Of a DNA stretch of 64,000 nt, positions 1 to 64,000 are shown one piece after another (position 1 is the stretch's first letter; every line of letters begins with the position of its first letter). Where the stretch lies: positions 9,082 through 73,081 of IMG/VR virus record IMGVR_UViG_3300005611_000013; one strand, given 5' to 3'. Under the pieces are notes generated by a model. That model did no database searches, was not told the DNA's origin, and worked only from the letters and a program-made list of their open reading frames with translations. Made by a program: the position numbers and the translations under genes. The stretch is from a virus (taxonomy: Duplodnaviria > Caudoviricetes).

Positions 1-360
1 TGGGTAAGACACAACCCTTTTTATACCAGACTGAATTATAACACTTGCACATTTTGAGCATGGTTCAAATGGATATGTGTATAGCGTACATCCTTTTAGG
101 GATTTGTTTGCAAACATAATAGCATTCATTTCCGCATGAATAATTACTTGGTATTTTAATTCCCTGTCATTTAATCGTGATTCATTATCAATAACTTCTC
201 TTGGGAAACCATTGTAGCCAACAGATATTATCCTATTCTCATCGTCAGTTATAACTGCACCAACTTTTGTTGATGGATCTTTAGACCAACTGGAAACCAA
301 TTTTGCCATATCCAAAAAACGTCTATCCCATTTTTTAGAATTACATATCTTACAATTCAT
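1..360 (-). CDS. dCMP deaminase (3'-truncated by window edge)
   Basis: Manual translation from ATG at 360: MNCKICNSKKWDRRFLDMAKLVSSWSKDPSTKVGAVI...HAEMNA...PCSKCASVIIQSGIKRVV. Contains the HAE and PCxxC Zn motifs; ATG overlaps the upstream TGA (ATGA). Confidence 0.92.
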   Translation of the reverse strand, partial: MNCKICNSKKWDRRFLDMAKLVSSWSKDPSTKVGAVITDDENRIISVGYNGFPREVIDNESRLNDRELKYQVIIHAEMNAIMFANKSLKGCTLYTYPFEPCSKCASVIIQSGIKRVVSYP

Positions 361-926
361 TTAACTTGCCATAATATTTGATAGCCATTATATAGTGGTT
401 CAATGCCTATATCTTTAAAGTATTCTTTAGCATACTTTCCTTTTCCAGAACCATCCTCAAAATTATCATCAATTGCTATTATTGTTTCGGAAGAGCAAGA
501 CGGCCATATTGCTATTAGCTCTTTTATATGATGCAATGATGATTGATGTTTTATACCTTCGTGATAGTCATATGAATCTAAGTAAAGAAGGTCTATGACT
601 CTATTTTCTTTCTTTAATTTTGCATTCATTTCATAGAGGAATTTAACTGAATCAGAACATATCACATTTGCTTTTTTTGTCAATCTTTTTGCTACAGATA
701 CATTTCTTTCATTTATATCAACAGAATACAATTCTCCACCATTATCTTGAATATACTGATCAAATATAAGTGTTGACTGACCATCTCCACCGAAGTTTCC
801 TTCTTGCCTAGCACAACCTGTTTCAATAATTAACGGATTTGTTTTTTTTGATATATGGTTTATCATTATCTCAAAAGCTTTTTTTCTTTTTTCTGTCTTG
901 TTTATTAGTTCTTGTGTTTTTGTCAT
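357..926 (-). CDS. Class I SAM-dependent methyltransferase-like protein
   Basis: IIETGC, YSVDIN, CSDSV and LLYLDS motifs of a Rossmann MTase fold. Start placed at MTKTQ, after the guaC-C stop. Confidence 0.6.
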   Translation of the reverse strand: MTKTQELINKTEKRKKAFEIMINHISKKTNPLIIETGCARQEGNFGGDGQSTLIFDQYIQDNGGELYSVDINERNVSVAKRLTKKANVICSDSVKFLYEMNAKLKKENRVIDLLYLDSYDYHEGIKHQSSLHHIKELIAIWPSCSSETIIAIDDNFEDGSGKGKYAKEYFKDIGIEPLYNGYQILWQVK

Positions 927-933
927 TTGCAAC

Positions 934-1614
934 TCACAATGTTTGATCGTAATGTGTTCTGTTAACTCTAATAAATTCCGCACACTTGGAAATATCTTTT
1001 AGTTTTGTGGCACCAATATAGGCGCAGGCACTTCTGATCCCACCAAGTATATCAGACATTATTGATTCCGCCCTTCCTTTGTATGGAACAACTTTAACTC
1101 TACCCTCGCTGGCTCTGTAGTCTTTTATTCCACCGTATTTTGATTGGGCGTTGTGAGACGACATGCCATAGAACTTTAGTGACCTTTTTCTTTTCTCTCC
1201 ACCATTTTTTGGGTCAATAGGTTGCCACCAAGTTATTGTTCGGTCAATTAATTTGTCTGGTTTGGTTTCGCATTTATATTCGTATTCCCATTCACCCTCG
1301 CATTCATCAGTCCCTGCCAGCATTCCTCCAAGCATAACGAAGTCTGCACCAGCAGCAAATGCTTTTACAATGTCTGACGGGTTCCTGCACCCACCGTCTG
1401 CACAAATTAATCCAAGGCGACCATCTCCAGCCCTCAAGCCATGTGCGGCGTGAGCACATTCCATTATAGAAGAAAGCTGTGGATACCCACAATTGTGTAC
1501 AATTATTTTTTCTAAACCTACACAGTATGAGTGATTGTTTTCTACGGTAAGATCAAACATTTCCTGAGAAATATTAACTTCTTTTTTTGTGACTTCCCTT
1601 AGTTTGAATTTCAA
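934..1614 (-). CDS. guaC: GMP reductase C-terminal half preceded by split-intein C fragment (41 aa)
   Basis: TTG start with AGGAG SD 6 nt upstream. MKFKLREV...FDLTVENNHSYCVGLEKIIVHN (1492-1614) is followed by CGYPQLSSIMECAHAAHG...DGGC...GADFVMLGGMLAG...FYGMSS...EGR, matching GuaC. Confidence 0.93.
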   Translation of the reverse strand: MKFKLREVTKKEVNISQEMFDLTVENNHSYCVGLEKIIVHNCGYPQLSSIMECAHAAHGLRAGDGRLGLICADGGCRNPSDIVKAFAAGADFVMLGGMLAGTDECEGEWEYEYKCETKPDKLIDRTITWWQPIDPKNGGEKRKRSLKFYGMSSHNAQSKYGGIKDYRASEGRVKVVPYKGRAESIMSDILGGIRSACAYIGATKLKDISKCAEFIRVNRTHYDQTL

Positions 1615-2293
1615 GATTATCTCCTATTGTTTTAATCCAGTATTTAAAATCTTCATCAGACAGTCCCTGTTTCATCATGTTAACAGTTTTATGAACCCAT
1701 TGAACATTGTCAAGCGTATAACCTTTGCTTGAATTTATTCTATCTAAAGATGCCGTTGTATCCGCACATTCTTTCATTGTTAAGGCAAATTTTAAAACAA
1801 TGCCACTATATGCACACTTACGATCTTGTTGTAAAAATAAATTCCACGCATCTTCTATGTCTAATTCAAACTTGTGAGAACGATTTGCAGCACCCCTTTG
1901 AATATTACCCCACCATTTTCCATGTATATCTCCATAGCCACTCCATAAATAATGACCTCTGCTGTACTGCTTGCTTTTCATCCAACAGCCACAGGATTTT
2001 CTTTCGTTTCTTGTAATGGTTTTTGTAGGTAGTTCTATTTCCTTGCCGCATTTACATTTGCACATCCAGTAAACTTGTCCATTTTTAGATCCACTTTTTT
2101 TAATTACTTCTAACCAATGATATTTATAACCTACTAAATTCAGCTTAGGCCAGTCAATATTATTTTGCTTGCAAAAAACGTATACTAAACTCTTGCTACA
2201 CCCATAGAATTTAGCAATATAGTCAGCATTTTTTTCTTTTTTAACTAATTCTCGCACTTCTTGTTCACATAGATTATACTTTGATTTTGACAT
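1574..2293 (-). CDS. Free-standing HNH-type homing endonuclease inside the fractured guaC locus
   Basis: YWMCKCKCG...KSCGC N-terminal motif and CAYSG...SLDRINSSKGYTLDNVQWVHKTVNMMK nuclease motif; GGAG SD. Confidence 0.85.
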   Translation of the reverse strand: MSKSKYNLCEQEVRELVKKEKNADYIAKFYGCSKSLVYVFCKQNNIDWPKLNLVGYKYHWLEVIKKSGSKNGQVYWMCKCKCGKEIELPTKTITRNERKSCGCWMKSKQYSRGHYLWSGYGDIHGKWWGNIQRGAANRSHKFELDIEDAWNLFLQQDRKCAYSGIVLKFALTMKECADTTASLDRINSSKGYTLDNVQWVHKTVNMMKQGLSDEDFKYWIKTIGDNLEIQTKGSHKKRS

Positions 2294-2355
2294 TTGTATC
2301 TCCGTGTATAAATGGGGCTTCTTGTTACCAACTTATACACAATTTTACACTATGT

Positions 2356-3234
2356 TCAGGAAAGAATTTCTATGATAAAATGATTTTCTTCGGAAATATT
2401 TTTTGCTTCTAGCCAGTAAGCAAAGTCATGAATGTTATCTTCATTAATTTTGTTTTGATCAGACTTGTTGACGACATAGAATTCATGATCGTCTGTACAA
2501 GTTATTCCATTTATTTCAACAAGATTATCCTTGAACCCATTGTTGTGAACATTTGTTACGGGCTGATATGTGCCATCGTGCGTCAAGACCAATTCTCCAA
2601 CGCTAACATCCTTTATGTTCTTCGGGCCAGACGATGTGTTAACTTTTGAATCTCCCGTAAAACATCCAGTTTTCAATCTCGTTGTACATGCAGATCCAGG
2701 CCCAATGCCAATCTTAACTATGTCTACACCTCCATGAAGAACGATCTCCTGAACCATTTCTGGTGTGCAAACATTCCCAGCCATTATAATTGGTTCTTTC
2801 CCAAACTCATCTCTAACTTTGGAACAAAAGTTAACAAAGTCATCAGTGTAACCATTGGCTACATCAATACACAAATTTGGTACTTCTTGTGTTGATTCTA
2901 CAAATTTATTCAGTTTTGTAAAATCATCATCTTTAATACCCATACTATACCACTGATAGTCTAATTCAGTTAAGTCTTGAATGAGTTTAATATCCTCGTA
3001 GTGCTTGTGAAGGCATGTTGCAATATTAAATTTCATAAGAGATTGCGACATAGTAAATGTTCCAGTTGTATCCATATTTGCTGAAAATATAGGTATTCCA
3101 CTCCACTTGCTGTTTGAGTGATAAAAACTAAAATTACGTTCTAGTTTTATATTTGCTCTTGAAACTGTTTTAGTTCTCTGTGGAACAAGTAACACATCTT
3201 CAAAGTCTAGTTTTGGCTCGTTATTTATTTTCAT
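2356..3234 (-). CDS. guaC: GMP reductase N-terminal half fused to split-intein N fragment (102 aa)
   Basis: KLDFEDVLLVPQR...PIFSANMDT...IDVANGY...AGNVCTPEM...KIGIGPGSACTTRLKTG, then intein CFTGDSKV...CTDDHEFY...IIEILS stop (2359-2664). Confidence 0.93.
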   Translation of the reverse strand: MKINNEPKLDFEDVLLVPQRTKTVSRANIKLERNFSFYHSNSKWSGIPIFSANMDTTGTFTMSQSLMKFNIATCLHKHYEDIKLIQDLTELDYQWYSMGIKDDDFTKLNKFVESTQEVPNLCIDVANGYTDDFVNFCSKVRDEFGKEPIIMAGNVCTPEMVQEIVLHGGVDIVKIGIGPGSACTTRLKTGCFTGDSKVNTSSGPKNIKDVSVGELVLTHDGTYQPVTNVHNNGFKDNLVEINGITCTDDHEFYVVNKSDQNKINEDNIHDFAYWLEAKNISEENHFIIEILS

Positions 3235-3245
3235 CTTTTCCTCGT

Positions 3246-3283
3246 AAAAAGGAGGGTAGCACAACCTAAGTTATACTACCCTC
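3246..3283 (-). terminator. Intrinsic terminator after rIIB
   Basis: GAGGGTAG-N16-CTACCCTC hairpin followed by CTTTTT on the minus strand. Confidence 0.75.
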
Positions 3284-3302
3284 TAGACACGCAAACACAC
3301 AC

Positions 3303-4106
3303 TCACCAACTTACGCTCTCATAATCGTCGCAATCCTTCCAGCCTGCGTCTTCGTCATCATCGCAATCCTCATCATCGTAGTATTCATCTACAACCGCTG
3401 GGATAAGATCGCCATTGTATTCTCCAACAACTTCATATCCGCAGCAGCGAACCTTCTGATGCATACTGTCAAGCGGGACGCTAACAACATCTGCTGGATC
3501 AACCTTGCAGATAACAACCTTGTCGCCAGTGCTACCGTAAGACTTGACATAATCAATAGCCCCAACGTGCAGCCCATTGGAACACCCAACATCACAGTTA
3601 TCGTCAACTTGATGACGCTTTACGCGAGGGCACTGACCAACGGAGTTGTTAATCGTGCCAGAATACTTATCCATAAAGTCTGGACGAACAGCCTTATACG
3701 CCAGAAAATAACCGTCTGGAGTAATCGGCAGAAACTTATGCTGGAGGAATGTATACAGTTCGTTGATAGCCCTGAATGATGGATTCTGGTACAATCGCTC
3801 AAGGAATCGTAGCATTGGGCTGTGATCAAAACCGCCCTTCAGCATCTCTACAATGCGATCAGTGATAACATCGTGAACCTGTTCTCCATCATACCACAGA
3901 ACACCATCTTCAAACTTAAAATCGCCCTCACTCCAGTTCTCAACATGTACGCCAGTGTTGAAAACGTTGAGAAACTCCTCTGAATCTCCCGTCTTGATAC
4001 AGTCAATCAGACCACTATAGTCTGCGTGACTTGGATCAAACTGATAACTTTGATTGTCAATAACAACGGTGTACTGGTTCTTGGAATCTTTAATGTGTGT
4101 TAGCAT
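3303..4106 (-). CDS. rIIB: rIIB-like lysis-inhibition protein
   Basis: NPS...ELYTFL...PITPDGYFLAYKAV...CSNGLHVG...KVDPADVVSVP motifs; lies directly after rIIA. Confidence 0.88.
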   Translation of the reverse strand: MLTHIKDSKNQYTVVIDNQSYQFDPSHADYSGLIDCIKTGDSEEFLNVFNTGVHVENWSEGDFKFEDGVLWYDGEQVHDVITDRIVEMLKGGFDHSPMLRFLERLYQNPSFRAINELYTFLQHKFLPITPDGYFLAYKAVRPDFMDKYSGTINNSVGQCPRVKRHQVDDNCDVGCSNGLHVGAIDYVKSYGSTGDKVVICKVDPADVVSVPLDSMHQKVRCCGYEVVGEYNGDLIPAVVDEYYDDEDCDDDEDAGWKDCDDYESVSW

Positions 4107-4123
4107 AATTATTTTTCTCCTTT

Positions 4124-6022
4124 TCAATTATTCCTGTTAAGATAGTCTGCCAAAGTTTGGTTAGCCTGAGTCTTGTCATCCCGATATCCAATCTCAAAGT
4201 ATTCAAGCATTGGATGATTCATTTTAACATCTTGCATTAGCTTGTCAAGCGTTTTCTCTTCCTTGTATTCCCACATAAATGTGTCAGCAATATTTCTTAG
4301 CGATGCATTGCTGGTGGAATCAAGTGCAGTATTTTCTTCCAAGAAAGCGTTAACACGCTCACAAGTGAAAGTGTGACCATCGCTCTTGGCTTTAACAATG
4401 TAGTGACGAATGTCACGATCTTCATACGAAGAAAGGTCTGATGGAAAAACGGTACTATCAACCATATGCTTATAACTCTTCTTCATATATTTCGCAATAC
4501 TAATCCATCCTCCATTTTCAAAAGACTTTGTTTTCATAAAAGGCTTCTTAATACCGTAGATGGTGATACCAAGACTATGGCAAAGTTTAATCTGACTCCA
4601 ACTAGAATCTTCTGGCTCATTACGATGAACCTGAACATACACCTTTTCTCCAGCAGGAATGCTGTCCGCATCATCCCAACGATCACCAACCTTCCAGCTT
4701 TCTGATCCATTAAAGACAAGAATACCAGCCTGCTTTTGGTATGACCGTCCACGGCTAGTGGTTTTCTCAACCTTTGGCAGTGTATCAAGATCCTCCACAA
4801 AATCAAGATCAATTTTAGTTTCTGCAATCTGTTCATCCGTCAGCAAGACAATGGTCTTGGCTCCACCACCCTTAATAAAACTCTTAATCCTTGCACCAAA
4901 TCGTGGCTTATGTCGGAAGTATTTAATATTGTCGCCAATTGGTATGACGATTGTTTCGCCAATATCAACTCCTCCCCTCCATCCAGTTTTAGCATAGTAT
5001 GTAATACCAGTTTTTGTATCTGGCAAACAGAAGGGATTTAGATCACCACTTTTAATACCGGGAGCATTGCGAAACTCATCTGCTTTCCTCGCACGAAGAA
5101 AATCTGTAGGCTCAGACTGAATAATATCTAGAACACTATCACGAATATTAGTTTTCAGCAACTCCACTTTACTCTTTATAGCGTTGACAGTCTTCTCATC
5201 AAGAGAAAGAGACTCTCGCCCAGCATCAAAGGAAATCTCTCCCATATTAAACTTGAGATACCCAGTAATGTATGGAGTCTCAATGTTGCTAGGGATATCG
5301 TATGCAACGCCACCCATAACGGCTTTTAGGCTATTCCAGCCATTGAATGCCTCAATACAAACATCGCCATTAGCAACCTTAACCCTTGCCTTACGGGCAT
5401 TAATAGCATCAACAACTGACTGCTTGTTTATACGAGGGGTGCGAGTGAAGTAAAAGTAAACATGCTCTGCTTCATCCGCAAATTCCTGAATCATATCCTC
5501 ATCAATAGCCATGGAGACTTCCACTCCATTAGACTCGTCAGTATCATTACTGGTCAACAGTGCTACTTGAGGCTCACCATTCTCATCACGGTAGCACGAA
5601 TAAAGATTAGCAGTCCCATTGAAGAAACTCTTCACAGTAAAAGAGTCTACAATACAAAATGGAGACTTACTGCCAAGACCCAAAGCTCCAACAAAATCAT
5701 TAGATGAAGTCTTTGTGCTGCAAAAATATGTAGTAAAGATTTCACGAACATCTTCGTCAGATAGTCCAGTGCCGTAGTCTCGCACAGAGAAATGTGGCTC
5801 AAGGCGTGTTGGAAGATGAACATTAATACGATCCGGATTACCAGCGGCAGTATGGGCATCCACGGCATTGCATGAGATTTCCCGAATAACTGCACGAACC
5901 TTGTGGGTGTATATATTGCTTGAGAGAATATCAAAAGCTTTACTGCTTGCCTGGATCTTGAAACCAGAAGTTTTGAAAGATCCACAAACCGCCACATCTT
6001 GCTTATTTTCGCTAATGATCAT
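4124..6022 (-). CDS. rIIA: rIIA-like protein (N-terminal GHKL ATPase)
   Basis: AFDILSSNIY...IREISCNAVDAH...VRDYGTGLS...STK...GALGLGSKSPF. Confidence 0.88.
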   Translation of the reverse strand: MIISENKQDVAVCGSFKTSGFKIQASSKAFDILSSNIYTHKVRAVIREISCNAVDAHTAAGNPDRINVHLPTRLEPHFSVRDYGTGLSDEDVREIFTTYFCSTKTSSNDFVGALGLGSKSPFCIVDSFTVKSFFNGTANLYSCYRDENGEPQVALLTSNDTDESNGVEVSMAIDEDMIQEFADEAEHVYFYFTRTPRINKQSVVDAINARKARVKVANGDVCIEAFNGWNSLKAVMGGVAYDIPSNIETPYITGYLKFNMGEISFDAGRESLSLDEKTVNAIKSKVELLKTNIRDSVLDIIQSEPTDFLRARKADEFRNAPGIKSGDLNPFCLPDTKTGITYYAKTGWRGGVDIGETIVIPIGDNIKYFRHKPRFGARIKSFIKGGGAKTIVLLTDEQIAETKIDLDFVEDLDTLPKVEKTTSRGRSYQKQAGILVFNGSESWKVGDRWDDADSIPAGEKVYVQVHRNEPEDSSWSQIKLCHSLGITIYGIKKPFMKTKSFENGGWISIAKYMKKSYKHMVDSTVFPSDLSSYEDRDIRHYIVKAKSDGHTFTCERVNAFLEENTALDSTSNASLRNIADTFMWEYKEEKTLDKLMQDVKMNHPMLEYFEIGYRDDKTQANQTLADYLNRNN

Positions 6023-6065
6023 TTAAGACCTCCAGTAGTTTTGAGTATCGTTGCGTGATGACCTA

Positions 6066-6093
6066 AGTATACCATTGATCGGCAGTCTGTCAA
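6066..6093 (-). promoter_or_regulatory. sigma70-type promoter for rIIA-rIIB
   Basis: TTGACA-N16-TATACT. Confidence 0.7.
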
Positions 6094-6127
6094 GCACTTC
6101 TTGATTTTTTTTTTAAAATCCACTTTT

Positions 6128-6430
6128 TCACGAGAAAGATTGAAATTTTCGCTCTTCTGCTGAAAATGAAAATGGCTCTTCAGCGAAGTCAACACACTCC
6201 TCTAAGAAGAAATCCCACTCTTCCATAAATCTCTCAAGATTCTCATCTTCTACTATATATGTTACATGGTCAATCTCGTCTTCATACCACACAACCATCC
6301 TATCGCCACCTTCGTAATCTACATCCTTTATATCAACATTTAATGTTCTTGATACGGCAATCTGAACGGGATTGTGTTTTGGATTATTCATAGCCTTAAC
6401 GATATCATTTTCTGTAACGTTGATAATCAT
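6128..6430 (-). CDS. Hypothetical protein
   Basis: ORF translationally coupled to the thyX stop. Confidence 0.6.
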   Translation of the reverse strand: MIINVTENDIVKAMNNPKHNPVQIAVSRTLNVDIKDVDYEGGDRMVVWYEDEIDHVTYIVEDENLERFMEEWDFFLEECVDFAEEPFSFSAEERKFQSFS

Positions 6431-8121
6431 TTCCAATCTAAAGCCTCCGAGATAATAGGTAATTGTTCCACAAAAATTTGCTTAATAGAATTTGCTATAT
6501 CCATATGTTCTTTTTGTGTTCCATTTGACGACCTTAATTCTATATAATGAATCCATGAACGTATACTGCCCGTCATATATAATTTGGTAGGCGTTGCGAG
6601 TGGTAAAACAAATCTGGCACACTCTTTCGCTACACCATCTTTTAGTAGAGACTCATACAGTCTAACAGATTTATAAAAATGCTCTTCAATTACACGCTTC
6701 CAATAATTTTTTATATGGGGCTGTATGTCATCAATGCTATTTTGTCTATTCTTATTATCTTGACTTCTTATGTCTGGGCATTCTATTTTGCCAAGCAACT
6801 TTGCATCTGCGTATCTTTGGCTATTATGTACAATTACTCCATCTGCTACATAGTTATGTGAATCATGATCAATTTCTAAATCGTATGTCATTTCTTTACC
6901 AATGTATTTCACAAATTTAATCTTTGACCACGATACTGTCATAGTATTTCCAATGCCCTTCTCTTTCCATTTTTTATGATCCCCATTCAATCTATGATGT
7001 TTCATGTGACAGTTGGAATGAACTGGCATGAGATTAGAGTATTCTCTAGCAAGAGACATATTTTCTGATACTGGAATAATATGATGTAGGTGTGTGCGAC
7101 TATTTAACTTATCTCCACACATACCACAACAGTAGTTGTATTCTTTCATAAGTTTATTACGAAACTTAGATATATCTGCTTGAATTTTTTGTCGTTCTTT
7201 GGCTACTCCACCTTTCCATAAATTAGAATCTTTTCCCTTTTTTGAGGAATCTCGCATCTTCTGTTTTGTTTCCTCAGATCTTAAACCACTAGAATATCCA
7301 AAAACACCTTTATTCCAGATAGGAGTATATGAAGAAACTTCTTTCTTTGTAAAGCACAAGTTGTGTTTTTTTAGCCATTTGCGAATTGTATGAATAGATA
7401 CACCAGCAGTATTAGCAATACCAACCAATCCGGTTCCGTCGCTAATACTCTGCTTCTTATGTTCTAACAGCCAATTGTAATCTTGGTGAACTGGAGTGCC
7501 ATTACATCCAACAGCAATATTATTACTAATAACAGCGGTATTACCAACTAGTTTTAGTCCAGTAGCATCTTGAAGAGAAACAAAACCATTTTTGGTCAAA
7601 ACCTTATGTTCTTTAGTGCATTTAATAGATTTGCCGTTTTCCAAAACAATTTCAAAAATATCTTTCATTCCAGTTTGAAAAACTTCTTTGATGTGAGCAT
7701 GACTTAGTGTTTTGGATATTTCGTCATACACTCTAACGAACATATTACGAATACGATTTCGTGAGTTCTCATTCTTTGACCAGTTTTTATATAGATGCTC
7801 TAAAGTAAGCGAATATTTTTGCCTTTTGCCCTTTTTTATAGCGTTTGGTAAGTCAAAATACACATTGGTATCTCCAGACATACAAAACTCTTGAAATGTA
7901 AAACTTCTGTGTCTTAAAATTTGTGCGGCAATCGCCCTTGTTGTGGTAATCTCTAGCGTCATGTAACCCTGCTCAAAAATACTCCAGTGTTGATTTTTTA
8001 TGCAGTAAGCGATCAGTTTGCTGTAATCATCCCGATCTTGCCCGTTTGGGTTGGACACTCTAGCACAGTATGCAATCAGCTTTTCTGCGTCTGGAGTTAT
8101 TGATATCAATTTTACTTCCAT
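6427..8121 (-). CDS. thyX: Flavin-dependent thymidylate synthase ThyX, intein-interrupted
   Basis: AYCARVS...HWSIFEQ...QILRHRSFTFQEF|intein|SQRY...ECARFVLP...GSIRSWIHYIELR...TQKEH. Confidence 0.95.
   Translation of the reverse strand: MEVKLISITPDAEKLIAYCARVSNPNGQDRDDYSKLIAYCIKNQHWSIFEQGYMTLEITTTRAIAAQILRHRSFTFQEFCMSGDTNVYFDLPNAIKKGKRQKYSLTLEHLYKNWSKNENSRNRIRNMFVRVYDEISKTLSHAHIKEVFQTGMKDIFEIVLENGKSIKCTKEHKVLTKNGFVSLQDATGLKLVGNTAVISNNIAVGCNGTPVHQDYNWLLEHKKQSISDGTGLVGIANTAGVSIHTIRKWLKKHNLCFTKKEVSSYTPIWNKGVFGYSSGLRSEETKQKMRDSSKKGKDSNLWKGGVAKERQKIQADISKFRNKLMKEYNYCCGMCGDKLNSRTHLHHIIPVSENMSLAREYSNLMPVHSNCHMKHHRLNGDHKKWKEKGIGNTMTVSWSKIKFVKYIGKEMTYDLEIDHDSHNYVADGVIVHNSQRYADAKLLGKIECPDIRSQDNKNRQNSIDDIQPHIKNYWKRVIEEHFYKSVRLYESLLKDGVAKECARFVLPLATPTKLYMTGSIRSWIHYIELRSSNGTQKEHMDIANSIKQIFVEQLPIISEALDWK
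6823..7884 (-). mobile_element. Intein (354 aa) with HNH homing endonuclease in thyX
   Basis: Starts CMSGDT, has block B CTKEHKVL, ends TYDLEIDHDSHNYVADGVIVHN with +1 Ser. Internal CGMCG...HLHHIIP...NLMPVHSNCH HNH and a NUMOD3-like RSEETKQKM. Confidence 0.93.
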
Positions 8122-8141
8122 TAGTTTTTCCTTTCTGTACT

Positions 8142-8170
8142 ATAGTAGCACAAAAAACTATCTGTGTCAA
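8142..8170 (-). promoter_or_regulatory. sigma70-type promoter for thyX
   Basis: TTGACA-N17-TACTAT. Confidence 0.6.
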
Positions 8171-8478
8171 TTTTTTCTTGGTCTACTTTCATGTTGATGT
8201 CTATATTTAACTACATCTCTACAAACATCTTTATTCCAACTTTTCCAATCCATTAAATGACCGAAAACAAAATGGCAATGTTTTCCACATAAAGTAATTA
8301 GATTATTTGGATCTAATTCTTTTTTGGGGTCAACATGGTATGGGACTATGTGGTGTACTTCTAAAGTATCTTTTCTTCCACACGCCGCACATTCTGGATT
8401 TTTTCTAAGATGTTCTTTTCTGGCTTTATTCCAGCTATATGACCTACCGTAAAGAAAATTCTTGAAAAATGAAAACAT
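8167..8478 (-). CDS. Small HNH endonuclease
   Basis: CAACG...EVHHIVP...NNLITLCGKHCHFVFGH. Confidence 0.85.
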   Translation of the reverse strand: MFSFFKNFLYGRSYSWNKARKEHLRKNPECAACGRKDTLEVHHIVPYHVDPKKELDPNNLITLCGKHCHFVFGHLMDWKSWNKDVCRDVVKYRHQHESRPRKN

Positions 8479-8479
8479 T

Positions 8480-9481
8480 TTAACTCCTTGAATAAACTAC
8501 GGTTTTATCTATACTTTTCCTATTGCCACTCAAGTTCTGGTTCACTTGTCTAGCTGAAGATGCAACATTGTATTCACAAGTATACTCGTAATTATTAATT
8601 ATGTGTTCGTGATTTATATCATCCCACATCTTGTATTTACCAATATTAGCAACGTTCCAGCACGATCTTCCATTCTGCTCTAAATTGTTTACACATATCT
8701 TAATTAGAGGGTTTAAAAAAGTATTAACCCAATCTCCATATGTATCCGTATTTGCTATTGATTGAGTTTCTTCATCTGAATATATTTCCAAATCAAAGTA
8801 TGGGGGACTTGTTAAGCATATCTCAGTTTTTGGTATATCATATTTATGAAAGTTTAAAGCACTGTCATTTATGATATGTGTATATTTTTCTATACCTAGA
8901 AATGCTATTACTTTTTGCAGGTTCTCATAAGTTTTTGTATTTGGTTCAAATGCGTAGTATTTGCATTTATTTGCAACGGCCCCAACCATTCTTCCTCCCC
9001 ATCCTGCACATGGATCAAATACTGTTTTACATCCCTGTGTAATCATTTTTGACATTTGGGGACGATACATTGTACTCTTGGTTGATCCAGAGCAAAAATA
9101 AATACCACGTTTTAACTCAGATAGATATGGGGTTGAGTGGCTTTTTCTATTCCAAACCAATACTTTTTTCAATAGGTCTATATCTTGCCAAGCTTTGGAG
9201 AATGAAAAACCTTTTGATGTTTGTATATCGTAGAAGTTTGGAAAAAAATGCTCACAAATCTTCATTCCGATTCTACTTGTGCTTGAAAGATATTTTTCAC
9301 TGGAATCAAATCTACATAGATTATCCCAATCTTTCTTCAGAGATTTTTCATCATAGCAAGACTTATAATCTACCTCTGATAGCTGCAAAGCCAAACTATC
9401 TAGATTATCATAGAAGTCTTTGTCCGACAGGTTTCTTGTGGAATATCTTTTATTTAGTATGTCCTGTATTTGAATATTCAT
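8480..9481 (-). CDS. Amino (N4-C/N6-A) DNA methyltransferase
   Basis: Motif I VFDPCAGWGG and motif IV TSPPYF. Confidence 0.8.
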   Translation of the reverse strand: MNIQIQDILNKRYSTRNLSDKDFYDNLDSLALQLSEVDYKSCYDEKSLKKDWDNLCRFDSSEKYLSSTSRIGMKICEHFFPNFYDIQTSKGFSFSKAWQDIDLLKKVLVWNRKSHSTPYLSELKRGIYFCSGSTKSTMYRPQMSKMITQGCKTVFDPCAGWGGRMVGAVANKCKYYAFEPNTKTYENLQKVIAFLGIEKYTHIINDSALNFHKYDIPKTEICLTSPPYFDLEIYSDEETQSIANTDTYGDWVNTFLNPLIKICVNNLEQNGRSCWNVANIGKYKMWDDINHEHIINNYEYTCEYNVASSARQVNQNLSGNRKSIDKTVVYSRS

Positions 9482-10075
9482 CTAAAAGTCTATATTGAGA
9501 ATCGTAAAAAAATCACAGAAGTCCTTATCTATAGTTATCCACAACTGACCCGATGTGGACTGAGACTGAATATTGGCGACAATACCATTTCCTTTACCAG
9601 TATATTTTGGATTCCCATTTTTGTCAAGGTCTTCCACCCAATCAAGATTAAAATAATCTACTTTCTTTGAATCTACAACATAGCAATAATATTTTCTTTC
9701 ATCATCTTTTTTATTTGTGCCACATCCTATTAGATAATCATATTCCTTTTTTTGGAGGAAGTTTAATTTCTCCCCAAGTGTGGGATAGCTACTAGTTCTT
9801 GATCCCGATATTTTTATTTTTACATCACCATCTTCTTTAAGAATCATTCCAGACTTGTTAGATATTCTAGTATCATTCTTTACCTTCTGATCTTTACCTA
9901 TATAATGACTACATATAGGTTTCCAATCTGAACCAAATCCCATCTGTTTAAACGCTTTTGAGGTTAATTCTTCAAGATATACATCCTTGCAAGTATTATC
10001 ATATAGTTCATGATGCAAGCCTAAGTATATCCTTAGTTCCGTTGTAAATTTTTTGAATTCTTCTTCTGTGAACAT
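9482..10075 (-). CDS. Hypothetical protein, possible PD-(D/E)xK restriction endonuclease
   Basis: LEEL...GKD...ISNKSG spacing resembles a type II REase core; abuts the MTase gene. Start reassigned to MFTEEE because the longer start overlaps the tmRNA. Confidence 0.35.
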   Translation of the reverse strand: MFTEEEFKKFTTELRIYLGLHHELYDNTCKDVYLEELTSKAFKQMGFGSDWKPICSHYIGKDQKVKNDTRISNKSGMILKEDGDVKIKISGSRTSSYPTLGEKLNFLQKKEYDYLIGCGTNKKDDERKYYCYVVDSKKVDYFNLDWVEDLDKNGNPKYTGKGNGIVANIQSQSTSGQLWITIDKDFCDFFTILNIDF

Positions 10076-10097
10076 AATGTTTACCCTTGATATAAAG

Positions 10098-10448
10098 TGG
10101 AGGCGGGCGGAGTCGAACCGCCGTGTTGTATAAATTTCCATATAAACTTCTACATGTTTATCTAATCTTATTTTCTAGACATCTTGATTCAAGACTAGCA
10201 GAACATACAAGTGTCAAGCAACTGTTGCTTAGGCCAGTACCGTTGCTATGCTGGCAGCAGGAACATTTTACAGCGATTTTTCGGACCCTAGTTCCAACGG
10301 TTCCTAAAATCGTCGTTACCTTCTCAGGCAGCGAGAGCTAGATGAGTTTCGCCATCTAAAGCGTTTAGTCCAGTTTTAACGTAGCCTCTAGACTAACTAC
10401 GACATGCGATCTATATTTCTTTTTATCAATCGATGCCTTTACGCCCCC
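10098..10448 (-). ncRNA. ssrA: tmRNA, predicted tag (A)GETHLALAA
   Basis: Acceptor GGGGGCG/CGCCTCC-A with G3.U70; T-arm GGCGG-TTCGACT-CCGCC; UAGAU-GGC resume context; reading frame ends LALAA-TGA. Confidence 0.92.
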
Positions 10449-10832
10449 TTATTTGTATTTGTCAAGAAAGTATTTTGTCTTACTTGCACTATAACCAATA
10501 ATTCTTGCTACTTCTTTATCATTCTTTTCAACTATCATTACTGGTATAGATTTCACACCGTATTTATTTACCATTTCTTTTTCTTCATCAAAGTCATAGA
10601 GAATCAATTCGTAATTCCCTACTAATTCTACCACATCTGTAGTAGGTTTGTCAATAAGAAAATTCTTTAGAGATCTACATGGGCCGCACCAAGATGCGGA
10701 AAAAATAATTAGTTTTGCTTTTTGTTCTATAGCTGGCTCATCTGCCATAAGAAAATCAAAATCTCTAGAATAACCATTTATAGATACTATAGATATCAAC
10801 ACGGAAATCAAGAGGACATTAAAAGTTTTCAT
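10449..10832 (-). CDS. Thioredoxin-like protein with signal peptide
   Basis: FSASWCGPC...GVKSIP and a hydrophobic N-terminus. Confidence 0.85.
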   Translation of the reverse strand: MKTFNVLLISVLISIVSINGYSRDFDFLMADEPAIEQKAKLIIFSASWCGPCRSLKNFLIDKPTTDVVELVGNYELILYDFDEEKEMVNKYGVKSIPVMIVEKNDKEVARIIGYSASKTKYFLDKYK

Positions 10833-10873
10833 TGTAACCTCCAGAGTTAGTGTGTTATATCTATTAATACACT

Positions 10874-11173
10874 TCAGTAGTTATAAGTTCTCCATTCCAT
10901 ATTTATAGCATCTTTGATGACTAATTCTTTAGTGTAATATAATTCTTTTTTTATTCCGTTATTTCTATAGTAGTGCCATTCCAATATTACTTGTTCATCA
11001 TAAGCAGAGATATAAGTTGGCTGCTCTCCTAATTTGAGATATATTTCTTCAGCCGCATCAATAGTTTTTTCAGGTGGCTTTACTGGGCAATCTTTAAAGA
11101 GTGGCATATCTGGCATATCTCTAATTAACCAGAATGGATCTTTGTTTCTTTCGTTTAATATCTTATTCTTCAT
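10874..11173 (-). CDS. Hypothetical protein
   Basis: ORF in a tightly packed minus-strand run. Confidence 0.55.
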   Translation of the reverse strand: MKNKILNERNKDPFWLIRDMPDMPLFKDCPVKPPEKTIDAAEEIYLKLGEQPTYISAYDEQVILEWHYYRNNGIKKELYYTKELVIKDAINMEWRTYNY

Positions 11174-11906
11174 CAGGATATTTTCCAGTTAGTAGTTTAA
11201 TATGTTCTTTGCGACCGCAAAATTCTTGAAGCAAAATTTCATCATTATCTATTGTTATGTAATGGCAATCTTTCCCCGTCCAGCTACCACTGTTCCAGTA
11301 TTCTATCACCTTTCCATCTTTTGTCAAGTGGTGATGCAAGCAAGCCATATGAGTATGACCGCAGACTACAGTGTCTATATCATTATTTCTACAGTGATTT
11401 ATTGCATTCTCAACAACCATTCCGCATCTTATAATCTGCTTGCTCTTACTTTTAACAAGGTTGCTATAGTAATAATCTTTGTTATATCTTTTATCAAATG
11501 CTTGTATTATCCTGTAAACATAATCAGCAACCTTTGATGTGATTGGTCTTTGTTTTATGAACATGTCCCATCTATCACCGTGTGTGATAAGTATTGTTTT
11601 GCCGCCACTTCTAAATATATAGTCATCAAGAAAATCAACGCCAAGTAGATGAGCTATAACTTCTGCTTTTTGTGTATCGTGATTTCCTTTAATCCAAATA
11701 ACTTCTATCTCATCGGCAATTTTTCTAATCTTCTTTAGAATTTTCCAGTGACTATTTTTTATCCTTCTAAAATCTAAATTATCAAACACATCTCCATTCA
11801 GTATTAATTTCTTTGTCTCTAGATTATCCAAAAAATTTAATATTTCATCGGCCCTACATACATTAGAACCAATATGCAAGTCAGATATTATTGTATATTC
11901 TTTCAT
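11163..11906 (-). CDS. Metallophosphoesterase (LpxH/UDP-diacylglucosamine hydrolase-like)
   Basis: ISDLHIG, LNGDVFD, GNHD, THGD and GHTH motifs. Confidence 0.82.
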   Translation of the reverse strand: MKEYTIISDLHIGSNVCRADEILNFLDNLETKKLILNGDVFDNLDFRRIKNSHWKILKKIRKIADEIEVIWIKGNHDTQKAEVIAHLLGVDFLDDYIFRSGGKTILITHGDRWDMFIKQRPITSKVADYVYRIIQAFDKRYNKDYYYSNLVKSKSKQIIRCGMVVENAINHCRNNDIDTVVCGHTHMACLHHHLTKDGKVIEYWNSGSWTGKDCHYITIDNDEILLQEFCGRKEHIKLLTGKYPDEE

Positions 11907-11995
11907 TTAATCAATCTTGTGGTTATTGAATAGGTCAAAATAATATGCAGCTATATTCAATATGACGCATATTACGATAATTATTATTTCTTCCA

Positions 11996-14900
11996 TCATT
12001 TTTTTATTGATTTTGCTTTTATGTGCCCAAGCACATCGTAAAAACAATGTTCGCATAAATGTATTTCATAGCTCTGACCGTCGCTATCAGACCAGTATCC
12101 CCATTCAGCAGATAGTGTTGCATATTCATTGTCTGCCATTTCATTTGACTTACAGCATTTTGAGCAGCAATCACAAATTACATAGTCTAAAACTTGTGCC
12201 ACTCCAGATCTATATACTCTCACTTTTCTTCCTCTGGATACCAAAATCTACAGTAGAACTGTCCCTCATATCTATCTATTTCTGATTGGGGATAACCTTC
12301 TCTTACTAACCAATCATACATAGTTCCTTCTTCTTTGGAAGGATCATATAATTTTGGAAAAGTTTTACCGTCAGGACCAGCATACCTATGTCCACTTGGG
12401 GGATCAACCATTACTGGTTTAGAATAAATGTCAGTCATTTTTTACCTCTATGAGTCGTAAAAGGTCTTCAAAAGCACTAATCCTACCACTCCAATAAAAT
12501 GCTGTTTCTCTTTGGAATTTTGTGGGATTTTCTACCATTCCATATACAGTATCATATTTAGTTTCGCAAAAGGCTTTCTCTTGTTGTAAAAAATTCTTTA
12601 TGTTTCCTATGTCAATCATTTTGATCTCCAAAGTATTTCTTTTCACACTTTTCACAAAGTACTTTAATCCATCTTGTTTTTGTGGGTCTACCCGATGATC
12701 CGCACATCTCACAAACTTTACTACTATAATTTTCAGCCATTCTTACAGCACCATGAATGTATTCGTCTCCACCCATATAATACACCCTAAGCGTACCAAA
12801 CTTTTCCTTTAGTTGCTGAAATACAACATAATCAACATTCTCTCGCCATTTCTGCTCTAGTGCTTTTTCGTGACTGTTGATAGTGTAACAGATGGAAGCA
12901 ACTAGGTCAAGCCATCCGTCGTAAAATGCAAGATATTGTGTTTGTGAAAATAGTCTAGGGTATTTGGCGATAAGTTCTGCTCTCTTATCCGTTTGATCCG
13001 GTGGTGACACTTTTAATCTCCTTCTTTACTTTTTTCTCAATGTTCTGAAAAGTCTTCTTAATAGAATCATGAAGTTCGTAATCTTTCTTATATGCTGTTA
13101 TCGCATCTAAAACTTTCCACAATTCTGCCGTACTAAAATCTATACTCATTCATCAATCTCCTTTTATACACCGCTTACTCAAGGTTTTCTACAACCCCAA
13201 CCTGTTCCTTGAGCCTGAACCATTCACTTCTAATTTGACTAATGGCTTCGTTTATATTATCGGGAAATGGCGAACCGTATTTATCCCACGATCTCAGTAA
13301 CTCTTCAAATTCACAAATAAATACATACATCTTGTTTGCTTGATTAAAGTTATCAAACTCATATTTTTCGTCCGGTAAATCAAACTCAACTGTTATTTTA
13401 GGCATTTTAACGCTCTCTTTCATTTATTTAATATCTTCTGTATATAACCCATAATCTATTCCGCGTTTTACTGCTATATTGTTAATAAAGTCAACAAGAA
13501 CAGCATCAACATCGTCCTGACTAATAGAACACTCTCCTTTTAAATTATTCATATGTTTATTTCTGTTTATAGAATTTATACAATGTGTGCGATAAATTTG
13601 TGCTTCTTCTTTTAGAAGATTAAGCAATTCAAGCATAGTCATCATGCCATTCTTTCTCTAATTTAGCCAGTGTAAGATTTACATGTTGATTAGTATAAAA
13701 ACAATCAAGATCACTATCTTTTATCTCATTATATTTTTCGGGCCAAACATCCCACAACACATTCATTAAGGTTTGTCCATATCTCCACCGATTAACAGCA
13801 CGAACCTTTGGAGGTTGATTACTCATAAAGGTATCTTCTACTTTTTTTATGAAGTCTGTAAAATTCATGTTAACCTATTCTTGTTTTACTTTAACTTCCA
13901 TTCGTCCTACAATACTCTTAGTAGGCTGATTCGTAATAATGTGTGAACTGATTTTTACACCAGTATCGGAAATCTTCACTATCTTCCAAACCCATAGTTG
14001 ATATAAAATCCCTATAATGGATATCAAATATTTCTTCTCGGGGAGATACTTTACGGCTCGCAAGCCATACATAAAACGGAAGCGTGTGACCCGGCATATC
14101 ACTAGACCAATCCATCATGTTCTTAAAATTTTTTTCCATTCTTATATTTCCTCTCCGGTATTATAGTCAATCACTGGCTTAGACAGACAATCAATCATTT
14201 CCTTTAGAATTACTAATAAATCATTAATACTTTCAGCCTTAACTTTTTCTGGGTATTCTCCTATTCCTATAATATCGCCAGACTGATCAAAAACCCGCCT
14301 AATATCAAGGCTATTATTTTTACTTTTTACAACACGATATCCCCAACAGCCCATTATTTATTCTCCATGTTTCATGCGATAACAATTAGAACCACAAAGC
14401 CAATCTCCATCATCATCCTCAAAACCATCTTGATGAACAGGACATCTGTAGTCATTATTGACCGAAATGTCTCTTTCACAAGTATGCACAATTTTACCAC
14501 ATACCACACACTTTTCAAGAGGGGCAGACGGATCACAACATTCAAGTCGTTCGTTTTCGTTGTTCATTGTTCAATCTTTCTAGTTCGGGTGAGACATCAT
14601 CCAAAAGAGCATCAATAACACTTTTCATCTGGGCCATTTCATTTCTTTGATCACGAACTTCACGCTTATATGAATCTATAACATTGTTTAGATGTTCAAT
14701 CTTCTGAAGTAAGTATTGTTCTTGTTGAGTATCCATTACTTATCTTTATAAAGAGGATAATCTTTTTCATTTTTTTCTAGTCGTTTTGCTAGTTCAAGTA
14801 TATCAAACTCGCTCCAACCAGCAAAATATCCACGCATATAGATTTGAGTAAGCTGATCGTTGTTTTTGTAATATTCTTTAACTGTTTCAATCCAAATTTT

Positions 14901-15820
14901 AGTAGCAGCAAATAGTGGGTTTTCTTGCATTATTTATTCCTCATATGGTTTTATTATCCATCCTAATTTTTCTAAATCGGCACGAACTTCGTCTGTAACA
15001 GTTCCTTCTCCAACAAAATCTGGATTATCTGATAATGCAGCGGAACAATACAGGTCTAAGTAATCATAAGCCTTTCCTGTTTCTAGCCACTTCATATCCG
15101 CTACAATTCCACCAGCATAACGCCAACTACAAGTCCAAGGTTCTTTCATATCCCCCTTGAAAAATTGATTATTACATAAACACGCATATAGATTCTGTGC
15201 ATAAACATCATTCCTAGTTTTTGCAACAATAAAATCTGCGTGAAATAAATCATGCTCTAAGTTATTCGTTGGCTCCTTACGATCATTCATTAAATCCATA
15301 ACCTCCCCCTACAACTGATAAGTTGTTTTAGTTTTTCGGTATCTTCTTCATAAGTATTCGGACTAAGGTCATCTACTTCGTCGCTGTTTCTCTGTTGCCA
15401 CCATTCATATAGCTCTTTTAAATCTTGGTCAATCTCAGAGAGAACAAAATGTTTCTGATTATATTCAAACAACTTTGAAAACTCATTAAAACATGCGTAT
15501 AAAATACGGGTATCTAGATCATAATACTCACCTTTTGGAAGGCCCGTATCTAGTAAATAGAGATTTCTATTAAGAAAACGCATCCTTACATTATGATAGA
15601 CATCGTATGGAAAATAAACAATATCTTGAATTTTACTGAGCAAAGTATCAGATAGGTAATATCTAAAAGGTCTTTCTTTCTTCATCCTATCTCTCCAAAC
15701 AGCCCATTCTTCAAGGGGAAGGTATCGTGGCTTCTTTTCACCCCTAATAAAATCTGCAAATTTTGAGCATGACCAATAACGAAATCTTGTTTTTAAATAA
15801 CTAAATACCATTTTATTCAC
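11996..15820 (-). CDS. Run of ~15 small hypothetical proteins
   Basis: Abutting or overlapping ORFs 11996-12244, 12220-12438, 12431-12712, 12612-13010, 13175-13423, 13424-13645, 13629-13868, 13918-14139, 14142-14354, 14358-14567, 14542-14736, 14736-14930, 14934-15299, 15290-15820, several with SD-like motifs. No family recognised. Confidence 0.6.
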
Positions 15821-16184
15821 CTATCTTTTTCACTTCTTCTATTTTTGAGGAGATGCCCCATGAATACGCAGACTGTCTTAGGTATTTGTCGCCCCTTTTC
15901 TCAATGATCTCCATCATACCAGACTCTATCCAAACAATCAAGACCCTATCCTCGCTTCCAGAATGCTGCCATACGCCCCAATTATTTAGTTTGCCTTCTG
16001 GGTCTAGGTCTATGGCATAACCGTCTTCTAGTAGCCTTATAGCACCCCAAGAGCGACAATTCCAGCATCCTATGGGCCATGTTATGTGTTGTTGTTTTTG
16101 TTGAACTGCGACACGTTCTTTCTTCTTGTCGTCATCTGCGACAGGTTCCATGAGAAAAAACGATAAAAGCAATTCAAATATCAT
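15813..16184 (-). CDS. Hypothetical protein with signal-like N-terminus
   Basis: MIFELLLSFFLM hydrophobic start. Confidence 0.5.
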   Translation of the reverse strand: MIFELLLSFFLMEPVADDDKKKERVAVQQKQQHITWPIGCWNCRSWGAIRLLEDGYAIDLDPEGKLNNWGVWQHSGSEDRVLIVWIESGMMEIIEKRGDKYLRQSAYSWGISSKIEEVKKIGE

Positions 16185-16900
16185 TAGAATACTTCTTCTA
16201 TTGTCCAGTTTACTTCAAATTGTATAGTTTCATCTAAAAACTTGATGAATTTTTTACCCTCTTCACTGTTCTTGTATTCAGCATAAAGCTTATCAGATTT
16301 TGGGCTATTATATTCAGGTATCGTTCTTCCCTGTATATACAGATGGTGCGAGCGGTCAAGTAGGTATTCAAAGAATTCTTTAAACTGATCGTTGTTTTCA
16401 AAATACTCTGGGTCTTTATCTTTAATACACATGTATAGTGCCGTAGAATATATCATGAATTCAAAAGCACCAGAAACCGCATCTGTTCTTTCAAGAGGAA
16501 GTTTTAAAGACCAATCCACAAAAGCACAAGACCCGCCAAGAGAATAACAATTCCACTCCTCCATGATATAGAGGGGAGAATCATTCCAGTATTTTAACTG
16601 GTCAACGAAGTAAAGGTTGTATCTGTATCCCCTGAGATTAGTTGACACATAAGGTGCGACATCCTTGATGGTTAGATTGGGCTGTTTAATTAAAACACCG
16701 CGACCTTTCTCAAAATAAAAACCATTAACATTTCCCCTGTTCTCATTTCTTAGTTGACTGCTAATCATATGAGAAGTCTCGTGAACATTAGTTGCACGAG
16801 ACTCGTTTGTTACTGGATTTTTAGCATGGGATAATACATCAGAGTAGATATAATTATCTTCTTCTACTTCTCTATATTTAGTTAGCTTGATTACTTTCAT
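16184..16900 (-). CDS. Hypothetical protein with HExxH motif (possible metallopeptidase)
   Basis: VHETSHMIS plus a downstream EEWNCY. Confidence 0.45.
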   Translation of the reverse strand: MKVIKLTKYREVEEDNYIYSDVLSHAKNPVTNESRATNVHETSHMISSQLRNENRGNVNGFYFEKGRGVLIKQPNLTIKDVAPYVSTNLRGYRYNLYFVDQLKYWNDSPLYIMEEWNCYSLGGSCAFVDWSLKLPLERTDAVSGAFEFMIYSTALYMCIKDKDPEYFENNDQFKEFFEYLLDRSHHLYIQGRTIPEYNSPKSDKLYAEYKNSEEGKKFIKFLDETIQFEVNWTIEEVF

Positions 16901-17396
16901 TGCTTATCTTGCATCCCTTTTTATAATTTTCATGCTTCCATAATGGTTGGGTATTTGTGTAATGAAAACATTTTCTCTGATCTTCTTCCTTTGTCAAATC
17001 AAATGATGCACATGGTATAATATGATCTATATGCCATTCGCCATAATTTTCCCAAGACATTCCATCTGTAAACTTATTTTCTAAGTATATTTTCCATTCT
17101 TGTGCAGAACATCCAAGAATTGATAACGAATGATCAGATTTAAACTGACTTCTAATAGTCTGTCGCATTCTACGTCGTAGACTTTGAGCTATTTTAGCAT
17201 GTGGATTTTTGTCTATATAATTCTTATAATTCCTAGCCATTCTTGGCTTATCATTAACAAGTCTATCAAGATCTATTGAGTTTTTACATTTCTTGCATCG
17301 TGCATAAAAACCATATTTTCCATTTTTATTTCTATGGAAATTATCAGCGTTTGCTATTTTTTCCTCACCGCATTTTGTGCATTTTTTGTAATTCAT
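16878..17396 (-). CDS. HNH homing endonuclease
   Basis: KKCTKC...CKKC N-terminus; WHIDHIIPCASF...HYTNTQPLW...ENYKK; AGGAG SD. Confidence 0.85.
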   Translation of the reverse strand: MNYKKCTKCGEEKIANADNFHRNKNGKYGFYARCKKCKNSIDLDRLVNDKPRMARNYKNYIDKNPHAKIAQSLRRRMRQTIRSQFKSDHSLSILGCSAQEWKIYLENKFTDGMSWENYGEWHIDHIIPCASFDLTKEEDQRKCFHYTNTQPLWKHENYKKGCKISNESNQAN

Positions 17397-17479
17397 ATAG
17401 GATCTCCTGAAAAGCTGGCAATGGGCTGAGAATATTATTTTTCTCATTTAATCTTACGAACCCATGCCCGTTAATTTAA

Positions 17480-17722
17480 TCAACCAGAGCAGCTACCACA
17501 CGCTGACGTTACAGCCGCAGGGCGGCAGCGACGGGCAGCACGACGAGAAGCAACGCGACTACGAACACCGCGAACAACGCGAACCGGAGCTGTTACAACC
17601 TTTTCAGCAACCCCTACGGTTGCCTGAACGGTAGAACGAACTGGCTTGCAACTACCACACTCCCCAGCGAAAGCAACGCTACCAACGAAACTAAAAACAA
17701 GTGCTAGAAAAACATTCTTCAT
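17480..17722 (-). CDS. Small secreted Arg/Cys-rich protein
   Basis: Signal peptide ending AFA; CGSC motifs at both ends of the mature part. Confidence 0.65.
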   Translation of the reverse strand: MKNVFLALVFSFVGSVAFAGECGSCKPVRSTVQATVGVAEKVVTAPVRVVRGVRSRVASRRAARRCRPAAVTSACGSCSG

Positions 17723-17757
17723 AGATAAATCCTTTTGTTAAAGTTAAAAACCAACAG

Positions 17758-17830
17758 TACTCCCGGAGGGACTTGAACCCCCAACCTAGCGGGTAGAAAC
17801 CGCTTGCTCTATCCATTGAGCTACGAGAGC
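17758..17830 (-). tRNA. tRNA-Arg(TCT)
   Basis: Cloverleaf GCTCTCG...AGCGG-TT-TCT-AC-CCGCT...GGGGG TTCAAGT CCCTC CGGGAGT A. Confidence 0.9.
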
Positions 17831-18003
17831 TTTTTGTATTCCAGTTTAGGAATATGACTATCACCACCATCAACTACATCTACAATCTTAACAGAAATAA
17901 TTTTGTTGTCAAGTGAATTGTTTTTTCTGTAGGCATCAATCATCTTTGCGATCTGCTTACATAGGGTTGTACAATCTATTTGTTCGTTTAGCTTGATAAT
18001 CAT
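17821..18003 (-). CDS. Hypothetical protein
   Basis: 60-aa ORF ending at the tRNA-Arg 5' end. Confidence 0.45.
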   Translation of the reverse strand: MIIKLNEQIDCTTLCKQIAKMIDAYRKNNSLDNKIISVKIVDVVDGGDSHIPKLEYKKLS

Positions 18004-18086
18004 TTTTGTTCACATTTGGTGTATATTAATACAGCATACGCTCTGATCTTTTAAACAATGCGTCTTCTTTTTGAAAGGTTGATACC

Positions 18087-18548
18087 ATGAATCAAAAGTA
18101 TGACTATTCTAATCTTGAAAGTATTTGTGCTGATTCTCGCAGTTATCGTGAATGTTTACTAAAAATAGGCTGTTCTGCTGCCGCTGGAGGGCATTATGAA
18201 TCCATTAAAAGTGAAATAAAAAAACGTGGCATAGATATTTCTCATTTTACACATAAAGGATGGAACAAAGGGAATACTCCAAATCCATCAAAACCAATTG
18301 AAGACTATTTAAGTAATAAACAAACAATTCAATCCTTTAAACTAAAGGGCAGATTGATTAAAGAGAAAATCTTTGAACATAAGTGTTACGAGTGTCAAAG
18401 GGAAATATGGCTTGGTGAGCAAATTCCCCTTGAGTTGCATCACATTAATGGTAATAACAAAGATAATTCACTTTCAAATCTCACCCTTCTTTGTCCAAAT
18501 TGTCACGCTCAAACTCGCAATTATCGTGGAAAAAATAAATCTAAATAG
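18087..18548 (+). CDS. HNH endonuclease, convergent on tRNA-Leu
   Basis: CYECQ...LELHHINGNNKDNSLSNLTLLCPNCHAQT; the stop TAG overlaps the tRNA-Leu 3' end. Confidence 0.88.
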   Translation: MNQKYDYSNLESICADSRSYRECLLKIGCSAAAGGHYESIKSEIKKRGIDISHFTHKGWNKGNTPNPSKPIEDYLSNKQTIQSFKLKGRLIKEKIFEHKCYECQREIWLGEQIPLELHHINGNNKDNSLSNLTLLCPNCHAQTRNYRGKNKSK

Positions 18549-18817
18549 GAACGGTGGGACTCGAACCCACACTGAACGGATTTTCTTACTACTATAACTT
18601 TCGTTACCATTTCTGTTTGTAGTCTGGACTTTATCTTAACCATGACTTTCGTCTTAGGTTCCTGCCGTCAAGTCTCTACACCTTCCTATTACTAGGCTTG
18701 GCTCGGTATTGCCATATTAAAGGTTTCACCGAATTTGACAGGTTCTACTTTATTAGTTTCTTAATAAGCACTCAAATTTCTCTAAGTCCGATGCCTCTGC
18801 CTTTGGGCTACGTTCCC
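18546..18817 (-). tRNA. tRNA-Leu(TAA) split by a group I intron
   Basis: 5' exon 18817-18784 GGGAACG...TCGGACTT; 3' exon 18584-18546 AAAATCCGTTCAGTGTGGGTTCGAGTCCCACCGTTCCTA. The spliced loop is CT-TAA-AA. Confidence 0.88.
18585..18783 (-). mobile_element. Group I intron (199 nt, IC3-like, no internal ORF)
   Basis: P AAATTCGGTGAAACC, Q AATACCGAGCC, R GTGTAGAGACTTGA, S AAGATAAAGTCC; IGS GAGT pairs with exon ACTT; terminal G; GNRA hairpins. Confidence 0.9.
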
Positions 18818-18824
18818 ACTCCTT

Positions 18825-20721
18825 TTAGTCTTCGTTATAGGATGAATCAGAACAATTCACATTAGGATTATTCCGACAACAATAATACTGAAAGTTGTCC
18901 ACGCTTGGGAATGAACTCCCCTTATATGTCCACTTATCGCACTTTGGAATATACTCTCTATATTCGTTAAGTTTAAAACATTGACACATTGTGTCTTCAA
19001 GCTTATCAGCATGTAGAGACAATAGTGAAGAAATTCCATTTAGAGCATTGGTAACTTTGTCGCAAAGTTCATCATCAATATTCTCTGACTCCATTAGCAA
19101 GCTACTTATTTCACTTATATCTTCTGCAAAAGTGTGCAGTCTCATAATTTCATTCTCAAGATCAAATCTATCTTTCATAGTCTGTTACTCCTGTGTCGTA
19201 AGGAAACCCATCTTCGTAATCTTCAGTATACTCGCCCTGAGCTTCGTTGTCAAGCCAGGGTACATCATCATCTGGTAAAATTTTCATTAATTACTCCATC
19301 ACATAATATGGTTGATAAACCCACCTCGTTACTGGCACTGTTTTGACTTCTGTAACTGTCCTGAAAACATATTTTTTTTCTACTTGTGTAGTTTCAAGAA
19401 CCACATGGGGAACGAGTTGATATTTAATAACAAGTTGTGGCACATAAACCCGTGGCTGAACAGTAGTAGTAATTATCTGTTCTTGAACAACAACTTGAGG
19501 TTGATTCACTGGAACCCATGTACCAGTAGCATAGCATACAGATGAACAAAGTGCAAATATAGCCCCTAGAAAAATTCTCATGTGTTCTCCCTTATAAAGT
19601 AATACCTTGAATATTCGCCTTGAATATCACTTATGAAATCTAATGAACCCGTATCATCCGGCCCATAAACATATTCCTTTGGTATTTCCTTAAATACTTT
19701 TTTTTGCTTTGCTTCATCCCAATCAAGCTTACCATACTTAGTCCAATAAAGGTATCTAAATCCATCGTATGTCTTAGTATCGCAAAGCATTTTCTCCATC
19801 ATTATGCAAAGTTTTTGCTTAGTTGACTGTGGTATTTTAGAAGCAAGCAAATCATTAATAGTATTCTTAGCATAGGTTAAGAAATCTACAGATACTTGCT
19901 TTCTCTTCTGAGTTTTTATCATTCATCATCCTCCTCATCCTGTACTTCAAGCTCCTCTTCGTTATTAAAAACGATTCTTGGAATCCATCCATCTTCATTG
20001 TACTCAACTAGATCGCAAACATGTTCATCTCCACTGTCTGCGTCATAAATAATAACTTCATCCGAAAGTTCAATATCACTACTATTGATATAGTCAAGCA
20101 GATTCTGCCATGTCAGTCTTTTCAACATTCATTTGCTCCATAATTTGAAGGTTCATACTATTCCGAACGCTCTCTGAATATCTTACAGGATCAGCTAGTC
20201 CGTTGTCAAGTGCATTTTTTGACGCAAAATAATAGCCCCTATCATCAGAAACAAGTAGAAAACCATCTGGAACTGCAACCTTAGAAAGTATTTCTTCATC
20301 TTTAACAAGCATATCGCTTGTTGTTCCGTATGGGGTTTTAGTTGTTATAGACCTTCCAGTTTCATGTTTCCTGATTTTTATCGTGTTTCTTGCCATCTTT
20401 TTCTCCTTCTTCTTTTACTGAAAATACCATGCAACACCCTTCATCACTCCAATAACATTCTAGTATATCTTCTGCACACATTTTTGCAAGCTGACATCCC
20501 ACAAGCCAGGATTGAATTTCCTCAACAATATTATCGGCTATTTCCTCGTTAATGATTAAGCCTTTTTTGGATTTTTCTTTTACGATCTGCACCACGTTGC
20601 TGATCTTTATGTAAGATTTAGCTTCTTTTAAATCCATTTCAATATACTTGCAAGACATAGAAAGTATTTTTTTGGAAAATATCTTTATGTTTTTAATTTT
20701 GTAGTTTCCCTCATCTTCCAT
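18825..20721 (-). CDS. Run of small hypothetical proteins
   Basis: ORFs 18825-19178, 19291-19581 (signal peptide), 19578-19922, 19919-20128, 20094-20396, 20362-20721. Confidence 0.6.
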
Positions 20722-20744
20722 TTTAACCTCCTCTTAAAAAGAAA

Positions 20745-20817
20745 AGCCGATGACAGGACTTGAACCTGCAACAGACTGATTACAAATCAGTTACTCTACC
20801 AATTGAGTTACATCGGC
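20745..20817 (-). tRNA. tRNA-Thr(TGT)
   Basis: GCCGATG...CTGA-TT-TGT-AA-TCAG...GCAGG TTCAAGT CCTGT CATCGGC T. Confidence 0.92.
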
Positions 20818-20868
20818 CCAGAGGGATTTTTAAAGAGATACCCCGAAAACTCTGCGTCGGCCTCCGAA

Positions 20869-20942
20869 CGAGAATGATGGGACTTGAACCCACAACCTCT
20901 GGCGTGACAGGCCAGTGATCTAACCAATTGATCTACATTCCC
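20869..20942 (-). tRNA. tRNA-Asp(GTC)
   Basis: GGGAATG...CTGGC-CT-GTC-AC-GCCAG...CATTCTC G. Confidence 0.92.
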
Positions 20943-20945
20943 AAG

Positions 20946-21017
20946 CTGCCCCGGTAGGATTTGAACCTACAACCTCAGTGTTAACAGCACTTTGCACTAC
21001 CATTGTGCTACAGGGCA
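20946..21017 (-). tRNA. tRNA-Asn(GTT)
   Basis: TGCCCTG...AGTG-CT-GTT-AA-CACT...CGGGGCA G. Confidence 0.9.
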
Positions 21018-21027
21018 TTCTAATATC

Positions 21028-21056
21028 ATTATACTTTTCTCTCGGCCTAGTGTCAA
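21028..21056 (-). promoter_or_regulatory. sigma70-type promoter for the Asn-Asp-Thr tRNA cluster
   Basis: TTGACA-N17-TATAAT, perfect consensus. Confidence 0.8.
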
Positions 21057-21145
21057 CTTAAAAAACTTTGTTTTTTCTTTTTTGGTGTATTGTATTAGTA
21101 GTACATTGTATTGTTTGCTTTTTATTCTACCAGAAGGAGGAACCT

Positions 21146-21652
21146 ATGTCAAGAGGAAAACGCAGTATTATTTGGGATATGCCATCACAAGAATTTCAAC
21201 AGCTTGTTCAAAGTAGCACAAGCATTGGACAAATACTTAAAGCCTTTGGTTTGTCTAACAAAGGGGGTAATAGTAACACTGTTAAGAGAAGAATAAAACA
21301 TGAAAATATTGATATGTCTCACATTATTTTAGGCAGGGGTTCTAATAAAGGGAAAACTTATACTCGTTTAACAAATGAAGAAATGTTTGTTTCCAACTCT
21401 ATCACCAGAAGAAAAGACCTTAAACGTAGGCTTATACGAGACAAACTTATTCCTTTTCAATGTAGAGATTGTGGTATTACACATTTATGGAATAATAAAC
21501 CAATAGTATTACAGCTTGAACATATTAATGGAGTATGTAACGACAACAGGCTTGAAAACTTATGTTTTCTTTGTCCTAATTGCCATAGCCAAACAGATAC
21601 TTTTGCTGGTAAAAAAGCTGGCCGGGTAGGACTCAAACCTACAACCCTCTGA
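21146..21652 (+). CDS. HNH endonuclease, convergent on and overlapping tRNA-Gln
   Basis: AGGAGG SD; CRDCG...LQLEHINGVCNDNRLENLCFLCPNCHSQT; paralog of 18087-18548. Confidence 0.88.
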   Translation: MSRGKRSIIWDMPSQEFQQLVQSSTSIGQILKAFGLSNKGGNSNTVKRRIKHENIDMSHIILGRGSNKGKTYTRLTNEEMFVSNSITRRKDLKRRLIRDKLIPFQCRDCGITHLWNNKPIVLQLEHINGVCNDNRLENLCFLCPNCHSQTDTFAGKKAGRVGLKPTTL

Positions 21653-21690
21653 TCCAAAGTCAGTTGCTCTATCAATTAAGCTACCGGCCA
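21618..21690 (-). tRNA. tRNA-Gln(TTG) with A19/U56 variant
   Basis: TGGCCGG TA GCTT AATTGATA GAGC A ACTGA CT-TTG-GA TCAGA GGGTT GTAGG TTTGAGT CCTAC CCGGCCA G. Confidence 0.85.
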
Positions 21691-21756
21691 GTTATAAGAC
21701 TTGCTATTTCTAACAAGTCAAACTAAATATAATTTACCTTATACTCTTCAATCATT

Positions 21757-22463
21757 CTACTCTTCAATCTTCATGTTGTCAAGTTCTTCTTGAATTTTTT
21801 TTTCGTCGTCTGCCGATGGATAATATAATTCCCAAGGTTTCCACTTAATTCTAGTTCTATATTCATAAACATCAAGATTTCCATCTTTATCAACATATTG
21901 ATACTCACAACAATACCATTCTTCTCCCTCAATATATTCACTTCCTTTTACTATCTCAAATAATTTTGGAAGTTGATTATCAAATTCATAAATGGTTTCA
22001 AAAAATAATCTCTTCCTTCCAGTATCTATAATGAAGTCTTCAACATACTTATTATACTCTATTGGAAAGAATATATGTTTAACAGATCTCTCTATGATTG
22101 GTGCCCTATTGCCCCAATAATTTGCGTGAGCAATAAACCCAATTGAAAGGCCCGCAAATAAAAACAAAAATTGATATAGTAATGTTCTTACAACTGTTTT
22201 TACAACTATCATTTTGAACTCCTTTGCCAAGAGAATAGATTATTTAGCCAAGCCTTTCTCTTAGAGCATCCACACTCTTGTAAATTAAACCACTCCTTAA
22301 AACGTTCTTGAGTGATGCCAAATTTTGTAAGCACTTCTTCAACAACGTCGCCCAACCCAACTACATCTGATTCTGTATGGCTGTCTTTGTTTAACCCTTT
22401 GGTTTCTAATTCTTTTATTACCTCGTCCATTTCTTTTCTTATGTCACTCATTCTTATCTCCAT
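21757..22463 (-). CDS. Two hypothetical proteins (one membrane-anchored)
   Basis: ORFs 21757-22230 (TM segment LLYQFLFLFAGLSIGFI) and 22209-22463 (ECGCSKR motif). Confidence 0.55.
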
Positions 22464-22881
22464 TTATTGATATTATTCTTTTCTTTATTTCCGAACTACT
22501 AATAGATTTAGTATAAGGAATATAAACTAGAACCATATGATTGTCTTCTAGCCAATCTTGTGTAAAATTCATTTGTTTATAGTAATCTTTTTTGGCCCAA
22601 TCATCACCAACTGCGATTATATCTGGCCTAACACTTAGTATTGTTGGTTTGCTATCTTCGCCGCTCAAGTTGGGAACGACCTTTTCAACATATTTACAAG
22701 ATAGTAATACAGACTCTCTTTCAGAATATGACATAATGGGCGGGGTTTTATATTTAGCAACAAAGTCATCTGTATTAAGACCAACGATAACGTGCTCACA
22801 AAGTTTCTTACATTGTCTCAGGAAATTTACATGTCCAGCATGAAAAAGATCAAAAGTTCCCCCTGTGTACAGGTATTTCAT
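22444..22881 (-). CDS. Cytidylyltransferase-like (TagD/RfaE family)
   Basis: YTGGTFDLFHAGH...VGLNTD...ERESVL...AVGDDW...SISSSEIK. Confidence 0.88.
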   Translation of the reverse strand: MKYLYTGGTFDLFHAGHVNFLRQCKKLCEHVIVGLNTDDFVAKYKTPPIMSYSERESVLLSCKYVEKVVPNLSGEDSKPTILSVRPDIIAVGDDWAKKDYYKQMNFTQDWLEDNHMVLVYIPYTKSISSSEIKKRIISINGDKNE

Positions 22882-23279
22882 TTTTTTCTCCTATTTTCTA
22901 TTATTAGTGGGTTTTTCTCCCAATTAATATTCTTTTATAATGTTTTCTATGGGAGCTTTTCCCCTAATCTATAGACTATATACACCATAAAACGCATAAT
23001 TAACCCAAGTAAAACGTATGTCATAAAGAGGGTGTTGATCACTACACAAATGCAAAAAACAACTATACTCTCTAACAAAGCATACATAAATACACTATAG
23101 TACATATATACCCTATATACTGGGATGTGGATTTTGGTGTTTTATTTGGGCTTTTTTTATTGAACGTGGGCCTCCCATAACATATATTTCAAAAAATGTC
23201 TTTCCCAATCTTTAAGGATCAGAGCATTGTCATATAGGTGTTTTTTATATATGCCCTATATAGAAAAGGTATAAAGTGC

Positions 23280-24047
23280 CTATATTTCTATGTGTTCCAT
23301 TGCGTACTCTATTATGGATATATACTGGTCTACTTGTAGGGGGGTGAATTCTTTACCTATACATGCCAATCCATACCTATACTGAAGTCTCTGTTTCTTA
23401 TTATACTCCGTAAGTTCATAAAGTTCATTCATTAAATCTATATCCTCGGCCCTATCAAATATATCAAGTAATGTGGTATATGCCGTCGTGTCATTGTATT
23501 TCCCATATATACTAGACATATGTTCGTAAAACTTCTTCTTAGATGGTATCTTCATAAGGTTCTCCTTTATATACGAAAAATTGTACTATTTTGTTACTAT
23601 TGGGCCTATATAGGGGCAAAGTTATACTAAAAGTCGCTCTGATACGTTAACTTTCATAATTTTATGTGGGGCATTATACATATTTGGTATAAGGGGTGAT
23701 TGTTTTTCTGGACCCATGTATATGTATGTATAGCCAGATTTACCATATACCCTAAGACCAGATACGTCTTTACCTAATACAGTGTATATACCGGGATCTG
23801 ACATATATGTCTTCTCGCCTTCTTGGTTTATATAGTAGGTGCCAGAGCGGCCCATAACTTTAATCCTTTGGCCCACCTCAATATCACTCCAGCTTATACT
23901 CTCTAATTTCTTAACATGCTTCTTCTTTACCTTGCTACCCTTGGCTCGCACCTCAAACGACTCCCCACAATGCTTACAGGTGTACGCACGGGCACCATTT
24001 ATTTGATTGCACTTCCCACAGAGCTTTTGTCCACGTTTTAATTTCAT
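23280..24047 (-). CDS. Two hypothetical proteins
   Basis: ORFs 23280-23555 and 23622-24047 (CGKC...CKHC zinc ribbon). Confidence 0.6.
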
Positions 24048-24524
24048 TTTAATTGTACCTCATTTTTCGCTGGCTGTAGACATCTGGACGATCTGTATAG
24101 TTCCGCCAGTACATTCTACTCTATTATCGGCACTTGTCAAGTACCACTTTAATTTTTATTCTCTTTTGGTATATATGTCTAGACCCCATCCCTTATCAGA
24201 TACCATAGGTTCTGATTGGAAAGGGCCAGTATTAGCTTATAGTGGTATGTATCTGATATATGGACCAGGACGCTGGGGTCTATGTAGGATCAACTACCTA
24301 CTCGTTGCCTGGACGGCCCAATGGCCTTTCGCTAACACTCGTCTCAACCCACTTATGAGGACTAGCCTCTCCAAACGTCGTATATTGTTTGGCTTTCTTT
24401 ATGCTTGGTATTGTTTTTCGTCTAATAATCCAAGAGAATAACGACATAGGGGAGGATTTCCAGCCCACCCCTCTACATACTAACGTCTTAATCAGATTAT
24501 TGCAAGGGCAATTTTTCTGAAATT

Positions 24525-24823
24525 CCGCTGGCTGTACCTATGTTGCCGATCTTTAAAGTTTGGGTAAGACAAACTCTAACTTATTATCCTTCATATTGAC
24601 GGCGTAACTATTAGCCATCCTTATAGTGTCTATATCGTGAATTACACACTTAGCATATACATTAACCCGCCACCTATTTTCAAATGTATTAATAGACCTA
24701 CAATGAGAATAATTACTGGGCTTCTCAATGTAATTAAAAATTAGATCACAAGGGGTCATCTTCATATCCATAAATTCTCCTATAAATAGTAAAAACCGCT
24801 GGCTGTACCTATGTTGCCGATCT
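24525..24823 (+). repeat. 28-bp direct repeat flanking a small ORF
   Basis: CCGCTGGCTGTACCTATGTTGCCGATCT at 24525-24552 and 24796-24823; ORF MKMTPCDL...PKL lies between them and ends at 24553. Confidence 0.9.
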
Positions 24824-24846
24824 GTAAAGATAGGGTAGTACAACCC

Positions 24847-24914
24847 TGAACCTTTGTACACTACTATACATCTGTACACTAGTGAACATACGTACACTAC
24901 TATACATACATACA
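24847..24914. repeat. Tandem TGWAC-N4-GTWCA boxes, 18-bp period
   Basis: TGAACCTTTGTACA (24847), TATACATCTGTACA (24865), TGAACATACGTACA (24883), TATACATACATACA (24901). Confidence 0.75.
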
Positions 24915-25128
24915 TCCATTAATCAATCTGATGGAACTCCATTATACCATGAGGAAATCTGAAAGTCAACGTAAGTGCTTGATATCATTAGACTTACGTC
25001 ACCGACGCCCCGCCCCCCGAGCCGTAAGTCCTTTGTTTTCAACGACTTACGTCACCGGGGCGAATGGAGAGCGGGAGAACGGGGCTGATGAACAGATGAA
25101 CACGGCCCCGTCTCCCTTCCCACCACCT

Positions 25129-26331
25129 TTACAGTGTAAGAGCGTACACCTTCTCATAATCCTTGTCGGTGTACGTTCGTGAACGTGCGAGAATGTTAGT
25201 CCATCGTGATGCACTAGTGTCCATCAGTAGACCGCCGATCTCATCAAGACGAACCCATGACTCATTATCAAACACCTGACCCGCACGGGTGATGGCGTTG
25301 ATGATACCAAACTTGTTATGCTCATGGGTTTCATGGGCAAGATACTGCTCAAGCGTTTCCGTTGCCTGTTTCTTGCTCAACTTGAAGTCGGAAGCAACGG
25401 CAGCGATAACACCCTTGGCGTTTGCATTGTCCATTGATTCCGCACGGGTATCAAGGAACTTACGAATACCGTCAGGAAGGATGGACAACTGAAACTCAAT
25501 GTTTTCAGCAATCATAATCTTGAGTTTATCAAGATCAATCTTTCCACGGTGAACCCGTGAAATATCCTTACCCTTTGTCTGACCCCAGATGCAACCATTC
25601 ATGCAGATCGCACGAAAGAGGCTAGGCGTCTGCGTGATGCGGCGTTTGCCGATCTCACAGTTACCCACAGAAACCATGCCACCGTAGTCGGTGTCGTCAT
25701 CCTGACCATAATCAATAACAGAGTCAGGAATCAGAAGGTTGCCGTAGATAGTATCCTCATCACCCTTCCAGTGTGAGAACCGTGCATCGGGCAGGAACTC
25801 ACGAAGAGTTTCCAGATACCAGCGGTTATCAATCGGGGCATACTTATCGGTAACAAACGCACGGGCAGTCCCGTCAGTATAGGTGCGAAGGCGAAACTCC
25901 TTGTCGGCATCAATCCGACGCAGAGCGTTATTGCCAATGCGGGCCATGAGGTCGGCATCGTGCTCATCGTACCCATCCAGTTTGCGAAGTTCACGCATGA
26001 CGCTGGACGATGGAACCTTGGTGCGGATGCTAAACTGCTCCAGGCAGTGATCCGTTGGCGTGAACGAGCGACCGTCAGCAGTGGTGAACTGCATGACATC
26101 ATTCACAACCGTGCAGGAAATCTGCCCAGCCTTGACCATGACATCCTCACGGTTATCAATGGCGTTTTGAGTCTTCTCAAGAACGTCATCGTAGGATTCA
26201 GTTTTAGCCCACCAATCTTTGTGGACATGGGCATTCTCTGCAAATCCTGTTCCGGTCGCACCTGTCAGGTTGCGAACAAATGAACCCGCAGTAATATCGC
26301 TATCAATCTTGATTTTCTCGTAAACAGTCAT
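25129..26331 (-). CDS. DUF932-family phage/plasmid protein
   Basis: ARAFVTDKYAPIDN...VGNCEIGK...LFRAICMNG...FGIINAITRA pattern. Confidence 0.7.
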   Translation of the reverse strand: MTVYEKIKIDSDITAGSFVRNLTGATGTGFAENAHVHKDWWAKTESYDDVLEKTQNAIDNREDVMVKAGQISCTVVNDVMQFTTADGRSFTPTDHCLEQFSIRTKVPSSSVMRELRKLDGYDEHDADLMARIGNNALRRIDADKEFRLRTYTDGTARAFVTDKYAPIDNRWYLETLREFLPDARFSHWKGDEDTIYGNLLIPDSVIDYGQDDDTDYGGMVSVGNCEIGKRRITQTPSLFRAICMNGCIWGQTKGKDISRVHRGKIDLDKLKIMIAENIEFQLSILPDGIRKFLDTRAESMDNANAKGVIAAVASDFKLSKKQATETLEQYLAHETHEHNKFGIINAITRAGQVFDNESWVRLDEIGGLLMDTSASRWTNILARSRTYTDKDYEKVYALTL

Positions 26332-26375
26332 ATCAATCTCCTAAGTGGTGGGAATCAAACTCAACTCTGTATATC

Positions 26376-28511
26376 TTACTCTACTTCATCTTCATTGTCA
26401 AGGTCAAAAATCTGATCAAAACAAGAGCCACAAGTACTACTGATCAGAAGTTCACGTTCGCCAGCAGAAAGGTATGGCATCATGTCTTGAATAAAGGCTT
26501 CGCCAGAACACCAATCGGCATAGTCTTGTGGATCAATGTACATGGTGTACAGAATGCCACAGTGCTTGCATCGCACATTGAACGGGTATCGCGGGTTTTT
26601 CGTCATATGGGCAACCATCATTTCTCTCCTTCGTGTCCCTTGATTCTACACTACGTATCGTCCATGTCAAGGGGTTTTCTTGAGGAAAAATATTTTGTGT
26701 CGTAAGTCCTTGATATGACTAGACTTACGTCGCCGCCGCCCCGCCCCCCGGAGCGTAAGTCCTTACGCCCCAAGGGTTTACGTCACTCAACCGGAAAGAG
26801 AAGTAGTTGAGGCCCGTTAGCAGTATATTCCACCTGTTTATCAAACTCTTTTAGTTCATAACCATAATCATCATCATAACCATAGGTTGCCTCTTCTATT
26901 GCTTGCATTTCTAGACGTTTGAGTTTTTCTTCATTTCCATCCTCAAACAGTTCATATAGAAGCATGTGGGCAACTTCATTATTTAACCATTCGTGATATT
27001 CACTTTCCCAAGTATCAAAGTACATTTCTCTGAGTTGCTGGGGCGTGTAAAGATCAAAAATACTACTTGCCATTATAGTGTCTCCCTTAGGTTCATTTAT
27101 TCTGCTTCGCTGTAAAAAGCAAAACTCTGAAAAAGACTATCAACTTCATCTAGAGTCCAAGTATAACTAGGACTATTTCCCTCATAATGCTTAATGTGTT
27201 CACTCAAACACTCTAGAGCATCCAGAATAATATTCATATCATGCTTTTGAATATAGTAAGTCATATTATAGTGACTCCCTTATTACCTGTACCAGATTAG
27301 ACACATCGCCCAACTCATACGCAAGATAATCATCTTCCATCTGATCTATAATCTTTTGTAAATTACCTTCAATCCTTTCTAGTGCAACCTTCAGGTCTGC
27401 TAGTGTCCAACGCTCGTCTGGATTCATATCAATAGCAGACATTATTTTTTCTTTGGAGATTTTCATGAATATGTCCTATCAGAGTAAACTTCCTCACCAT
27501 TCTCGTCTTCAACAAGAATATCGGAATGGTTCCACCCTAGTTCCTGAGCGTCTGACATAGCGTGTTCCATGCTATAGATAACGTACTCATCCTTATACTC
27601 GTTGTCAAGAGCAAGCCACTGTTTGGCAGTAATGAATGAGCTAGAAGCCACACCCTCATATAATCGCATAAAGATTGTGTTATCATCAAGAACCATATAA
27701 CCACTAAACTCTACAACAACTTTTCCAGCCATTTTAGCACCCCAAACTAATAAGAATGTCTTCGGAACCTTCCCAATCCAACTTGCGGTCCAGTATATAT
27801 TCTAGTTGGGCCTTTGTCAAGAGGGTATCAGCATTATTTCCGAAAGAAATCTCACTATGATTAACCTCCCCAAAAACCGCTTCAATATCCAACTTATTAA
27901 ACTCACAAAGGACTTCTAGAGTTACGCATTCAATGGTGAAAGTTTTCATCACTCGTCCTCCTGTGGCGACTCGTAGTCCTCGGCCTCCCAGTAGCACGGT
28001 GCTACTGGCTGTCCAGTAAAGTGAGCGATAGCCCGTTTGGCCCGCAGGATCATGTCTCTTTGCGAGTGCATATCCATGCCGGTCTGCTCATGGCATTCAG
28101 TGTCGTACTCATACTCCTCTAAGATGTCGGCCAGCACACTATGAAGTTCACACGCTGCCTGTGGGTTGCTTTTCATCACTCGTCCTCCTCCCATGTTATT
28201 CAAACTCCTTCAAGTGTTTAACGATAGAATCCCTGCGGGTACGTTGCCGTTTGGGGCGGTTGTCCATAATAGTAACTTTGCGGTCCTGTCTGTGTCCCGT
28301 AGGGACTTGCCAGATTTTGCGGGGGCTGATTTTGATACCCTTGATTTTGTGGTACGTTTTGCTCATACATATAGCCTTGGTGATAAATGTAATACTTTCC
28401 TGTTTGTGGGTTATAATACTGTTGCACCGGTTGAGGGTGATATTGGGCAGGATTCTTGAGTTGATTACTTGCAAGACCCAAAAGCCCCATCACTACTACT
28501 AAAGTTTCCAT
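26376..28511 (-). CDS. Run of small early-type hypothetical proteins
   Basis: ORFs 26376-26621 (CKHC/CGSC), 26783-27073, 27266-27466, 27463-27732, 27734-27948, 27949-28176, 28218-28511 (Q/P/Y-rich, signal-like N-terminus). Confidence 0.6.
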
Positions 28512-28613
28512 ATTATAACCTCATTCGTTGTTTGAGATAAGTGTCCAAATGAACACCATGATGAATAGTTCTATGATATAGGCAACCCTCCTTTCTCATT
28601 ACATAATGGAGAG

Positions 28614-28689
28614 TAGGGCGTGCTGGAGTCGAACCAGCCTATGAACACCTTATAAGAGTGTCGGATGCAACCGGCTTACCTTACGCCCC
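28614..28689 (-). tRNA. tRNA-Ile(TAT), atypical D-arm
   Basis: GGGGCGT/ACGCCCT-A acceptor; ACACT-CT-TAT-AA-GGTGT; GCTGG TTCGACT CCAGC; own promoter at 28711-28739. Confidence 0.75.
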
Positions 28690-28742
28690 GTCGTGTGAGC
28701 GACATGCACCATTATAGCACATGCCGCCCACACCGTCAAGGG

Positions 28743-28991
28743 CTAGGACAAAACGGTATCAACCATCTTGTCACATCGCAGGGTACGATACTGACGACTC
28801 TTTGGCTCAAGAACCAGAGCGTATCGGCCATGAGGACCGTCGCCCACCTTCTCAACCACGCCATCGTGCCACTTCAGCACATTCAGACGGCCATGCTTAG
28901 GGTACTTGCAACGGATATGCTGACCAACGGTAAGAGCCTTAGAAACTTCAACGTATGACATAAAATCAACCTCCAAAAACAATAGATTCAA
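28743..28991 (-). CDS. Hypothetical protein (SH3-like beta fold possible)
   Basis: VGQHIRCKY...GVVEKVG...RTLRCDKM. Confidence 0.5.
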   Translation of the reverse strand: MNLLFLEVDFMSYVEVSKALTVGQHIRCKYPKHGRLNVLKWHDGVVEKVGDGPHGRYALVLEPKSRQYRTLRCDKMVDTVLS

Positions 28992-29501
28992 CTTGCGAGA
29001 ACGTCAACGCGACGATCTTCCCCTTGACATCAACCTTTACACCCTCGCGGGTGATGGAAACAACCTTACCATCTGCAAGGTCACTCCCAAGTCCGATCAG
29101 TGGTTTCATTCACTCCCTTTCTTAATGGGCTACTTGTTATATCGTCATTTTATCAGAGGAACTTGAGTTGTCAACCGTTTTTTTCGTTTTTTTGGCTGAC
29201 TACCCATTTTCCCATGATCTTGCTAGATCAGCTAAGACAAACCCGTACAAGTGTTCAGTACTGTACAGTGTACACCACTGATCATCTGTCCAGCTTAATC
29301 CCTCCTCACTACTCCCTCATTCTACACTATCATCGTCCTATGTCAAGGGGTATCTTGAGATTTTCTTGTGAGTGTCGTAAGTCTTTTGTTTTCAAGCACT
29401 TACGTCACCGGCCCCCCGCCCCGCGAGTCGTAAGTCCTTTGGTATCAACGACTTACGTCACGCGAGGGTTTTGGTGAACATGCGTTCACGTTATATTAAC
29501 A

Positions 29502-30206
29502 TCAGTGAGAAGGGAATAGTACATTTTTCTTACCGCGAGGACACATATTGCAGGCGTTACTATCTTTACTTCCCGTGCATGTTACAAAGTCACGGCCCTT
29601 GCGAATCTCCGGACATGTTACAAATGTTTCACCTTCCAACACCACAAGTTTAGGAAGGGCGGCTTGCCACTCGGCTTTCTTTACTTTACCGCGAGGACGC
29701 TTTGATACAATGGCCTCGTCGGAATCACACCACGCGAACAGTTTGAAACCTACTCGCTTGGCTTCTGCCATATCTTCCGCATTGTGAATGCTAGCATACA
29801 CTGCCATATACTTTTCTAGTGAAACAAGTCGGCTATCATAAATATGAGTATAAAACCACATATCGGGAAGAGTATAACCGGACTTGATAACAGATTCACA
29901 AGCAACACTAACATTATTAACATAGTCCTCATCAAGTTTTCCATCAAGAAACCAATCTCCCCGTTCGTGCCATCGGATAGACTTTCCACGCTTAATAGCA
30001 TCAATGATCATGCTGCGAATGCGGGCTACTTCAGTTATAACGTTTTGCATACTGGCGGGGCGAACATTCTTATACTGTCGTTCCGTCGCTTCGGCATAGC
30101 ACCCATTGCCCAAGAATGCACACGTTGAGGGGCAAGTATCGCCCACCGGACGGCTAACAACAACGCAGCCCTTACCCAGTTTGTCGTTCCCGTTTGCTAC
30201 TTTCAT
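29502..30206 (-). CDS. GP88-like protein (Cys-rich, radical-SAM-like)
   Basis: GNDKLG...TCPSTC...GCYA...IRWHERGDW...WFYTH...TCPE...TC...C..C. Confidence 0.6.
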   Translation of the reverse strand: MKVANGNDKLGKGCVVVSRPVGDTCPSTCAFLGNGCYAEATERQYKNVRPASMQNVITEVARIRSMIIDAIKRGKSIRWHERGDWFLDGKLDEDYVNNVSVACESVIKSGYTLPDMWFYTHIYDSRLVSLEKYMAVYASIHNAEDMAEAKRVGFKLFAWCDSDEAIVSKRPRGKVKKAEWQAALPKLVVLEGETFVTCPEIRKGRDFVTCTGSKDSNACNMCPRGKKNVLFPSH

Positions 30207-30436
30207 TTTCTCGTCTCCGTTGGTGATGCTCTCATTCTACAAAGTATATCGGCAACGTCAAGCGGTATTCTTGAGAAAAAAAAAGATTTTTATGGCACAC
30301 GGTTTGCACGGGCAAATATCATGCCAAAGCTGCGGCACAGAAAATGCCTAGAGAAGTGACGTAAGTCGTTGGTATGACTAGACTTACGGCTTTGCCGCCC
30401 CGCCCCCCGAGTCGTAAGTCCTTTGATTGCAAGGGT

Positions 30437-30847
30437 TTACGTCACCAAGCAATCTTGATCAATGTAGCACCTATGCCCACTAGTTATAATAGTGTCCACA
30501 TGTCTACCATTCCAGTTTTCTTCTGGAAAACCCTCCAAACGCCACGCAGTATCAACTATGGGGTTAAAGTATAAGCGAGGATACTCGTCAGTATTTGCAG
30601 GACTAAAAACACTAAGATCACTACAAAACACATTGCGACACTGAACCCATCCACAAACGTCTTTAACTCCTGCGGCGTATACTTTTCTCGCTTTTGATTC
30701 ATTGCACACTAACTCACAATCTACCATAGTAAGTTGATATTTTGTTGGGTCAACATAAGATGGGGCACACTGCCTATCTTTCCCATCACGAATCTGCCAA
30801 AACTTATAGTAAGGTCCACGTTGAAGGTGAAAACGAACATTATACAT
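30437..30847 (-). CDS. Hypothetical protein
   Basis: MYNVRFHLQRGPYYKFWQIR...KDVCGWVQC; the stop lies inside a 29-bp palindrome. Confidence 0.6.
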   Translation of the reverse strand: MYNVRFHLQRGPYYKFWQIRDGKDRQCAPSYVDPTKYQLTMVDCELVCNESKARKVYAAGVKDVCGWVQCRNVFCSDLSVFSPANTDEYPRLYFNPIVDTAWRLEGFPEENWNGRHVDTIITSGHRCYIDQDCLVT

Positions 30848-31065
30848 TTAGTTAACCTCTTCGTAATCGTAATCTTCGTCGTAATCATCGCCCACGTAGC
30901 AGTCTAGTTCATCATCATACCACCACATCTCAGATATGTCAAGATCATCTTCATCCATTTTCATCACCATAAAAAGAGTAAAGGAAACAAAGAAACATAA
31001 TACTTAGTATGAGTTCAAACATTGTATATTCCTATTATACACAGAAAAACGATACTTGTCAATAG

Positions 31066-31138
31066 TAGGGGCGGTGGGACTCGAACCCACGATTTACGGT
31101 TTAAAAGACCGTTGCTTTAGCCACTAAGCTACACCCCC
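31066..31138 (-). tRNA. tRNA-Lys(TTT)
   Basis: GGGGGTG...ACGGT-CT-TTT-AA-ACCGT...GTGGG TTCGAGT CCCAC CGCCCCT A. Confidence 0.92.
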
Positions 31139-31175
31139 ATATTATCATTATACGACACTTGCGAATCCTGTCAAG

Positions 31176-31259
31176 TCCCAGATGGAGGAATTGAACCACT
31201 TGACGCCACCCTACATAATATGTCAGTTGATTTACAGTCAACCGTAGGGATCATCTGGG
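31176..31259 (-). ncRNA. Non-canonical tRNA-Tyr(GTA)-like RNA lacking a D-arm
   Basis: CCCAGATG/CATCTGGG-A acceptor, GTTGA-CT-GTA-AA-TCAAC anticodon arm, TTCAATT T-loop; only 9-10 nt where the D-arm should be. Confidence 0.65.
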
Positions 31260-31267
31260 TATTATAG

Positions 31268-39822: not shown

Positions 39823-40487
39823 TGAATATCAAAGACATAGTGGGCAAAAAAATAGCTGTAGGTTTTTTTGGCATTTCCTACAGAGAGAACTATAATCATT
39901 GGATGGGGTGGTCAACAAATATTGATTGGAATAAAACAAATTACAAGGATTCTCTTTTAAGATTACTGAAAGAGTCTGACAATGAGGTGCATCATTTTTT
40001 TTCTACATATCACAGCGAAAAAGAAAATGAATTATTGTCTGAACTAAAACCCAGAGATTACAAGTTTACAGATTTTGTCTGCAACAAGAATAATAAAGGC
40101 TGGATTATTGATAGACACAATAGATTTAAAGAAACTATAAATCTCTTTACAGAGGATTATGACTACTATATAATGACTAGGTTTGATTTATCGTTTAATT
40201 ACGAAAAATTACTTGAGTGCGAAATAAAAGATTCGGGTGTTAATGTAACAAGCAAGCATGGTATAGGCGAAGACACTGAATTAATATGTGATTACTTCTA
40301 CGTGTTTAATGGTTGTGTGCTGAAAGATTTTCAACATTTCATAAACAATCTACCGAAGCTAGAAGACACAACGGATATTGGATATTACCACAAATTACAT
40401 AGGTATGAAAATTCGCCAAAATTTAACTATATGATTGATGGGTCTTACTATTCTCATAATTGTCCCGTTTGGAAAATAATGAGATAA
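39822..40487 (+). CDS. Hypothetical protein, glycosyltransferase-like
   Basis: KIAVGFFGIS...DYDYYIMTRFDL motif; adjacent to gmd. Confidence 0.4.
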   Translation: MNIKDIVGKKIAVGFFGISYRENYNHWMGWSTNIDWNKTNYKDSLLRLLKESDNEVHHFFSTYHSEKENELLSELKPRDYKFTDFVCNKNNKGWIIDRHNRFKETINLFTEDYDYYIMTRFDLSFNYEKLLECEIKDSGVNVTSKHGIGEDTELICDYFYVFNGCVLKDFQHFINNLPKLEDTTDIGYYHKLHRYENSPKFNYMIDGSYYSHNCPVWKIMR

Positions 40488-40499
40488 GGAAAGGAAGAA

Positions 40500-41564
40500 A
40501 TGAAAAAAGCTATTATAACAGGAATTACTGGTCAAGATGGAAGCCATTTAGCAGATTTATTGCTTGAAAAGGGATATAAAGTTCTGGGAGTTTCTAGGAG
40601 AACTAGTAGCGACAACTCACAGAGAATCAAACATATATTAATGAATCCTAATTTCAAATTGGTTGAGGGGGATGTTACCGACATGTCTAGTCTTTTTTGC
40701 ATTCTTAAAGATAACGCCGATGTAGATGAAATCTATAATTTGGCGGCACAGTCACATGTCGGCACATCATTTAAACAACCTGGATTGACATGGGACATAA
40801 CAGGAAAGGGATGTATTAACCTGCTGCAAACTATTGTAGATTTAGAAATGTATAAGGTAAGATTCTATCAAGCTTCTTCAAGCGAGATGTTCGGCGCATC
40901 GTACAGCACCAAGATAGATGGAAGAAAATATCAAGATGAAAATACTAAATTTCTACCACAGTCACCATACGCGATAGCAAAATGCGCCGCACATTACGCT
41001 GTTAGAATGTATAGAGAGGCTTATGGATTACATGCAAGTACGGGTATACTTTTTAACCACGAGGGTCCAAGGCGTGGGGATAATTTTGTAACCAAGAAAA
41101 TAACTAAGTGGATAGGAAAGTTTATTAGATTTTTAAACCGTAATAATATAACAGACAGCCACTTATCAAAAACATGCAAAGACGGAGAATTACTTTTTGC
41201 TTCAGGTATTCAAGAAAGTTTCCCTAAACTAAGATTAGGCAACCTAGAAGCACATAGAGATTGGGGATATGCTGGAGACTATGTAGAAGCTATGTGGCTA
41301 ATGCTACAGCAAGAAATTGGTGATGATTATGTTATATGTACTGGTAATACGCACACTATAAAGGATTTCTTGGATATCTCTTTTGGCTATGTGGGTATTG
41401 ATGATTGGCGAGATCTAGTGTATATAGATCCAGAGTTCTATAGACCAGCAGAAGTTGATTATTTACTAGGTGACGCAACCAAGGCTAAAATAAAACTTGG
41501 ATGGCGACCCAAGCATAATTTACATAGTTTAGTTAAGATGATGATTGATTATGAGAAATTTTAA
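40500..41564 (+). CDS. gmd: GDP-mannose 4,6-dehydratase
   Basis: ITGITGQDGS, YNLAAQSHV, FYQASSSEMFG, SPYAIAK, LFNHEGPRRG, GNLEAHRDWG, YRPAEVDYLLGD. Confidence 0.96.
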   Translation: MKKAIITGITGQDGSHLADLLLEKGYKVLGVSRRTSSDNSQRIKHILMNPNFKLVEGDVTDMSSLFCILKDNADVDEIYNLAAQSHVGTSFKQPGLTWDITGKGCINLLQTIVDLEMYKVRFYQASSSEMFGASYSTKIDGRKYQDENTKFLPQSPYAIAKCAAHYAVRMYREAYGLHASTGILFNHEGPRRGDNFVTKKITKWIGKFIRFLNRNNITDSHLSKTCKDGELLFASGIQESFPKLRLGNLEAHRDWGYAGDYVEAMWLMLQQEIGDDYVICTGNTHTIKDFLDISFGYVGIDDWRDLVYIDPEFYRPAEVDYLLGDATKAKIKLGWRPKHNLHSLVKMMIDYEKF

Positions 41565-41799
41565 AGTAACGCTAGATCTTTCGGATTGCTTTAAAAGGGT
41601 TTCAGAATATGATTTAAGAGAATTTGATTCGCCATTCTTAATTATTTTTATACAGGCTAGTGATCCAGACGAAGTATGTCATGAACTAGTTGAAAGAATA
41701 GTTAATCAGATATTAAAGAAGGATACGTCAATAGATGCTAGGATTTTATGTAGGGAAGTTCGTAAATTAGTAAGGTTTGATAAAATACAGGCATTATGA
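41545..41799 (+). CDS. Hypothetical protein
   Basis: Coupled ORF in the late operon. Confidence 0.55.
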   Translation: MIMRNFKVTLDLSDCFKRVSEYDLREFDSPFLIIFIQASDPDEVCHELVERIVNQILKKDTSIDARILCREVRKLVRFDKIQAL

Positions 41800-42050
41800 A
41801 AAGAAATTATAACGATCCCGCATATGAGCAATTTCGTAAAGATGTCTTAAAAAGAGACGGAAGAAAGTGCATGATGCCAAATTGCAACTGTAGAACATCC
41901 TTACAGGTTCATCACATTAAAAAGTGGGCTAGTGCTAGTTCTTTACGCTACCACCCATCAAACGGAATAACATTATGTAAGAAGTGTCATAATTCCATTC
42001 GTGGAAAAGAACATCATTACGAATCTCTTTTTATAAACTTAATCAAATGA
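41796..42050 (+). CDS. Small HNH endonuclease (possibly packaging-associated)
   Basis: VLKRDGRKCMMPNC...QVHHIK...NGITLCKKCH. Confidence 0.85.
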   Translation: MKRNYNDPAYEQFRKDVLKRDGRKCMMPNCNCRTSLQVHHIKKWASASSLRYHPSNGITLCKKCHNSIRGKEHHYESLFINLIK

Positions 42051-42547
42051 AATATAAACAAGCTCCTCCATTCACAGTAATAAAAGACACCAGGGAACAA
42101 GATGGTTATCATTTCAGCGAATTCAATACGTGTGCTGGTATGGTTGACCAAAAACTTGACACTGGTGATTATTCAATATTGGGATTAGAAGATAAAATCT
42201 GCATAGAAAGAAAAGGCTGTGTTGAAGAATTAGCTATAAATCTTGGACAGAAGAAATATCAGTTTCTTGCGGAAATAGAAAGAATGGAGCCATTCCCTCA
42301 CAAGTTTTTAATTCTAGAATTCTCAGCGGAGGACTTAATAAAATTCCCAAAAGAAAGTAGGATACCCATCAAGAACAAAGCGTCTGTCAAAATAACAGGT
42401 AGGTATATGTTAAAGTGCTTAGTTGAATTTCAGCTATACAACAATGTTCAAGTACTTTTTTGTGGAGACAAGCACAACGCTTTTCTTGTTCTAAGTAGTA
42501 TCTTTAAAAGGATAAACGAAATGTACACCATAGGGAGAAAAAAATAA
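42047..42547 (+). CDS. ERCC4-domain nuclease
   Basis: DTREQ...GDYSI...IERK...EIERM. Confidence 0.8.
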   Translation: MKYKQAPPFTVIKDTREQDGYHFSEFNTCAGMVDQKLDTGDYSILGLEDKICIERKGCVEELAINLGQKKYQFLAEIERMEPFPHKFLILEFSAEDLIKFPKESRIPIKNKASVKITGRYMLKCLVEFQLYNNVQVLFCGDKHNAFLVLSSIFKRINEMYTIGRKK

Positions 42548-43158
42548 TGTCAGATTTGCTAGACAATTTTCATTTACACGGTGCTAGTTTATTGACAAGG
42601 GAAATTTTTCTTCATAATCATCACTCATACGATGAAAATCCGGGTGTTGAGTATAAGATGTCTACGATGTTCATTAAGAACCTCAGAGCATTAGACCAAG
42701 ATTCTAGTAAAGAAATAACCGTACACATGCAAAGCATTGGCGGCGAGTGGGGAGACGGAATGGCAATTTATGATGCTATCAAAATGTGTAGGTCTAAAAT
42801 TACAATTATTTCTTATGGTCAAGCAGAATCAATGAGTAGTATAATACTACAAGCCGCCCATAAAAGACTATTGACAAGAAACTCATATGTAATGGTTCAT
42901 TACGGAACTAGTGGTTATTCTAGTCAATACTTAAATGCTCAAAATTGGCACAACTACGAAAAATACCTTTGCGACATTATGATGGATATCTATGCATGTA
43001 AATGCGTTAGTGCTGAATTCTTCAAAAACAAAAATTATGATACTAGTAAAGTAAAAAAGTATTTGTACAGAAAATTAAAAGACGGCGATTGGTACATGAA
43101 CCCCAAACAAGCTATTTATCACGGCTTTGCAGATGGCATTATAGACAAATGGCAATAA
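42547..43158 (+). CDS. clpP: ClpP-like serine protease
   Basis: SIGGEWGDGMAIYDAIK...GQAESMSS (Ser)...MVHYG (His)...DWYMNPKQAIYHGFADGI. Confidence 0.85.
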   Translation: MSDLLDNFHLHGASLLTREIFLHNHHSYDENPGVEYKMSTMFIKNLRALDQDSSKEITVHMQSIGGEWGDGMAIYDAIKMCRSKITIISYGQAESMSSIILQAAHKRLLTRNSYVMVHYGTSGYSSQYLNAQNWHNYEKYLCDIMMDIYACKCVSAEFFKNKNYDTSKVKKYLYRKLKDGDWYMNPKQAIYHGFADGIIDKWQ

Positions 43159-45140
43159 AGAAATTTAAAAAAATTGAAGAAGCTTGGCTAGGACTAGATG
43201 AAATAGAGACTGATCTATTTAATCCAATGTCTTTAATAAGACCAAGCGATGATGATTTTCATTTAAGACTAGCATATCTTATGACTAGACCAGAATATCT
43301 ATCTTTTGCCGCTAGTCAGATACTGGGAATAAACTTACTTCCATCTCAAGCATTAATGCTTAATGAGATATGGAATCGTAAGTTTCCAATGCTTATTGCT
43401 AGTCGAGGATTTGGTAAGTCATTTATGCTATCCCTCTATGCGGTCCTCAGAGCCCTCATTTTGCCACGTAGAAAGATTGTGGTAGTAGGTGCTGCCTTTA
43501 GACAATCTAAGGTAATTTTTGAATACATGGAAGCTATATGGAGAAATTCACATCTATTAAGAGATATTTGTGATGGAGACAGTGGCCCTAGAACAACGCC
43601 AGACAGGTGCGTATTAAGATTAAACGAAAGTACTATTACATGCCTGCCACTTGGCGATGGACAAAAAATTAGAGGTCAAAGAGCTAATGACATTCTTGCG
43701 GACGAGTTTGCGTCTATACCTAGAGAAATTTTTGAAAACGTTGTTGCTGGTTTTGCCGCAGTTAGCGCAGACCCAGTTGAAAACGTAAAGCGTCTAGCCG
43801 CACAAAAGAAGGCTGAAGAACTTGGTATTAAAATTGAAAGTGAATCTGAAACACAAGAAGACAAGAAAGACAATCAAATTATTTTATCGGGAACTGCGTA
43901 TTATGACTTTAATCACTTCGCAACATATTGGAAGAAGTGGAAATCAATTATAAAGAGCAGGGGCGATAATCAAAAATTAAGAGAAGTATTCAATGGAGAC
44001 GAACCGCCAGATAATTTTGATTGGACTCAGTATTCAATTATAAGAATGCCATATGAGTTACTTCCAAAGGGCTTTATGGATTCAGACCAAGTGGCTAGAT
44101 CAAAAGCGACCGTTCATTCTGGTATTTACCAAATGGAATACGGTGCTTGCTTTACAAGAGATTCGCAGGGCTTCTTTAAGCGCACACTAATAGAGTCATG
44201 CGTTGTTTCTGATCACAATACCATAAAAGACAGTCAAGGTAATGAAATAAGATTTGAGGCTTCGTTGATTGGGAATTCAGAGAAAAAGTACATATTCGGA
44301 GTTGACCCAGCTTCTGAAGTGGATAACTTTAGCATAATTGTATTAGAAGTTCATCCAGACCATAGGAGAATTGTTCATTGTTGGACTACAAATAGATCTC
44401 AACATAAAGAGCTTGTTAAAAAGGGCTATTCTTCAGAAACGGATTTTTATTCATATTGTGCCAGAAAAATTAGAGATCTCATGAAGCTTTATCCATGTGT
44501 TCATATTGCTATTGATGCTCAGGGTGGTGGGGTTGCCGTAACTGAATCTCTGCATGATAATGACAAAATTAAAAACGGCGAACTTCCAATATGGCCCGTT
44601 ATAGACGACAACAAACCAAAAGACACAGATGGAGAAAGAGGTTTACACATAGTAGAAATGTGCCAATTCGCAAAGTATGATTGGCTTGCTGAAGCTAATC
44701 ATGGTATGAGAAAAGATTTTGAGGACAAAGTTTTGATTTTTCCATATTTTGATTCAATTACAATTGGACTATCTAACTCTGATGATTCAATAAAAAGCAG
44801 AATGTTTGACACGCTAGAAGACTGTGTTATGGAAATAGAAGAACTTAAAGATGAATTGTCTATGATTCAGATGACTCAAACTACAAACGGTAGAGATAGG
44901 TGGGATACACCAGAAGTGGTAGTTGGAACAGGTAGAAAAAGTAAAATGCGTAAAGACCGTTATTCAGCACTACTAATGGCAAATATGGCCGCTAGGATAA
45001 TACAAAGAACCCCAGAGCAAGCTGAATATAAATTTTACGGTGGATTTGCTAGCGGTGGTGAGTTTAGAAGTAAAGATGAAAATCCAAATTATTATTCTGG
45101 ACCAAGCTGGTTCACGGAACAAATGAAAGATGTGTATTAA
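43149..45140 (+). CDS. terL: Terminase large subunit
   Basis: Walker A ASRGFGKS, Walker B ILADEFA, nuclease IFGVDPAS and KDRYSAL. Confidence 0.9.
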   Translation: MAIKKFKKIEEAWLGLDEIETDLFNPMSLIRPSDDDFHLRLAYLMTRPEYLSFAASQILGINLLPSQALMLNEIWNRKFPMLIASRGFGKSFMLSLYAVLRALILPRRKIVVVGAAFRQSKVIFEYMEAIWRNSHLLRDICDGDSGPRTTPDRCVLRLNESTITCLPLGDGQKIRGQRANDILADEFASIPREIFENVVAGFAAVSADPVENVKRLAAQKKAEELGIKIESESETQEDKKDNQIILSGTAYYDFNHFATYWKKWKSIIKSRGDNQKLREVFNGDEPPDNFDWTQYSIIRMPYELLPKGFMDSDQVARSKATVHSGIYQMEYGACFTRDSQGFFKRTLIESCVVSDHNTIKDSQGNEIRFEASLIGNSEKKYIFGVDPASEVDNFSIIVLEVHPDHRRIVHCWTTNRSQHKELVKKGYSSETDFYSYCARKIRDLMKLYPCVHIAIDAQGGGVAVTESLHDNDKIKNGELPIWPVIDDNKPKDTDGERGLHIVEMCQFAKYDWLAEANHGMRKDFEDKVLIFPYFDSITIGLSNSDDSIKSRMFDTLEDCVMEIEELKDELSMIQMTQTTNGRDRWDTPEVVVGTGRKSKMRKDRYSALLMANMAARIIQRTPEQAEYKFYGGFASGGEFRSKDENPNYYSGPSWFTEQMKDVY

Positions 45141-45182
45141 TAATTAGTTAATCAGAATACAATTCAATTGAGAGAAAGTAAC

Positions 45183-47192
45183 ATGAACGACAAAGAAATG
45201 ATAACTTGGAACGATAATGACTCCACCAGTAAAACAAATGCGTTTTCTGCATTTTCTGAAAATGTTGATTCTTATGCAGGGGTTTCCAAGACTCAGGGGA
45301 ATACATATCGTCACTTTATTGACATTGAGCCAAATCGTTCAGTTCGTCCAGGTTTTAATAAAAACGATTATTATGCGTTCAGGCCAAACGAAGCCGTCCC
45401 AAACCAACAACGACGTATAATCAAAATGTGTATGGATGCATACGATAAAGTTGGAATTATTAGGAATATTATTGATTTAATGGGAGACTTTGGTAGTCAG
45501 GGAATTCAGATTGTTCATCAAAACAAGAGCGTTGAAAGATTTTACCAACAGTGGTTTAAGAGTATTAATGGTAAAGAAAGATCTGAAAGATTTCTCAATA
45601 ATCTTTATAAGTGCGGAAATGTTATAGTTTATCGCAGTTACGCTAATGTTACTCCACAGTTAAGTCAATACATGAAGGCTTTGTCAAATGATATAAAGGT
45701 TGAAGTGCCAAACCTGACACAAAATCAAATTCCCTGGAGATATAATTTTTTTAACCCTTTAACGGTAAAGATGAAGGATGGAAACCTTTCACTGTTTATG
45801 GGTTTACAGAACTACACAATTACTACGAATTCATTTTTTGACAAGTTTACAAGCGGTGATATTCCTAGTCACGTTATAGAAACTCTTCCGCCCGCTGTAA
45901 AGAGGGCGTTAAAGAATGGACAAAAGGACATCCCACTTGAGCCAGAAAGGTTGGGTGTTTTCTACTACAAGAAAGATGATTGGCGACAATGGGCCAATCC
46001 CATGATTTATGCTATTCTAGACGACATTGTAATGCTTGAAAAAATGAGACTTGCAGACATGTCAGCTTTAGACGGTGCTATTTCAAATATTAGATTGTGG
46101 ACACTTGGTGATCTAGAACACAAGATTCTGCCAAATAAGGCCGCTATCAATAAACTTCGTGATATTCTTGCTAGCAATGTCGGTGGAGGAACGATGGAAC
46201 TTGTTTGGGGTCCAGAATTATCATTCAAAGAATCAAGTAGTGAAGTTTACAAGTTCTTAGGTTCTGAAAAGTATACATCAGTCCTTAATAGTATTTACGC
46301 TGGACTTGGTGTTCCACCCACTCTTACTGGTATGGCTACAAATGGCGGCGGTTTTACTAATAACTTTATATCGCTAAAAACTCTCGTTGAAAGATTGCAA
46401 TACGGTCGTGATCAACTTATTCGTTTCTGGGAAAAGGAAATTGAAATAGTAAGAAGGTCTATGGGTTTTAGATACAAGGCTCATATTCACTTTGATCAAA
46501 TGACTCTATCAGATGAAGCCGCCGAAAAGAATCTTCTTATCCAACTCGCTGACCGAGATATTATCAGTCACGAAACTCTTATTGAAAGATTTAAAGAAAT
46601 ACCACAGATTGAAAAAATTAGACTTAAAAGAGAAGTTAAAGATAGGGATAACGACGCTTATCCAGATAAGGCTGGACCATTCCACAATGCCAATCATAAG
46701 AAGGATATTGAAAAAATACAAAAACAGGGTGATATTAATATGAAGCTTAGGGACAAGCAGCAAAAACAACAAAACGATAATGGTCGCCCACCACTTAAAC
46801 AGGATGAAGGCCCAAGAAAACAGAGAGTTGAACAGCCAAGGTCAAAACCTGGAGTTGCTGAATTATTTTCATGGGCTAACAAATCGTGGTCAGAAGTTTC
46901 GCACATTGTTAATAAAGCATTCGTGCAATCTACTGGCAAAAATAACCTAAGACAATTAACTAAGTCCGAATTCAAAGATCTGGAAACGCTAAAATTAGAT
47001 GTATTTACTAACTTAGTAGTAATGGAAGAAGTTTCTAAAGACAAAGTTATCGCAATCTTAAAAGAGAATAAGAAAACCCCTAAAACCTTTTCCGACTACA
47101 TTAAAGATTCTAATGTAAATCTTGATAATTCAAGCATTGATGATTATCACAGAATGATTATCGGTCGTTATATAGAGCAAAAAATGTCTTAA
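45183..47192 (+). CDS. Portal protein
   Basis: Position after terL, ~670 aa, helical; assigned by synteny. Confidence 0.75.
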   Translation: MNDKEMITWNDNDSTSKTNAFSAFSENVDSYAGVSKTQGNTYRHFIDIEPNRSVRPGFNKNDYYAFRPNEAVPNQQRRIIKMCMDAYDKVGIIRNIIDLMGDFGSQGIQIVHQNKSVERFYQQWFKSINGKERSERFLNNLYKCGNVIVYRSYANVTPQLSQYMKALSNDIKVEVPNLTQNQIPWRYNFFNPLTVKMKDGNLSLFMGLQNYTITTNSFFDKFTSGDIPSHVIETLPPAVKRALKNGQKDIPLEPERLGVFYYKKDDWRQWANPMIYAILDDIVMLEKMRLADMSALDGAISNIRLWTLGDLEHKILPNKAAINKLRDILASNVGGGTMELVWGPELSFKESSSEVYKFLGSEKYTSVLNSIYAGLGVPPTLTGMATNGGGFTNNFISLKTLVERLQYGRDQLIRFWEKEIEIVRRSMGFRYKAHIHFDQMTLSDEAAEKNLLIQLADRDIISHETLIERFKEIPQIEKIRLKREVKDRDNDAYPDKAGPFHNANHKKDIEKIQKQGDINMKLRDKQQKQQNDNGRPPLKQDEGPRKQRVEQPRSKPGVAELFSWANKSWSEVSHIVNKAFVQSTGKNNLRQLTKSEFKDLETLKLDVFTNLVVMEEVSKDKVIAILKENKKTPKTFSDYIKDSNVNLDNSSIDDYHRMIIGRYIEQKMS

Positions 47193-47240
47193 TAACAATT
47201 GCGGATTTTTTTTGTGTATAATGTCTTTGAAAGGGAAAAT

Positions 47241-48716
47241 ATGAAAGTTTTTAACAATGAAATAACAGACGGCGTTTCCGATCTTGTGCAGGCACAGTGT
47301 GCCGTTGCCTACTGCGCCCCTATCATTATTTCAAAACAACACCCTACAAATTCAGCTTTAGAAAATTTGTTAAATAAAATTAAGGCTGAAAATGCTAACC
47401 CAAAGCAAATTGATTTATATTACCTTAAATCTGTTTTGGTTTCAACTGGTTGGAATAAAAATGATGACGTATTTTCACCAGAACAAACCTGGGCTGCTAG
47501 ATCAACCCCAGAAGATAAACAATTTAACTTCATGCATAATGAAAATGATATTATTGGGCATATCACTGGATCTTATGTTGTAGACAGAGATGGAAATCGT
47601 TTACTAGATTATTCAGAAATGCCCAAAGATTTTGATATCATTACAGAAGCCGTGCTATACAATAGTTGGACAAACCCTGAAAATCGCCAACGCATGAATA
47701 CAATCATTGCTGAAATTGAAGAAGGTAAATGGTTCGTTTCTATGGAATGTCTATTTTCTGGATTTGATTATTCAGTTTTGGATAGTAATGGGCAAGCCAA
47801 GGTGGTGGCTAGAACAGAAGAATCTTCTTTTTTAACTAAGCACTTGCGGGCTTATGGTGGTACAGGAGAGTACGAAGGCTATAAAATTGGTAGATCATTA
47901 AGGGACATCTCTTTTTCTGGGAAGGGTTTAGTTTCTAAGCCAGCTAATCCCAGAAGTGTTATCCTTGATGCTAGCAAAGCTTTCTCAACAAACGATTCTC
48001 AAGTTAATGAAAATGTTTCACAAGGAGATATTAATATGTCTGATAACAATGTTTTAGAGAAGCAGCTTGCTGACGTTCGCGACGAGCTAGCATCTGCTAA
48101 AGAAGAAAACAAGGCCATTCGCGCCCAGATTGAAGCTGCTAAAGATAAAGAGTATGCTGATACAATTACCGATCTTAAAGGTATTGTGGCAGCTAAGTCT
48201 GAAGAACTTTCAGATCTTCAAAGCAAGCTTGAGGCAGTGGAAAGCACTGTTAAGAGTCTTGAAGAATCAATCGCTGCAAAGGATGCAGAGATGACAAAAA
48301 AAGAAGAAGAAATGAAAAAAATGAAGAAGATGCAGCGAGACAATATGCGTAAGGCTAGTCTTGTAGAAGCTGGTTTTGAGCCAGTTGAAGCAGAAGAATC
48401 ACTAGCACTTTATGACGCTGTTGAGGATGAAGCTTTTGCTTCCATCGTAGCCATGTATAAAAAGAAGATGGCTAAAGAGCACAAGGATGAAAAAAAGATG
48501 GAAGAAAAGGGAAAGATGGACAAAAAGTATGCAGAAGAAGATGCTACTGATTCAGTTGAAGATTCACAGGCTGAAGAAGAAGTGTCAGAAGAACTTTTTG
48601 ATGGCGTTAAGTCAACCGAAGCAACTCTAGTAGATGCCTCTGATGACACAGATGAGCTAGAAGTTACAAGAGCTAGCGTAGCCCAGTGGCTAGAAAACAA
48701 CGTACTTAGTAAGTGA
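47241..48716 (+). CDS. Prohead protease / scaffold protein
   Basis: N-terminal WNKNDD...FMHNE...SMEC...FSGKGLVSKPAN domain plus an acidic coiled-coil C-terminus. Confidence 0.72.
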   Translation: MKVFNNEITDGVSDLVQAQCAVAYCAPIIISKQHPTNSALENLLNKIKAENANPKQIDLYYLKSVLVSTGWNKNDDVFSPEQTWAARSTPEDKQFNFMHNENDIIGHITGSYVVDRDGNRLLDYSEMPKDFDIITEAVLYNSWTNPENRQRMNTIIAEIEEGKWFVSMECLFSGFDYSVLDSNGQAKVVARTEESSFLTKHLRAYGGTGEYEGYKIGRSLRDISFSGKGLVSKPANPRSVILDASKAFSTNDSQVNENVSQGDINMSDNNVLEKQLADVRDELASAKEENKAIRAQIEAAKDKEYADTITDLKGIVAAKSEELSDLQSKLEAVESTVKSLEESIAAKDAEMTKKEEEMKKMKKMQRDNMRKASLVEAGFEPVEAEESLALYDAVEDEAFASIVAMYKKKMAKEHKDEKKMEEKGKMDKKYAEEDATDSVEDSQAEEEVSEELFDGVKSTEATLVDASDDTDELEVTRASVAQWLENNVLSK

Positions 48717-48734
48717 TAAAAAGGAGATATAATT

Positions 48735-49202
48735 ATGGCTCTAAAATCAGATAGATTTGAATTTCAGACTGACATCAGCTTCTTTTACAACGAAGGCACT
48801 GCTACTCGCGGTGGTGTAGTTGTTCATGATACCGCTGGTTCAGGTGCAGCTATGGATCAGGGTGTTAACCTTGTTAAGTATGCTGCTGCAACATCAGCAA
48901 CTGTACCAGTTGGTGTTCTTCTTAATGATGTTGTAAACAAAGATCTTACCCGTACACATCTTAACCAGCATAAGGATGAGGTGCAGAAGGGTGGCAAGGT
49001 TACAGTTCTCCGTAAGGGGTATGTTGTAACAAACAACATTACTGGCACACCAAGTGCTGGTGATGTAGCTTATGCTTGTCATGTAAACGCTGGCAATTTC
49101 CGTGGTGATTCACCAGGAAGCTCTGGCGTTTTAGCCGTAGGCCGATTCCTAACATCAAAAGATGAAGACGGCTATGCAAAAGTAGAAGTTAACCTCCCCT
49201 GA
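48735..49202 (+). CDS. Capsid decoration/cement protein
   Basis: Small beta-rich protein directly upstream of the MCP. Confidence 0.6.
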   Translation: MALKSDRFEFQTDISFFYNEGTATRGGVVVHDTAGSGAAMDQGVNLVKYAAATSATVPVGVLLNDVVNKDLTRTHLNQHKDEVQKGGKVTVLRKGYVVTNNITGTPSAGDVAYACHVNAGNFRGDSPGSSGVLAVGRFLTSKDEDGYAKVEVNLP

Positions 49203-49231
49203 ACGAAAGAATAATTAAAGGAGAATTAAAC

Positions 49232-50239
49232 ATGCCATTAAATACTAGACCTAGTGATGAATTTATCGCTCTTCTACGCAAGTCAGGGGATGCCGATATC
49301 AATGTAGCTCAGGCCGCACAGCGTGAGTTTGCAAAAGCTCTAGAACTACCTCTTCGTAAGGGCGTTCTAGTTGGCAACATTCTTGGTAACATTTTTGAAA
49401 CCATCAATGTTGAGCCCGGTGCAACAACTGAATATCCTCTTGATCTTATTTCCCCCGGCCTTGAAGGTGAGCATGTTGCTTACACAAATCCCGGTCACGG
49501 TAGAGTTCCAGAGCGTTCAGTTGAAGGCGATTATGTCATGATTCCAACTTATAGTGTTGCATCATCTGTAGACTATCTTCTTCGCTATGCCCGCGAAGCA
49601 AGATGGGATATCGTTGGTCGCGCTATGCAAGTCATGGAAGCTGGCTTTACAAAGAAGATGAATGATGACGGCTGGCACACACTTCTAGCTGCTGGCGTTG
49701 ATCGTAACATCCTCGTTTTTGACGGTGATGCTACTGCTGGCCTCTTTAGCAAGAGACTAGTTTCTCTCATGCAGACTGTAATGCGTCGTAATTCAGGTGG
49801 TAACAGTGCTTCAGTTGGCCGTGGTCGTCTAACAGACCTCTACGTTTCACCAGAAGCTCTTGAGGATATCCGCAATTGGGGTCTTGATCAAGTTGACGAA
49901 GTAACTCGTCGTGAGATCTATACCGCCCCAGAAAACGGTGCTCCAATCACCCGTATCTTTGGCGTAAGTCTTCATGACCTTGATGAACTAGGCGAAGGCC
50001 AGGAATACCAGGACTTCTTTACCAACGAGCTTTCAGGTAGCGTACAGACCGCTGATCTTGAGCTTGTAGTTGGTCTTGATCAGTCCACAAATGACAGTTT
50101 CGTAATGCCAGTTAAGGAGCAGCTTCAGGTCTTTGAAGACCCAACTCTCCACCGTCAGCAACGTGCTGGCTACTATGGCTTTGCAGAGCTAGGATTTGGT
50201 GTTCTAGATAACAGAAGAGTCATTCTTGGCTCATTCTAA
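49232..50239 (+). CDS. Major capsid protein
   Basis: 335 aa, strong SD, synteny, followed by a terminator. Confidence 0.8.
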   Translation: MPLNTRPSDEFIALLRKSGDADINVAQAAQREFAKALELPLRKGVLVGNILGNIFETINVEPGATTEYPLDLISPGLEGEHVAYTNPGHGRVPERSVEGDYVMIPTYSVASSVDYLLRYAREARWDIVGRAMQVMEAGFTKKMNDDGWHTLLAAGVDRNILVFDGDATAGLFSKRLVSLMQTVMRRNSGGNSASVGRGRLTDLYVSPEALEDIRNWGLDQVDEVTRREIYTAPENGAPITRIFGVSLHDLDELGEGQEYQDFFTNELSGSVQTADLELVVGLDQSTNDSFVMPVKEQLQVFEDPTLHRQQRAGYYGFAELGFGVLDNRRVILGSF

Positions 50240-50259
50240 TCTAGACGGTTAAACAGATT

Positions 50260-50294
50260 AAGCCGCTCTCATTTAGTTGGGGGCGGCTTTTTTT
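50260..50294 (+). terminator. Intrinsic terminator after MCP
   Basis: AAGCCGCTCTC-ATTTAGTT-GGGGGCGGCTT followed by a T run. Confidence 0.85.
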
Positions 50295-50344
50295 GTGTAT
50301 AATACAGTAGATGTATACATTCAGGACTCTATTAGGAGAAAAAC

Positions 50345-51028
50345 ATGGCCGCTTTATCAGATTATTTAGAGTCTGGTCTTCTTAGTCATTTATTTAGGAA
50401 TACGGCTTTTAGTAGACCAGCTAATATTGCAATAGCTTTAACTTCAGATGTTCCAAAAGATTCGGACACTGGAGAAACAATTCCAGAGATTCCTTCTGGA
50501 GTTTTACAGGGTGTTAATTTTGTTAGTACTAATTATTCAAGGGTTGAACTTGGCGATCCAGAAAATAGCGGCGATGCTACATGGCAATCCGTTGGTACTG
50601 ATGATTTAACCGTTTATCAAGTTTACAGCGAAGAAGTTGATCACAGTGGTTATTTTTATCCACTTTATCTCTTAGAGGCTTCTGGTGCAGCAGCTTCTCC
50701 TTCTGAGGTTGCAATAACTGTTACTTTTTCAAATACTTTTCCCGGTGTAAACTTTTATTCACCATTAGAAACTTACACTAGTGGATCTCAGACAACCGGT
50801 GGATACACAGAATATGAGGGAAATGGTTTCATTAAAAATAAAAACGAAATCGTTTTCAATACAGCTTTAACTGATTGGGGATGGGTTTCTGGAATTGCCA
50901 TTGTTGATAATTCAGAACATGGTAGTGGTAATCTTTTAATGTATGCTCAACTACAGAATCCAAGAAACGTATACATTGGTGATAGTATAAAATTTAACAG
51001 CAATTCACTAGAAATTAGCCTCAAATAA
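50345..51028 (+). CDS. Virion structural protein (tail/fibre-associated)
   Basis: MAALSDYLE...DWGWVSGIAIVD...GNLLMY...IGDSIKF motif. Confidence 0.6.
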   Translation: MAALSDYLESGLLSHLFRNTAFSRPANIAIALTSDVPKDSDTGETIPEIPSGVLQGVNFVSTNYSRVELGDPENSGDATWQSVGTDDLTVYQVYSEEVDHSGYFYPLYLLEASGAAASPSEVAITVTFSNTFPGVNFYSPLETYTSGSQTTGGYTEYEGNGFIKNKNEIVFNTALTDWGWVSGIAIVDNSEHGSGNLLMYAQLQNPRNVYIGDSIKFNSNSLEISLK

Positions 51029-51040
51029 GAAAGCTGATAA

Positions 51041-54000
51041 ATGATTATTAGTAAGCAACAGCTTGTAAGTAATATCCTTACGGAACTATCGGACAATTCA
51101 ACTGGCTCAATATCACCATATGATATAAGACACAATCTTATAGACATTGTTGATTCTGTCCATCTCTTGTTAGTAGATAAGGATTTAAGCACTAATAATT
51201 TTGCGAGTTTAGATACTAGAGTAACTAAAGCTGGAAAAGAAACACTTAAAAATTACTTCGTAACAAATAGTATTAATGAAGACAATTCTGCCTTTGGCTA
51301 TTCAGCACTCAGAAATAATTTTCAAGGTGTAAAAAATACTGCGATTGGCTCAAGTGCTTTGAGTTGCAATGTTTATGGTAGTGATAACATCGCGGTTGGA
51401 TACAAAGCTGTTGAGGCTAATACCACTGGTTATGGTAATATCGGTGTTGGAAATTATACATTAGAAACTAATAAGTTTGGTCACTACAATGTAGCCATAG
51501 GTAATGCCGCTGGTTATTACATCGGAAGAAATGAAAGCTACAAACTATACATAGCTGCACATCCGGTTGACAATACGTACATATGTGATAACCCGCTTGG
51601 TTCAGGCTTGACCCCGTTAGTTCATGGTGACTTATCTGGATTAAAATTTGGAATAGCTGTTAATGACTTACATGGAGACGGAACGTTACAAGTTAGCGGT
51701 GCTATAACTCCTTCTGAAAATTCTAAATATAATCTCGGTTCACCTTCTTATCAATTTAATAGGGGTTATTTTTCAAGCGGAATTACCCTTCCAAGTGGAA
51801 CTGTGGATTTCTCCTACGCCCTATCTGGCATTGCCGTAAGCGGAGACGTTGTTCCGCTACTCAATAACTACAATAATTTGGGCACCCATGAAAATAGATG
51901 GTCTATTGGTTACTTTGATAAAGTTATTTCAAATGTCTATGAGACTGTTTCAACATGTGCTTATGAATGTAAAACACTACACCTGGGTTCTAGTGGGGTT
52001 TGTGAAGTTGACTCTCCTTGCGGTTATCTTTCTGATCAACAGTTAGAAGATGCTGGATTTTTAATACAATCAAGTGGTGCGAATAATAGCTATAGAAGAA
52101 ATTACTATTTCCAATTTAAACCACAGAATAATACATTAACATGCCTAGAAGAAGATAATGTATACTCAAGATCATCTTGGAATACAAATATAAGTATCCA
52201 TATTAGCGGTGGATCACATTTGCAGACAGATAGAGTTATTGGTAGTGGCGGTTTATCTTTAGTAACGCAGCCAGACTGTTTAGGTATCTTTATAAGAGAT
52301 GATAATAATGGCGAAAAAGTATACATAGCAAAAGAACCTGGAGCAAATCATTCATGCGCTGGCGTCGGAAATGTAAACTTTTTATACGGTTCAGTAAATG
52401 ATGCTTCCGCTTTAGGAAATTACACTATCACATATGGTGCATATCAGCCAGGGGTTGACATTGCTCAAAGATTTCTAACAAATACGAGAGTAAATCAAAT
52501 AGATAGTGAAACTGGATTATCAAAGCTTAGTGGTTTTGAGATTAAGTGCTTTGATGATTCCGATATATCTTATGAGGGGCCACTATCAGATAGATTTACA
52601 ATAAATTCTTTTGATGCAACATCCGAGCCAGTTCATAGCTTAGTAATGCTAAAGGGCGGCGATTCTGACGGTGTTTTAGGTATAAATGATTTTGGAAATG
52701 TAAGTCATTTGATGTTACCAAGCACCACGCTAAACATTAGAAGTAATAGAGACTCAATTATAAGATCCACTGCGGAAAGTGATGGATACTATAAATCATC
52801 CCTACAACTATTAGGGCACGACAACTGTTTAAATAGTGGCATTGAAATATCATACTACAATAACAGTGGCATAGCTGATATTAGTATGTATAAAGATTCT
52901 GGTCAAAATATTTTCATCAGAATGGACGAAGACGGCAAGATTGGTTTTTTTGCTGTAAGCGGCCAAATGAATGACATGATTACAATTGGTGGCTCTGGCT
53001 ATGATCAGGCAGTTGTAAGTATAAAAGAGACTACTGGCAATGTATCATCAACCGAACAGTATGGAAAGATATTTACTAAAGAATATTTCATAGCAGATAC
53101 ACAGTCATCAACCATGCACTTCGTTGACTCAAGTGGCAATCTATTCAACCTTGTAGAAAATAAGTATGATAGCACTGGCGGCTCTGTTTACGTTGATGAA
53201 AATAGAAATACATTAATTGGCATAGATAGTAATACCAATAGGACTTGGTTAGATGATTTTGGTGCTTTTGACAATACGGCTTATGGGTATGCGGCACTTA
53301 GCGAACTAGCCTCTGGTGATAGAAACACTGCCATAGGTTCTTTTGCTGCACAAACTTTGATAAGCGGCGTTTCAAATATCGCCATTGGATATAAGGCGAT
53401 GAGATTTTGCGATGCGGGTGTATCTGGTAATATAATTATTGGAAACGATTCTCTTGGGGAAAACATTGAAACTGATAACACTTTCTTAATAGGTAATGGG
53501 TCTTATCCTCTACTAAGTGGTGATTTATCTTCAAATAACAGGCATTTATTTTTACCAAATGGCAAAATGTCTATTGAAAATAGTGATATAACAGAAAGCC
53601 TTGTGTTACAAAATAACGTAATAGAAGTTGTTGACAACGGTGGTGATGATTATCCGCAAAATCAGTTAACATTTAAGTTTACTGGTAATAATACGGCTGA
53701 TCTATTTGTTCTAAAGCATTCTGGAGTTCCACTAGGCAATACTCCAACATACGAATTTGCTGACAGTGGTATTCCATATGCAGAGCTTAAAGGTGATTTA
53801 AGACTCCAAAACGCAATAAGGTTTAGTGACAATACGTCACTTAGTAGCTTTAAGGAAATAGCTTTTGCGAGCGGTTTAGCAATACAAAACTCAAATGCAT
53901 TAAGCTCCTTAGTAATAGAGGGCATAGCGCAACAAAATATTTCAATAGGAAGTTTTAATACTGCCTCTAGTGGTATTATTAGAACAAGGGGCGGATCAGA

Positions 54001-54136
54001 CGTATATGTTTACAATAGAGATCAATTCCTACAAATTAACGCAAACGATTTTGTAATAGCCATTAAAATTGATCAAGAATATAGGCCACTTTGGGTCAGC
54101 AGTGAATCCACGGCTTGCCAATGTTGCAATACTTGA
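51041..54136 (+). CDS. Tail-fibre-like protein with NTAIG-type repeats
   Basis: Repeated N(T/I/V)A(I/V/F)G motifs at aa ~80-160 and ~740-800. Confidence 0.6.
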   Translation: MIISKQQLVSNILTELSDNSTGSISPYDIRHNLIDIVDSVHLLLVDKDLSTNNFASLDTRVTKAGKETLKNYFVTNSINEDNSAFGYSALRNNFQGVKNTAIGSSALSCNVYGSDNIAVGYKAVEANTTGYGNIGVGNYTLETNKFGHYNVAIGNAAGYYIGRNESYKLYIAAHPVDNTYICDNPLGSGLTPLVHGDLSGLKFGIAVNDLHGDGTLQVSGAITPSENSKYNLGSPSYQFNRGYFSSGITLPSGTVDFSYALSGIAVSGDVVPLLNNYNNLGTHENRWSIGYFDKVISNVYETVSTCAYECKTLHLGSSGVCEVDSPCGYLSDQQLEDAGFLIQSSGANNSYRRNYYFQFKPQNNTLTCLEEDNVYSRSSWNTNISIHISGGSHLQTDRVIGSGGLSLVTQPDCLGIFIRDDNNGEKVYIAKEPGANHSCAGVGNVNFLYGSVNDASALGNYTITYGAYQPGVDIAQRFLTNTRVNQIDSETGLSKLSGFEIKCFDDSDISYEGPLSDRFTINSFDATSEPVHSLVMLKGGDSDGVLGINDFGNVSHLMLPSTTLNIRSNRDSIIRSTAESDGYYKSSLQLLGHDNCLNSGIEISYYNNSGIADISMYKDSGQNIFIRMDEDGKIGFFAVSGQMNDMITIGGSGYDQAVVSIKETTGNVSSTEQYGKIFTKEYFIADTQSSTMHFVDSSGNLFNLVENKYDSTGGSVYVDENRNTLIGIDSNTNRTWLDDFGAFDNTAYGYAALSELASGDRNTAIGSFAAQTLISGVSNIAIGYKAMRFCDAGVSGNIIIGNDSLGENIETDNTFLIGNGSYPLLSGDLSSNNRHLFLPNGKMSIENSDITESLVLQNNVIEVVDNGGDDYPQNQLTFKFTGNNTADLFVLKHSGVPLGNTPTYEFADSGIPYAELKGDLRLQNAIRFSDNTSLSSFKEIAFASGLAIQNSNALSSLVIEGIAQQNISIGSFNTASSGIIRTRGGSDVYVYNRDQFLQINANDFVIAIKIDQEYRPLWVSSESTACQCCNT

Positions 54137-54146
54137 GGAATTCAAA

Positions 54147-55781
54147 ATGGGAAGACCTAAAAGGTGTGCCAAACGACCACCGCCCTATATTTCTTATTCG
54201 GAACCGATTACTTTAACAACTACCACCACACCTTCTCCATTAGACGATCCGTCTACCTATATAATAATCCCAGAAAGTGGCGTTCCTTGCCCAAGAGAAG
54301 ATGACCCATGTCCATGTGGTAATGTTTATATACCAAAGGGTAGTGGAACAAATTATATAGTTGTTGACAATGACTATGGCAGTTGGGGCACTTATGATGA
54401 GCCCACACTCGTTGCCACGTTAAATCTATCTACCATTGATAATTATTTTCACACTAGTGATGTTTTCATTGATTCCGGCCAGCTATTTAGAACAATTGGG
54501 ATAAAGACAGGCAGTGCTGATTTTTATCTAGATAAGTTTGATCTTGAAATATTGTCAAACTTAAATAACACGGGTGATGACTACGAAGATATCCCATTCG
54601 TGATTAATAACAGGATAAAAGTTTCATTAAGAATAAAAGAGACTAATGAAGTTATTGCTGTTAAATACATTGGGTCAAATGGTTCGCAAACCATAATTAG
54701 CAACATTATACTTGAAGGCTGTGACTTTGTTAGAAAAGCAAATTTGTTAGATAAAACTTTGTTACTAGAAATATATAGTGTTTGTGATTTTGAAACTCAA
54801 AAATGTTTACCAAATGCTAGTTTGACCACGGTAACAACGACTACTACAACAACAACTACAACGGAGGGGCCAGGAACTACAACAACCACAAGCACAACTG
54901 GACAACCAGGAACCACAACAACCACAAGCACAACTGGAGAGCCCGGAGCTACGACGACTACAACAACTACTGAAGAGTTAATATTTATTGAATGTTTTAG
55001 CTGCGTTGAAGATGGATCTTGTTCTTCTGATTTTTATGGCCCGTATCCAGTCGGTTCTAACGCATATACTATTTGCTCTTCTCTTGGTATGTATTCAACA
55101 TTAGAAGATTGCGACCAAAATTGTATACCTTCAACCACAACTACCACAAGCACTACAACTACTACAATATCTCCATGTTTACAGCAATTAACTTATCCAG
55201 CTTTTGGTGAAGAATTTACATCAAGTACTGGCGGAATATTCCCAAGAAGTATTCAGGATTGTGATGATATAGTTGAAGGCCCGTATGTATTCCTAAAACC
55301 TAGTGGCGACCATCCTTTATTTATAACTATCTTTGATGGAAATTCTGGCGATAATATTTGTTTTGACGAATTTATACAGCCCATAATAAGAATTTCTGGT
55401 GGAATTTGGGACACTAGCTTACCAACTGGAGATCCAAGTGCTATAGATGTTTTTTATGAGAACAGTCAGTTAAGATTTGCAACTTTATTAACAAACTGCT
55501 CATCGCCCGGTCCTCCATTTACCGATTATCCTTGGAGATATCTAGAAACAGACACTCTTAATAGTGGTGTGTATTACTTTGGTTGTTATCTCATAGACGA
55601 CAACTTGCCATGCCCAACCACAACGAGCACTAGCACAACATCCACCACCGCTGACGTAACAACGAGCACTAGCACAACATCCACTACCTCTAGTATAGAA
55701 TCCAGCGAAAATACAACCTCTTCAACAACTTTAGCACCAACAACTTATGACCCAGGTTCTTCTACAACGTTTCCACCTTAA
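54147..55781 (+). CDS. Thr-rich, Cys-containing structural protein
   Basis: Several poly-Thr/Ser linkers (TTTTTSTTGQPG repeats) separating Cys-rich domains. Confidence 0.7.
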   Translation: MGRPKRCAKRPPPYISYSEPITLTTTTTPSPLDDPSTYIIIPESGVPCPREDDPCPCGNVYIPKGSGTNYIVVDNDYGSWGTYDEPTLVATLNLSTIDNYFHTSDVFIDSGQLFRTIGIKTGSADFYLDKFDLEILSNLNNTGDDYEDIPFVINNRIKVSLRIKETNEVIAVKYIGSNGSQTIISNIILEGCDFVRKANLLDKTLLLEIYSVCDFETQKCLPNASLTTVTTTTTTTTTTEGPGTTTTTSTTGQPGTTTTTSTTGEPGATTTTTTTEELIFIECFSCVEDGSCSSDFYGPYPVGSNAYTICSSLGMYSTLEDCDQNCIPSTTTTTSTTTTTISPCLQQLTYPAFGEEFTSSTGGIFPRSIQDCDDIVEGPYVFLKPSGDHPLFITIFDGNSGDNICFDEFIQPIIRISGGIWDTSLPTGDPSAIDVFYENSQLRFATLLTNCSSPGPPFTDYPWRYLETDTLNSGVYYFGCYLIDDNLPCPTTTSTSTTSTTADVTTSTSTTSTTSSIESSENTTSSTTLAPTTYDPGSSTTFPP

Positions 55782-55870
55782 TAATAACTTCTTTATGAGC
55801 TGTAAAGTTTGAAATTAGTGTAAACAATAATATAGATAATATTCCACTGGATTGATCGGAAAGGTTTTAT

Positions 55871-57175
55871 ATGTTAGTACTTTCAGATAGAGTTAAACAA
55901 ACTTCTATTACCAGTGGAAGCGGGACTCTTACATTAAACGATACATTTGGTGGATTTCAGTCCTTTGCCAATGCGATTGGTAATGGGAATGTTACGTATT
56001 ACACAATTGAAAATGGCTCCAATTACGAAGTTGGCGTTGGAACTTATAATTCTAACACTCTTTCTAGGGATTTAGTTCTTAATAGCAGCAACAATAACGA
56101 ACGCATTGACCTTGAGGGCGTTTCAATTGTATTCTGCACATATCCCGCAGACTACTCTTTCTTATTAAACCAACAGGGCCATGCTTCTGGTCAAATGCCG
56201 CATTATAGTGGCATCGCCTTTCCAGATGGTACAACTCAAACTTCCGCAGCCCTTCAATCTTTTGAAGGGCAAGAAAACACATTAGCATATTGGTCTAGTA
56301 CATCTTCTTTATCAAATATTGATGAAATTGTTTGGAGTCCATCAAGTAGTGGACTTTTTATAGATGCCGATGTTGATATTTCTGGATCTTTAGAGGCAAG
56401 AAACACTTGGTTTTATAGAGATAGTGCTGGGTGTTTTTTCCACGCATATGTAGATAACACATATGATAATATGGTCGCCCTGCATTCAAATAATAGCACA
56501 AGTCCAACTTGGAAACTTGGCATAAAACCATATTCTGAGAATTTTACAACGGAGCCAATATACGGCTGGGTTGAGGGAACTAATGGTCGCATTTCCCTAA
56601 ATGCAAATTCATCAACAAAAATAATAGTTGACTACAATCACGGTTTTTCTTTTACCCAGCAATCAAACAGCATATTAGTTTCAGAAATTGACACTGGAAC
56701 AATAATACACAATATAAATTCAGCAACAGTTCCGCTAACAGTAAAGGGTGCCGCAGCACAATCTGAAAATCTACAGGAGTGGACCGATTATTCAGACTCT
56801 GTTGTTGCAAGCGTTAGTTCAAGCGGGCAAATAGATATTTCAAGCATAAAGTTTCCAGACAGTACAGTGCAGACTACGGCATTTAGAGCTACTCAGGTTT
56901 ATTACAAGACAATAACATCCTCTACATATTTAGACCCCTTAGACGATGTTGTATTTGCAGATTGTTCATCTTCATCAATTAATATAGTTTTGCCAACAGC
57001 TTCTGGCGTTGGTGGCAAGAAGATAATCATAAAAAGAAAAGCTGGCGGTCTTAAAGAACTCACCATTTCACCTTCTGGATCTGAAGAATTAGATAGTTCT
57101 ACTATTTTCAACATGCCCTACGATAATCAGTCAATAACTGTAATATCTGACAATTCAAACTGGTTTATTATTTAG
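55871..57175 (+). CDS. Tail-fibre-like protein
   Basis: SDRVKQTSITSGSGTLTL N-terminus; C-terminal IVLPTASGVGGKKIIIKRK module. Confidence 0.65.
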   Translation: MLVLSDRVKQTSITSGSGTLTLNDTFGGFQSFANAIGNGNVTYYTIENGSNYEVGVGTYNSNTLSRDLVLNSSNNNERIDLEGVSIVFCTYPADYSFLLNQQGHASGQMPHYSGIAFPDGTTQTSAALQSFEGQENTLAYWSSTSSLSNIDEIVWSPSSSGLFIDADVDISGSLEARNTWFYRDSAGCFFHAYVDNTYDNMVALHSNNSTSPTWKLGIKPYSENFTTEPIYGWVEGTNGRISLNANSSTKIIVDYNHGFSFTQQSNSILVSEIDTGTIIHNINSATVPLTVKGAAAQSENLQEWTDYSDSVVASVSSSGQIDISSIKFPDSTVQTTAFRATQVYYKTITSSTYLDPLDDVVFADCSSSSINIVLPTASGVGGKKIIIKRKAGGLKELTISPSGSEELDSSTIFNMPYDNQSITVISDNSNWFII

Positions 57176-57231
57176 TGTATAAAATCTTAGACACATCGCA
57201 AAACGCACCACCAAAATAACGGAGAGAAATA

Positions 57232-59442
57232 ATGTCATATAATCCAAGCGAAAATTACCCAGATGGTAACTTGAGAAATCCTTCAGGTATTGTGTTTTTT
57301 GGAAAAGATCCATCAAAACCAATGCTAGATTCAGCAAGTAATTTCATTGTTGATGAAGACAATTCACAGCTTAAAGTTCCAAACATCCTATTAAGCACTG
57401 GGAATATTGGTGTAGTTGACAATACCAATGCTATTAATATTGCTTCAAATCTTGTTACTTTTGCTACTGGCGTTAAGATTGAGGGCGATCTTGTAGTAAA
57501 TGGGGAAACTGTTACGGTAAATACAGAAACAGTAACTATTAATGATAATATTCTCGTACTAAATAATAATGCTTCTGGCACTCCAACTGAAGATGCTGGT
57601 ATTGAGGTTGAAAGAGGTGATTCTAATAACGTAAAGATTTTCTGGGATGAGTCAAATGATTATTGGGCTGTTTCAGGTGCAGATAATATTGAATATGAAC
57701 TCGCAACACGTACCGGTGTTCAGGAATTTTTAAATAAGACAATTGATGGCGATCTTAATACATTTCAAAATATTCCAAATTCAGGTCTTACAAATTCAAC
57801 AATCGGCGTTAGTGCTGGTGACGGTTTAACCGGCGGTGGCACCCCAGCCCTTGGTGGTAGTACAACTCTAAACGTTGGTGCTGGCAATGGTATTACTGTT
57901 GCTGCCAATAGCGTTTCCGTAACGCCTGGAACTGGAATTGTTGTAAACGGAGATGGCGTTCATGTTGGAAGCGGTGTTATTGCACAGCAATCATTTATAC
58001 TTGGCACTAACGTTCTTCCAAACAATGATACGTTATTAATTCTTGACTCAGGCGCGGGATTAAAACAAATAACTGTCAATGAATTAATTGCCGGTGCGGA
58101 TCTTCTCACTGAATTTACTGTAAGTGGCGCAACAACAACGGACGTTTCAACGCTAAGTGAAAGTGAGAGATTGGTATTTGCTAAGGGTACCGGTGCTAAT
58201 GCTGGCGTCATTCCTGTTGTTTCAACCGATGGTGCTGGCAATCCCGTCATCACAATGGATGTTGATACCACTTTAATTAACGGGAGACAAGAAGCCAATT
58301 TTAATGAAAATGACCTACTTCTTTTCTATGATTCTGATAGTGCTGGACTTCGCGCGGTAACACAGCAGCAACTTATTTCTGATCTTGCTGGTTCAATTAG
58401 CGGAGTTGAGGGTAGCGGTGAAAACCCAGGCATTATGAGTTTCTGGGCTTTGTCGGACGGCACTCCTAATGATGATAATCATGTTGCATTAGTATATAAC
58501 TTAACTACGCTTACAATGCAAGGTGTAAGTGGTGTTAATGTAAATGTAAACGGTCCTTATGATCAAGTTAAAATTGGATTAGAACCAACCGCCGTTACAA
58601 CTGGAACGTATGGAGATGCAAATTCGGTAGGATCATTTACCGTTGATCAAAATGGTAGAATAACAGGAGCTAGTAGTGTTGATATTAGCATTCCAACAAC
58701 TCAGATTACAAATTTCGCAACAGATGTAGAAAGTGCAATCTTCACTACTGGTAATTTCTTAGATAGTTCAACTATAGATTTCACAGTAGCTGGTGGAACA
58801 AGTGTTTCTGGCGATGTTAGAGCTGCTTCTATAAATGAAACACATATTAACAGTAGCTCTTTTTCTACTACAGGTGGTTTATTAGGTGGTAGTAATACAA
58901 AGATATCTGTAAAGGCTGGAGATGCTATCACAGTTAATTCAACGGGCGTATCTGTTACTAATGATGGAATTACGAACGCTAAACTTAGAAATTCTTCTGC
59001 TCTATCTGTTATCGGTAGAAGTTCTAATAGTGTTGGTGATCCAGCAGATATTACCGCAGGTACAGATGGCTATGTGCTTAGAAGATCTGGTACAACTTTA
59101 GGATTTGGTCAGGTTGTAAATTCTGGACTAGCAGATGATTCTGTAACAGAGTCAAAAATTTTAAGATCTATTCAAGAAGCTACAACGAGCGTTGTTGCAA
59201 CCGGCGATATAATTCTTTGTACTGGTGGCGGTGGAGGTATTACGATCACTCTACCAGCAGTATCTAGTAATAGTGGAAGAGTTATGTCTATCAAGAAAAT
59301 TGACAGTAATGCTGGACAAATTATTATAGATGGTAACGGAACTGAAACAATTGACGGTGCCCAAACGAAAAGACTTTACTATGAAAACGAGTCTATGACA
59401 CTAGTAGCTTATCCTAGTGCAACTGGATGGTACATTATTTAG
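57232..59442 (+). CDS. Tail-fibre-like protein
   Basis: Gly/Thr-rich; VNTETVTINDNILVLN...AGIEVERG motif; same C-terminal ITLPAV...IKKID module as the preceding gene. Confidence 0.7.
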   Translation: MSYNPSENYPDGNLRNPSGIVFFGKDPSKPMLDSASNFIVDEDNSQLKVPNILLSTGNIGVVDNTNAINIASNLVTFATGVKIEGDLVVNGETVTVNTETVTINDNILVLNNNASGTPTEDAGIEVERGDSNNVKIFWDESNDYWAVSGADNIEYELATRTGVQEFLNKTIDGDLNTFQNIPNSGLTNSTIGVSAGDGLTGGGTPALGGSTTLNVGAGNGITVAANSVSVTPGTGIVVNGDGVHVGSGVIAQQSFILGTNVLPNNDTLLILDSGAGLKQITVNELIAGADLLTEFTVSGATTTDVSTLSESERLVFAKGTGANAGVIPVVSTDGAGNPVITMDVDTTLINGRQEANFNENDLLLFYDSDSAGLRAVTQQQLISDLAGSISGVEGSGENPGIMSFWALSDGTPNDDNHVALVYNLTTLTMQGVSGVNVNVNGPYDQVKIGLEPTAVTTGTYGDANSVGSFTVDQNGRITGASSVDISIPTTQITNFATDVESAIFTTGNFLDSSTIDFTVAGGTSVSGDVRAASINETHINSSSFSTTGGLLGGSNTKISVKAGDAITVNSTGVSVTNDGITNAKLRNSSALSVIGRSSNSVGDPADITAGTDGYVLRRSGTTLGFGQVVNSGLADDSVTESKILRSIQEATTSVVATGDIILCTGGGGGITITLPAVSSNSGRVMSIKKIDSNAGQIIIDGNGTETIDGAQTKRLYYENESMTLVAYPSATGWYII

Positions 59443-59454
59443 TTTAGGATTAAT

Positions 59455-62400
59455 ATGCAGAATATAACTCTACAAACGTCAGATAGCGGCCTGACAGCTA
59501 ATGAAAAGTTGGGCCGTCTATCTTTCGCTGCGTCTAATGAAAGCAGCGGTTCTGATTCTATTTTGGTCGCGGCAAGCGTTTACGCTATGGCCGAGTCTGA
59601 ATTCACGGTATCCTCAAATGCAACTTCTATTGTATTTTCAACGGCTTCAAGTGAAGAGGCTGTTGATAAATTAAAGATTACAAGTGGGGGGCATTTTATT
59701 CCCGTTACTAACAATGTTTATGACATTGGAAGTTCTACAAATAATTTCCGAAATGTTTATGCTACTAGCGGTGTTTTTGACATTGTTTCTTTTGATACCA
59801 ATATTGAGCCAGATCTTCTTAAAGGTCAGATGTCATGGAACGACACTGAGGGCACCGTAAACATTGCGTTAACGGACACTGTTGATATTCATATTGGTGA
59901 ACATTCTTTCTTTAGAGTGAGAAATGAAACGGGAGGTGTCTTATACAAGGGGCAAGTTGTTTATGCGAGCGGCGTTCATGCTAATGGTATAATATTACCA
60001 GACTTATATGTCGCTGATGCAACAGTTAGAGAAGTCCGATTTATGGGCTTTATGTTAGAAAGCCTTAACAATAATAATAACGGCTACGCTATTCAGTTTG
60101 GACACATAAAAGAAATAGATACTAGAGGTAGTGTAGCTAGTAATATCGCGGTTGGAGATGAAACATGGGCGGATGGTGACCTTCTTTATGTTCATCCAAC
60201 AGTGCCCGGTAAATTAACAAATGTTGAGCCAAAACATTCTATAATAGCTGCTATTATTTTAGATGCTGCAAATAATGGCTCTATATTTGTAAGACCAATT
60301 TCTTACGGCCATCTATCTGATAATCATGACGTAGACGTTGAGGGTTTAGTAAATAATAATTTCTTAGTCTGGAATAGTGATACGGAATATTGGCACCCAA
60401 GCTCTGGACTTACATATAACGACTCTAGTATTTATATTGACGGAAATCTTTTTGTCAATGGAAGTGGGATAATCTCTGACATTGCGATAGTTGATAATAC
60501 CATAAGCTCTTTAAGCGGTGATTTACTACTATTTCCCGAATGTAGCGGGTACGTTGGCGTTAATACTAATGATCCCAATTCAATGCTACATGTTTACTCT
60601 TCTACAAGTGGAGATAATGTATTCAACGTAGAGGGTACAAACGGTTCGTTATTTAGCGTAGTTGATAATTTGAGCGGAACGCTCATGAGTGTTAATACTA
60701 TTGCTGGATTACCCGTCTTCCAAGTTAACTCTGACTACTCTATAGTTGGAGGTAGGTTTAATCAGAATGATTTCGTCATCACCACAAGTGGCGATGTCGG
60801 TATTGGAACGGCTTCGCCATCTGAAAAGTTGCATGTTGCTGGCGATGTTCAAATAGATGGGGGCGGTGGAACTATTGCAGGGGCTACTTTTGATAACGGT
60901 TTACTCAAAATTGGAACATCTTCTAATGGAATATCTATTGACACTAACGAAATTTATGGTGCCACTGATTTATATTTAGGAAGTTTGGATTCGGCTTATG
61001 CTATTGTTTTTAGGCATGGGGTTACAGAGAGAATGAGAGTCGCTTCTGGGGGAAATGTTGGTATCGGAACCACCTCCCCAGAACAAAAACTTCACATTAA
61101 CGACGGTAATGTTAAAGTTGAAAATGTAACAAACCCAACTATAGAATATGATAACGGCTCTGCTGTTAAAGCTAAAACTTATTATGACACTACAAATGAA
61201 ACCTTTGTTCTAAAACATAACTCTGTAAGTGGAGATGAACAGCTTGTATTAACCAGCGGCGGTAATGTTGGGGTTGGTACAAATTCGCCCAATGCAATTC
61301 TACACGCCTATGGCTCTACACCTAGCGGGACTGTTTTTAACGTTGAAGGAACAAACGGGTCATTATTTAGCGTTGTAGATAATCTTAGTGGCGTTTTAAT
61401 GAGCGTGAATAATAATGCGGGCTTGCCTGTATTTGAGGTTTACGACGATGACTCAATCATCGCTGGGCGGTTCGCCCAGAATGATTTCGTTATTACATCA
61501 AGTGGTGATATCGGAATGGGGACAGCTTCTCCTTCGGGTAAATTAGACATTCGTTATCCAGCAAATGATGGAATGTTTCTAGTTAAAGATACAGACAGTA
61601 CTGATGGAGTATTTATAGGAGATATTGGTAGTAGTGTATATCAGGGAATTAAACATATTAGCCATACTGGAGCTAATGATTTTTGGATTAGAGCGTCAAC
61701 AGACGGAGATACAATATTTTCTTCTAAAGCTAGTACTAACTTATATCTAAGAAGCGGTGGAAATAATAGTAATTCAGAAATATTATTAACTTCTACAGAA
61801 GTAATAGTAAACAATAATAGTTCTAATCTTGATTTCAGAGTAGAGTCAAATAATAATGCTAATATGTTGTTTGTTGACGGCGTTACAGATAGGGTTGGTA
61901 TTGGGACTGGTAGTCCTGGTGCCCCATTGGAAGTCAAGGTAAATCGCACAAGTTCAACCAATGCATCCGTATTAATACTTAGCGATAATGTAACTGGAGC
62001 ACAGACAAATGGTGTCTATAAAGCTATTCGTTCACTTAGTAATAACGGGGCTTCAAGATCTGAGATCAGATTCTTAGAGACTGACGGAACTAATAACAAT
62101 ACATCTATTGCATTCGCAACGGCACCATCTGCCGCCAGCTTAGATGAGCGTATGCGTATTTCTAACAACGGCAATGTTGGCATAGGTATAACCTCTCCAA
62201 CATCTAAGCTCCACGTTGCTGGTGACGGCAATATTACCGGTAATGTTATAGTTGGTGGAAATCTCACAATTCTCGGCACAACAGTAACAGCCGATGTTGA
62301 TAGAATGGAAGTTGAAGATCCGATTATTACACTGGGCCTTGCTAGCGGAAACGTTGTTACGGATACGAATCTTGATCGCGGACTTGCCCTTACTCGTTCT

Positions 62401-64000
62401 GCTGGTCTTACCGCTTTTATGGGTTGGGACACAAGCGAGAGTGAATTTTCACTATTAAGCTCTGGCGTTGCACAAAATAGTTCAGGAAATTACATTCCCG
62501 GTACTTATGGTAATTTACACATTGGCGGGCTAATAGCCACAACGGCAAACTTCTCCTCCACTATAGATGCGGCGAATCTTGGGGCTGGCGTAGATAACAG
62601 CGTCGTTATTTTGGATAGCGACGGTAAACTTCGCACAGACGAGATTGACAGTAGGGTTTGGGGTACTAGCCTTGTTGATGGCGGTGGTGTGGATGGTCAC
62701 GTTGCGTTCTGGACAGATAATAATACGTTAAGTTATGATAGTAATCAGTTGGTTTGGGATAGTACTAATAATAGGTTAGGTATTGGTGGAGCTTCCCCTA
62801 ATTATTCGTTAGATACTGCATTAAATAGCATAGCTAGAATTGGCAGACAAATATTAAAAAGCTCATCATTTTTCTTAGGTAGTACAACAGATACTTATAT
62901 AGGCACAATAGATACAAGCTCTAATGGAGATGGTGCCGCTGTTGAAATTACAACATATAATACCAACACCAATGTGTGGAGAACTATTAAGTTAATACTG
63001 AAGAATGTGAGTGGCACAAATAGCGAATTTGACTATTCCATAATGGGAAGCGACGGAAATTCTAGCCTGTCTTTAAAATACATCAATAGATCTGGAGACG
63101 CTTCCAAAACAGATTTATTTATTAGTAACTCTACGGCGTTCTCATACACACACTATGTATCTGTCAACTGCCCAACATCAAGTTACTCCGCATCATTTAT
63201 TGAAGATACTGGATATACTGCCGCCGGTGCTAATTCTATTGACTTAGACAGTAATATCTCTTTTGCTATTAAAAGCGATGGTAGTGTTGGTATTGGAACG
63301 GCTACTCCGTCAACAAAACTAGACGTTAGCGGCGTCATTACAGCAACTGGCGGGAATTCTAACGAGTGGAACGAGGCTTATGATTGGATTCAGGCTTCCG
63401 GTCTAGACGGAACTGGCTCTGCTAGCGGAGTGGCATTTTGGACTGATTCCAACACATTGTCTAATGACAGTGCGTTAATTTGGGATAGTACGAATAATAA
63501 ACTTGGAATTGGAATCAGCAACGCCGCTGCTGGAACACCTTTATGGGTTTACACAACAGATGCGACGAATTTCACAAGAATAGAATCAGCGACTCAACAA
63601 GGAATTTTATTTAGTAGATCAAATGTTAATAGTTGGCTTATTGGAAGAGACGGAAACAATAAATTTCATATTACTTACAACAATGCTTTTGGTACTAATG
63701 ATAGAATTACAATAGACACAGCGGGTAATATTGGCATTGGAACGGCTACGCCGGGATCAAAATTAGAAGTTTTTTCTGCTGGTTACTTTTCTGTAGATCC
63801 GGCTGCTAGTCCATTGGTTTATATTAAAAACAATACAGCCACAAATTCTACAACCGGAACTGCTGAGTTACTTTTCAGACAAGCCCTTAATAGTGCTGGT
63901 GGAAAGATTGTATCGGGAAGAGATGGTTTATATGTAGACACAACTAGCAGAAATTCTAATCTACAATTTTATACAACCACTAATGCTTTTGATACAGAGA
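59455..64000 (+). CDS. Long tail-fibre protein (>1500 aa, 3'-truncated)
   Basis: Manual: ATG at 59455 (MQNITLQTSD), with the frame still open at the window end (LQFYTTTNAFDTE); repeated GNVGIGTxSP modules. Confidence 0.8.
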   Translation, partial: MQNITLQTSDSGLTANEKLGRLSFAASNESSGSDSILVAASVYAMAESEFTVSSNATSIVFSTASSEEAVDKLKITSGGHFIPVTNNVYDIGSSTNNFRNVYATSGVFDIVSFDTNIEPDLLKGQMSWNDTEGTVNIALTDTVDIHIGEHSFFRVRNETGGVLYKGQVVYASGVHANGIILPDLYVADATVREVRFMGFMLESLNNNNNGYAIQFGHIKEIDTRGSVASNIAVGDETWADGDLLYVHPTVPGKLTNVEPKHSIIAAIILDAANNGSIFVRPISYGHLSDNHDVDVEGLVNNNFLVWNSDTEYWHPSSGLTYNDSSIYIDGNLFVNGSGIISDIAIVDNTISSLSGDLLLFPECSGYVGVNTNDPNSMLHVYSSTSGDNVFNVEGTNGSLFSVVDNLSGTLMSVNTIAGLPVFQVNSDYSIVGGRFNQNDFVITTSGDVGIGTASPSEKLHVAGDVQIDGGGGTIAGATFDNGLLKIGTSSNGISIDTNEIYGATDLYLGSLDSAYAIVFRHGVTERMRVASGGNVGIGTTSPEQKLHINDGNVKVENVTNPTIEYDNGSAVKAKTYYDTTNETFVLKHNSVSGDEQLVLTSGGNVGVGTNSPNAILHAYGSTPSGTVFNVEGTNGSLFSVVDNLSGVLMSVNNNAGLPVFEVYDDDSIIAGRFAQNDFVITSSGDIGMGTASPSGKLDIRYPANDGMFLVKDTDSTDGVFIGDIGSSVYQGIKHISHTGANDFWIRASTDGDTIFSSKASTNLYLRSGGNNSNSEILLTSTEVIVNNNSSNLDFRVESNNNANMLFVDGVTDRVGIGTGSPGAPLEVKVNRTSSTNASVLILSDNVTGAQTNGVYKAIRSLSNNGASRSEIRFLETDGTNNNTSIAFATAPSAASLDERMRISNNGNVGIGITSPTSKLHVAGDGNITGNVIVGGNLTILGTTVTADVDRMEVEDPIITLGLASGNVVTDTNLDRGLALTRSAGLTAFMGWDTSESEFSLLSSGVAQNSSGNYIPGTYGNLHIGGLIATTANFSSTIDAANLGAGVDNSVVILDSDGKLRTDEIDSRVWGTSLVDGGGVDGHVAFWTDNNTLSYDSNQLVWDSTNNRLGIGGASPNYSLDTALNSIARIGRQILKSSSFFLGSTTDTYIGTIDTSSNGDGAAVEITTYNTNTNVWRTIKLILKNVSGTNSEFDYSIMGSDGNSSLSLKYINRSGDASKTDLFISNSTAFSYTHYVSVNCPTSSYSASFIEDTGYTAAGANSIDLDSNISFAIKSDGSVGIGTATPSTKLDVSGVITATGGNSNEWNEAYDWIQASGLDGTGSASGVAFWTDSNTLSNDSALIWDSTNNKLGIGISNAAAGTPLWVYTTDATNFTRIESATQQGILFSRSNVNSWLIGRDGNNKFHITYNNAFGTNDRITIDTAGNIGIGTATPGSKLEVFSAGYFSVDPAASPLVYIKNNTATNSTTGTAELLFRQALNSAGGKIVSGRDGLYVDTTSRNSNLQFYTTTNAFDTE

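What the first reader, a model, noticed from the sequence alone, without database searches (positions are those of the whole stretch)
31176..31259. D-arm-less tRNA-Tyr-like RNA that may rebuild its elbow by a pseudoknot
Seen: intact acceptor (C1-G72, A73), anticodon arm (GTA) and T-loop, but no D-arm. The 5' linker CCCTAC is complementary to GTAGGG inside a long variable region closed by TGAC/GTCA, in pseudoknot order, and TGG follows as a possible G18/G19 substitute. The T-stem is imperfect. Established: C1-G72 is an archaeal/eukaryotic rather than bacterial tRNA-Tyr identity element. Inference: a novel tRNA architecture, or a tRNA mimic such as a decoy for anticodon nucleases.
Basis: partly seen in the sequence, partly recalled or inferred. 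Interest (0 to 1): 0.7.

Follow-up and report, generated by a model that had tools for sequence, protein, structure and literature searches.

The report
Pseudoknotted phage tyrosine tRNA, flipped acceptor
This 84-base phage gene is very probably a working tyrosine tRNA that is not a cloverleaf: it has no D hairpin and instead pairs the strand after the acceptor stem with the loop of its long variable arm, a design shared by about 125 phage genes that tRNA finders miss, and this copy alone has an inverted first base pair.

Summary
On the minus strand (31259..31176) lie an 8-bp acceptor stem (C1-G72, A73), a normal anticodon arm (GUA), a 4-bp T stem with a TTCAATT loop, and no D hairpin. CCCTAC after the acceptor pairs with GTAGGG inside a variable loop closed by TGAC/GTCA.

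It is not a one-off. I collected about 125 copies (88 unique) in viral contigs. The crossing helix occurs in 29 sequence variants, nearly all fully complementary.

Phage arrays that carry the element almost never hold an ordinary tRNA-Tyr (3 of 76). A 99%-complete 344 kb phage has 19 specificities plus this element. ARAGORN and Rfam's tRNA model miss it. No phage TyrRS was found.

The window's copy is the most divergent. It has nine base pairs changed on both sides, all still paired, and the only C1-G72 among about 112 phage tRNA-Tyr sequences. It is identical in four different genomic contexts. A tRNA-Gly next to it is truncated by a rearrangement, but the element is intact.

Charging and decoding are inferred, not shown. 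I found no paper describing this fold. Earlier follow-ups of this scan reported the same family on other genomes.

The parts
31176..31259 (-). Whole gene: pseudoknotted, D-hairpin-less tRNA-Tyr(GUA), 84 nt, with no encoded CCA.
   Evidence: Sequence. Model R1 scores it 80.4 bits, but it was a seed sequence, so it matches by construction. It is identical in L001/L197/L002, L198 and L199.
31252..31259 (-). Acceptor stem 5' strand, CCCAGATG (C1, C2, C3...).
   Evidence: Pairs 8/8 with 31177-31184. Six of its pairs differ from the family consensus on both sides and all still pair.
31177..31184 (-). Acceptor stem 3' strand, CATCTGGG. A73 is at 31176.
   Evidence: A73 is present in 87/87 unique family members.
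31244..31249 (-). Pseudoknot helix, 5' strand CCCTAC, occupying the place of the D-stem 5' strand. The AT linker lies at 31250-31251 and G at 31243.
   Evidence: Pairs with 31209-31214. The family shows 29 covarying variants; A1 helix 2 is 99% paired.
31226..31242 (-). Anticodon arm GTTGA-CTGTAAA-TCAAC. The anticodon GTA is at 31235..31233.
   Evidence: Two stem pairs are changed on both sides relative to the consensus and still pair. The loop CTGTAAA is invariant in A1.
31222..31225 (-). Variable-arm stem, 5' strand TGAC.
   Evidence: Pairs with GTCA at 31201-31204. This stem covaries in the family: GCC/GGC, GAC/GTC, GGC/GCC, ACC/GGT, GTCC/GGAC, GCT/AGC.
31209..31221 (-). Variable loop: A/U-rich linker ATATTAT (31221..31215), then the pseudoknot 3' strand GTAGGG (31214..31209).
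31205..31208 (-). TGG (31208..31206) plus C: the proposed stand-in for G18/G19 of the D loop.
   Evidence: G(19-like) lies opposite C56 in 87/87. The 18-like base covaries with T-loop position 55: G:U in 74, A:G in 12.
31201..31204 (-). Variable-arm stem, 3' strand GTCA. This stem crosses the pseudoknot helix.
   Evidence: helix 4 is 97.8% paired.
31185..31199 (-). T arm GTGG-TTCAATT-CCTC: 4 bp with one U.U. 8 + 4 = 12 bp in the acceptor/T branch.
   Evidence: A U.U in the T stem is the family norm: TAGG/CCTT occurs in 63 of 87.
31146..31175 (-). 13-nt spacer (31175..31163) and a 17-nt 5' remnant of tRNA-Gly(TCC) (31162..31146). This marks a rearrangement breakpoint beside the gene and is not part of the tRNA.
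   Evidence: L001, L197 and L198 continue into an intact tRNA-Gly-Asn-Thr. The window's homology ends at about 31140-31146.

Best explanation
It is a phage tyrosine tRNA gene from a phage-restricted family that does not fold as a cloverleaf.

The RNA keeps an acceptor stem (8 bp), a standard anticodon arm reading UAY (anticodon GUA, loop CUGUAAA) and a T arm (4 bp). The acceptor/T branch is therefore 12 bp, as in normal 7/5 tRNAs. There is no D hairpin. Six bases just after the acceptor stem (CCCUAC) pair with GUAGGG inside the loop of the long variable arm (stem UGAC/GUCA), which makes a pseudoknot.

Inferred: this helix stacks on the anticodon stem where the D stem would be, and the UGG that follows it docks on the T loop as G18/G19 do, restoring the L shape.

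Inferred: the gene is transcribed with the neighbouring tRNAs, trimmed, given CCA by the host enzyme (no tRNA of this phage encodes CCA), charged by the host TyrRS through A73, G34/U35 and the long variable arm, and used to read the phage's UAY codons.

This copy belongs to a divergent sub-lineage whose three top acceptor pairs are inverted (C1-G72, C2-G71, C3-G70). What that does to charging is unknown.
For: 1. Family: pattern scans and a covariance model that carries no pairing information for the crossing helix find about 125 copies (88 unique) at 50-110 bits, while ordinary tRNAs score 38 bits or less.

2. Structure: on A1, acceptor 100%, crossing helix 99%, anticodon stem 99.6% and variable stem 97.8% are paired; 16 pairs have changes on both sides and 0/500 shuffles reach the observed values. 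The crossing helix has 29 variants, 98.9% paired, against a shuffle maximum of 82%.

3. Tertiary signal: G19-like:C56 in 87/87; the 18-like base covaries with position 55; the 54:58 pair switches T:A to A:T.

4. Function: ARAGORN calls none of the 125. In 76 arrays holding the element and at least 10 tRNAs, canonical Tyr is present in 3 (4%), against 57-88% for every other amino acid. G001 (344 kb, 99% complete) has 32 tRNAs for 19 amino acids, lacking only Tyr, with the element inside the cluster.

5. Identity elements: A73 in 87/87, G1-C72 in 86/87, GUA throughout. No TyrRS gene in the window's contig or in five carrier phages.

6. This copy: 26 differences from the consensus, 9 pairs changed on both sides, all still pairing. 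It is 100% identical across phages that are about 70% identical in coding DNA, and across a relative whose spacer has 3/13 changes. The missing CCA matches all seven other tRNAs of the window.
Against: There is no direct evidence of transcription, processing, aminoacylation or decoding. The only RNA-library contig over the element cannot prove transcription.

C1-G72 runs against the bacterial tyrosine rule (PMC9976931) and is unique among 87 pseudoknotted and 25 canonical phage tRNA-Tyr sequences, so this copy could be a poor substrate.

The T stem is weak (3 Watson-Crick pairs plus one U.U). A rearrangement has truncated the adjacent tRNA-Gly. All copies of this sub-lineage are identical, so there is no covariation within it, and the conserved spacer in three contexts fits recent exchange as well as selection.

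The covariation statistics were not corrected for phylogeny (no R-scape). The A:G55 state may represent few independent events. The host is unknown.
Confidence: 0.75

Rival explanations
1. It is a tRNA-Tyr mimic that serves as a decoy or sponge for a host defence nuclease that destroys tRNA-Tyr (of the retron-Eco7 PtuAB kind) or for another tRNA-binding factor, and it is not itself used in translation.
For: Host systems that deplete tRNA-Tyr exist, and phage tRNA-Tyr genes counter them (PMC11555353). Phage tRNAs are known to evade anticodon nucleases (PMC10264068). The rewired core and, in this copy, the inverted acceptor top could change recognition by host enzymes.
Against: The element takes the tRNA-Tyr slot in arrays that supply 19 other amino acids. 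A decoy would not need A73, G1-C72, an encoded CCA, a 12-bp acceptor/T branch and the G19:C56 elbow contact all conserved together. In the published case rescue works through functional tRNA-Tyr supply, not through a decoy.
Confidence: 0.1
2. The family is functional, but this window's sub-lineage (C1-G72, C2-G71, C3-G70) has changed acceptor identity. It is charged poorly or by a different route, or has taken on a non-decoding role, for instance escaping an acceptor-stem-directed nuclease at some cost in charging.
For: C1-G72 is the archaeal/eukaryal determinant, while bacteria use G1-C72. It is unique among about 112 phage tRNA-Tyr sequences. The three top pairs are all inverted while pairing is kept, which looks directed rather than like drift. 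The other tRNAs of the window follow bacterial rules, for example Gln with U1-A72/G73.
Against: A73, G34, U35 and the long variable arm, the determinants listed for bacteria in Table 1 of PMC9976931, are all present. Some TyrRS enzymes ignore pair 1-72 (human mitochondrial, same review). The host and its TyrRS are unknown. No other Tyr tRNA is seen in the 73 kb contig, which is only 48% complete.
Confidence: 0.12
3. It is a decayed tRNA-Tyr pseudogene left in a rearranging tRNA cluster.
For: tRNA finders miss it. The T stem has a mismatch. No CCA is encoded. The next gene, tRNA-Gly, is truncated.
Against: All five helices are intact despite 26 differences from the consensus, with nine double compensatory changes. 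The 84 nt are identical in four contexts whose flanks differ. The 'defects' are family or genome norms: U.U in the T stem in 63/87, and no CCA on any tRNA of the window.
Confidence: 0.03

Closest known systems
Canonical bacterial/phage class II tRNA-Tyr(GUA) (Rfam RF00005 cloverleaf), such as the ordinary phage genes in L056, L076 and L177:763-846
   Same: Same anticodon loop CUGUAAA. Many family members share an identical anticodon arm and the first variable-stem bases (GCGGA-CTGTAAA-TCCGT-TGCC) with canonical phage tRNA-Tyr. Also shared: A73, a long variable arm, a TTCRAYT T loop, position in tRNA clusters, and a length of about 85 nt.
   Different: No D hairpin. The partner of the D-stem-like strand lies after the anticodon arm, inside the variable loop, forming a pseudoknot. 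The branch is 8/4 instead of 7/5. RF00005 gives no hit even at E = 10, and ARAGORN gives none. This copy also has C1-G72.
(8/4) tRNAs and allo-tRNAs of bacteria and their phages (Mukai et al. 2017, PMC5389517)
   Same: A 12-bp acceptor/T branch built as 8 + 4. A long variable arm. Found in phage tRNA clusters. Missed or mis-scored by standard models.
   Different: Those are Ser, His, Cys/Sec-like or suppressor species, and they keep a D stem-loop (long stem, tetraloop). The paper mentions no pseudoknot and no tRNA-Tyr of this kind.
D-arm-lacking mitochondrial tRNAs (for example nematode mt-tRNA-Ser; review PMC7609411)
   Same: No D hairpin, yet functional in translation. This shows that the D hairpin is dispensable in principle.
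   Different: Those are shortened, flexible RNAs with co-evolved mitochondrial factors. They have no long variable arm and no replacement helix. The phage RNA is full-length and rebuilds the helix.
tRNA-Sec (Rfam RF01852)
   Same: It is the best Rfam match. It has an extended acceptor stem, a long variable arm and a 6-bp D-region helix.
   Different: The match scores only 20.4 bits against a gathering score of 47. The anticodon is GUA, not UCA. tRNA-Sec has a 13-bp branch and a true D hairpin.
Tyrosine-accepting tRNA-like structures of plant RNA viruses (BMV TLS; discussed in PMC9976931)
   Same: A viral, pseudoknotted RNA that presents tyrosine identity elements (A73, C1-G72, anticodon mimic) to TyrRS.
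   Different: The TLS is the 3' end of an RNA genome, does not decode, and uses eukaryotic TyrRS. Its pseudoknot builds the acceptor arm, not the D region. There is no sequence or Rfam similarity.

Membership tests
Canonical tRNA cloverleaf (Rfam RF00005 / ARAGORN) | A D stem-loop between the acceptor and anticodon arms | tested here: not met
   Only 9 nt (AT CCCTAC G) lie between the 8-bp acceptor and the anticodon stem, so no hairpin is possible.
Canonical tRNA cloverleaf (Rfam RF00005 / ARAGORN) | Scores at or above the RF00005 gathering score (29 bits), or is called by ARAGORN | tested here: not met
   No RF00005 hit at E up to 10 on 31100-31340. ARAGORN is silent here and on all 125 members.
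Canonical tRNA cloverleaf (Rfam RF00005 / ARAGORN) | Acceptor stem with discriminator, 5-bp anticodon stem with a 7-nt loop (U33, purine 37), T loop TTCRANN, and a 12-bp acceptor/T branch | tested here: met
   CCCAGATG/CATCTGGG plus A; GTTGA-CTGTAAA-TCAAC; TTCAATT; 8 + 4 = 12 bp.
Bacterial tRNA-Tyr identity set (PMC9976931) | A73, G34 and U35 | tested here: met
   A at 31176 and anticodon GTA at 31235..31233.
Bacterial tRNA-Tyr identity set (PMC9976931) | Long variable arm (class II) | tested here: met
   A 25-nt variable region with stem TGAC/GTCA. Its loop is engaged in the pseudoknot, so its geometry for TyrRS is untested.
Bacterial tRNA-Tyr identity set (PMC9976931) | G1-C72 first pair | tested here: not met
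   This copy has C1-G72. 86 of 87 unique family members and all 25 canonical phage tRNA-Tyr genes have G1, or A1 in one.
Bacterial tRNA-Tyr identity set (PMC9976931) | Actually tyrosylated by TyrRS | not testable with these tools
   This needs in vitro or in vivo aminoacylation.
Pseudoknotted, D-hairpin-less phage tRNA-Tyr family (defined here; also reported by earlier follow-ups of this scan) | 8-bp acceptor, 2-nt linker, 6-bp helix between the 5' linker and the variable loop, crossing 3-4 bp variable stem, NGG after the helix, 4-bp T stem, GUA anticodon, A73 | tested here: met
   All segments are present and in register with the 87 other unique members. R1 scores it 80.4 bits, but it was a seed, so the score is by construction.
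Pseudoknotted, D-hairpin-less phage tRNA-Tyr family (defined here; also reported by earlier follow-ups of this scan) | Lies in a phage tRNA cluster that lacks an ordinary tRNA-Tyr | tested here: met
   The window has 7 ARAGORN tRNAs, an intron-split tRNA-Leu and a tmRNA, with no canonical Tyr in the 73 kb contig, which is 48% complete.
(8/4) tRNAs / allo-tRNAs (Mukai et al. 2017) | 8/4 acceptor/T branch | tested here: met
(8/4) tRNAs / allo-tRNAs (Mukai et al. 2017) | tRNA-Sec-like D stem-loop (long stem plus tetraloop); Ser/His/allo specificity | tested here: not met
   No D hairpin, and the anticodon is GUA with A73.
tRNA-Sec (RF01852) | Score at or above the gathering score of 47 bits | tested here: not met
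   20.4 bits, E = 0.077.

The most novel reading that the evidence does not exclude
The rewired core is an evolved escape form. Phages moved half of the D stem into the variable loop so that their tRNA-Tyr is still charged by the host TyrRS and accepted by EF-Tu and the ribosome, but is no longer recognised by host defences that destroy tRNA-Tyr. This window's sub-lineage has taken a second step by inverting the top three acceptor pairs (C1-G72), changing acceptor-end recognition as well. If so, it would be a natural, structurally orthogonal tRNA scaffold. A single Trp-anticodon relative (L177:3512-3600) hints that the scaffold can be retargeted.
Probability: 0.2. Interest if true: 0.9.

Novelty: new variant of a known kind. 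Interest (0 to 1): 0.8.

Why it matters
The cloverleaf with a D hairpin is treated as nearly universal outside mitochondria. A widespread, conserved class of full-length tRNAs that replaces the D hairpin with a pseudoknot would be a new solution to building the L shape.

It would explain why many large phage tRNA sets appear to lack exactly tRNA-Tyr, and it exposes a blind spot in ARAGORN and the Rfam tRNA model.

The C1-G72 copy in this window adds a natural test of how much bacterial TyrRS cares about the first base pair. It may also be of use as an orthogonal tRNA scaffold.

Tried and rejected
- Rfam at gathering and at E up to 10, and ARAGORN: no tRNA call on the element. The only match was a sub-threshold tRNA-Sec hit plus chance hits.

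- Single-sequence folding: the nested MFE recovers the acceptor and a continuous linker/anticodon helix, but z = -1.15, which is uninformative.

- Promoter reading: I first read the TTGACA-16-TATAAT after the gene as a promoter. It is the spacer plus the 5' end of a tRNA-Gly that is intact in relatives. Whether it also fires as a promoter is open.

- GenBank phage isolates: blastn with the window region and with three subfamily representatives found no member, so I found no cultured carrier.

- Bacterial and archaeal species genomes: the first pattern gave 0 hits. The second gave 41 hits, of which only 2 score as members, both on short MAG contigs with tRNA neighbours. The rest are chance.

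- Sequencing runs: DNA holders came from 12 studies, with aquatic, marine, subsurface and soil labels. RNA-library contigs X17 and X18 lie only on the upstream gene. X20 has a 151-nt contig over 31176-31263 with L001-like flanks. Contigs cannot show transcription, ends or CCA.

- Phage TyrRS (PF00579): none in the window's contig or in five carrier records. Fragments cannot prove absence.

- Trp-anticodon relatives: an exact scan and a loose scan returned only L177 plus coding-sequence coincidences.

- Literature: searches and targeted reading found no description of the fold. One 2026 preprint on coevolution mining could not be opened.

- Terminase search: at most 27% identity to any cultured phage, so no host could be inferred.

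Full report
**What is there.** The window is part of a 73 kb IMG/VR viral contig, about 48% complete. It carries rIIA/rIIB-like, thymidylate synthase, terminase and virion genes and is far from cultured phages (TerL at most 27% identical). All its RNA genes lie on the minus strand: a tmRNA, seven tRNAs (Arg-TCT, Thr-TGT, Asp-GTC, Asn-GTT, Gln-TTG, Ile-TAT, Lys-TTT) and a group I intron. The finding lies between an ORF of PHROG 624 and tRNA-Lys.

There are two refinements: the acceptor is 8 bp, and the T stem is 4 bp (one U.U). The acceptor/T branch is therefore 12 bp, as in 7/5 tRNAs. ARAGORN and the Rfam tRNA model do not see it, and the best Rfam match is tRNA-Sec at 20.4 bits, well under its threshold.

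**It is a family.** An exact scan found identical copies in two other viral contigs. A pattern fixing only CCCTAC, CTGTAAA and GTAGGG found 54 viral loci. Scans anchored on the anticodon arm or the T arm left both pseudoknot strands free and brought many more.

I built a covariance model from 45 sequences with the crossing helix deliberately left unpaired. It separates about 125 members (50-110 bits) from ordinary tRNAs (38 bits or less) in 197 sources. There are 88 unique sequences. The typical member has G1-C72, A73 and an encoded CCA.

**The pseudoknot is supported by covariation.**
- On A1 the five helices are 100% (acceptor), 99% (crossing helix), 99.6% (anticodon), 97.8% (variable stem) and 74% (T stem, lowered by a conserved U.U) paired.
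- 16 pairs have changes on both sides, no shuffle out of 500 reaches the observed values, and sliding the partner by 1-3 columns drops pairing to 35-56%.
- On the 87 unique Tyr sequences the 6-bp core has 29 distinct variants. Examples are CCCTAC/GTAGGG, CCCAAC/GTTGGG, CCCTGC/GCAGGG, CTCTAC/GTAGAG, CTCTGC/GCAGAG, CTACAC/GTGTAG, CCATTC/GAATGG, CCACTC/GAGTGG, CCTAGC/GCTAGG, CCACTT/AAGTGG, CCCATC/GATGGG and CCTCTC/GAGAGG.
- These variants are 98.9% paired, against a shuffle mean of 73% and a maximum of 82%.
- The variable stem that crosses this helix also changes in a compensatory way: GCC/GGC, GAC/GTC, GGC/GCC, ACC/GGT, GTCC/GGAC, GCT/AGC. Both helices are therefore real, and their order in the sequence makes them a pseudoknot.
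- These statistics are not corrected for phylogeny.

**The elbow.** After the 3' strand of the helix come the bases NGG. The last G is invariant (87/87), as is C56 of the T loop. The middle base is G when T-loop position 55 is U (74 sequences) and A when it is G (12 sequences), with one exception. The 54:58 pair switches T:A to A:T in seven sequences. This is what a G18:psi55 / G19:C56-type contact would predict, though the A:G state may reflect few independent events. That the helix stacks on the anticodon stem is my inference from strand continuity: CCCTAC-G-anticodon stem is one continuous strand, and G17 can pair with U49 in most members.

**It stands in for tRNA-Tyr.**
- ARAGORN calls none of the 125 copies.
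- Among 76 loci that hold the element and at least 10 tRNAs, an ordinary tRNA-Tyr is present in 3 (4%), whereas every other specificity is present in 57-88%. The comparison set without the element was retrieved through a Tyr anticodon arm, so its 100% is by construction and I do not use it.
- A 343.6 kb genome rated 99% complete has 32 tRNAs for 19 amino acids, lacking only Tyr, with the element inside the cluster. A 224.7 kb genome with terminal repeats also has the element and no ordinary Tyr.
- No TyrRS (PF00579) is encoded in the window's contig or in five carrier records, so charging would fall to the host enzyme. The conserved A73, G34/U35, long variable arm and G1-C72 are the bacterial determinants (PMC9976931).
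- The design is nearly absent from 185,579 species-representative genomes: two short MAG contigs only.

**This window's copy.**
- It is the most divergent member, 72% identical to the nearest sequence in A1.
- Of its 26 differences from the consensus, 20 lie in helices. Nine pairs are changed on both sides and all still pair: six in the acceptor, two in the anticodon stem and one in the variable stem.
- The same 84 nt are 100% identical in three other settings. The first is a phage that shares only about 70% nucleotide identity with the window in coding DNA (L001/L197/L002). The second is a close relative of the window (L198, 95.7% identical upstream). The third is a contig whose 13-nt spacer has 3 changes (L199).
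- That pattern matches the bona fide tRNAs shared by these phages (tRNA-Leu exons 100%, tRNA-Ile 92.5%). It argues against a pseudogene, although recent exchange of a tRNA block could contribute.
- The missing CCA is the rule for all tRNAs of this phage, and a U.U in the T stem is the family norm.
- What is truly unusual is the inverted acceptor top (C1-G72, C2-G71, C3-G70). C1-G72 is unique among 87 pseudoknotted and 25 canonical phage tRNA-Tyr sequences. According to the identity review it is the archaeal/eukaryal state, not the bacterial one. Its effect on charging cannot be judged here.
- Beside the gene, the window holds only the first 17 nt of a tRNA-Gly(TCC) that is intact in L001, L197 and L198. 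The homology ends inside its D loop, where about 10 kb of other sequence, including tRNA-Lys, Ile and Gln, now lies before the Asn-Thr genes.

**Comparison with what is known.** The closest relatives by sequence are ordinary phage class II tRNA-Tyr genes, which share the whole anticodon arm and the start of the variable stem with many family members. The 8/4 branch recalls the (8/4) tRNA-Ser/His and allo-tRNAs of Mukai et al., but those keep a D stem-loop and include no such tRNA-Tyr. D-arm-less mitochondrial tRNAs lack the hairpin but are truncated and do not rebuild the helix. I found no description of this fold in full-text searches or in the viral structured-RNA catalogue, and one recent preprint could not be opened. 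Earlier follow-up notes of this scan describe the same family on at least eight other genomes. I treated these as leads and re-derived everything here.

**Why phages might do this (inference).** Host defences that deplete tRNA-Tyr exist (retron-Eco7 PtuAB), and phage tRNA-Tyr genes overcome them (PMC11555353). Phage tRNAs are also known to evade anticodon nucleases (PMC10264068). The anticodon loop of this family is canonical, so any escape would have to come from the rewired body, or, in this copy, from the acceptor end. This is untested.

**Verdict.** The novel-architecture reading is supported at the level of structure and genomic role. Aminoacylation and decoding remain to be shown, and for this copy the C1-G72 pair is an open question.

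Noticed in passing
window 31146-31162 (-), with spacer 31163-31175: A 17-nt 5' remnant of tRNA-Gly(TCC), GCAAGTGTCGTATAATG. Together with the spacer it mimics a TTGACA-16-TATAAT promoter. Relatives L001, L197 and L198 carry the intact tRNA-Gly followed by tRNA-Asn and tRNA-Thr, so this is a rearrangement breakpoint inside a tRNA D loop.
   Followed up: yes
window 18543-18817 (-): A tRNA-Leu(UAA) split by a group I intron (Rfam RF00028, 69 bits, at 18604-18793). ARAGORN does not call it. L002 and L199 carry intron-less copies whose exon sequences are 100% identical.
   Followed up: partly
L177:3512-3600 (+), contig of 523,836 bases: One gene with the same architecture but a CCA (Trp) anticodon, A1-U72, G73 and an encoded CCA. 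Its linker CCCGCT can pair with GGTGGG in a long variable loop (4 Watson-Crick plus 2 G.U pairs). The surrounding 44-tRNA array has no ordinary tRNA-Trp, yet holds both an ordinary and a pseudoknotted tRNA-Tyr. Two further scans found no second example.
   Followed up: partly
window 24001-36000: A block with G+C of 0.44, against about 0.35-0.37 on either side. It is packed with short ORFs and contains the element, tRNA-Lys and tRNA-Ile. It looks like a mosaic module, and first-stage notes list many repeated motifs there.
   Followed up: no
window 6427-8121 (-): A 564-aa ORF whose two ends match thymidylate synthase and whose middle (residues about 289-386) matches HNH endonucleases. This is possibly an intein or another insertion in thyA.
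   Followed up: no
window 10095-10448 (-): A phage-encoded tmRNA (Rfam 97.5 bits) with tag peptide GETHLALAA.
   Followed up: no
L030 and L040 (ARAGORN 'tRNA-Tyr' of 88-89 nt; L040:10753-10841): Two of the three 'ordinary Tyr' calls in arrays that also hold the element are odd class II genes with a U discriminator and atypical anticodon loops. They may not be tyrosine tRNAs at all, which would make the replacement of canonical Tyr even cleaner.
   Followed up: no
L189 (T-arm scan hit): A sequence ending in the family's T arm plus TATCAACC-A-CCA, but with no recognisable GTA anticodon arm or 5' acceptor strand within 72 nt upstream. It may be another unusual or interrupted tRNA.
   Followed up: no
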